In this document: piece by piece, positions 1 through 38,939 of the stretch
Numbering within the stretch: the stretch's first letter is position 1
How the letters are laid out: each line of letters begins with the position of its first letter
DNA from: Solirubrobacterales bacterium
GTDB lineage: Bacteria; Actinomycetota; Thermoleophilia; Solirubrobacterales; 70-9
Length of the DNA stretch: 38,939 nucleotides
Assembly (NCBI GenBank): GCA_036406355.1
Contig: DASXBC010000046.1
Location: 1 to 38,939, forward strand
Direction of reading: 5' to 3'
The notes under the pieces: model-generated
The model's input: the letters and a program-made list of their open reading frames with translations, nothing else
What the model was told of the DNA's origin: nothing
Databases searched by the model: none
Position numbers and translations under genes: made by a program

Positions 1-2
1 TC

Positions 3-155
3 GTCGGCCACAACCCCGACTTCAAGACGGAGGTCGGCCGCCTGACCGGCGCCAACGTGAAGTTCCGCAAGGGCGGCCTCGCGATTCTCGACGGCAGCAC
101 CCTGATGGCGCAGCTGCGACCGGCGGACCTGGCGGCGATAGCCGAGGGACGATGA
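3..155 (+). CDS. 3' end of a CDS entering from the left edge. The product cannot be identified from 50 aa.
   Basis: Open frame from the window edge: VGHNPDFKTEVGRLTGANVKFRKGGLAILDGSTLMAQLRPADLAAIAEGR. The TGA stop at 153-155 overlaps the ATG at 152 (ATGA coupling). It is absent from the ORF track because it has no start inside the window. Confidence 0.4.
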   Translation, partial: VGHNPDFKTEVGRLTGANVKFRKGGLAILDGSTLMAQLRPADLAAIAEGR

Positions 156-1039
156 GGCTCTGCCGGTTCCTCGACGGCGGCGGCGCCCGGCTCGGGCTCG
201 TCGAGGAAGAGGGTGTGATCGACCTGTCCGCGGCGGAGCCGGAGCTTCCTGCCGAGCCGGCGGCGGCGCTCGACGCCGCCGGGCCGGCGCGTCTGGCGGA
301 GCTTGCGGCGGGCGTCGGTCCGGCAGCGCCGCTGGAGGAGGTCGCGCTTCTCAGCCCGGCGCGACCCCGCAAGTACCTGGCGATCGCCCTCAACTACGCC
401 GACCACATCGCCGAGACCGGGATGGACGCGCCCCAGGTGCCCACCTTCTTCAACAAGCAGCCCACCTGTGTCGTCGGCTCGGGCGCCGCGATCCACATGC
501 CCGCCGTCTCGGACAAGCTCGACTACGAGGGCGAGCTGGCGATCGTGATCGGGAAGCGCTGCCGGCATGTGCCCCCCGAGCAGGCGGCCGGGGTGATCGC
601 CGGCTACACGATCGCCAACGATGTCTCGGTTCGCGACTGGCAGATGCGGGCTCCGACGATGACGATAGGCAAGTCGTTCGACACCCACGGTCCGCTCGGC
701 CCCTGGCTCGTCACCGGCGACGAGCTCGGCGATCCGCAGCGGCTCGGGATCCGGACCTTCGTCAACGACGAGCAGCGGCAGGACGGGAACACCTCGGAAA
801 TGGTGTTCGACTGCTTCCAGCAGGTCTCCCACCTCTCGGAAGCGTTCACCCTCGAGCCCGGCGACGTGATCGCGACCGGTACCCCGGCCGGGATCGGCGC
901 CTCGATCCAGCCCTTCCCGGACGGGCTGCTGAAGGTGGGCGACACGGTCCGGATCGAGATCGACGGGATCGGCGAGCTCCGCAACGACGTCATCGCCGAG
1001 CCCCCCGGCTTCCAGGTCCGCGACGACACTCCGGCCTGA
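152..1039 (+). CDS. Fumarylacetoacetate hydrolase (FAH) family protein
   Basis: 295-aa ORF with FAH-fold C-terminal blocks (DYEGELAIVIGK, GDVIATGTPAGIG) and GC3-rich codon usage. Translationally coupled to the upstream fragment. Confidence 0.85.
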   Translation: MRLCRFLDGGGARLGLVEEEGVIDLSAAEPELPAEPAAALDAAGPARLAELAAGVGPAAPLEEVALLSPARPRKYLAIALNYADHIAETGMDAPQVPTFFNKQPTCVVGSGAAIHMPAVSDKLDYEGELAIVIGKRCRHVPPEQAAGVIAGYTIANDVSVRDWQMRAPTMTIGKSFDTHGPLGPWLVTGDELGDPQRLGIRTFVNDEQRQDGNTSEMVFDCFQQVSHLSEAFTLEPGDVIATGTPAGIGASIQPFPDGLLKVGDTVRIEIDGIGELRNDVIAEPPGFQVRDDTPA

Positions 1040-1041
1040 GC

Positions 1042-1839
1042 ATGCGGACCGCCCACCGGGCCCACCTCAACCTCGTGGACAGCTCGCGGCAGCTGTTCGA
1101 ACTCGATTCCGGAGCGGCGGTCGTCGCCGAGGAGGGCTGCTTGCTCGGCGCGGGCAGCTCCGACAACCCGGCGATCTCCAATGCCGCCTTCCGGGTCGAC
1201 GACGATCTCGACCCGGTGGAGCTGCTGCGCCGGGCGCGCGAGTTCTTCGGCGCCCGAGGTCGCGGCTTCTCGCTCTGGACGCGCGGAAACGAGCCGGAGG
1301 ACCGCGACCTGCTCGAGGTCGCCCGCGAGGAGGGGCTCAGCCCCTTCTTCGAAATGCCGGAGATGGTGATGGAGGGACGGGCCGAGCAGACGCCCTTTCC
1401 GGACGATGTCGAGCTTCGCCGCCTCCGCGACGCCGAGGATGCGGCCCACTACTGGCGGGTCGCCAGGGAGTCCTACACCAGCGTCGGGTTCCCGCCCGAG
1501 GTCTTCGACCACTACGACGACCACAGCGGCCTCGTCGCCGAGAACGCGGTGGCGCTCCTCGCCTACCGAGGAGCCGAGCCGGTCGCGATCGCGATGACCA
1601 TCGTCACCGACGGCGTCGCCGGGATCTACTGGGTCGGGACGGCCGACGGAGCCCGCGGCAAGGGCCTGGGACGGGCGATCACGGCGGCCGCCGTCAACGC
1701 CGGCTTCGACCTCGGCGCCGACCTCACCTCGCTGCAGGCGTCACCGATGGGTGAGCCGATCTACCGGACGATGGGCTTCGAGACGATCTACGACTACAGG
1801 CTGCTGATGGCGGCGGCGCCGCAGGAGACCGGGATATGA
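1042..1839 (+). CDS. GNAT family N-acetyltransferase
   Basis: 265-aa ORF with an acetyl-CoA-binding-type block (GARGKGLGRAITAAAV). It starts 2 nt after the FAH stop. Its stop overlaps the next start (ATGA at 1836-1839). Confidence 0.75.
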   Translation: MRTAHRAHLNLVDSSRQLFELDSGAAVVAEEGCLLGAGSSDNPAISNAAFRVDDDLDPVELLRRAREFFGARGRGFSLWTRGNEPEDRDLLEVAREEGLSPFFEMPEMVMEGRAEQTPFPDDVELRRLRDAEDAAHYWRVARESYTSVGFPPEVFDHYDDHSGLVAENAVALLAYRGAEPVAIAMTIVTDGVAGIYWVGTADGARGKGLGRAITAAAVNAGFDLGADLTSLQASPMGEPIYRTMGFETIYDYRLLMAAAPQETGI

Positions 1840-2255
1840 AGCAGCGCGTCAGCCTGATCACCCTCGGGGTCCGGGACCTCGACCGGGCGCGAGCCTTCTA
1901 CCAGGCCCTCGGCTGGAGGACCGGCGCCGCGCCCGAGGACGACGTCGTCTTCTTCCAGGCCGGCGAGATGGTTCTGGCGCTGTGGGACCGGGCGAGACTC
2001 GCCGAGGACAGCTGCGTCGAGGACGGCGGCGGCTGGGGCGGCGTGACCCCCGCCCTCAACCTCGGCTCGCCGGCCGAGGTCGACGCCTCGATCGAGGAGG
2101 CTCGCGCCGCCGGCGCCCGCATCGGCCGCGAGCCGGCCGAAACGTTCTGGGGCGGATACAGCGGCGTCTTCATCGACCCCGAGGGCCACCCATGGGAGAT
2201 CGCCCACAACCCGCACTGGACGCTCACCGAGGACGGCGGCGTCCGCATCGACTGA
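1836..2255 (+). CDS. VOC (glyoxalase/bleomycin-resistance/dioxygenase) family protein
   Basis: 139-aa ORF. The N-terminus LITLGVRDLDRARAFYQALGW and the C-terminus DPEGHPWEIAHNP are typical of small VOC proteins. Confidence 0.8.
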   Translation: MKQRVSLITLGVRDLDRARAFYQALGWRTGAAPEDDVVFFQAGEMVLALWDRARLAEDSCVEDGGGWGGVTPALNLGSPAEVDASIEEARAAGARIGREPAETFWGGYSGVFIDPEGHPWEIAHNPHWTLTEDGGVRID

Positions 2256-2263
2256 GGGCCTGC

Positions 2264-2917
2264 TCAGGGGCCCAGCCGGAACGGCGGGTACTTGTCGGTG
2301 ATCAGGGTGAAGGCATAGCCGACGACCCTGTTGTGCCAGCGGTAGACCCCCTCGACGAAGTCGAAGGCGCCGCGCGGGTAGCGGCCGGTGAAGAGGATCG
2401 CGAACCAGGCGAAGACGACGGTGAAGAAGGCGCCGATGTAGAGGAAGAAGAGGACGACGTAATGGGGGATCGCCAGCAGCCACTTGACGAGGGGCATCCC
2501 CCGCTGCAAGTCGGTCTCGGCGTTCGGATAGGGATAGTCGAGGTGGACCGCCTGCATCTCGTCGGTCGACGGATAGCTGTCGTCCATCAATGAGATGTAG
2601 ACCCCGACCCGGTTCGAGAAGCGGCTGACTTCGAGGTTCCAGTCGAACCACCAGCGGGGGTACTTCTTGCGGAACAGCAGCATCAGGACCGTCGGCAGGG
2701 TCAGCAGGCCGATCCCGGCGCCGGCGTACGCGTACGCGCTGCCCTCCTCGCCCGAGCCCCAGTAGATCCCGACGAGCAGCACGAAGACGATGTAGATCGG
2801 GATCACCGTGAAGATCCGGAAGAACGTCGTCAGCCGATTCAGCGGGCGGTCCGGGTACTCGACGGAGAACGTGACCGGGTAGTCCGAGGGCTCGGTGCGC
2901 TCGATGCTGGCCTCCAT
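2264..2917 (-). CDS. DUF4389 domain membrane protein
   Basis: Track ORF 2264..2980 trimmed to the ATG at 2917, which has AAGGAGG 5 nt upstream. It has hydrophobic helices plus DUF4389-like blocks (RLTTFFRIFTVIPIYIV, RYPRGAFDFVEGVYRWHNRV, KYPPFRL). Confidence 0.75.
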   Translation of the reverse strand: MEASIERTEPSDYPVTFSVEYPDRPLNRLTTFFRIFTVIPIYIVFVLLVGIYWGSGEEGSAYAYAGAGIGLLTLPTVLMLLFRKKYPRWWFDWNLEVSRFSNRVGVYISLMDDSYPSTDEMQAVHLDYPYPNAETDLQRGMPLVKWLLAIPHYVVLFFLYIGAFFTVVFAWFAILFTGRYPRGAFDFVEGVYRWHNRVVGYAFTLITDKYPPFRLGP

Positions 2918-3082
2918 GCTGACCTCCTTGCTCCCTTGGGACTGGACGAGTGCGCATCCTCGCGCACCGATCGGCGGCAATCGCCCGCCGCCCGGCCGGC
3001 TGACTGGCCGATCAACCAGGGTTACGCCGTTCCATGTAGCCTCCCCCGCCGATTCACGAACCAGGAGGGAGTGCGCAATCTG

Positions 3083-3913
3083 ATGGGACTTCTAGACGGT
3101 AAGGCGGCGATCGTCACCGGGTCGGCCCGGGGAATCGGCCGCGCCACGGCGGAGCTCTTCGCCGCCGAGGGGGCGAGGGTCTTGATCAACGACCTCGATG
3201 CCGATATCGCCGAGCAGGCCTCGAACGAGATCGACGGCGAGACCGCCGTCCACGCCGGCGACCTGACCAAGCCTGACGCCGCCGACCAGCTGGTGGCCGC
3301 CGGGGTCGAGGCCTTCGGCGCGGTCGACATCGTCGTCAACAACGCCGGCTACACCTGGGACGGCGTCGTCCACCGGATGACCGACGAGCAGTTCCAGGCG
3401 ATGCTCGACATCCACACGATCGTCCCCTTCCGGATCACCCGGGCGCTGGCCCCGCACTGGCGCGAGGCGGCGAAGGCCGAGCGCGGCGAGGGCAAGGAGG
3501 TCTTCCGCAAGATCGTCAACGTCTCCTCGATCTCGGGGACGATGGGGAACGCCGGCCAGGCCAACTACTCGGCCGCCAAGGCCGGCGTCGTCGGGCTGAC
3601 CAAAACCATCGCCAAGGAGTGGGGGCAGTTCAAGGTCAACGTCAACGCGGTCGCCTTCGGCTTCGTCGAGACGCGGCTCACGGCGGCGAAGGAGGCGGGG
3701 GAAGAAATGACCTCTCCGACCGGCGAGAAGATCGAGCTCGGGATTCCCGAGCAGATGCGCTCGATGGCCTCGGCGATCATCCCGCTGGGGCGCCCGGCCC
3801 AGCCCGATGAGGCGGCGGGCCCGGTTCTATTCCTCTGCTCCCAGCATGCGAACTACGTGCACGGGCAGATCCTCAACGTGACCGGCGGGCAGTTCGGGGG
3901 GATGTACACCTGA
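3083..3913 (+). CDS. SDR family oxidoreductase (FabG-like 3-oxoacyl reductase type)
   Basis: Track ORF 2936..3913 trimmed to the ATG at 3083, preceded by AGGAGGGA. Carries the TGSARGIG Rossmann motif, NNAG, and the YSAAK catalytic motif. Confidence 0.85.
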   Translation: MGLLDGKAAIVTGSARGIGRATAELFAAEGARVLINDLDADIAEQASNEIDGETAVHAGDLTKPDAADQLVAAGVEAFGAVDIVVNNAGYTWDGVVHRMTDEQFQAMLDIHTIVPFRITRALAPHWREAAKAERGEGKEVFRKIVNVSSISGTMGNAGQANYSAAKAGVVGLTKTIAKEWGQFKVNVNAVAFGFVETRLTAAKEAGEEMTSPTGEKIELGIPEQMRSMASAIIPLGRPAQPDEAAGPVLFLCSQHANYVHGQILNVTGGQFGGMYT

Positions 3914-3957
3914 GCGGGTCGGCGACAGAGGGGAGGTCCCAGGTCCGCTACCTGGAC

Positions 3958-4395
3958 GTGGCGGACCGGACCTGGCCTCTCCTCCGTCGTCTCGCCGGCC
4001 TCCACACCCTGCTCTACCGCGCGACCGGCGGCCGGTTCGGGCTGAGCGTCCCGGGCGGCCCGGGACGGATGCTTCTCCTCGACCACGTCGGCGCGAAGAG
4101 CGGGACCGAGCGCACCTGCCCCCTGCTCTACATCGAGGACGGCGACAACGTCGTGGTAATCGCCTCCAAGGGCGGATACCCGAGACATCCGGCTTGGTAC
4201 CACAACCTGATGGCCAACCCCGACACCGCGGTCCAGATCGGCAACGAGCGTCGCCGGGTGCGCGCCCGGCTCGCCACGCCCGAGGAGCACCAGCGCCTCT
4301 GGCCCGAGGCGGTCAGGGTCTGGGGCGGGTACGCCGACTACCAGGCGCGGAGCAAGGGGCGCGAGATCCCGATGGTCGTCCTCGAGCCCCGCTAG
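3958..4395 (+). CDS. Deazaflavin (F420)-dependent nitroreductase family protein (DUF385/Ddn-like)
   Basis: 145-aa ORF with a GTG start. Family blocks present: LLLDHVGAKSGTERTCPL, ASKGGYPRHPAWYHNL, and a C-terminal IPMVVLEPR. Confidence 0.8.
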   Translation: MADRTWPLLRRLAGLHTLLYRATGGRFGLSVPGGPGRMLLLDHVGAKSGTERTCPLLYIEDGDNVVVIASKGGYPRHPAWYHNLMANPDTAVQIGNERRRVRARLATPEEHQRLWPEAVRVWGGYADYQARSKGREIPMVVLEPR

Positions 4396-5249
4396 TCCTT
4401 CGGCCGTCGCTCCTCGGCGACGGGATCGCCGCCCTCGCCGACGATCGCATCCGGGGGCCACGGCCCTGCCCAGTTGTCGCGAGCACCGTCGATCGTGATC
4501 GTCGTCCCGGAGACGAAGTCGCCGGCCGGCGAGGCGAGATAGGCGACGAGCCAGGCGAGCTCCTCGGCCCGTCCGGCGCGCCCGATCGGGATCGAGCGCT
4601 CGAGGTTTTCGACCACCACCTGCGGATACTTGGTCAGCAGCGTCTCGGTCGCGAACTGGCCTGCCGCCAGCGCGCAGGTCGTGATCCCGAACCGCGCCCA
4701 CTCGACCGCGAGCGTCCGCATCATGTTCTCGACCGCAGCGCGGGCCGCGCCCGAGTGGACCATCCCGGGCATCCCGTGGTGCGGGGAGAGGGTGACGCTG
4801 AGGACCTTGCCGCCCCCCTGGGGGATGAACCCCCTGGTCGCCGCGGCATGGGTCATCAGCCAGGTCCCCTGCACGTTCAACTCGGTCACCGTGCGGAAGC
4901 CCTTCGGGCTGATCGCCTCGGCCGGGCTGAGGAACTGCCCGCCGGCGTTGTTGACGAGGACATCGAGCCTTCCGTGGCGCTCGAGCAGGCCGTCGATCAG
5001 CCGCTCGACCGCCTCCTCCTCGCGGATGTCCATCGCCTCGTGCTCGAAGCTTCCCGCCAGCCCCTCGGCGAGGGCCTCGGTCTCGGCCAGCGGCTCCTCC
5101 CGGCGCCCGCAGCCGACCACCTTCGCGCCGAGCCGGGCCAACTCGAGCGCGGTCTCGCGCCCGAGGCCGCTGCCTGAGCCGGAGACGAGGCAGACCTGGC
5201 CCTCGAGCAGGCCGTCCCTGAATATGCGCGAACGAGCGCTCTCAGACAT
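4392..5249 (-). CDS. SDR family oxidoreductase (enoyl/dienoyl-CoA reductase-like)
   Basis: 285-aa ORF with the SGSGSGLG Rossmann motif and NNAGG. Overall it resembles the peroxisomal trans-2-enoyl-CoA reductase/DECR type. Its stop shares a CTAG with the convergent gene. Confidence 0.8.
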   Translation of the reverse strand: MSESARSRIFRDGLLEGQVCLVSGSGSGLGRETALELARLGAKVVGCGRREEPLAETEALAEGLAGSFEHEAMDIREEEAVERLIDGLLERHGRLDVLVNNAGGQFLSPAEAISPKGFRTVTELNVQGTWLMTHAAATRGFIPQGGGKVLSVTLSPHHGMPGMVHSGAARAAVENMMRTLAVEWARFGITTCALAAGQFATETLLTKYPQVVVENLERSIPIGRAGRAEELAWLVAYLASPAGDFVSGTTITIDGARDNWAGPWPPDAIVGEGGDPVAEERRPKD

Positions 5250-5260
5250 GAGCCATCAGA

Positions 5261-5323
5261 TTTCGTGCTTCGTTCGCTGCGCAAACGAGTCAGATATGCA
5301 TGCTTGCTCTCTCCGCACTCAGG
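5261..5323 (-). promoter_or_regulatory. Conserved ~60-nt leader element, copy A, 11 nt upstream of the SDR start at 5249
   Basis: Reverse complement reads TGAGTGCGGAGAGAGCAAGCATGCATATCTGACTCGTTTGCGCAGCGAACGAAGCACGAAA. It aligns with 11612-11671 at about 53 of 61 columns by hand count, and with the reverse complement of 9181-9235. Confidence 0.6.
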
Positions 5324-5352
5324 TCAGCCTATAGGCGGCATCACCAGGGGTA

Positions 5353-6276
5353 ATGTCCGCCGCGATGAAGGTGCAGGTGGAGGCAAAACCGCTGCACGAG
5401 CCGCTTTCCGGCGGGACCCCTGGCGCGACGGTCACGGTCGAGCCGATCGTCACCGGCACGACCAACTTTCCCAGGGCGCTGATGGAAAGCCCAGGTGGCC
5501 GCTTCCTGGGGGCGCGCCTGGGATGGGCTCTCCTGACCGGCAAGGAAGCAACCGAGGTTCCCTGTCCCGTCTTCCTCATCCGCCACCCGAGCGCCGGCGC
5601 GATCCTCGTCGACACCGGCCTGCACCCCTCGATCGCGACCGACGCCGAAGAGAACTTCGGCCGCCTGCCGACCCGCTTCGGCAAGCCGAATGTCAGGCCC
5701 GACGGCGACGCTCCGGCCCAGCTCCGCAAGCGCGGCCTCGACCCCGGCGAGATCCCCGTCGTCGTCATGACCCACCTCCACATCGACCACACGTCGGCGA
5801 TCTCCGAGTTCCCGAACTCGACCTTCGTCGCCAGCGAGCTCGAGTGGCAGGACGCCACCCAAGGCAGCCGGCCGACGCTGAAGGGCTACCGCCGGATTCA
5901 CCTCGACTTCGCCTTCGACTACCGGACCGTCGACTTCGACCGCGGTGGGATCGGCTCCTACGCGACCTTCGGCCGGACCTTCGACCTCTTCGGCGACGGC
6001 TCGGTCAGGCTCGCTTACACCCCCGGTCACTCGGCGGGACACATGTCAGTGGTCGCGCGGCTGAAGGAGACTGACTTCGTGATCGGCGGCGACGCCGCCT
6101 ACACGGTCGCCCAGCTCGACGGCGTCGCGCCGCTGCCGCCGCGTCCGTTCGACGCCCACAACTACCGTCGCTCGCTGCAGGAGCTGAGGCTGTTTCGGCG
6201 CGAGTACCCGGCGGCGGTCGTCACCCCGGGACATGACGCGGGGTTCTACGAAGGGCTCGAGCCGCGCTACGAGTAG
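5353..6276 (+). CDS. MBL-fold metallo-hydrolase (N-acyl homoserine lactonase-like)
   Basis: 307-aa ORF with the HxHxDH motif (THLHIDHTSA) and a downstream TPGHSAGH. Confidence 0.8.
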   Translation: MSAAMKVQVEAKPLHEPLSGGTPGATVTVEPIVTGTTNFPRALMESPGGRFLGARLGWALLTGKEATEVPCPVFLIRHPSAGAILVDTGLHPSIATDAEENFGRLPTRFGKPNVRPDGDAPAQLRKRGLDPGEIPVVVMTHLHIDHTSAISEFPNSTFVASELEWQDATQGSRPTLKGYRRIHLDFAFDYRTVDFDRGGIGSYATFGRTFDLFGDGSVRLAYTPGHSAGHMSVVARLKETDFVIGGDAAYTVAQLDGVAPLPPRPFDAHNYRRSLQELRLFRREYPAAVVTPGHDAGFYEGLEPRYE

Positions 6277-7034
6277 TTCGTTTTCCCCGGCTCTGGGGTG
6301 ACCCCCTCGCGGAGGGTGCGAATAACGTTTCGCCGGCCCTGCTCGTCGAGGCGCGTGTACATCGCCCGCACCCGGTCGAAGATCTCCGTCGCGACTTCGA
6401 GCTGGCGCTCGCGGCCCGGCGACTCCTCGGCCGAGAAGGAGAGCGGCTCGCCGAACTGCACCGTCACCTTCGGGAAGCGGAACCGCTTCCAGCGCCGGAC
6501 GGTTGCGGATCCGTGGATCGCGACCGGGATCACGGGTACGCCGGACTCGAGCGCGAGCCGGCCGACACCCGGTTTCGGGTCGCCGAGCTCGCCGCTGCGG
6601 GAACGCCCGCCCTCGGCGTAGATCAGCAGCATCCCGCCCTGGTCGAGGACCGTGTAGGCAGTCGCGAACGCCTCCTCGTCATGGTGGCCGCGGCGGACCG
6701 GGATCACGCCGCCGTGCTTGAAGATGTAATTCAGCACCGGGTTGCCGAAGAGCTGCGATTTCGCCATGAACCGGATCTGTCGGCGTAGGTAAAGGCCGGT
6801 GAAGAAGTGGTCCATCTGGCTGAAGTGGTTGGGCGCCAGGATCAACGGCCCTGACTTCGGCACGTTCTTCACTCCGATGGCGCGAGTGCGGTAGAGCAGG
6901 AGCGCCGGGGGCGTGACGAGGGTGCGGACGAGAGGGTAAGTCCAGCCGACGCCTCGGCGAGCGGCGGCATGGAACTGGTCGAAGTACTCCGCCGGGCGAT
7001 CGTCCTTGTAGACCTGTGGCTTGATGTCGGGCAT
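6267..7034 (-). CDS. plsC: 1-acyl-sn-glycerol-3-phosphate acyltransferase family protein
   Basis: 255-aa ORF with the acyltransferase motifs NHFSQMDH (HX4D) and YAEGGRSRSG. It lies directly downstream of glpK on the same strand. Confidence 0.8.
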   Translation of the reverse strand: MPDIKPQVYKDDRPAEYFDQFHAAARRGVGWTYPLVRTLVTPPALLLYRTRAIGVKNVPKSGPLILAPNHFSQMDHFFTGLYLRRQIRFMAKSQLFGNPVLNYIFKHGGVIPVRRGHHDEEAFATAYTVLDQGGMLLIYAEGGRSRSGELGDPKPGVGRLALESGVPVIPVAIHGSATVRRWKRFRFPKVTVQFGEPLSFSAEESPGRERQLEVATEIFDRVRAMYTRLDEQGRRNVIRTLREGVTPEPGKTNYS

Positions 7035-7091
7035 GTCCGGATGGCCGATCTAACCGGCCCTCGCCCTGCCTACCCCCTGGCGGGGCGGGGG

Positions 7092-8555
7092 TTACGCAGC
7101 CTCGCCGGGCAGCACCCAGGCCCGCGAACGCTCGAGCGCTCGGCGCCATTCCGCCAGCAGCGGGTCCCGCCTATCGGCGCCGATGCCGGGCTCATAGCGG
7201 GCCGACTCCCGCCAGGTCCGCCGGACGTCCTCCTCGCTCCAGTGGCCGGTCGCGATCCCGGCAAGGTAGGCGGCGCCGAGCGCCGTCGTCTCGCTGATCT
7301 CGGGGACGATAACCGGCGCGCCGAGGACGTCCGCCTGGAACTGCATCAGCCACTCGTTCGCGACCGCGCCGCCGTCCGCTTTGAGCTCGGCCAGCCGCTC
7401 TCCCGCCGCCGCCTCCTGTGCCCTGACGGCGTCGACCGTCTGGTAGGCGATCGCCTCGAGCGCGGCGCGGGCGAGGTGCGCGCGTCCGCTCCCCCGCGTC
7501 AGTCCGACGATCGTGCCACGCGCGTACGGGTCCCAGTACGGGGACCCGAGGCCGGTCAGCGCCGGCACGAAGTAGACGCCCTCGTTGCCCTCGAGCGAGG
7601 CCGCCAGCTCCTCGGTCTCCCCCGCCTCGGCGACGATGCCGAGCCCATCACGCAGCCACTGGATCGCAGCTCCGGTGACGAAGATCGAGGCCTCGAGGGC
7701 ATAGGCGGGAACGCCACCGGTCTCGCAGGCGACCGTCGAGAGCAGCCCGTCGGCCGGCTCTGGGAGGTCGGTGCCGGTGTGGAGGAGGACGAAGCTGCCG
7801 GTCCCGTATGTGTTCTTCGCGCTGCCGGCGCGATGGCAGGCCTGTCCGAACAGCGCCGCCTGCTGGTCGCCGGCGATCCCGGCGACGGGAACCTCGCCGC
7901 CGAACTCGGTCGTGGTCCCGAATACGCCCGAGGAGGGAAGCGCTTCCGGCAAGCTTCCAGGGTCGACGCCGAGCATCGCGCAGAGCTCCTCGTCCCAGCG
8001 ATGCCGGCGGATGTCGAACAGCATCGTCCGCGACGCGTTGGTCCGGTCGGTGGCGTGACGCCCGGTCAGCTTGAAAAGCAGCCAGGAGTCGATCGTCCCG
8101 AAGAGGGCGCGATCGGCGCCCTCGACGTTGCGCAGCAGCCACTCGATCTTCGTCCCCGAGAAATAGGGGTCGAGGACCAGGCCGCTCCGCTCGCGGACGA
8201 GTCCCTCCCGCCCCTCGGAGCGCAGCTCCTCGCAGCGCTCGGCGGTGCGGCGGTCCTGCCAGACGAGCGCCCGGTGGATCGGCTCGCCGCTGGCCGGGTC
8301 CCAGGCGACCACCGTCTCGCGCTGGTTGGTGATGCCGATCGCCTCGAGCTCGCCGCCTTCGATCCCCGCGTCGGCTATCGCCTCGGCGGCGACCCGCCGC
8401 GTCGTCTCCCAGATCTCCGCCGCGTCGTGCTCGACCCAGCCGGGACGCGGGAAGTGCTGCTCGAACTCGGAATAGGCACGACCCGCGATCCGCGCCTCGT
8501 CGTCGAAGACGAGGCAGGTCGTGCCCGTCGTGCCCTGGTCGATCGCGAGGATCAT
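7092..8555 (-). CDS. glpK: Glycerol kinase
   Basis: 487-aa ORF. The N-terminus ILAIDQGTTGTTCLVFD and FGGY-family blocks run through the whole length (GITNQRETVVAWD, YFSGTKIEWLL, GDQQAALFGQ). Confidence 0.95.
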   Translation of the reverse strand: MILAIDQGTTGTTCLVFDDEARIAGRAYSEFEQHFPRPGWVEHDAAEIWETTRRVAAEAIADAGIEGGELEAIGITNQRETVVAWDPASGEPIHRALVWQDRRTAERCEELRSEGREGLVRERSGLVLDPYFSGTKIEWLLRNVEGADRALFGTIDSWLLFKLTGRHATDRTNASRTMLFDIRRHRWDEELCAMLGVDPGSLPEALPSSGVFGTTTEFGGEVPVAGIAGDQQAALFGQACHRAGSAKNTYGTGSFVLLHTGTDLPEPADGLLSTVACETGGVPAYALEASIFVTGAAIQWLRDGLGIVAEAGETEELAASLEGNEGVYFVPALTGLGSPYWDPYARGTIVGLTRGSGRAHLARAALEAIAYQTVDAVRAQEAAAGERLAELKADGGAVANEWLMQFQADVLGAPVIVPEISETTALGAAYLAGIATGHWSEEDVRRTWRESARYEPGIGADRRDPLLAEWRRALERSRAWVLPGEAA

Positions 8556-8585
8556 TGAAGAACTGGATCGCGCGCCGCGACCAGG

Positions 8586-9167
8586 CTATCCGGCTTCCGC
8601 CCGGGCCCCCGTAGCGATCGTCAGCAGCGCCTCGCCGAGGCCGGAGACGTCTTCCTCGCCCGTCCCCAGCCGGCGCACCGCGAGCCCGTACATCAGCGCC
8701 ACGATCGAGCGCGCATGGCGATTTGGGTCGGGCACCTCGAGCGCCTCGAGGGCGGCCTCGGCGACTTCTTCGTAGGCGACGAAGCAACGGCGGGAGGCAT
8801 CGCGCAGCTCACGGTCGCGCGCGGCCTGGAGGTGGAGCTCGATCTCCGCCAGTTCCTGAATCCGGCGAGGAGACTCCCGCGCGACCCGCTCGACCTCGAG
8901 CGCGACCTGCTCGATGCCGGGGCGCGCTCGCCGCAGCTCGGCGGCGATCCCCTCGAGGCGGACGACCTCCTCGCCGACCATCAGCATCAGGCTCTCCCGG
9001 AGGAGGTCGAGCTGGCTGTCGAAGTGGTAGGTGAGCGACCCCAGGGACACCTCCGCGGCGTCGGCGACGCGGCGGTTGGTGACGGCGGCGATCCCCTCGC
9101 GCCCGATCAGGTCGAGCGTCGTCCGCAGGATCCGCTCGCGGGTGTCGGTGACGGTTGCCGTTGCCAT
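8586..9167 (-). CDS. TetR/AcrR family transcriptional regulator
   Basis: 193-aa ORF with an N-terminal HTH (RERILRTTLDLIGREGIAAVTNRRVADAAEVSLGSLTYHF). Only 30 nt separate it from glpK, so TetR-glpK-plsC is probably one operon. Confidence 0.85.
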   Translation of the reverse strand: MATATVTDTRERILRTTLDLIGREGIAAVTNRRVADAAEVSLGSLTYHFDSQLDLLRESLMLMVGEEVVRLEGIAAELRRARPGIEQVALEVERVARESPRRIQELAEIELHLQAARDRELRDASRRCFVAYEEVAEAALEALEVPDPNRHARSIVALMYGLAVRRLGTGEEDVSGLGEALLTIATGARAEAG

Positions 9168-9180
9168 CTAGAAATCCTCG

Positions 9181-9238
9181 TCCTCCGCTCGCGGCGCGAA
9201 ATGCCAGATATGGACGCCTGCTCGCTCCGCCCTCACGG
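9181..9238 (-). promoter_or_regulatory. Conserved ~60-nt leader element, copy B, 13 nt upstream of the TetR start at 9167
   Basis: Reverse complement reads TGAGGGCGGAGCGAGCAGGCGTCCATATCTGGCATTTCGCGCCGCGAGCGGAGGA. This is the most diverged of the three copies (roughly three quarters identical to copy C by hand count). Confidence 0.55.
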
Positions 9239-9265
9239 GCCCAGACTACCCCGTTTTCGCCTATT

Positions 9266-9281
9266 GTTCGTTCGAACGAAC
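9266..9281. promoter_or_regulatory. Perfect 16-bp palindrome GTTCGTTCGAACGAAC, a candidate TetR-type operator
   Basis: Exact dyad symmetry read directly from the sequence. It lies in the 136-bp divergent region between the TetR gene and the amidase gene, 22 nt upstream of the amidase ATG at 9304. Confidence 0.5.
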
Positions 9282-9303
9282 CAGCCGACCAGGAAGGAGC
9301 CCG

Positions 9304-10725
9304 ATGCCGACAAGTACCGAATCAGAGCTCGGGCTGCGGGAGCAGGCGGGGATGCTGGCGACCGGCGGCGTCTCCTCACGCGAGCTGGTCGACGATTCGC
9401 TGCGGCGGGCCGAGGCCGCCCAGCGCGACCTGAACGCGTTCCGGCTGATCCGGGCCGAGGAGGCGCTGGCTGAGGCCGAGGCGGCCGATCGGCGCATCGC
9501 GGATGGCGATGGGGCCCCGCTCCTCGGGGTGCCGGTCGCGATCAAGGACGACGTCGACCTCGCGGGCCACCCGACGCTGTTCGGCTGCGGCGGGGCGTGC
9601 CCTCCGGCGACGCGGGACGCCGAGGTGGTGCGGAGGCTGCGCACCGCCGGGGCAATCGTGATCGGCAAGACCCACGCCCCGGAGGTGGGGCAGTGGTCAT
9701 TCACCGAGGGCCCCTCGTTCGGGGCGACACGGAACCCCTGGAGCATCGGCCACACTCCCGGGGGGTCGAGTGGCGGAGCGGCGGCGGCGGTCGCCGCCGG
9801 ACTGGTCCCGGCGGCAATCGGGTCCGACGGCGCCGGGTCGATTCGGATCCCCGCCGCATGGACCGGGCTGGTCGGGCTGAAGCCGCAGCGCGGCAGAATC
9901 TCGACCTGGCCCAACGCCGATGCGTTCAACGGCCTGACCTGCTTCGGCCCGATGACCCGCAGCGTCGCCGACGCCGCCCTCCTCCTTGACGCGATCCACG
10001 GCAGCGCCCCCGGCGACCACCACAGGCCGGCGGCCCCGGTCGAGCCCTTCGTCGAGTCCGCGGGCCGCGAACCGAAGTCGCTGCGGATCGCCCTCTCCTA
10101 CGCGACGCCGTTCGGGGTTTCGAGCGAGGTGGACCCCGAGCACCGAGAGGCGATCGAGGCCTTCGCCCGGCGCCTCGAGGAGCTCGGGCACGACGTCGTC
10201 AGGGCCGACCCCGACTACGGACTCGTCGGCCCGGCGCTCATCCCGCGCGGTATGGCCGCGGTCGAGGCCTGGCTCAGCGACAACCTCGGCGACCGCTCGA
10301 ACCTCGAGCCGCGGACCAGGACCCACGCCCGCTTCGGACGCCTGCTCTCGGGCCTGCCGCTACGGGCGTCGCGGGCGGCGGAGCCGGCGCTGCGACGCCG
10401 CATTGGCCGCGTCTTCGAGCGCTTCGACCTTGTCCTCACCCCGACCACCGCGAAGCCCCCGGGGGAGATCTACAGCCTTGACGGGCGCGGCTACTGGGCG
10501 ACGAGCACCAGGGTCAGCGCCGCCTGCCCCTACGGGTTCGCCTGGAACGTCGTCGGCTGGCCGGGGATCAGCATCCCCGCCGGCATGACGAAGGCGGGCC
10601 TGCCGATCGGAGCCCAGCTCCTCGCCCCGGAAGACGGCGAGGCGGAGCTGTTCGAGCTCGCGGGGTCGGTCGAGCGGTCCGTCGGCGGCTGGGAGCGGGC
10701 TCCCTATCCACGTCGCGATCCGTAG
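9304..10725 (+). CDS. Amidase (amidase signature family)
   Basis: 473-aa ORF with the AS-family signature GGSSGGAAAAVAAG and KDDVDLAG. AGGAAGGAG Shine-Dalgarno upstream. Confidence 0.9.
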   Translation: MPTSTESELGLREQAGMLATGGVSSRELVDDSLRRAEAAQRDLNAFRLIRAEEALAEAEAADRRIADGDGAPLLGVPVAIKDDVDLAGHPTLFGCGGACPPATRDAEVVRRLRTAGAIVIGKTHAPEVGQWSFTEGPSFGATRNPWSIGHTPGGSSGGAAAAVAAGLVPAAIGSDGAGSIRIPAAWTGLVGLKPQRGRISTWPNADAFNGLTCFGPMTRSVADAALLLDAIHGSAPGDHHRPAAPVEPFVESAGREPKSLRIALSYATPFGVSSEVDPEHREAIEAFARRLEELGHDVVRADPDYGLVGPALIPRGMAAVEAWLSDNLGDRSNLEPRTRTHARFGRLLSGLPLRASRAAEPALRRRIGRVFERFDLVLTPTTAKPPGEIYSLDGRGYWATSTRVSAACPYGFAWNVVGWPGISIPAGMTKAGLPIGAQLLAPEDGEAELFELAGSVERSVGGWERAPYPRRDP

Positions 10726-11381
10726 GCCCGGGCGAAGTCGCGGAGCTGCCGCGCGCGGTGGGCGAAGCCGACGAGGGTGCGACCGGTGGCGCGGTGCGAG
10801 AGATCGAGCTCGTACTCGCGAAGCTCGTGGCCGGCGCGGACCGCGTCGATTGTCATACCGACCTCCATCCCGTAGCCGCCGGCGAATGGGAGAACCGAGC
10901 GCAGCACGTCGACCCGCATCGCCCGCTGGCCTGAGATCGGGGCCCGCGTCTCGAGCCCGCAGCAGCGGCGGATCGCCCAGCGCGCGAACCCGAGGGCGAC
11001 TCCGAAGCCGCCACCCACCCGGCGGTTGAAGGCGGCGACGGCGAGATCGCACTCGCCGCGCTCGATCGCCTCGACCAGCGGGCTGAGGGACGCGGCCGTG
11101 GGGCCGAGGTCGCCGTCGCAGAGAAGGAAGATGTCGGGCGGCGACACCGAGAGCGCCGCCTCGGCGGCGGCGGTCACGTTGGCACCCTTGCCGTGCGGCC
11201 GGCCGCGGCTGACGACCCGCGCGCCCGCCGCCAGCGCGACACCCTCGGTGTCGTCGGTCGAGGCGTCGTCGGCGACCCAGATCGCGGCGTCGGGGAAGGC
11301 GCCGCGCAGCGCAGCGACCGTGTCGCCCACCCGGTCGGCCTCGTTGCGCGCCGCGACGAGGACCGCGAGTGAGTCACCCAC
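10704..11381 (-). CDS. Glycosyltransferase family 2 protein
   Basis: 225-aa ORF with a GTG start and GT-A N-terminal blocks (VLVAARNEADRV, VADDASTDDT, CDGDL). Its 3' end overlaps the amidase 3' end by 22 nt. Confidence 0.7.
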   Translation of the reverse strand: MGDSLAVLVAARNEADRVGDTVAALRGAFPDAAIWVADDASTDDTEGVALAAGARVVSRGRPHGKGANVTAAAEAALSVSPPDIFLLCDGDLGPTAASLSPLVEAIERGECDLAVAAFNRRVGGGFGVALGFARWAIRRCCGLETRAPISGQRAMRVDVLRSVLPFAGGYGMEVGMTIDAVRAGHELREYELDLSHRATGRTLVGFAHRARQLRDFARAYGSRRG

Positions 11382-11401
11382 GGCGGATATTGTCCCGCTC
11401 C

Positions 11402-11614
11402 ATGGCGGACATTGAGGCGCACATCACCGGCAACGTATGGAAAATCGAGGTCGCGGTCGGCGACAGGGTCGAGGAGGGCGACACCGTTGTCATCCTCGAG
11501 TCGATGAAGATGGAGATCCCGGTCGAGGCCGAGGACGAGGGGACCGTCAAGGAGATCCTCTGCGAAGAGGGGAAGTCGGTCAGCGAAGGCGACGTTCTGG
11601 TCGTCCTGGAGTGA
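11402..11614 (+). CDS. Biotin/lipoyl attachment domain protein (stand-alone BCCP-like carrier)
   Basis: Track ORF 11369..11614 trimmed to the ATG at 11402 (MADIEAHITG). Contains the biotinylation motif ESMKME. Confidence 0.8.
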   Translation: MADIEAHITGNVWKIEVAVGDRVEEGDTVVILESMKMEIPVEAEDEGTVKEILCEEGKSVSEGDVLVVLE

Positions 11615-11672
11615 GCGCGGAGGGAGCAAGCGTGCATATCTGTCTCTTCGCGCAGCGAGCGAAGCGCGAAAG
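11611..11672 (+). promoter_or_regulatory. Conserved ~60-nt leader element, copy C, 7 nt upstream of the enoyl-CoA hydratase GTG at 11679
   Basis: Reads GTGAGCGCGGAGGGAGCAAGCGTGCATATCTGTCTCTTCGCGCAGCGAGCGAAGCGCGAAAG. It begins inside the stop codon of the upstream gene. It can form an 11-bp stem (11615-11625 with 11643-11653, including 2 G-U pairs). Confidence 0.6.
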
Positions 11673-11678
11673 GTAGTA

Positions 11679-12488
11679 GTGGCTTCCGAGCGGCTCGCCG
11701 GCGGCAAGCTGATCCTCGACTCCCCCGCCGAGGCGGTCGTCCGGATCACGATCTCCAATCCCGAGCGGCGCAACGCCCTCGACCACGAGATCCTCGACGG
11801 CCTGGCCGAGACGCTGCCGCGCCTCGACTCCGGGATCGAGAACCGCTGCGTGCTGATCACCGGGGCGCCCCCCGTCTTCTCCGCCGGCTACGACATCGGC
11901 TCGATCCCCGAACAGAGCTTCGAGCGCGACGCCGAGTCCCTCGTCGCCCATCCCTTCCACGCCGCAATGGAGGCTCTCGCTGCGCACCCGTGGCCGACGG
12001 TGGCGATGATCAACGGCCACTGCCTCGGCGGTGGCCTCGAGCTGGCGATCACCTGCGACATGCGGGTCTGCGCGGCGGGGGCGAAACTGGGCATGCCACC
12101 GGCGAAACTGGGCCTGATCTACGGCCACACCGGCCTGCGCAAGTTCCTCGACACGATCGGGCTGCCGCGGACCAAGGAGCTGTTCCTGACCGGGCGAAAC
12201 GTCGAAGCCGAACGGGCCGAGGAGATCGGCCTCGTCCACGAGGTCTTCCCCGAGGACGAGCTCGAGGAAGCCGCGGTCGAGCTGGCGGCGGCGATCGCGG
12301 CCAACGCGCCGCTCTCGATGCGGGGCAACAAGCAGGCGATCGAAGCCCTGAACGCGAACCCGGTGCTGACCGCGGCGCAGGAGGCGGAGCTCGTATCCCT
12401 GCGCGAGTCCTGCTTCGGCTCCGACGACTTCCGCGAGGGGATCCAGGCGTTCGCCGAGAAGCGCAAACCGCGCTGGACCGGGCAGTGA
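11679..12488 (+). CDS. Enoyl-CoA hydratase/isomerase (crotonase) family protein
   Basis: 269-aa ORF with a GTG start and crotonase blocks (RRNALD, FSAGYDI, INGHCLGGGLELAITCDMR). Confidence 0.9.
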   Translation: MASERLAGGKLILDSPAEAVVRITISNPERRNALDHEILDGLAETLPRLDSGIENRCVLITGAPPVFSAGYDIGSIPEQSFERDAESLVAHPFHAAMEALAAHPWPTVAMINGHCLGGGLELAITCDMRVCAAGAKLGMPPAKLGLIYGHTGLRKFLDTIGLPRTKELFLTGRNVEAERAEEIGLVHEVFPEDELEEAAVELAAAIAANAPLSMRGNKQAIEALNANPVLTAAQEAELVSLRESCFGSDDFREGIQAFAEKRKPRWTGQ

Positions 12489-13120
12489 GCGGCGCGGCGG
12501 AACGCAAGGCGCTGGCGGCCTCGGGGCCGCAGATGGCGGCCCTGATCGAGCGGATCGGCAGGATCGACCTCGAGACCCGCCTGCGGCGGCGGAAAGAGGA
12601 GCGGCCGGCAGACGCCTACGGGGCGCTGCTGCGGGCGATCGTCGGCCAGCAGCTCTCGACGAAAGCGGCGCGGACGATCCATGGACGCGTGCTCGACCTG
12701 TTCGACGGCCGCACGCCGACTCCCGAGCAACTGCTCGAGGTGTCCGAGGAGGACCTCCGCGCCGCCGGTCTCTCAGGGCGAAAGGTCGAGTACATCCGCG
12801 ACCTCGCCTCCCACGTGATCTCCGGCGAGCTCGAGCTCGACCGCCTCGACGAGCTCTCCGACGAGGAGGTGATCGCCGAGATCGTCGCCGTTCGCGGCCT
12901 CGGCCGGTGGACCGCCGAGATGTTCCTGCTCTTCCACCTCGAACGGCCCGACGTCCTCTCCGGCGGCGACCTCGGGATCCGCAAGGCGGTCCAGATCGAG
13001 TACGGCCTCGACGAGATGCCGACCCCGACCGAGGTGGTCGAGATCGGCGAGGTCTGGCGCCCGCACCGGAGCCTTGCCTCGCTCTACCTCTGGGAGTCGC
13101 TCGCGGCGGTCCCCGATTAG
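12485..13120 (+). CDS. DNA-3-methyladenine glycosylase 2 family protein (AlkA-like, HhH-GPD)
   Basis: C-terminal part of track ORF 11990..13120. The GTG at 12485 overlaps the upstream TGA (GTGA); the alternative start is the ATG at 12533. HhH-GPD blocks present: LRAIVGQQLS, AAGLSGRKVEYIRDLA, GLGRWTAEMFLLF, GDLGIRKA. Confidence 0.8.
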   Translation: MSGAAERKALAASGPQMAALIERIGRIDLETRLRRRKEERPADAYGALLRAIVGQQLSTKAARTIHGRVLDLFDGRTPTPEQLLEVSEEDLRAAGLSGRKVEYIRDLASHVISGELELDRLDELSDEEVIAEIVAVRGLGRWTAEMFLLFHLERPDVLSGGDLGIRKAVQIEYGLDEMPTPTEVVEIGEVWRPHRSLASLYLWESLAAVPD

Positions 13121-13131
13121 TGCTCGGTGAC

Positions 13132-13174
13132 GAGACTGCGTTTGGGGTCGTATGGCGACACCAAACGCAGTCTC
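13132..13174. terminator. Long perfect hairpin between convergent genes, a probable bidirectional intrinsic terminator
   Basis: GAGACTGCGTTTGG (13132-13145) pairs perfectly with CCAAACGCAGTCTC (13161-13174). After one mismatch, 4 more bp (GTCG/CGAC) close a 5-nt loop. There is no U-tract. The right arm overlaps the GH3 stop codon. Confidence 0.7.
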
Positions 13175-14354
13175 AGCGAAGCGCGTGGCGGAGGCGTAGG
13201 ACCCGGGTCGCCGACTGTTCGAACTCTGCGCGCGCGAGCGAGTGCGAGGCGAGGCCTCGGGTCAGCGCCCGGTGCGCGGCGCGGGCGCCGTCCGGGCTCG
13301 TGTAGAGGAGGAGGTCAGCGCCGGCGCGGGCGGCGGCGAGACCCGCGACGTCGGGAGGGCCGAATTCGCGCACGGCGCCGGTTTCCAGCGCGTCGGTGAT
13401 CGATACCCCGTCGAATCCGAGGCGGGAGCGGAGCTCCCGCGTCGCGACGGCGCGCGAGAACGCCGCCGGGCGGCTTGAGAAGGCCGGGTAGATCACGGTG
13501 CTCAACATCACCATCTCGCCACCCGCCTCGAAGAAGTGGGGATAGGGAGCCTCGTCGACCCGGCGCAGGGTCGCCTTCGAGAGGCGGATCGTCTGGGGAG
13601 AGTCATCCGTATTGCCGGTCGCGGCGCCGAACCCGGGAAAGCCCTTCCCGGTCGCGGCCACCCCGTCGCTGTGCAGCCCTTCGGCGAACGGCACCGCCGT
13701 CCTCGAAACCTGCGCCGCGGTCGAGCCGAATCCTCGGTGGGTGTCGGCGATGTCTCCTCCCGGTCGCGCGACGTCGAGCACCGGCGCGAGGTCGACGTTG
13801 ACGCCGATGTCGCGAAGATTCCGCGCCGTGAGCCGGCCCTGTTCGCGGCTGAACGCGGCACCTTGCTCCCCCATCACTTCGGCCGAGGCGCTCGGCGCCC
13901 CGCCGATCCGCTTCACCAGCCCCCCCTCCTGGTCGATCATCACCAGCAGCGGGTCCCGCAGCCCACGCGGCCGCGGTATCGACTGCAGGCTCGCGATCAG
14001 CCTCCGCCCGGCGGCACGACTCGGGAGATTGCCGTTGTAGGAGAAGAGGATCACCCCGGCGACATCGCCCTCGCGGATCATCCGCCGCACCGCGTGCGGG
14101 ATGGTCGGCCCGGAGAAGCCGGTGACGATCCGCTCCCCCGCGAGTTGCGAGGCCTTGAGCCCCGAGGCAGTGGCCTCCACGGCTCCGAGCGTCGGCGCCG
14201 CATCCTTGCCATCGCCCATGGTGACCCCGAGGGCGAAGGCGCCGATCGCGAGGCCGCAGCCGATCGCGATCACTGCCCGCCGCCGTCTGATCGCCCCTGA
14301 ATCCACGTCCGGCCCGGAGCCTAGCCTGAGCGCGGATGGGACCCCTGATCTCAT
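13173..14354 (-). CDS. Glycoside hydrolase family 3 N-terminal domain protein (NagZ-like beta-N-acetylhexosaminidase type), membrane-anchored or secreted
   Basis: 393-aa ORF with an N-terminal hydrophobic segment (AVIAIGCGLAIGAFALGV) and GH3 blocks (MIDQEGGLVKR, GVNVDLAPVLDV, GKGFPGFG). Start is uncertain: the ATG at 14354 overlaps bioB; the GTG at 14306 is the alternative. Confidence 0.8.
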   Translation of the reverse strand: MRSGVPSALRLGSGPDVDSGAIRRRRAVIAIGCGLAIGAFALGVTMGDGKDAAPTLGAVEATASGLKASQLAGERIVTGFSGPTIPHAVRRMIREGDVAGVILFSYNGNLPSRAAGRRLIASLQSIPRPRGLRDPLLVMIDQEGGLVKRIGGAPSASAEVMGEQGAAFSREQGRLTARNLRDIGVNVDLAPVLDVARPGGDIADTHRGFGSTAAQVSRTAVPFAEGLHSDGVAATGKGFPGFGAATGNTDDSPQTIRLSKATLRRVDEAPYPHFFEAGGEMVMLSTVIYPAFSSRPAAFSRAVATRELRSRLGFDGVSITDALETGAVREFGPPDVAGLAAARAGADLLLYTSPDGARAAHRALTRGLASHSLARAEFEQSATRVLRLRHALR

Positions 14355-15465
14355 TCGACGAGGCGCTCGCCCTCGGCCGGCTGACCGGCCACGACGAGAT
14401 CGGCGAGGTGGTCGAGCGGGCCTGGCGGGTGCGGAGGGAGAACTTCGGCGACTCGACCGACATGTGCTCGCTCGTCAACGCCAAGTCCGGCGGCTGCGCC
14501 GAGGACTGCGGCTTCTGCGCCCAGTCGCGCTACGCCGAGTCCGACACGCCGATGCACGCGATGATGGAGCCGGAGCAGATCCTCGAGCACGCGAAGGCGG
14601 CCGAGGCCGCGGGCGCGCACCGGTTCTGCATGGTCACCCAGGGCCAGGGGCTCTCGAAACGCGACTTCGAGAAGATCCTCGAGGGGGCGAGGCTGGTCGC
14701 CGAGCAGACCAACCTCAAGCGTTGCGCCTCGATCGGTCACATGTCGGTCGAACGCGCCTCGCGGCTGCGCGAGGCAGGGATCCAGCGGGTCCACCACAAC
14801 GTCGAGTCGTCGCGCTCCTACTACCCCGAGGTTTCGACGACGGTCCGCTACGAGGGCAGGCTGCGGACGATTCAGGCGGTCAAGGAGGCCGGCCTCGAGA
14901 CCTGCGTCGGCGGCATCCTCAACCTCGGCGAGACGCCCGAGCAGCGGGTTGAGATGGCATTCGAGCTCTCCGAGCTGAACCCGACCTCGGTCCCGATCAA
15001 CCTCCTCAACCCGCGGGCGGGCACCAAGTTCGGGGACCGGCCGCTGATGGACGCCTGGGAGGTCGTCAAGTGGGTCGCGATCTTCCGCCTGATCATCCCC
15101 GGCGCGCTGTTCCGCCTCTGCGGAGGCCGGGTGGAGAACCTCGGCGACCTCCAGCCGCTCGCCGTCAGGGCGGGCCTGAACGGCGTGATGATGGGGAACT
15201 TCCTGACGACCCTCGGCGCCGAGCCGGAGGACGACAGGGCGATGTTCGAGGACCTCGGGCTGAACGTCTCACGCCAGCCCGACAACGGCTCCAACCCCCG
15301 GCCCGACAACCGTTCCGGCTGGCTCGAGGGAGCCAGCCCGGCGGCGACGCCGATGGAGGAGCTGATCGACCGCCAGGACGAAGCGGACCTCTGGGACCCA
15401 TCGACCCAGCTCCGGGTGATCAAGAAGGCGAAGAGGCCTCCGCCCTACCCGAAGCAATCGGCGGC

Positions 15466-15469
<4 letters not shown>
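14336..15469 (+). CDS. bioB: Biotin synthase
   Basis: 377-aa ORF with the radical-SAM CAEDCGFCAQS motif and BioB blocks throughout. It has a roughly 40-60 aa low-complexity C-terminal tail. Confidence 0.95.
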
Positions 15470-16659
<1,190 letters not shown>

Positions 16660-16661
16660 GC

Positions 16662-17309
16662 GTGCGCGGCGTCTTCGTCACCGGCACCGGCACCGAGGTG
16701 GGCAAGACGATCGTCGCGGCGGCAATCGCCCGCACCCTCGTCGACGGCGGGGCCCGTGTCGGAGTTTTCAAGCCGGCCGTCACCGGGCTCGACGACCCCG
16801 GCGAGGCCGATCACGAGCTGCTGAGGAGAGCCGCCGGCTCGGCGCAGAGCGACGACGAGATTGCGCCCTACCGCTACGGGCCGCCGGCCTCGCCGCACCT
16901 GGCGGCCTCTCTCGCCGGCGAGGCGATCGAGCCGGAGCGGCTGCTGGCCGCCGCCGGGGCGGCCGGCGAGGGAGCCGACGTGCTCGTCTGCGAGGGGGTC
17001 GGCGGCCTCCTCGTGCCGCTCGCCGCCGATTACACGGTGCGCGACCTCGCCGCCGACCTCGGCCTGCCGCTGGTCATCGCGGCCTCGCCCGGGCTCGGGA
17101 CGATCAACCACACCCTGCTGACCCTCGAGGCGGCGCGGAGCGCCGGCCTCGAGGTCGCGATGGTCGTCCTCACGCCCTGGCCCGACGCCCCGAGCACCGT
17201 CGAGGCGTCGAACCGGGAGACGATCGACGAGCTCGGCGCGGTCAGGGTCGAAACGGTTCCGACGCTCGACCTGAGCGACGCGACCACATGGCCGGCGCTC
17301 GCCCCCTAG
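16662..17309 (+). CDS. bioD: Dethiobiotin synthase
   Basis: 215-aa ORF with a GTG start 2 nt after the bioF stop. P-loop FVTGTGTEVGKT, and an EG.GG block (CEGVGGLLVP). Confidence 0.9.
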   Translation: MRGVFVTGTGTEVGKTIVAAAIARTLVDGGARVGVFKPAVTGLDDPGEADHELLRRAAGSAQSDDEIAPYRYGPPASPHLAASLAGEAIEPERLLAAAGAAGEGADVLVCEGVGGLLVPLAADYTVRDLAADLGLPLVIAASPGLGTINHTLLTLEAARSAGLEVAMVVLTPWPDAPSTVEASNRETIDELGAVRVETVPTLDLSDATTWPALAP

Positions 17310-17313
17310 CGAC

Positions 17314-18795
17314 TCAGGCGGTGCGGCCGGCGAGCAGCTCTCCGCCCGGGCTCGCCTCCGCCTCGGCGACCTCGACCGGCACCGCGGCAGGTTTGCGGAC
17401 GGTTCGAATCACGAGCGCGCCCACCAGGACACCGAGCGCGGTGACCCCCGCCGAGACGCCCATCGCCGTCGACAGCGCGTCGACGAATTCCTGGGGCGTC
17501 GCCGAGGCGAAGTCGGCTCCGACCGCGCTCTGGAAGATCGCACCGGTGACGGCGACGCCGAGGCTGCCGCCGACCATCCGGAACATCGAGAGCACGCCGG
17601 AGGCGACCCCGGCTTTCTGGACCGGGACCGCGTTCATCGCGGCGCTCGTCATCGGCGACATCGTCATCGCGATGCCGATGCCGAGCAGGACGAACCCGGG
17701 CAGCAGGTCGGTGTAGGTCGAGTCGACCGCGATCCTGGTGAAGCTCAGCAGCGAGGCCGTCAGCAGGGTCAGTCCGCCGACGATCAGCCAGCGCGGGCCG
17801 AAGCGGTCGGCGAGGCGACCCGAGATCGGCGCCACGGCGACGATCATCAGCGTCGAGGGCAGGAACCTCACGCCTGCCTGAAGGGGCGAGTAATGGAGGA
17901 TGTTCTGCATGTAGAGGGCGAGGAAGAAGAAGACGCCCATCATCGCGAAGGTGATGATCAGCGCGACGATCGAGGCACCGAGGTAGTTGCGGTGGGAGAG
18001 CAGCTCGAACTGGACCATCGGGGCCCTGACGCGCTGCTCGACGAAGACGAAGGATGCGAGACCGACGATCGAGAGGGCCAGCAGGCCGACGACCTGGGCG
18101 GAGCCCCAGCCCCAGCTGTTGCCCTCGACGAGAGCAAGGACCAGCGCCGTCAGGCCCGTCGTCAGCGTCGCGACGCCGAGGTAGTCGACATCCCTGCCGA
18201 CGCTCGTGTCGCGCGACTCGCGGACCGCGAACACGGTGGCCGCGACGGCGCCGATCGCGACCGGGATGTTGAGGTAGAAGATCGCCCGCCAGGTGACGTG
18301 CTCGGTCAGGAGCCCGCCGAGCACGGGCCCGACGGCGAGAGCCAGTGCGGAGACCCCGGCCCAGGTGCCCATCGCCTTGCCGCGCTCGTGCGGCGGGAAT
18401 GCATTGGTGATGATCGACAGGGTGCCCGGCATCATCAGCCCCGCTCCGATGCCCTGGATGATGCGGCTGACGACGAGCGCGGTCTGATCGGGCGCGAGGC
18501 CGGCGGTCGCCGAGGAGAGGGCGAAGATGACGACGCCGATCAGAAAGACGAGCCGGCGGCCGAAGATGTCGCCGAGGCGCCCACCGGTGGCGAGGACGAC
18601 GGCGAAGGAGAGGGTGTAGCCGCTGGTCGTCCACTCGAGGGCGGAGATCGAGGCGTGAAGGTCTTTCTGGATCGACGGCAGCGCGACGTTGACGACCGTG
18701 TTGTCGAGCATGATCATGAACAGCGCGAAGCACATCGCTCCGAGCGTCCACCACTTGCGGTTGTCGTCGGTGATCAGGTGGCGGTATCGGGTCAT
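17314..18795 (-). CDS. MFS transporter, DHA2 (EmrB/QacA, 14-TMS) type
   Basis: 493-aa ORF, hydrophobic throughout, with MFS motif A-like GRLGDIFGRR. Its ATG overlaps the marR stop (ATGA at 18792-18795). Confidence 0.9.
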   Translation of the reverse strand: MTRYRHLITDDNRKWWTLGAMCFALFMIMLDNTVVNVALPSIQKDLHASISALEWTTSGYTLSFAVVLATGGRLGDIFGRRLVFLIGVVIFALSSATAGLAPDQTALVVSRIIQGIGAGLMMPGTLSIITNAFPPHERGKAMGTWAGVSALALAVGPVLGGLLTEHVTWRAIFYLNIPVAIGAVAATVFAVRESRDTSVGRDVDYLGVATLTTGLTALVLALVEGNSWGWGSAQVVGLLALSIVGLASFVFVEQRVRAPMVQFELLSHRNYLGASIVALIITFAMMGVFFFLALYMQNILHYSPLQAGVRFLPSTLMIVAVAPISGRLADRFGPRWLIVGGLTLLTASLLSFTRIAVDSTYTDLLPGFVLLGIGIAMTMSPMTSAAMNAVPVQKAGVASGVLSMFRMVGGSLGVAVTGAIFQSAVGADFASATPQEFVDALSTAMGVSAGVTALGVLVGALVIRTVRKPAAVPVEVAEAEASPGGELLAGRTA

Positions 18796-19337
18796 CGAGT
18801 GGAGTCCTTTCCTTTCAAGATCTCGTAGGCCGCGGCGATGTCCTCGCGATCCATCAGCGAGTCGACGGCGGCGTCCAGCTTGCGTCGCTGGGCCGGGGTG
18901 AGGCCGGCGGCGAACGTCTCCATCCCCGCCTGGCGGATCACGACCAGGGTGTTGACGAGGTCCCTGCCCCGGCTCGTGATCGCGACTCGCCGGACGCGGC
19001 GATCCTCACTGTCCTCGACCCGGGTCGCGAGCCGTTTCTTGACGAGGCCGTCGACGGCGCGGCTCATCGACGGGACCGAGACGCCGAAGGTCTCTGCCAG
19101 GTCGGATACCTGGCGCGGCTCGGCTCCCTCGCCGAGGCCGCCGATCTCCAGCAGCGCCTTGGTCTGGGTCATCGAGAGGCCGCTCTCCTCGAGAACGCTG
19201 AGCATGTTGCCGCGGTCAAAGAGGAAGACGTGGCGCAGGAACGCGCTGAGACGTGCGGCCGTCTCCTGTGCCTCTGCGCTGATCGCCCGCGGGGCCTCTA
19301 TTTCGTCGACGATCGTCTTCACGTCTGTCGCTTGCAT
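18792..19337 (-). CDS. MarR family transcriptional regulator
   Basis: Track ORF 18792..19361 trimmed to the ATG at 19337 (MQATDVK). Winged-helix block present: LSMTQTKALLEI...VSDLAETFGVSVPSMSRAVDGLVKKRLATR. Confidence 0.85.
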   Translation of the reverse strand: MQATDVKTIVDEIEAPRAISAEAQETAARLSAFLRHVFLFDRGNMLSVLEESGLSMTQTKALLEIGGLGEGAEPRQVSDLAETFGVSVPSMSRAVDGLVKKRLATRVEDSEDRRVRRVAITSRGRDLVNTLVVIRQAGMETFAAGLTPAQRRKLDAAVDSLMDREDIAAAYEILKGKDSTR

Positions 19338-19342
19338 ATTGG

Positions 19343-19385
19343 AATAGTTGCAGACGCGCAACTATTTCTCTATCGCAATAGTTGC
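19343..19385. promoter_or_regulatory. Candidate MarR operator: AATAGTTGC-N6-GCAACTATT plus a third AATAGTTGC half-site
   Basis: Perfect 9-bp inverted repeat (19343-19351 and 19358-19366), then a direct copy of the left arm at 19377-19385. It starts 6 nt upstream of the marR ATG, in the marR/bioA divergent region. Confidence 0.65.
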
Positions 19386-19443
19386 TTGTGTGATGCATAT
19401 CACCCGCGGGGTTGCCGCCGGTCCCGGATCTACTCTCACCGCA

Positions 19444-20775
19444 ATGTCCGCGGTGGACCACTCGCAACTGGACCGCGACCACCTCTGGCATCCATTCACC
19501 CAGCAGCAGGGGTGGTGCGAGGAGGAGCCGCTCGCGATCGCCCGCGCCAAGGGCTGGCAGCTGATCGACACCGGGGGCCGCCACTACATCGACGGCGTCT
19601 CCTCGCTGTGGTGCAACGTCCACGGCCACCGCCATCCGGAAATCGACCAGGCGGTCCGCGACCAGCTTGACCGGGTGGCCCACTCGACGCTGCTCGGCCT
19701 CACCCATCCGGGCGCCGCCGAGCTGGCGGCGAAGCTGGTCGAGATCGCGCCGCCGGGCCTGAGCCGGGTCTTCTACTCGGACTCGGGCTCGACCGCGACC
19801 GAGATCGCGCTGAAGATGGCCTTCCAGTTCCAGCAACAGCGGGGCGGCCAGCACACCCGGCGGACCTCGTTCGTCCACCTTCGCGACGCCTACCACGGCG
19901 ACACGATCGGGTCGGTCTCGGTCGGCGGCATCGACCTCTTCCACGCGACCTACAGGCCGCTGCTGTTCGACGCGCACGCGGTCGAGCCCGGCGACGCGGC
20001 GGACCTCGAGCGCGCCCTGGCCGCCAACGAGGAAGAGATCGCGGCGGTGATCGTCGAGCCGCTCGTCCAGGGCGCGGCCGGGATGATCGTCCACCCACCG
20101 GGCTACCTGCGAGCGGTCCGCGAGCTCTGCGACCGCTTCGGCGTCCTGCTGATCTGCGACGAGGTCGCGACCGGGTTCGGCCGAACCGGCACGATGTTCG
20201 CCTGCGAGCAGGAGGGCGTCTCCCCGGACCTGCTCTGCGTCGCCAAGGGCCTGACCGGTGGATACCTGCCGCTGGCGGCGACGCTGACCACCGAGCGGAT
20301 CTACGAGGGGTTCCTGGGCACGCCCGAGGAGCAGCGCACCTTCTTCCACGGCCACACCTACACCGGCAATCCGCTCGCCTGTGCCGCCGCCCTCGCCAAC
20401 CTCGAGACCTTCGAGCGCGAGCGGACCCTCGCCCGCCTGCAGCCGAAGATCCGCCTCCTCGACGAGCTGCTGGCCGATCTGGCCGGGCTGCCCGGCGTGG
20501 TCGAGGTCCGGAGCCGCGGGATGATGGTGGGGATCGACCTCGGCGCGCACGATCCCACGCGCCGGATCGGGCACCGGGTGACGCTCGAGGCCCGTCGGCG
20601 GGGGGCGATCATCCGCCCGCTGGGCGACGTGGTCGTCCTGATGCCGCCGCTGTCGATCTCGGAGGGCGACCTGCGCCGCCTGGTCGAGATCACCTCCGAG
20701 GCGATCGCCGCCGCGCTCGAGGCGCCGGCGTCGCGACCCGTGGCACCCCCCGAGGATCTTCCGCGCGCCGCCTGA
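19444..20775 (+). CDS. bioA: Adenosylmethionine-8-amino-7-oxononanoate aminotransferase
   Basis: Track ORF 19348..20775 trimmed to the ATG at 19444 ([20 protein letters not shown]). Class-III aminotransferase blocks present: [28 protein letters not shown], and [11 protein letters not shown] with the PLP lysine. Confidence 0.9.
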
Positions 20776-21564
20776 CTACTGACGGGGAATGACCGAGAGC
20801 AGGTGGATCGAGTAGCTCTCGTGGTAGTCGGCGTCGATCGTGCCGCTCATGTGGGCGTCGCTGCTGCTCACCCGTTTCAGCAGCAGGCCGTCGGAGCGGC
20901 GGCGCCAATCTTCGCGCTTCGCGGTGCCGCTCACATGGCCCTCGAGTTTGACCTGGGAGGAGGTGTGAACGGCGTCGAAGGGCTGGCCGCCGACGTCGAT
21001 CTTTTCGATCGCGTCGACGAGCGTGCTGCTGGTGGCTGTATCGCCTTCGTCCGATTCGCAGCGGCCCTGGAAGGTCTTCCCGACCTGGCGGGCTGAGCGC
21101 TTTGAGGCCGGGTCGCCGGTGCAGGTGTAGGTCGACCTGCGGTTTTCGCCGAAGAATTCGTGGTATTCGACGAGGCCGGTCAGTTCGAAGAAGTCGCCGC
21201 CCTTCGTCGGGCACGAGGTGAATTCCGACCAGCGACCGCCGAGAACCTCCCAGCGTTCGACCACCCCGCAGCCTTTCGGGCTGATCGTGATCGTCGAGAT
21301 CCCGTCGTAGTCGTGGGTGGCGCTGATCAGGCCGGTGTCGGCGCTCTCGCTGCCGCTGGTCCTGTAGCGGTAGACACCGGGTTCGCGTTCGAACAGGGCC
21401 CCTTCCCCTCCTCCCTTGCCGCCGCCTTCGGCGCGGAATTGGTTGACCGCTTCGCCGACGCTGACGTGGGTCGTGTTGTCGCGCGGGAACAGCCGCCAAG
21501 CCAGGAAGGCGACGACCACAATGCATGCGGCCACTACCAGCGCAATCGTGCGTCCCCGCGACAC
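20776..21564 (-). CDS. Hypothetical membrane-anchored extracytoplasmic protein
   Basis: 262-aa ORF with a GTG start. It has one N-terminal TM or signal-anchor (TIALVVAACIVVVAFLAW) followed by a Cys-containing, beta-strand-rich-looking soluble region. I recognise no domain. Its stop abuts the bioA stop with 0-nt spacing. Confidence 0.55.
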   Translation of the reverse strand: MSRGRTIALVVAACIVVVAFLAWRLFPRDNTTHVSVGEAVNQFRAEGGGKGGGEGALFEREPGVYRYRTSGSESADTGLISATHDYDGISTITISPKGCGVVERWEVLGGRWSEFTSCPTKGGDFFELTGLVEYHEFFGENRRSTYTCTGDPASKRSARQVGKTFQGRCESDEGDTATSSTLVDAIEKIDVGGQPFDAVHTSSQVKLEGHVSGTAKREDWRRRSDGLLLKRVSSSDAHMSGTIDADYHESYSIHLLSVIPRQ

Positions 21565-21630
21565 CGTCCCGGACTAAAACAGATGCGACACCGATCTGTG
21601 TTAGCGATGGATGAAAGGTAGGGTGAGGCG

Positions 21631-22272
21631 GTGACGCCTCGAATCCGCGGGCCGGCCGAGAGGGCCAACCTCGGAGAGCCCTCCACCCCGCGCCCCGCCG
21701 CATCCGTCGTTCTGGTTCGCGGCGGCGGCAGGCACTCCGACAGCGGTCTCGAGGTCCTCCTGCTGAAGCGGACCGAGAAGGCGCAATTCATGCCCGGCGT
21801 CTGGGTGTTCCCGGGAGGCGCGGTCGATCCCGGGGACGGCGAGGGCGAGGCCGGACACCGCGCCTGCGCCGTTCGCGAGCTGGCCGAGGAGGCGGCGATC
21901 GTCCTGGCCGACGGCGCCGAGCTGGTGCTTTTCTCGCGCTGGATCACGCCGGAGGTCGTGTCGCGCCGCTTCGATGCCTGGTTCTTCCTCGCCCTCGCCC
22001 CGGCCCACACGCCGCCCCAGCCGGACGGCGTCGAGACCACCGAGGCCGGCTGGTTCGCCCCCTCCGCCGCGATCGAGGCACAGGCCGCGGGTGAGATGGC
22101 GCTGGCGTTCCCGACGCTCGCACAGCTCCGGTCCCTGACCTCGTTCGGGACCGCGGCGGAGGCGATCGACGCCCACCGCGACCGCAGCGTCGAGCCAGTC
22201 CTGCCGAAGGTGATCGGCAGTGATGAGGAGCACCGGGTGGTGCTCCCCGGGGATCCTGACTATCCGAGCTGA
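21631..22272 (+). CDS. NUDIX hydrolase
   Basis: 213-aa ORF with a GTG start and a Nudix box-like GGAVDPGDGEGEAGHRACAVRELAEEAAI. Confidence 0.8.
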   Translation: MTPRIRGPAERANLGEPSTPRPAASVVLVRGGGRHSDSGLEVLLLKRTEKAQFMPGVWVFPGGAVDPGDGEGEAGHRACAVRELAEEAAIVLADGAELVLFSRWITPEVVSRRFDAWFFLALAPAHTPPQPDGVETTEAGWFAPSAAIEAQAAGEMALAFPTLAQLRSLTSFGTAAEAIDAHRDRSVEPVLPKVIGSDEEHRVVLPGDPDYPS

Positions 22273-22961
22273 GCGACCTCGGCCAGGCCGGCCGTCTCGG
22301 CCCGGGCCGGGACGCCCCTGACGGTCGTGCCGGGACCGACGTCGGCGGTGACGACCGCGCCCGCCCCGACGACGGCGCCCTCGCCGACCTCGACGCCGGG
22401 CATGATCTTGGCGCCGGCGCCGACCTGGCAGCCGCGCCGCAGCATCGGCGGCGGCCTGCGCTCGGAGCCGTTCATCGTCCGCCCGGTGAGGAGCTGGACG
22501 CCCGGGCCGAGGAAACAGTCCTCCTCGATTACCGCGCCGGGGCCGACGACGCACTGGTTCTGCATCCGGGTGCGATCGCCGATGCGCACGTCGCGGGCGA
22601 TTCCGCATTGCGATCCCACCACGGCGTCGACACCGAGCTCGACGCCGTCGCGGATGATGCAGAGGTCACCGAGAAGCGAGTGGCGCCCCAGCGTCGCTCC
22701 CGCATTGATCAGAGAGTGGGCGCCGATCGAGGCATGGGCCCCGATCAAGGTCGGGCCTCCGCCTGGCGCCGAGCTCCGGGAACGGCGGTTCGGGGCCGTG
22801 ATCCGGCCGAGGACGGCGCCGGTGTCGATCCGAGCGCCCTGCTCGAGTCTGACCGCGTCGTGGATGACGACGTTGGCGCCGATCTCGACTCCGTCGGCGA
22901 TCTCGACCTCGCCCCCGACGAGCAGATTCGGCGCCAGATCGGAGGGGCTCAACGAGGCCAA
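22260..22961 (-). CDS. Left-handed beta-helix (hexapeptide repeat) acyl/acetyltransferase
   Basis: Hexapeptide repeats throughout ([LIV]G-x4 periodicity, e.g. IADGVEIGANVVIHDAVRLEQGARIDTGAVLG). Start is uncertain: the track start at 23078 would overlap the divergent GT4 gene by 80 nt, so I prefer the TTG at 22961 or 22952. Confidence 0.7.
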   Translation of the reverse strand: MASLSPSDLAPNLLVGGEVEIADGVEIGANVVIHDAVRLEQGARIDTGAVLGRITAPNRRSRSSAPGGGPTLIGAHASIGAHSLINAGATLGRHSLLGDLCIIRDGVELGVDAVVGSQCGIARDVRIGDRTRMQNQCVVGPGAVIEEDCFLGPGVQLLTGRTMNGSERRPPPMLRRGCQVGAGAKIMPGVEVGEGAVVGAGAVVTADVGPGTTVRGVPARAETAGLAEVAQLG

Positions 22962-22997
22962 GGCCGGGAGTATCCCAAGCTTGCGAGTATCCGGCCG

Positions 22998-24152
22998 ATG
23001 AGCTCGCTCGGGGTGGAGAGGGTCTGCTGTCTGCTGCACAACCTCGAGCACGGCGGCTCCGCCCGCCAGTGGGTGCACCTCTTAGGACGCCACGTCGAGA
23101 CCGGCGGGACGGCCGCGATCCTCGCGCCCGACGGTCCTCTGGCCGAGCAGGCGCGGAGCGCCGGGATCGAGGTGATCCCGACCGTGTGGAGGGAGGAAGA
23201 GGCCTCGCGATGGCGGGGTGTGACCGGCGCCGCGCTCGACAGCGATGCCGCGGTGGTCCACTGGGACCACGAGGTCATGGGCGGCTTCGGGCCCGCGCTC
23301 GAAGCTTCGGGGCTCGCCGCGCTTTCGATCCACCAGGCACCGGAAGCGCTCGCCCGCTGGTTCGGGCGGGAGATCCTCGCCGGGGCCCGGGCGCCGATCG
23401 ACCACGCCCTTCGCGAGCCCGGGGCGGTTGTCCTGGTTCGCGGCGAGGGGCATCGGCGACGTTTCGCGGCGGCGGCGGCGCTGATGGTCCCTCCCGATCG
23501 CCTTCGCGTCCTTCCGGCCTCGATTCCGATGCCGCCGGGACGGTTCACCCCCCGGCTCGGGGAGCCGCGCGAGATACTCGCCCTGGCCAGGCTCTCGCCC
23601 GACAAGGGGGCGATCCAGCGGTTGGCGATCGATCTGACGAGGGCGCGGCTCGAGGCCGGCCGCCCGGCAGCGCTGAGGATCGCCGGAAATGGCCCCTGCC
23701 GGGACGACGTCGTCGCGCTCTGCGAACGAGCTCTACCGCGGGGGAGCTGGGCGATCGAGGACGGCCCCGCCGACGCGATCGCCCGCCTCGCCGCCGCGGA
23801 CGTGGTCGTCGCCCAGGGCCTGACCACGCTCGAGGCCGCTGCCCTCGGCCGCCGCGTCGTCGTCGCGCGCAGCGCCGGCGGGGGCGCGGCCGGCGCCGTC
23901 CTTCGCCCCCGCCGCTACGAGGAGGCGGCGAAGGACCCGTTCGGCGAGCCCGAGCTGACGACCGACGCCGGCCGGCTCTGGGAGGAGGTCCTTGCCGTCG
24001 ATGAGGGCGAGCTGCGGGAGCTCCGCCGCCTCGTCGAGCTCGACAACGGACTCGACGCCGCCGCTACGGCGCTGCGAGACGCGTTCGCGGAGACCCCGCG
24101 GCGGCGGGGAGCTCGGCGGGCGCTCCGCAACCGCCTCGCGCGGGTCCGCTAG
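22998..24152 (+). CDS. Glycosyltransferase family 4/1 (GT-B) protein
   Basis: C-terminal 384 aa of track ORF 22608..24152, from the ATG at 22998 (MSSLGVERVCCLLHNLEHGGSARQW). The GT-B C-terminal region (VVVAQGLTTLEAAALGRRVVVAR) is E-x7-E-like. Confidence 0.65.
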   Translation: MSSLGVERVCCLLHNLEHGGSARQWVHLLGRHVETGGTAAILAPDGPLAEQARSAGIEVIPTVWREEEASRWRGVTGAALDSDAAVVHWDHEVMGGFGPALEASGLAALSIHQAPEALARWFGREILAGARAPIDHALREPGAVVLVRGEGHRRRFAAAAALMVPPDRLRVLPASIPMPPGRFTPRLGEPREILALARLSPDKGAIQRLAIDLTRARLEAGRPAALRIAGNGPCRDDVVALCERALPRGSWAIEDGPADAIARLAAADVVVAQGLTTLEAAALGRRVVVARSAGGGAAGAVLRPRRYEEAAKDPFGEPELTTDAGRLWEEVLAVDEGELRELRRLVELDNGLDAAATALRDAFAETPRRRGARRALRNRLARVR

Positions 24153-24820
24153 CCGTCGGGGAACGGCGCCAGGCCCGCGTGCCAGGGGCCGGGCGGGTAG
24201 GTGTGGATCCCGCTCTCGTCCATCTCACCCTGGAGGCGCCTGAACAGCTGCCCGGCGTTCTTCAACGCCTCCTTCAACTCGGCCTCGGAGCGCTCGCGCA
24301 GGCGCCACATGAACCACAGCTGGCGGTCGTTGACCCCGAAGTCGATCTCGCCGGTCATCGTCGTCGCCCAGGCCAGGAACCCGGGTCCGAACAGCTCCCG
24401 CAGGGCCACCGGGTCGTACTCCTTGGGGACGGTCGCCAGATACCGCTTGTTGAAGTCGAGCGACTCGAACTCGACCTTCCGGGTGAAGCGCTGGGTGACG
24501 ATCTCGTGGCCCTCGATCGACTCGACGTTGAAGGCCGGGACCACCCTTGCGAGGTCCGGCACGTGCGCCTTGGCGAGGATCGCGCCCGGGAGCACCGCCT
24601 TGCTGAAGAGCCCGCCCGCCTCGTGCTCGTCGGCATCGCAGGAGGAGCCCCAGAATTCTTCCGTCAGCTGCCCCGTGAGGCGGTTCGTCCCGCCGACGCA
24701 GAGCGCGACCGGGCCGTCCTTGGGGTTGATGCCGCCGATCGGCTCGTAGGTGACTCCGTTGCGCTCCCCGTAGCGGCTGACGATCGCCGCCCATTCCTCC
24801 GCTTCGCCGCCGGCGCTCAT
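24149..24820 (-). CDS. DUF3137-like protein (soluble, no TM segment)
   Basis: 223-aa ORF. The block VEFESLDFNKRYLATVPKEYDPVALRELFGPGFLAWA resembles, from memory, the conserved DUF3137 core (LES.eF...F.V...d...AryllTP.f). It is divergent from LemA, a frequent DUF3137 neighbour. Confidence 0.5.
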   Translation of the reverse strand: MSAGGEAEEWAAIVSRYGERNGVTYEPIGGINPKDGPVALCVGGTNRLTGQLTEEFWGSSCDADEHEAGGLFSKAVLPGAILAKAHVPDLARVVPAFNVESIEGHEIVTQRFTRKVEFESLDFNKRYLATVPKEYDPVALRELFGPGFLAWATTMTGEIDFGVNDRQLWFMWRLRERSEAELKEALKNAGQLFRRLQGEMDESGIHTYPPGPWHAGLAPFPDG

Positions 24821-24910
24821 GGGTCCGGGATCCTATTTCCGACGGCTCGCTTGCCGCCGGGCGGGCAGGAAGTAGGATTGGGCCATGAGACCGAAGCGGG
24901 AGGGTTCGTA

Positions 24911-25471
24911 ATGGTCATCGCCATCATCGTGATCGTCGCGATCATCGTCATCGCGGTCCTCTACTACATCGGGAAGCGCAACTCGATAATCGCCGGCCGC
25001 AACCGGGTCGACGAGTCGTGGAGCGGCATCGACGTCCAGCTGAAGCGCCGCCATGACCTGGTCCCCAACCTTGTCGAGACGGTCAAAGGCTATGCCTCGC
25101 ACGAGAGCGAGGTCTTCGAGAAAGCGACCAAAGCTCGGGCCGAGGCTATGTCGGCTCAGGGCGTCGGCGACACCGCCAAAGCCGAGAACCAGCTGACCGG
25201 GGCGCTGACCGACCTCCGCGCGGTGGCCGAGAACTACCCGACGCTGCGGGCGACCGAGAATTTCCAGCAGCTCAGCCGCAATCTCTCCGAGCTCGAGGAC
25301 GAAATCCAGGCGTCGCGCAGGATCTACAACTCCAATGTGCAGTCCTACAACACCTCGATCCAGCAGTTCCCGGGGTCGATCATCGCCAACCAGGGCGGCT
25401 TCACACAGCGCGAGTACTTCGAGATCGACGAGGCCGATCGCGAGCCGGTCTCGGTCAGTTTCGACAGCTGA
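24911..25471 (+). CDS. lemA: LemA family protein
   Basis: C-terminal 186 aa of track ORF 24179..25471, from the ATG at 24911 (GGGAGGG upstream). N-terminal TM helix VIAIIVIVAIIVIAVLYYI, then LemA blocks (RNRVDESWSGIDVQLKRRHDLVPNLVETVKGYA, YNTSIQQFPGSIIA). Confidence 0.9.
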   Translation: MVIAIIVIVAIIVIAVLYYIGKRNSIIAGRNRVDESWSGIDVQLKRRHDLVPNLVETVKGYASHESEVFEKATKARAEAMSAQGVGDTAKAENQLTGALTDLRAVAENYPTLRATENFQQLSRNLSELEDEIQASRRIYNSNVQSYNTSIQQFPGSIIANQGGFTQREYFEIDEADREPVSVSFDS

Positions 25472-25489
25472 TTTCCGTAAGCTGTAGGC

Positions 25490-25681
25490 ATGACGGCGAC
25501 GACTGAAGCGACCCTCTGGATCTGCGAAAGCTGCGGCTTCATCTACGACCCAGAGTACGGCGATCCGGACGGCGGAATCCCGCCCGGCACCCCGTTCGAA
25601 GAGATTCCCAAGGACTGGTTCTGCCCGGTGTGCGGCGCCCGCACCAGCGACTTCCGCCCGTTGGAGCCCGGAGAGGCTTAG
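25490..25681 (+). CDS. Rubredoxin
   Basis: 63-aa ORF with two CxxC knuckles in the canonical context ([41 protein letters not shown]). Confidence 0.9.
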
Positions 25682-25718
25682 AAGCACCGCACGCCCGCCC
25701 GGAGCGGACGCGAGAGCC

Positions 25719-27352
25719 ATGAAGCACGATGTCGATTGGGTGGTGGTCGGGTCCGGCTTCGGTGGCGCGGTGGCGGCGCTGAGACTGGCCGAGAAGGGCT
25801 ACTCGGTGACCGTGCTCGAGTGCGGCAGCCGGTTCCGGGACGAGGACTTCGCCGAGTCCTCGCTGCGGGAACCGCGCCGCTACTTCTGGGCTCCGCGACT
25901 GGGGATGCGAGGCGTCCTCCGCCTGACCTTCTTCAAGGACGTGCTGGTCGTCTCCGGCAGCGGCGTCGGGGGCGGCAGCCTCGGCTACGCGAACACGCTC
26001 TACCGCCCGCGACCCGCCTTCTTCGAGGACCCGCAGTGGGCGGAGCTAGGTAACTGGGAGACCGAGCTCGCACCCCACTACGACACCGCCGAACGGATGC
26101 TGGGGGTCACCGAGTACGAGGGGATGGGCCCCGCCGACAGGCTGCTGAAGGAATACGGCGAAGAGATCGGCGTCGGCGAGACGTTCACGAACACCCGGGT
26201 CGGCGTCTTCTTCGACGAGCCCGGCCGCGAGGTTCCCGACCCCTACTTCGAAGGCGAGGGCCCGGCGCGGACCGGATGCATGCGGTGCGGCAGCTGCATG
26301 GTGGGCTGCCGGCACGGCGCCAAGAACACCCTGGTGAAGAACTACCTCTGGTTCGCCGAGAAGCTGGGGGTCGAGATCCTGCCCGAACGCCAGGTGACCG
26401 AGATCGCGCCGTCGGGAGCCGCGGACGGGTCCGACGGCTATCGCGTCACGAGCGAGCGGTCGGGGGCCTGGGTGCGACGCAGACGCCGGAACCTGACCGC
26501 GCGCGGGGTGGTGGTCGCCGCCGGCGCGCTCGGCACCAACCACCTGCTCGCCAACTGTCGGCACTCCGGCGCCCTGCCGCGGCTCTCAGCGCGGATCGGC
26601 GACGTCGTCCGCACCAACTCCGAGTCGATCCAATCGGTGACCGCGCGCGACGACGAGCGCGACTTCAGCCGCTCGGTCGCGATCACGTCGAGCATCTACC
26701 CCGACCCCGACACCCATATCGAGGTCGTCACCTACGGTGAGGCCGGGGACGCGATGAGCGGCACCTTCACCGCGATGGCCGGGCCCGGGACGCGCCTGAC
26801 CAGGCCCCTCAGGTGGGCTGCGGCAATGGCCCGCCACCCGCTCCAGGCGATCCGCATGCGGATTCCGTTCCGCTGGTCGCGGCGGACGGTGATCCTCCTC
26901 GTAATGCAGACGGTCGACGCGGCGATGCACCTCCGCCCGAGGCGGAAGCTGCTCGGCCGCGGGGTGCGGCTGCAGACCGAGCAGGACCCCGATCGGCCGA
27001 ACCCCATCTATCTGCCCGCCGCGGCGGCCGCAGCGAGATGGTTCGCGAGGCGGACCGGCGGCATCGCCCAGAGCGCGATCACCGAGTCGATCCAGAACGT
27101 CCCCACCACCGCCCACATCCTCGGCGGCGCGGTGATCGGAGTCGACGCCGAGAGCGGGGTCGTCGACTCCGGCAACCGGGTCTTCGGGTACGAGAACCTG
27201 CTTGTCACCGACGGCGCCTCGATCCCGGCCAACCCGGGGGTCAACCCCAGCCTGACGATCGCCGCCAAGGCCGAGCACGCGCTCTCGCTGGTGCCGGCGA
27301 GGGACGGGGCCGAGCCGCGCGACCTGCCCCCGGCCGCGCGGCCGGCCGGCGC

Positions 27353-27380
<28 letters not shown>
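25719..27380 (+). CDS. GMC family FAD-dependent oxidoreductase (cholesterol oxidase ChoD-like)
   Basis: 553-aa ORF with an N-terminal FAD fold ([29 protein letters not shown]) and a C-terminal GMC block (HILGGAVIG...[18 protein letters not shown]). Confidence 0.85.
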
Positions 27381-27952
<572 letters not shown>

Positions 27953-28004
27953 CTGGTACTCCTCTTGTTCGGATTTGGGGGTTGCGCCGCAGACTAACCG
28001 GCTC

Positions 28005-28031
28005 GGTTTGCCGGCGGCTGCGTACGGGTAC
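28005..28031 (+). promoter_or_regulatory. SigB/SigF-type promoter match GGTTT-N16-GGGTAC upstream of the sigma gene
   Basis: GGTTT at 28005-28009, a 16-nt spacer, and GGGTAC at 28026-28031, 85 nt upstream of the ATG at 28117. It matches the actinobacterial SigB/SigF consensus (GTTT/GNNT-N14-17-GGGTAY). Confidence 0.6.
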
Positions 28032-28116
28032 CCGCCGGTGAAGCGGGATTACTACGGTTTGGGTAGCTGCACGGCCTAGGAAGGCTCCAGGGCGGCGATC
28101 GGAGCGACGAGCAGAG

Positions 28117-28929
28117 ATGGCTGCACAGCACCACACAGACGATCCCGGCGTGGCGGGCCCAGGGCCGCAGGAGGGCCTTGCCAGCGAACGCGAGCTCTGG
28201 CGTCGCTTCGCCAGCAACCGGGACCAGACAGCCCGCGAGGAGCTCGTTCGCCGCAACATGGCGTTCGCGAAAAGGCTGGCCCTTCGCTACCGGGGAGCGA
28301 GCGAGTCCCTCGACGATCTCCTTCAGGTCGCCAACATCGGGCTGCTGAACGCGATCGACCGGTTCGACCCTGACCGCGGCATCCCCTTCACCGCATTCGC
28401 GGCTCCGACGATCCTCGGCGAGCTCAAACGGCACTTCCGCGACCGGGTCTGGACGGTCAGGGTCCCGCGCGGCCTCCACGACCGGATGGCAGACGTCGAC
28501 AAAGCGATCACCGAGCTGACGAAGGAGCTCCAGCACTCGCCGTCGGTCGCCCAGATCGCCGACCGGCTCGAACTCGAGATGACCGACGTGCTCGAAGTCC
28601 TCGAGGCCAACCACAACCGCCGACCGCTCTCGCTCGACCGGCCCGTGGGCGGGGACGAGACCGAGGAAGCGGCGCCCGCGGAGTGGATCGGCAACGAGGA
28701 CGAGGGATTCGAGCTGGTGGAGGGTCGGATCGCCCTCGATGCGGCCCTGCCCTACCTCGACGAGCGCGAGCGACTGGTGCTGCGAATGCGGTTCGTCGAC
28801 GACATGACTCAGTCTCAGATCGCCGAGCGGGTGGGCCACTCGCAGATGCACGTCTCGCGCATCCTGCGACGTGCCCTGAGCCGGATCCGCGAGCAGATCA
28901 AGGAGCAGGAGCGGCAGCCGCGAAGCTGA
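28117..28929 (+). CDS. RNA polymerase sigma factor, SigB/SigF/SigG (group 3, stress/sporulation type)
   Basis: 270-aa ORF with region 2 (DLLQVANIGLLNAIDRFDPDRGIPFTAFAAPTILGELKRHFRD), region 3, and a region 4 HTH (MTQSQIAERVGHSQMHVSRI). Confidence 0.9.
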   Translation: MAAQHHTDDPGVAGPGPQEGLASERELWRRFASNRDQTAREELVRRNMAFAKRLALRYRGASESLDDLLQVANIGLLNAIDRFDPDRGIPFTAFAAPTILGELKRHFRDRVWTVRVPRGLHDRMADVDKAITELTKELQHSPSVAQIADRLELEMTDVLEVLEANHNRRPLSLDRPVGGDETEEAAPAEWIGNEDEGFELVEGRIALDAALPYLDERERLVLRMRFVDDMTQSQIAERVGHSQMHVSRILRRALSRIREQIKEQERQPRS

Positions 28930-29743
28930 TCAGCAGGTAGTCGCCATCGTCGGAGCCCTCGATACTGAGCTCGTCGATGAGCGCTTCGAGTGACCCTCCC
29001 ACTCCCGGCACCCGCAGGTCCTCGCGGATCTGCTCGGCTGCGCCCGGTTCCATCGGTCCGAGCCGCAGTTGGATTCCGTCCTCAGCGTCCTCCAGCCCCA
29101 GCTTGACCCGGCCATCGGTGAAGCGTGCGGGCGCCGCAGCGGCAATCGCGTCCGTCACCAAGACCGCGTCGGACATCCGCTCCACCGCCAGGTCTCGGCG
29201 CGCTCCCAGCGCCCCGACGATCCGGGCCAGGAAAGGGGCAAGAAGCTCGGGGCGGTCGGCCAGCACCTCCGTCCGACGAAAGGGGACCGGCTTCATCTCG
29301 ACCGAGTCCGCGACCGCATCGGTTCCCCCTCCCCGCAGGGGCACCCGCATCGAGACCTCGGTGCCGCGGCCAAGGCCGCCGGAGATCGCAAAGCTGCTCG
29401 ACAGGGCTGCGATCAGGGACAACCCAAGGCGCAGGCTCGAGCTGTTGACGTCGGCCTGCGGCCGGATCCCCCTGCCCTCGTCGCGGACGACGACGGTGAG
29501 GCCTTCGGCGTCGGGAATCGCATCGACGGTGAGAGGCCCGGGCTCACCGCCGTACGCATGGGCGACGACGTTCATGCAGGCCTCGGTCACCACTGTCTTC
29601 AGGTCCGCGATGCCCGGCTCATCCATCCCGATCTCCTCGGCGACGCCCGCGAGTGCGTGTCGTACCACGGCCACGTTCTCCGCTTTTGCAGGAAGCAACA
29701 TCTGTAGCCCCCTGGGCTCTTTGGTAGTCGAGGTTTCGGTCAT
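28898..29743 (-). CDS. RsbW-like anti-sigma factor serine kinase (HATPase_c) with an extra ~145-aa C-terminal domain
   Basis: Track ORF 28898..29818 trimmed to the ATG at 29743 (MTETST). N-terminal GHKL blocks present (VVTEACMNVVAHAY, VVVRDEGRGI, GLGLSLI...GTEV). The C-terminal half has no domain I can name. Confidence 0.75.
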   Translation of the reverse strand: MTETSTTKEPRGLQMLLPAKAENVAVVRHALAGVAEEIGMDEPGIADLKTVVTEACMNVVAHAYGGEPGPLTVDAIPDAEGLTVVVRDEGRGIRPQADVNSSSLRLGLSLIAALSSSFAISGGLGRGTEVSMRVPLRGGGTDAVADSVEMKPVPFRRTEVLADRPELLAPFLARIVGALGARRDLAVERMSDAVLVTDAIAAAAPARFTDGRVKLGLEDAEDGIQLRLGPMEPGAAEQIREDLRVPGVGGSLEALIDELSIEGSDDGDYLLISFAAAAPAP

Positions 29744-29810
29744 ACCGCAATCCCCGCTGGGGTGCTTCCCCGGGGTGCCGAGCTTATCCGCCCGGTCTCG
29801 CAAGACGCGA

Positions 29811-29836
29811 GTACCCAAGCACCGACGCAGGCAAAC
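29811..29836 (-). promoter_or_regulatory. Second SigB/SigF-type promoter match GTTT-N16-GGGTAC upstream of the rsbW-like gene
   Basis: On the minus strand: GTTT (29836-29833), a 16-nt spacer, and GGGTAC (29816-29811), 67 nt upstream of the ATG at 29743. Confidence 0.55.
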
Positions 29837-29868
29837 TAGGCGTTGTCGGCGCGCTCTATTCGCTGCGC

Positions 29869-29874
29869 TAGGAT
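29869..29874 (+). promoter_or_regulatory. -10-like TAGGAT placed 6 nt before the GTG of the STAS gene, suggesting a leaderless transcript
   Basis: TAGGAT fits the actinobacterial TANNNT -10. The GTG at 29881 has no Shine-Dalgarno sequence and sits where a transcription start would be expected. Confidence 0.4.
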
Positions 29875-29880
29875 CGAGCT

Positions 29881-30270
29881 GTGAATCCGGTGCCTTTTGA
29901 GGTAGAGGCGGAGGAGCTTGCGGGGGGGATTCGAGCCTTCACCGTGCGCGGCGAGCTCGACATGAATACCGCCCCCGAGCTCGAGGACAGCCTCGAGAAG
30001 GTCGTGACGGCCGAGGCGGCCCAGGTCGTGATCGACCTGACTGCGTGCGACTTCATCGACTCGACCGGAATCGCACTGATCGTGCGCTCCTGGCAGCGTC
30101 TCGACCGCGGAGGAGAGGGCGGCGGCAGGGGCAAGCTCGTGCTCTGTTGCGACAACACCCAGGTGATGAGGCTGCTGCGAATCACCGGGGTGGATTCCTC
30201 GATCTCGGTTCACGAGCAGCGGGACGCGGCGGTCGCCGATCTGCGCGGCAGCGCGCCCGCCGGCGCCTAG
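29881..30270 (+). CDS. STAS-domain anti-sigma factor antagonist (RsbV/SpoIIAA-like)
   Basis: 129-aa ORF with a GTG start and the conserved phosphorylation context DLTACDFIDSTGIALIV. Confidence 0.85.
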   Translation: MNPVPFEVEAEELAGGIRAFTVRGELDMNTAPELEDSLEKVVTAEAAQVVIDLTACDFIDSTGIALIVRSWQRLDRGGEGGGRGKLVLCCDNTQVMRLLRITGVDSSISVHEQRDAAVADLRGSAPAGA

Positions 30271-30677
30271 ACGACGGTCAGCTGCGCGAACTGCTCTTCC
30301 GCGGCGGACGGATTGGGGAAGACCTCGCCGCGGACGAAGAGGCCATCGCGCACGCTCCAGATCCAGGCCGCCGGCATGTCTCGGATTCCGAGCTCTTTGC
30401 TGTGCACGTAGACCCGCCCGCGGACCAGGAGCTGGTCCCCGATCTGATCCACCTGGCTCGGGGTCACGAGCAGCTCTTCCCAGACCTGGGCGGCGTCGGC
30501 AAGGTATTCACGAAGTCCCTCGCGGCCGACATAGGGAGCCTCCCGCCCGACCTGGCCCGCCGTTTCGTACGGGAAAAACTCCATCGCCTCGTCGCAGACG
30601 GCGACGATGTCCTCGGCGTCGCGGCGGTTGAACGCGGTGTAGAGCCGCTCGACGAGCTCCATGCCGGCATCAGCCAT
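30267..30677 (-). CDS. SnoaL/NTF2-like fold protein
   Basis: Track ORF 30267..30725 trimmed to the ATG at 30677 (alternative ATG at 30662). ELVERLYTAFNRRDAEDIVAVCDEAMEF is a typical SnoaL-like N-terminus. Its start overlaps or abuts the stop of the PP2C gene at 30670. Confidence 0.6.
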   Translation of the reverse strand: MADAGMELVERLYTAFNRRDAEDIVAVCDEAMEFFPYETAGQVGREAPYVGREGLREYLADAAQVWEELLVTPSQVDQIGDQLLVRGRVYVHSKELGIRDMPAAWIWSVRDGLFVRGEVFPNPSAAEEQFAQLTVV

Positions 30678-32073
30678 TTGCGACCCCGAGGTTGCGGACG
30701 GCGGCAGCCGGCGCTGCGGCGGCATCGGGGGTGGGCGCCAGAACGACCACCGCGATGTCGTCGTCGAGAGCGCCCTGCGTGAATGACTGGAGGGAGGCTT
30801 CGACCCGCTGGAGAACCTGGGTCGGGTCGGACGCGGCGCGCAGCTCCGACCGCAGCCGATCCTCGCCGAAACGCTCGCTCGGGCCCTGCGCCTCGAGCAC
30901 CCCGTCGGTTACGACCACGAGCTGCTGCCCGGGGTCGAGCGTGCAGTGCGAAACCGACCAGCGGGCATCGTTGAAGGCGCCGAGCACCGGGTCGGCCTGA
31001 CATAGCTCACCGACCTCATCGCCATCGATCAACAGGGGGAGCGGGTGGCCCGCAACCGCGAGCCGGACCGGCCTGGCCGGATCCTCGCTCAGCGCCAGAG
31101 CGACGACGCTGCATAGGGAGGAGTCGCCGCGGGCGAAGAGCGCACGGTTCAGCGTCTCCAGCGCGCGGACCGGGTCGCCGGTCAGCGATGCGGCGGTGCG
31201 GAGCGTGTAGCGAGCGACCGCAGTCAGGGACGCGGCGCGCGCACCCCGGCCGGTGACGTCGCCGACCACGAGCATCCATCCGTCGGCCATCCGGAAGGCG
31301 TCGTAGAAGTCGCCTCCCACCTCGTTCTCGGAGCCGGCGGGACGGTACATCGCCGCTACCGACCAGCCGGGGATATTGGGCAGCGGCGGTGGGAGCAACC
31401 CACGCTGCAGAGTGTCGGCGATCTCGGCTCTGGCCCGCTCGGCGCGCTCGAGGTCCGCGAAGAGACCGCAGTTGTCGAGTGCCAGCGCGACTCGGCCGGA
31501 GAGCACCCAGGCGAAATGGGCGTCCTCGCCGCGGTACCTGCGCCCGGACCAGCCGACCGCCAGGGTCAGCGTCCCGGTGACCTTGCCGCGGGCATTGAGG
31601 GCGACGGTTATCGCCGAATTGCATTCGAGGCTCCGCAGGAACTCCAGATCCTCGGGATCGTTGGCGAGCCCCTGAAGGTCGCGGTCGGTCATCCGCTCGT
31701 AGAAGCGAGGCGTCAGCGACCTCGCCTGACCGCCCTCGATCATCCGCTGCGGAATCGACGGGCTGCGCGCCGCGAGCCCTGCCTCCGCCCCCGGGTCGCC
31801 GCCGGGGGAGACCCGCAGCCCGGCGCGCCTGACCTCCCCGTCCTCGTCGATCAGGTCGATCATGCAGAAGTCCGCGAACGCGGGCACGAGGATGTCGCAG
31901 ATCGCCTCGATCGTCTCCTCGAGAGCGCCACCGGCATCGGAGACGGCCGCCGTTTCGCTCAGGATCCGGTAGCGGCGCCGGGCCTCGCGCTCACGGCTGA
32001 AGAGAACCCACAGCGTCGCCGCCAGCGCGACCAGCGCCAGCACCACCGCAATGGTCTTGACGGTTTCCCCCAA
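30670..32073 (-). CDS. PP2C-family (SpoIIE/RsbU-like) serine phosphatase with an N-terminal TM helix and a GAF-like domain
   Basis: 467-aa ORF with a TTG start. TM helix TIAVVLALVALAATLWVLF and a central GAF-like region. PP2C blocks present: GGDFYDAF, VVGDVTGRGARAA, VVVTDGVLEA. Confidence 0.85.
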   Translation of the reverse strand: MGETVKTIAVVLALVALAATLWVLFSREREARRRYRILSETAAVSDAGGALEETIEAICDILVPAFADFCMIDLIDEDGEVRRAGLRVSPGGDPGAEAGLAARSPSIPQRMIEGGQARSLTPRFYERMTDRDLQGLANDPEDLEFLRSLECNSAITVALNARGKVTGTLTLAVGWSGRRYRGEDAHFAWVLSGRVALALDNCGLFADLERAERARAEIADTLQRGLLPPPLPNIPGWSVAAMYRPAGSENEVGGDFYDAFRMADGWMLVVGDVTGRGARAASLTAVARYTLRTAASLTGDPVRALETLNRALFARGDSSLCSVVALALSEDPARPVRLAVAGHPLPLLIDGDEVGELCQADPVLGAFNDARWSVSHCTLDPGQQLVVVTDGVLEAQGPSERFGEDRLRSELRAASDPTQVLQRVEASLQSFTQGALDDDIAVVVLAPTPDAAAAPAAAVRNLGVANG

Positions 32074-32159
32074 CTTCGCAACCTCATCTTGCTCGAATTG
32101 CGCTACTTAAAACACAGTATGACCGATGCCGATCAGATGTCCAGCGGGCGCGAGAACGG

Positions 32160-32669
32160 CTATGCGATCCCCTCGATCTCGTACTCGCGCAGGAAACCCT
32201 CGAACAGGCGGCGATGTCCCTGCTCGTCATGGAGGATCTCGATCACCATGTCCTGGGTCACGGGATCGACTCCGTCGCTCTCCTCGATGATCCGGGTGTA
32301 GTGCTCGATCGCCCCGGTCTCGGCCTTGATGACGCCGCGGATCACATGGACGATGTCCGTCTGCTCATCCGGCGGCTGCAGGTAGGACTGTTCGGCCGTG
32401 AACTCCTCGGAACCCGGAACGACGCCGTAGAGCTCCTTGATCCGCTCGGCGAAGCGGCGGGCGTGGCCGAGCTCCTCTTCGACGTCTTCCCGCAGGGACT
32501 CCTTGACCTCCTGTGCTCGCACCCCGTCCAGATTCACCGAGGCCGAGATGTAGCCGATGACCGTCTCGATCTCCATCCAGTAGGCCTTGCGAAGCAGCTC
32601 GACGAGGTGCTCGCGCGCCTCGAGGTTGGCGCTGTCAAAAATGCCCTTGCTGGGCGCCGAAGCCTCCAT
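32160..32669 (-). CDS. Ferritin-like domain protein (bacterioferritin/Dps superfamily)
   Basis: Track ORF 32160..32918 trimmed to the ATG at 32669 with GGAGGGAG directly upstream. Four-helix-bundle metal-ligand-like pairs present: EIET, EEELGHARRF, ETGAIEHY, DEQGHRRLF. Confidence 0.75.
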   Translation of the reverse strand: MEASAPSKGIFDSANLEAREHLVELLRKAYWMEIETVIGYISASVNLDGVRAQEVKESLREDVEEELGHARRFAERIKELYGVVPGSEEFTAEQSYLQPPDEQTDIVHVIRGVIKAETGAIEHYTRIIEESDGVDPVTQDMVIEILHDEQGHRRLFEGFLREYEIEGIA

Positions 32670-32706
32670 GCTCCCTCCTTTTCGTAGCCACCGGTCAGGG
32701 TACGCG

Positions 32707-33846
32707 CTACCCGCCTGGGGCAGCGGGCAGTCGCTGTTCCCAGCCGAACGGACCGGGTTCGAAATCCGCCCGTGGGACCGTTTCGGCGTCACCGCCGGTC
32801 CAGGCGTTGAAGCGGTACCAGGAGGGCTTGGCTTCGCGGTTGTCGGTGAGCAGGCCGGCGGAATCGCAGAACTGGCAGGTCGGCGGCTTCGCGTCGGCCC
32901 AGGAGAACCACCAGACACCCGCGATCCGCCAGCTGCGGCGGTGGTTGGAGAGCATCGAGAAGGCGAGGCTCAGCTGATCGGCCTGACCGTAAAGACCGCG
33001 CTCCCAGCGCGACTCGTAGCTGTCAGAGCCCCAGCCGAGCTCGGTCAGGTAGATCGGGGTCGACCCGTCGTGGTGCATTTCCATCACCCGCCGCAGATTC
33101 TCGATCTCGCCGCGCATCGCCTCGGCGCCGGCGACGTAGGGGTGCAGCCCGACGCCGTCGAACCAGGGCTTCACGTTTCGGGCCCGGTAGACGCGGGAGA
33201 GGAAAGCCCCCGGCTGCATGTTCGGAGGAACCTGCAGGGGCCGGCCGAAGAGGCCGCCGAGGATCACCTTCGAACCTGGCTCGACTCGATGGAGGACCTG
33301 GCCGGCTGCGCGCAGGATCTTCGCGAAGCCCTCCGGGTCGGCGCTACCGAAGGTGACGATGTTCGGCTCGTTCCAGATCTCCCAGCTGCGGATCGGCTCC
33401 GGGGTCAGTTCGGGGTTTTCTTCCCAGAATTCCCCGTAGGGCCCGTATCGGAGCGCAGCCCGTCGCAGGAACGACCTCCAGGCCTGGAGCTCGCGGGGCG
33501 TGACGGGTTCCACCCCGGGTTCTTCGGAGAGCCACTGCGGCGTTCCCCAGACGAACGGGAATACCTGCAGGCCGTTTTCGGCCGCCAGTTCGACGCCATG
33601 GTCGAAGGACGACCAGTCGGGGGCCTCGACGCTCGGATTGACGGACTCGATCTGTGACCAGGCAAGCGGCAGCCGAACGCTGGCGACATCTGCCTCGGCC
33701 ATCAGCTCGTAGTCGGACTCAGAGGGAGCGGACTGCGGGGAGATGCCGACGAAGCCCGCCGGAGCGCGGCCGGCGGCGTGCGCGGACGCCGCCGGCAGCG
33801 CCAGCGCCAGCGCGATCGCAATCAATGGCCTGGCTATCCGGATCAT
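32707..33846 (-). CDS. Secreted glycoside hydrolase, clan GH-A (GH5/GH39-like TIM barrel)
   Basis: 379-aa ORF with a signal peptide (MIRIARPLIAIALALALPAASAHA), the acid/base block WEIWNEPN, and a nucleophile-like block YLTELGW. Confidence 0.7.
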   Translation of the reverse strand: MIRIARPLIAIALALALPAASAHAAGRAPAGFVGISPQSAPSESDYELMAEADVASVRLPLAWSQIESVNPSVEAPDWSSFDHGVELAAENGLQVFPFVWGTPQWLSEEPGVEPVTPRELQAWRSFLRRAALRYGPYGEFWEENPELTPEPIRSWEIWNEPNIVTFGSADPEGFAKILRAAGQVLHRVEPGSKVILGGLFGRPLQVPPNMQPGAFLSRVYRARNVKPWFDGVGLHPYVAGAEAMRGEIENLRRVMEMHHDGSTPIYLTELGWGSDSYESRWERGLYGQADQLSLAFSMLSNHRRSWRIAGVWWFSWADAKPPTCQFCDSAGLLTDNREAKPSWYRFNAWTGGDAETVPRADFEPGPFGWEQRLPAAPGG

Positions 33847-33938
33847 GTCTTCGAGCTAACCCCCTGCAGATTCAAAGTAGCGACCCGCACGCCCGCGGCG
33901 TCCCGGCAGCCGCCCCTCTGAGATAATCCGCCCCCTCT

Positions 33939-34012
33939 CGGGGCGTGGCGCAGCCTGGTAGCGCGCACCGTTCGGGTCGGTGAGGTCCCCGGTTCAAATC
34001 CGGGCGCCCCGA
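33939..34012 (+). tRNA. tRNA-Pro (anticodon CGG)
   Basis: Hand-folded cloverleaf. Acceptor CGGGGCG/CGCCCCG, D-arm GCGC-AGCCTGGTA-GCGC, anticodon arm CACCG-TTCGGGT-CGGTG (CGG), and T-arm CCCGG-TTCAAAT-CCGGG. Discriminator is A and there is no encoded CCA. GATAAT -10-like box at 33922-33927. Confidence 0.9.
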
Positions 34013-34019
34013 TAAGAAG

Positions 34020-34910
34020 ATGGCACGCGCAGGAGCCCAGCGCGCGACGCTGACGCGTCACCATCACGAGCTCGGCTCGTCGAGCCGGGCGACGCGGAAG
34101 CCCGATCCGCGGCTCCTCGGCCTTCTGCACCGCGATCACATCGGGGTCAGCCACGAGGCCCAGGCGTTCGAGAGCTGGCTCGAGCCACCACAGCCGGTCG
34201 CGACCCTGATGATCAGCCTCGAGGACCCGCTGAGGACCGAGCGGGGGCCCCTGCCCCAGGCCTGGATCGCCGGGCTTGACGATAGGCCCGAGGTCGTCGC
34301 AACCGGCGGCCGGCATACCGAGGTCGATTTGAAGCTCACCCCGGTCGGCGCCCACATGCTCTGCGGGATGCCGATGCAGGAGCTGAGCCGGCGGATCGTC
34401 CCGCTCGAGGAGGTCTTCGGCCCGCGCGCGGCGACCCTCGCCGAGCGGCTGCGCGAGCGACGGGACTGGGACGCGCGGTTCGACCTCGTCGAGCGCCTCC
34501 TGCTCGAGCGCATCGACACGGCTGCCCGACCGGACCCGTTCGTCGTCGAGGCCGTCGCCCGGCTGGAGTCGAGCGAGGGCCGGCTCCGCATCGGGCGGCT
34601 TGCATCTGATCTCAACGTCAGCCGCCGCCACCTGACCACCCGCTTCCGCGCCCAGATCGGCCTGCCGCCGAAGACATTCGCGCGGCTGCTTCGATTCGAA
34701 TCCGTCCGCAGGCAGATGGGCGACCGCCCGCAGAGCTGGGCCGATCTCGCCGCGCGCTGCGGCTACGCGGACCAGTCTCACCTCAATCGCGAGTTTCGCG
34801 AGCTCGGAGGAACGACGCCGGCCGGCTTCCTCGCGCGCGTGCTGCCCGGGGGCGGAGCGGTCGGCGACGGAATCACATTCATCCAAGACAGCGGCGCGCG
34901 GCCCGCCTAG
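34020..34910 (+). CDS. AraC family transcriptional regulator
   Basis: 296-aa ORF with C-terminal dual HTH blocks (RIGRLASDLNVSRRHLTTRFRAQIGLPPKTFARLLRF and AARCGYADQSHLNREFRELGGTTPAGF). Start is uncertain because the ATG lies only 8 nt after the tRNA. Confidence 0.8.
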   Translation: MARAGAQRATLTRHHHELGSSSRATRKPDPRLLGLLHRDHIGVSHEAQAFESWLEPPQPVATLMISLEDPLRTERGPLPQAWIAGLDDRPEVVATGGRHTEVDLKLTPVGAHMLCGMPMQELSRRIVPLEEVFGPRAATLAERLRERRDWDARFDLVERLLLERIDTAARPDPFVVEAVARLESSEGRLRIGRLASDLNVSRRHLTTRFRAQIGLPPKTFARLLRFESVRRQMGDRPQSWADLAARCGYADQSHLNREFRELGGTTPAGFLARVLPGGGAVGDGITFIQDSGARPA

Positions 34911-34942
34911 CCTGACCCGTCCACGACACGAAGGAGGAGCCA

Positions 34943-35362
34943 ATGGCCGATCAGGTCAGCACCCAGACGTTATTCCCAGTCATCCGCTATCGCGACCCCG
35001 ACGCGGCGATCGAGTGGTTGGGGCGAGCCTTCGGCCTCACCGAGCGCGTCGTCTACCGCGACGACTCGGGCAATGTGATGCATGCCGAGCTCGAGCTCGG
35101 CGACGGGATGATCATGCTCGGACGGTCCGACCCATCGGGCTGGATGGGTGGCACCGCTCCGCAGCCGCTCGCCTCCTCGGTCAGCCTCTACGCCGTGATC
35201 GAGGACCCCGATGCCCATCACGATCGTGCGGTCGCTTCGGGCGCGAAGGTCGTCCGCGGGCTGACCGACCAGAGCTACGGCTCCCGCGAGTACAGCGCCC
35301 GCGACCTCGAGGGAAACCTCTGGTCGTTCGGCACCTACAGCCCGCCCGTCTCAGAAGATTGA
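34943..35362 (+). CDS. VOC (glyoxalase/bleomycin resistance) family protein
   Basis: 139-aa ORF with AAGGAGGA upstream. Blocks present: HAELELGDGMIMLG, and REYSARDLEGNLWSFGTY as a typical C-terminus. Confidence 0.85.
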   Translation: MADQVSTQTLFPVIRYRDPDAAIEWLGRAFGLTERVVYRDDSGNVMHAELELGDGMIMLGRSDPSGWMGGTAPQPLASSVSLYAVIEDPDAHHDRAVASGAKVVRGLTDQSYGSREYSARDLEGNLWSFGTYSPPVSED

Positions 35363-35866
35363 GCGGGGCCCGGCGCGCGCCAGCGCCGCGATGAAGGGCT
35401 CGCGCACCGCGGGGTCGCAGTGCTCGTCCTCGAGTTGCAGCTTCTCGGCCTCGGGCGCCGGTCCGGCGGGTATGTCCTCACCCGGGCCGCAGGCGAGCGG
35501 CAGCGAGCTCTTCCCGTCCCATCGCGGGCCCGCGAAGGTCGCGTCGATCGCGATCCGCGTTCCGTCGAGCTCGATCGTGAGATAGCGGTGCACGTCGACC
35601 AGCCCGCCGTCGGGGACGGTCGCAGCCGCCTGCTCGCCGAACAGTCCGGCGGCTCGATCGCGATCGAGCCGATTGACCCGGTGGACGATCCTGGGCCTGG
35701 TCGCCGGGAAGCGGCGGCCGAGCTCCTCGGCGAGGAAGAGGTGCTTGAGGGAGCAGGTGCCGCGCCCCTCCCTCCACATCGCCTCGACGCTGCGTTCCGT
35801 GGGGCGCCCGTACGCGAGCTCTCGCACGGCTTCGACCAACTCGATCAGCGTGGCGTCTGCGGGCAC
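35351..35866 (-). CDS. Transglutaminase-like (Cys-His-Asp) fold protein, putative
   Basis: 171-aa ORF with a GTG start. A candidate catalytic triad appears in the expected order and context: GRGTCSLKHLFLAEEL (Cys), LVDVHRYL (His), IAIDATF (Asp). This assignment is from motif memory only. Confidence 0.45.
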   Translation of the reverse strand: MPADATLIELVEAVRELAYGRPTERSVEAMWREGRGTCSLKHLFLAEELGRRFPATRPRIVHRVNRLDRDRAAGLFGEQAAATVPDGGLVDVHRYLTIELDGTRIAIDATFAGPRWDGKSSLPLACGPGEDIPAGPAPEAEKLQLEDEHCDPAVREPFIAALARAGPRSIF

Positions 35867-35899
35867 GATCGGTTCGATCGAGAAAGACTAGGGAAGCAC

Positions 35900-36394
35900 A
35901 TGAGCGAGCCGATCCGACTGGTGCCCTACGACCCCGCCTGGCCCGCCCGCTTCGAGAGCGAGCGGCTGCTCCTCGATGGCGCGATCGGGAGCTGGGCGGT
36001 CGGCGGCATCCACCACGTCGGCAGCACCGCCGTTCCCGGGCTCGCGGCGAAGCCGGTCATCGACATCCTCGTCGGCGTCGCCGACCTCGGCTCCTCGCGT
36101 GCCTGCTTCGAGCCGCTGGCCGAGCTCGATTACCTCTACGCGCCCTATCTGAAGCAGGAGATGCACTGGTTCTGCAAGCCCGACCCGGACCGGCGGACGC
36201 ACCACCTCCATCTCGTCCCCGAGGGAAGCCGGCGCTACCGCGACGAGCTCGCCTTTCGCGACCTTCTCCGCGCCGATGCGGCGATCGCCTGGGACTACAT
36301 GGAGCTCAAGGCCCGGCTCGCGGAGGAGTACGGGGATGACCGCGACGGGTACACCGAGGCCAAGACCGCGTTCGTAGAGCGCGCGCTCAGCTGA
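35900..36394 (+). CDS. GrpB family protein (UPF0157)
   Basis: C-terminal 164 aa of track ORF 35420..36394, from the ATG at 35900. Blocks present: LVPYDPAWPARFESE, IHHVGSTAVPGLAAKPVIDILV, HHLHLV. Confidence 0.85.
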   Translation: MSEPIRLVPYDPAWPARFESERLLLDGAIGSWAVGGIHHVGSTAVPGLAAKPVIDILVGVADLGSSRACFEPLAELDYLYAPYLKQEMHWFCKPDPDRRTHHLHLVPEGSRRYRDELAFRDLLRADAAIAWDYMELKARLAEEYGDDRDGYTEAKTAFVERALS

Positions 36395-37112
36395 CGGCTT
36401 CGATCGCGCGTTCGACGCTGCCGAGGCGAGGGCCGTCCTGAAGGGTCCGGGTCCCGTTCGGCCCGGTCACGATCGCCGCCAACCCGGTCCTGATTCCGAG
36501 GCCGGTGCCGAGCTGCTCGTAGCCCTTGAGCGTGGCCGTGATCGCACCGTCGGACCCGCTCTCGTCTTCGAGGTATTCGCGCCATTCTTCGACATCCAGC
36601 TCGCCGATCGACCCCGCGAGGGATTCGAGGAAGTCTTCGTCGATCCCGAACTTTTCGGCTTCGTCCTGGTTGCGGAAGAACAGGTACGTGTACTGCCAGC
36701 CGTAGCCCTGCTGGGCGGCGGCCTCGGCGCCGTAGAACCCGAGCTCGAGTTCGTTTTCGGCAACCGAGTAGTGGCGCATGAGGAGCTTCACGTCTCCCGG
36801 CCGGGCGAAGTTTTCGGTCAGGCTGGGGACGACCCCGAGGAACGATTCACGGCAGGAGGAGCACTGCATGTCGGTGAAGATCTGGATCGAGACCGGAGCG
36901 TCGGAGGAGCCGAGCCGGTCGTCTTCCTGGGGGACGCCGCCGAAGATCTCCTGCGCTTCCTCGATTCCCGCGACATGGACCACTTCCCGGCCGGCTTCGC
37001 GGGTCGCGGCCTGGACGAGGGCGTAGCCGAGCCCGACCACCGTCAGCACCAGCACGGCGATCACGAACAGGCGCCCCCGGCGCGGGATCGGGGTGGCGGC
37101 TGCTTCGGACAT
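36387..37112 (-). CDS. DsbA/thioredoxin-like thiol-disulfide oxidoreductase, membrane-anchored
   Basis: 241-aa ORF with an N-terminal TM helix (LFVIAVLVLTVVGLGYALV) and a CxxC motif in a thioredoxin-fold context (IFTDMQCSSCRESF). Confidence 0.7.
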   Translation of the reverse strand: MSEAAATPIPRRGRLFVIAVLVLTVVGLGYALVQAATREAGREVVHVAGIEEAQEIFGGVPQEDDRLGSSDAPVSIQIFTDMQCSSCRESFLGVVPSLTENFARPGDVKLLMRHYSVAENELELGFYGAEAAAQQGYGWQYTYLFFRNQDEAEKFGIDEDFLESLAGSIGELDVEEWREYLEDESGSDGAITATLKGYEQLGTGLGIRTGLAAIVTGPNGTRTLQDGPRLGSVERAIEAVS

Positions 37113-37191
37113 CGCCGCATTATCCCGTTCACCGACCCGCGGCCGCCGCGCCGATAGCCGGGCACAATCTCCGCAATTTGCGGCCGATCGG

Positions 37192-37220
37192 TTGACACGT
37201 CCGGCCTCCGAGGTAAAGAT
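37192..37220 (+). promoter_or_regulatory. Sigma-70-type promoter candidate (TTGACA-N16/17-TAAAGAT)
   Basis: Perfect -35 TTGACA at 37192-37197 and an AT-rich -10 region TAAAGAT at 37214-37220. It lies about 35 nt upstream of GGGAGG (37246-37251) and the GTG at 37258. Confidence 0.5.
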
Positions 37221-37257
37221 CTGGCTACGCGATTTTCACAGACCTGGGAGGTCCGCC

Positions 37258-37449
37258 GTGGCAAATCACCTCACTCCGTCCGAGCTCGCCGACGAGCTAC
37301 ACATGAAACGGCAGGAGGTGATCGGCAAATGCGTGGAGATGGGGGTTCCGATATTCCACGGCAGGATCGATAGATCGCTTTTCGAGACCTCCCTGAGGCA
37401 CGCACTGGCGATAACACCGAGCAGGGAACGCCGCGCCTCGGCCGCCTAG
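37258..37449 (+). CDS. Small (63 aa) helix-turn-helix-like protein, possibly IF2_N-like
   Basis: C-terminal part of track ORF 37093..37449, from the GTG at 37258 with GGGAGG 6 nt upstream. LTPSELADELHMKRQEVIGKCVEMGVPIF resembles the IF-2 N-terminal/HTH-type small domain. Weak assignment. Confidence 0.4.
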   Translation: MANHLTPSELADELHMKRQEVIGKCVEMGVPIFHGRIDRSLFETSLRHALAITPSRERRASAA

Positions 37450-37484
37450 CGGCCAGATTCCGCGCTTGAATTAGACTCCCCGTG

Positions 37485-38939
37485 ATGGAGGAGCGGGGAA
37501 CCCAATCCGCCACCCTTGCGGACCTGTTGCCGCGTGCGGCGGCGATGTACTCGGAGATGCCCGCGATCCGCTTCAAGCAGGGCGAGGAGTGGACGTCGCG
37601 CTCGTTTCGCGAGGTCGAGGAGACCGTCCGGCCGCTGGCGCTGGGGCTCGCCTCCCTCGGGGTCGAGAAGGGAGACAAGGTCTCGATCCTCGGCAACACG
37701 CGGCCCGAGTGGACCTACGCCGATTTCGCCGCCCTCTCGATCGGCGCCATCGTCGTCCCGATCTACCAGACGAACTCGCCCGAGGAGTGCCAGTACGTCC
37801 TCGAGAACTCCGACGCCAAGGTCGTGATCGTCGAGGACGACGAACAGCTCGAGAAGATTCGCAGCGTTCGCGAGCGGCTGCCGATGCTCGAGCACGTGAT
37901 CCGGATGACGGGATCGAGCGACGACGCGATCTCGCTCGAGGACCTCGCCGCCCGTGGCGGCGGCGGGGCCGGCGACTGGGAGCAGAGCTGGAGCTCGGTG
38001 ACGAAGGATGACGTCTGCACGTTCATCTACACGTCGGGCACGACCGGGCCGCCGAAGGGATGTGTGATCACCCACGGCAACTACCGGGCGATGCTCGACA
38101 TGATCAACAAGACGAGCGTCGTCGAACAGGAAGACGTCAGCTACCTGTACCTCCCTCTCGCCCACTCCTTTGCGCTTCTGGTCCAGCTCGGAAGCTTCGA
38201 CCTCGGCGCCACTCTCGCCTACTGGGAGCGCGACCCACTGAAGATCCTCCCCAACCTCGCCGAACTGAAACCGACCTACTTCCCGTCGGTTCCGCGCATC
38301 TTCGAGAAGATCTACACCGCGGCGACCAGCGGGATGGAAAAAGAGGGGGGCCTGAAAAAGGCGATCTTCGACTGGGCGATCAGGGTCGGCGGCAGGATGC
38401 GGGAGATGGAACGGGCAGGCCGCGAGCCGGGCTTCGTGCTTCGCAAGCAGTACGAATTCGCCGACCGGCGGGTGCTCTCGAAAATTCGCGGCCTGTTCGG
38501 CGGCAGGCTGCGGCTGGCGGTCTCCGGCGCGGCGCCGATCAACCCCGACATCCTCCGCTTCTTCGACTCCGCCGGCGTCCTCGTCCTCGAGGGCTGGGGA
38601 ATGACCGAGACGTCGACCGCGGCCACGATCTCCTCCCCCGACGACTTCAAGATCGGCACGATCGGCAAACCGTTCCCGGGCTGCGACATCAGGATCGCGG
38701 AGGACGGCGAGATCCTCGTCAAGGGCCCGAACGTATTCCAGGGCTATTACAAGAACGAGGAGGCGACCCAGGAGACGATCGTCGACGGCTGGCTCCACAC
38801 CGGCGACCTCGGCTCGATCGACGAGGACGGGTTCATCAGGATCACCGGCCGTAAAAAGGACATCATCATCACCGCCGGCGGCAAGAACATCACGCCGGCG
38901 AACCTCGAGAACGAGATCAAGCAGCATCCGCTCGTGTCC
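37485..38939 (+). CDS. fadD: Long-chain-fatty-acid--CoA ligase (AMP-dependent synthetase), 3'-truncated by the window edge
   Basis: Not in the ORF track because there is no stop in the window. ATG at 37485 (MEERGTQSATLADLLPRAAAMYSEMPAIRFKQGEEW). The AMP-binding motif IYTSGTTGPPKG sits at about 38025-38060, with GWGMTE and GWLHTGD further on. The frame is open to the last base. Confidence 0.9.
   Translation, partial: MEERGTQSATLADLLPRAAAMYSEMPAIRFKQGEEWTSRSFREVEETVRPLALGLASLGVEKGDKVSILGNTRPEWTYADFAALSIGAIVVPIYQTNSPEECQYVLENSDAKVVIVEDDEQLEKIRSVRERLPMLEHVIRMTGSSDDAISLEDLAARGGGGAGDWEQSWSSVTKDDVCTFIYTSGTTGPPKGCVITHGNYRAMLDMINKTSVVEQEDVSYLYLPLAHSFALLVQLGSFDLGATLAYWERDPLKILPNLAELKPTYFPSVPRIFEKIYTAATSGMEKEGGLKKAIFDWAIRVGGRMREMERAGREPGFVLRKQYEFADRRVLSKIRGLFGGRLRLAVSGAAPINPDILRFFDSAGVLVLEGWGMTETSTAATISSPDDFKIGTIGKPFPGCDIRIAEDGEILVKGPNVFQGYYKNEEATQETIVDGWLHTGDLGSIDEDGFIRITGRKKDIIITAGGKNITPANLENEIKQHPLVS

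Follow-up and report, generated by a model that had tools for sequence, protein, structure and literature searches.

Introduction

MIRUs have been used as typing markers for decades, their movement and role are unclear, and they are regarded as specific to a few mycobacteria. The unit is 53 or 77 nt long, dispersed, sometimes tandemly repeated and runs in the same direction as the genes that flank it (Supply et al. 1997, as summarised in PMC12548453). The passages on MIRUs in PMC12548453 also describe a small ORF, the start of which overlaps the stop codon of the upstream gene and the stop of which overlaps the start codon of the downstream gene, as ATGA or TGATG, and mention that MIRUs are believed to go into start codons and to disturb expression little. 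In a passage of PMC4213456 they are described as confined to the M. tuberculosis complex, M. leprae and relatives. In M. tuberculosis, the senX3-regX3 array (fetched via RegX3) consists of 3.1 units of 77 nt, each starting with ATGA and with TGATGA at the junctions; the first unit overlaps the senX3 stop codon and the last is joined to regX3 by TGATGA.

REPs are extragenic elements without a coupled ORF; their typical position is 3′ of genes, and they are found in either orientation or as inverted pairs. Leaderless uORFs of mycobacteria are short ORFs located at the very 5′ end of the transcript (Shell et al. 2015, PMC4633059, as cited in PMC12548453).

The locus described here belongs to a Solirubrobacterales bacterium. 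The window, by which the whole stretch of DNA that was analysed is meant, comprises 38,939 nt (contig DASXBC010000046.1 of GenBank assembly GCA_036406355.1) and contains three copies, named A, B and C, of a short element adjoining start codons. No description of this element in Solirubrobacterales was found in the literature.

Three copies of one unit in the window

The original prediction, made from the sequence of the window, placed a sequence of about 60 nt at three sites, and all three copies are indeed found there, being 70–87% alike in pairwise comparison with 0 expected by chance. The identities that had been counted by hand were reproduced exactly (53/61 for A and C, 43/61 for A and B, and 46/60 for C and B). 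The degenerate 26-nt core used for the window search, GCGGAGNGAGCANGCNTNCATATCTG, matches exactly three sites, namely 5291–5316 and 9205–9230 on the minus strand and 11617–11642 on the plus strand, and has no match in 100 dinucleotide-preserving shuffles of the window. With the covariance model built from relatives the three copies obtain the scores given in Table 1 and no other match in the window exceeds 13.4 bits, which limits the number of copies there to three.

The fixed orientation and spacing were also confirmed, as each copy points in the direction of the gene that follows it and its conserved block ends a few nucleotides before the start codon. The boundaries had to be shifted: the 61-nt stretch is real, but the 5′ edge of the unit reaches 1–4 nt further, to a start codon. 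Likewise, the block CATATCTG is present in the window copies but is not invariant in the family as a whole, where the loop is nearer to CAT-N-TCTG. Rfam gave no match at the gathering score and none at E ≤ 10 over positions 5100–11800; the original prediction likewise could not match the element to a riboswitch or leader family. The identities of the genes adjoining the copies are backed by Pfam.

Table 1 Features of the three copies and of the adjoining genes in the window (hairpin and hexamer descriptions are written in the sense of the unit).
Feature	Coordinates	Strand	Evidence
SDR gene, downstream of copy A	4392–5249	−	Pfam
Copy A, unit with decayed mini-ORF	5250–5322	−	Covariance model, 74.5 bits
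Copy A hairpin; P1 GTGC 5318–5315 with GCAC 5268–5265	5265–5318	−	Covariation and model
TAGGCT, TANNNT hexamer 3 nt upstream of the copy A CTG	5326–5331	−	Secondary TANNNT peak at −9/−10
Acyltransferase gene, in TetR operon	6267–7034	−	Pfam
FGGY kinase (glycerol kinase) gene, in TetR operon	7092–8555	−	Pfam
TetR gene, downstream of copy B	8586–9167	−	Pfam
Copy B, unit opening a divergent transcript	9168–9236	−	Covariance model, 70.1 bits
Copy B hairpin; P1 weak, GGGC 9232–9229 versus GGAC 9183–9180	9180–9232	−	Model alignment
TAGTCT, TANNNT −10-type hexamer upstream of copy B	9243–9248	−	Family-wide TANNNT enrichment at this offset
Biotinyl-carrier (BCCP-like) gene, stop overlapped by copy C mini-ORF start	11369–11614	+	Pfam
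Copy C, complete 68-nt unit, intercistronic	11611–11678	+	Covariance model, 81.9 bits
Copy C hairpin; P1 GCGC 11615–11618 with GCGC 11664–11667	11615–11667	+	Covariance model
Enoyl-CoA hydratase gene, downstream of copy C	11679–12488	+	Pfam

In copy C, the uORF begins with the GTG at 11611–11613, which overlaps the TGA of the BCCP-like gene (11612–11614) to form GTGA. The frame consists of 21 codons (VSAEGASVHICLFAQRAKRER) and ends with the TAG at 11674–11676, and the enoyl-CoA hydratase gene starts with the GTG at 11679. The hairpin contains the inner helices and the tandem G·A pairs as in the family model, with the loop CATATCTG located at 11635–11642.

The uORF of copy B starts with the GTG at 9236–9234 and has 22 codons (VRAERAGVHIWHFAPRAEDEDF), its TAG stop codon (9170–9168) abutting the TetR ATG at 9167, and the tail of the unit carries a GAGGA Shine-Dalgarno-like run. 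Two of the four P1 pairs are broken in this copy and the inner helices are intact. The TAGTCT hexamer ends 6 nt before the uORF GTG, and this spacing is the one expected of a leaderless transcript.

The mini-ORF of copy A is decayed: a CTG (5322–5320) replaces ATG/GTG, a TGA is present at codon 11 (5292–5290), and there is a 1-nt insertion in the 3′ half, with the SDR ATG at 5249 following directly after the unit. Its P1 is a compensated variant of the consensus GCGC/GCGC, its P2 is a compensated A-U variant (GCA/TGC), and the loop CATATCTG is located at 5298–5291. The element is also present at the orthologous SDR gene of another MAG (L048; 80% amino acid identity). A transcript starting 6–7 nt downstream of TAGGCT would begin at the 5′ edge of copy A. 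Judged by sequence context, copy C can be assigned to the upstream-stop overlap class, copy B to the putative TANNNT/leaderless type, and copy A to the decayed class.

Size, hosts and gene neighbourhood of the family

Beyond the window the element was found at more than 230 sites, at least 121 of which belong to Solirubrobacterales MAGs, the others being on contigs from soil and further metagenomes. Species-representative genomes were scanned with a 22-nt pattern, 18 bases of which were specified, derived from the 5′ half of the element. This resulted in at least 116 stretches; among the matches listed, all originate from Solirubrobacterales or Actinomycetota/Actinomycetes MAGs, and several MAGs supply many loci. 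The nhmmer search with an HMM of the copies yielded 138 copies scoring at least 27 bits in the 930 kb fetched, so that, apart from the copy defining each locus, there is about one more per 45 kb, which agrees with three copies in the 39-kb window. The metagenome set, collected with a pattern that fixed only the two ends of the element and left the interior free, added 120 stretches, 91 of which were confirmed by the covariance model. Both sets were gathered with sequence patterns and include orthologues, so these counts are not counts of independent events. No copy was present among viral contigs, and a phage origin was rejected for that reason.

More than 90% of the copies have a co-oriented ORF start within about 70 nt, at a fixed phase. 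The 123 proteins encoded downstream contain 129 Pfam families and include response regulators, RNase PH, ATP synthase, SAM synthetase, enzymes of riboflavin synthesis and glycine cleavage, aminotransferases and transporters, the commonest family, ECH, being represented in only six of them. No pathway or ligand common to these genes was found in the Pfam survey, and the lipid flavour of the three genes in the window is a sampling accident. The original prediction had offered two readings, a regulon leader or, alternatively, a REP/MITE-type repeat with random orientation, and neither fits, as the copies are many and yet strictly oriented at start codons.

Sequence upstream of the unit

There are two recurring contexts, one with a TANNNT box upstream of the unit and the other with an overlap between the unit and the stop codon of the upstream gene in the form of NTGA. 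In 22 of 111 copies a TANNNT starts at −13/−12 from the uORF A/G, versus about 0.1% per position further upstream, and a similar but broader cluster, from −17 to −12, is seen in the metagenome set. The unit thus starts 6–7 nt after the −10 box in the leaderless-type copies, and from general knowledge of actinobacterial promoters such spacing is expected for leaderless mRNA. Transcription would accordingly be predicted to start at the first codon of these units. In other copies, such as copy C, the TGA within the NTGA of the unit terminates a real gene located upstream.

A scan for E. coli-type promoters gave no match, and TANNNT position statistics were used in its place. Sigma-54 or ECF-type spacing was a poor fit, judged by eye only. 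The possibility of a promoter inside the element was rejected, since no TANNNT hexamer lies within it, as had been noted originally, and copies are present inside operons as well; the proposed site of action in the 5′ leader or intercistronic RNA, and not in a −10 promoter, was upheld.

The mini-ORF

The unit is 65–68 nt in length, always 2 mod 3, and its first codon, ATG or GTG, occupies the position of the initiation signal of the host gene. Oriented copies read (A/G)TGAGCGCGGAGCGAGCAAGCGTGCATATCTGGTTCTTCGCGCCGCGAGCGAAGCGCGA, followed by about 8 variable nucleotides and then NTG. Among the 115 aligned copies the first triplet is ATG in 60, GTG in 22 and TTG in six. About 70–80% of the copies have a frame of 21–24 codons with its TGA overlapping the host start codon as NTGA or TGATG.

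In the genome set, a start codon combined with an open frame is present in 80 of the 115 copies, and in 42 copies the TGA of the uORF shares bases with the main start codon (offset −1), most of the others belonging to the same frame class. The frame is open in 76 of 93 copies from the metagenome set, with a modal length of 23 codons, and 58 of these 76 open frames end in an NTGA overlap and five in TGATG. The start-to-start distance in this set is 68 nt (41 copies), 65 nt (12), 71 nt (7) or 74 nt (3), all of them 2 mod 3. The exact consensus length is kept in 83 of 84 open-frame copies versus 18 of the 31 in which the frame stops early (p = 5e-8), and the presence of a start codon is associated with an open frame (p = 1e-13), both p-values being inflated by orthologues and the effect being large. 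From these sequence patterns the frame of the mini-ORF looks to be under selection.

About 25–30% of the copies in the genome set have no translatable mini-ORF and keep the hairpin. A Shine-Dalgarno-like 4-mer is present in the tail of 48% of the open-frame copies, compared to 25% of the decayed ones and 17% in a crude background, so the idea that open-frame copies are devoid of a Shine-Dalgarno sequence was not borne out. The tail often contains GAGGA 8–11 nt before the host start codon, from which it appears that an entire initiation region is included in the cassette.

The hairpin

Mutual information revealed long-range pairs, and RNAalifold two helices, which together make up an irregular sense-strand hairpin of about 53 nt. 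From the outside in, it consists of P1 (4 bp), a GGA/GAA purine loop, 2 bp, tandem G·A, another 2 bp, a 2×3 internal loop, P2 (3 bp) and a loop of about 16 nt, the best-kept part of which is CAT-N-TCTG. P1 is formed by a 5′ GCGC located just after the start codon and a 3′ GCGC, and is found in the variants GTGC/GCAC (copy A), ACGC/GCGT, GGCC/GGCC and CCGC/GCGG, with GC, AU, CG, UA and UG among its pair types. The genome set has 84 copies with GC at pair 24-42 and 28 with AU.

The covariation score is 0.182 versus 0.090 in shuffles, with 0 of 500 shuffles reaching it and slid registers not exceeding 0.10. All the covariation measures beat all 500 shuffles, except for one which was equalled by a single shuffle, and the slid registers were all lower. 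The pattern used for the genome scan fixed the 5′ half of the element, hence less biased copies were needed for the interior pairs. Compensated changes at pairs 18-51 and 19-50 are present in 17 nhmmer matches that lack the search pattern. In the metagenome set, pair 18-51 is GC in 49 copies, CG in 25 and AU in six, pair 22-44 is GC in 72 and AU in six, and pair 24-42 is GC in 70 and AU in 11. The irregular hairpin is well supported in that it is backed by compensatory changes in two independently ascertained sets. The strand bias of the wobbles is modest and favours the sense strand (37 G·U versus 14 A·C).

Thermodynamic folding does not single out this hairpin, the z-scores of single sequences lying between −0.1 and +1.2. 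Folding of the single sequences of the three copies on both strands gave no stability signal (z from −0.1 to +1.9), and according to nearest-neighbour energies the covariation-supported fold has −17.0 kcal/mol versus −21.4 kcal/mol for the MFE, which belongs to a different fold. The consensus MFE fold, which comprises two local hairpins, the 3′ one of which would mask GAGGA, was rejected as the conserved structure because it lacks covariation, with 76.8% of its cells paired versus 76.9% in shuffles.

The hairpin is under selection even in the copies with a decayed mini-ORF. Because copies without a translatable mini-ORF keep it, its role is not explained by coupling alone.

Filled and empty sites, arrays and constraint

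Orthologous sites without the element were sought by comparing the first 120 residues of the downstream proteins with all the loci. Eight clean filled/empty pairs were obtained (L063/L045, L108/L020, L082/L086, L034/L038, L115/L089, L031/L077, L004/L059 and L068/L015), in which the flanks match and the start codon is the site of an insert of about 68–75 nt, except that in L004 the insert lies 7 nt upstream. The −10 box or the upstream stop codon is retained in these pairs, and the 3′ end of the insert supplies a new start codon. The sites regarded as empty could equally be the result of precise deletions. Tandem arrays also occur: in L035 a 68-nt unit is repeated 3.2 times at 98% identity, and in L107 a 65-nt unit is repeated 2.9 times.

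No target-site duplication beyond NTG(A) was shown, and no guide-target relation was found between the variation of the P1 5′ strand and the sequence of the host site. The matches between the 5′ end of the element and the start of its own gene are no longer than those with the starts of other genes, with the exception of a small tail, and they support neither a long target-site duplication nor IS200-like guide-target pairing. Exceptions with longer matches include L113, L007, L039 and the L035 array. The 4-bp P1 is the sole terminal complementarity of the element; a classical MITE, derived from a DDE transposon, is characterised by terminal inverted repeats and by a target-site duplication of fixed length.

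In 27 orthologous filled pairs, copy A and its L048 counterpart being among them, the part of the element free of the search pattern is 82% identical versus 70% at four-fold degenerate sites, and the copies are therefore old and constrained. Such slower change than at synonymous sites is accounted for by a host-level function no less well than by a selfish element.

Discussion

We consider the three stretches in the window to be, with a probability of roughly 75%, units of a dispersed, lineage-specific, MIRU-like repeat of Solirubrobacterales located at translation starts. There is good support for the element being a dispersed repeat, for its position at start codons, for the coupled design of its frame and for the hairpin, and the best reading is a new, structured MIRU-like family which is unrelated to MIRUs in sequence. 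We also infer that the element is mobile.

According to this explanation, the first codon of the unit (ATG or GTG) would take the place of the original initiation signal of the host gene. This signal may have lain at the 5′ end of a leaderless mRNA, or it may have overlapped the stop codon of the preceding gene as NTGA. Ribosomes would load at this codon, in a leaderless manner or coupled to the upstream gene, translate the mini-ORF of 21–24 codons through the hairpin, terminate at the TGA overlapping the host start codon and re-initiate there, as the arrangement of the frames suggests. The GAGGA-like Shine-Dalgarno sequence in the tail of about half of the copies probably aids re-initiation. 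Since re-initiation at the host start would preserve expression of the host gene, the element could spread to, or persist at, many start codons. As for the hairpin, it may be what is recognised by the agent that propagates or exploits the element, which could be a mobilising enzyme or an RNA-binding factor; its survival after the death of the mini-ORF, together with its slow evolution, points to either a propagation handle or a site used by the host.

The resemblance to MIRUs lies in the architecture. Like them, the Solirubrobacterales element is short, dispersed, occasionally tandem and co-oriented with its neighbours, possesses a coupled small ORF with ATGA/TGATG-type overlaps (−4 spacing) and a length of 2 mod 3, and is located at start codons, with presence or absence at orthologous sites. 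It shows no similarity to them in sequence or structure and is hosted by a different class of Actinomycetota: when the covariance model R1 was run with filters off on the senX3-regX3 locus, nothing was found in the array (1355–1593), the best match elsewhere having 5.4 bits (E = 1.5). It is also mostly single-copy and often located at apparently leaderless promoters rather than inside operons, and it has a long covariation-supported hairpin, none having been found described for MIRUs, for which one fold was computed. Given the same architecture, the lack of sequence similarity and the host restriction of MIRUs, the element is thus MIRU-like in its working while standing outside the MIRU sequence family.

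Other described systems share individual features with the element. REP/BIME sequences (RAYT) and IS200/IS605 hairpin MITEs are likewise short, abundant and lineage-specific and have an imperfect hairpin, but unlike REP/BIME the Solirubrobacterales element is strictly sense-oriented at start codons and has a conserved reading frame. As with mycobacterial leaderless uORFs, ribosomes could pass from it to the gene coupled to it downstream, whereas those uORFs are locus-specific and the element is a repeated structured cassette at hundreds of unrelated genes. With Rfam riboswitches and structured 5′ leaders it has in common a conserved, covarying sense-strand structure just upstream of start codons. 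In contrast to riboswitches, it is probably translated through instead of being located upstream of the ribosome-binding site, and it shows presence/absence polymorphism, tandem arrays, no functional coherence of the downstream genes and no match in Rfam. It also differs from an operator of the TetR family, which is a short palindrome confined to the targets of the regulator, in its long-range pairing, its tolerance of G·U and its genome-wide distribution.

The likeness to structured leaders raises the question of whether the units are RNA leaders regulated in trans, that is, whether a lineage-specific protein, sRNA or ligand binds the hairpin and its loop and governs a post-transcriptional regulon of at least 100 genes with the mini-ORF serving as a read-out. 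Such regulation would be compatible with a mobile origin, and we regard it as possible, albeit against the odds. It would account for the covariation-supported helices and the conserved loop, for a hairpin kept where the mini-ORF has decayed, for copies which are retained at orthologous sites and change more slowly than four-fold degenerate sites, and for the strict sense orientation in 5′ leaders. It agrees less well with the absence of a common function downstream, with a loop more variable than first thought, with the lack of an Rfam match and with the presence/absence between close relatives and the tandem arrays, both of which are unusual for a regulon signal.

Less likely is a single-stranded DNA hairpin repeat that belongs to the REP/RAYT or IS200/IS605 MITE type and is moved by an HUH/Y1 transposase; recognition of the hairpin would then take place in DNA, and the mini-ORF would be what selection has left over. 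The copies are co-oriented at start codons and do not form the inverted pairs or occupy the 3′-of-gene sites characteristic of REP/BIME, the P1 5′ strand does not track the host-site sequence, so that there is no guide-target signature, and the conservation of the frame and of the exact length implies a constraint at the level of translation. These observations have to be set against an imperfect, mismatched hairpin with a conserved loop, as in REPs and IS200/IS605 ends, against many dispersed copies with gain or loss at orthologous sites, and against wobble-type pairs that are only modestly strand-biased, all of which such a repeat would explain.

That the mini-ORF is a genuine conserved small-protein gene (MSAERASVHIWFFAPRAKRE...), preceding many genes by happenstance, is very improbable in spite of the frame being open and its length conserved in about 70–80% of the copies, since helix-preserving compensatory changes alter the peptide (e.g. 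ERAS to ERPS or ERTR), codon 10 varies between I, L, P, F and V, about one quarter of the copies have a stop at codon 5 or 11, and the C-terminal 3–4 residues are essentially random. As the peptide is not conserved where the RNA changes, it seems to be the act of translation that matters and not its product.

Finally, the reading put forward in the original prediction, in which the element acts in cis as the operator or leader for a lipid/acyl-CoA regulon of small size and is possibly bound by the adjacent TetR protein, is barely credible after the Pfam survey, by which it was ruled out: the window copies do precede an SDR gene, the TetR-glycerol kinase-acyltransferase operon and an enoyl-CoA hydratase gene, and ECH is the most frequent downstream family, but more than 230 copies are found elsewhere, genome-wide, ahead of functionally unrelated genes of 129 Pfam families, many of the copies being intercistronic between co-transcribed genes, and the element has long-range pairing and no operator-type dyad symmetry, with G·U wobbles among its covarying pairs which argue against a double-stranded operator, as the latter would not tolerate them.

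Implications

If the preferred explanation, a MIRU-like repeat at translation starts, is correct, a start-codon and coupled-ORF architecture like that of MIRUs exists, with unrelated sequence, in a distant and poorly studied actinobacterial order. One may go further and suppose that the cassette is a portable, structured translation-initiation module, the hairpin and loop of which are recognised by a lineage-specific trans-acting factor. This idea is rather doubtful at present; if true, it would mean, in one version, a genome-wide layer of post-transcriptional control over at least 100 leaderless or coupled genes in Solirubrobacterales and, in the other, that the hairpin is the handle of a start-codon-homing mechanism, which would bear on how MIRUs move.

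On the practical side, start codons and N-termini adjoining such units are easily miscalled in annotation. The hundreds of diverged copies, the filled and empty sites and the hairpin provide comparative material on what the spread of such an element recognises, and the same material bears on whether coupling makes insertions harmless and on the co-option of the units for regulating leaderless genes.

Tandem arrays and sequence variants of the element

The element, a dispersed MIRU-like repeat of 65–68 nt, is arranged head to tail in four of the fetched loci (see the table), and in all four arrays the ATGA of each unit doubles as the stop of the preceding unit. MIRU loci show VNTR-like behaviour, and these arrays behave likewise. 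A subfamily 2–3 nt longer than the other copies was found at eight metagenome loci (L143, L146, L206, L217, L219, L221, L223 and L227), with the 5′ arm reading GAGCC(C)AA(A)TGAGGCAT as opposed to GAGCAAGCGTGCAT in the other copies, and the register of its inner helix seems to be shifted, with GAGG pairing with CTTC. The end-anchored pattern matched by chance in about 15 of its 120 metagenome stretches, which are ordinary coding sequence without the element (L121, L122, L124, L140, L144, L150, L159, L160 and others). The covariance model rejects them, and they serve as a caution about how often the pattern scan gives false positives.

Coordinates of the element arrays, element-like gene starts and other features
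Feature	Location	Strand	Details
Element array	L035:6069-6290		head-to-tail, 3.2 units of 68 nt, 98% identity
Solitary element copy	L035:6402-6467		~110 nt from the array
Element array	L107:3106-3297		head-to-tail, 2.9 units of 65 nt
Element array	L013:1847-1980		head-to-tail, 2 units
Element array	L195:2395-2524		head-to-tail, 2 units
Downstream gene with element-like beginning	L065, L072, L101, L057, L006, L013:3425, L127, L203		
Four-codon frame	window 5242-5256	-	lies between copy A and the start of the SDR gene
Biotinyl-carrier gene, stand-alone	window 11369-11614	+	70-81 aa; directly upstream of the enoyl-CoA hydratase gene
tRNA gene	window 33939-34012	+	Rfam, 59.5 bits
P0003 coding stretch	L240:1501-2271		RegX3, 256 aa

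Other features of the window

The tRNA gene is the only Rfam match in the window. None of the annotated ORFs adjoining the biotinyl-carrier gene was recognised as a carboxylase subunit.

Element sequence at gene starts

In roughly one tenth of the copies the first 13–20 nt of the element (ATGAGCGCGGAGCG...) open the host gene itself, whose protein begins with MSAER; such a beginning resembles an in-frame fusion of a truncated second unit to the host gene. Downstream of copy A, the four-codon frame ATGGCTCATGTCTGA straddles the SDR ATG at 5249 and may be a leftover of the coupled tail of the element or a chance occurrence.

The element-like gene beginnings could be explained by exaptation, with the element now supplying an N-terminus, or by wrongly called starts. 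In the M. tuberculosis senX3-regX3 locus (L240), gene callers appear to read through the MIRU units: among the database entries for RegX3 (P0001–P0010), several versions are 245–347 aa long in place of 227 aa, and the start of one of them, P0003, falls inside the MIRU array, ahead of the true regX3 ATG at about position 1588. Genes beside the Solirubrobacterales element are likely to suffer from N-terminal miscalls of this kind as well.
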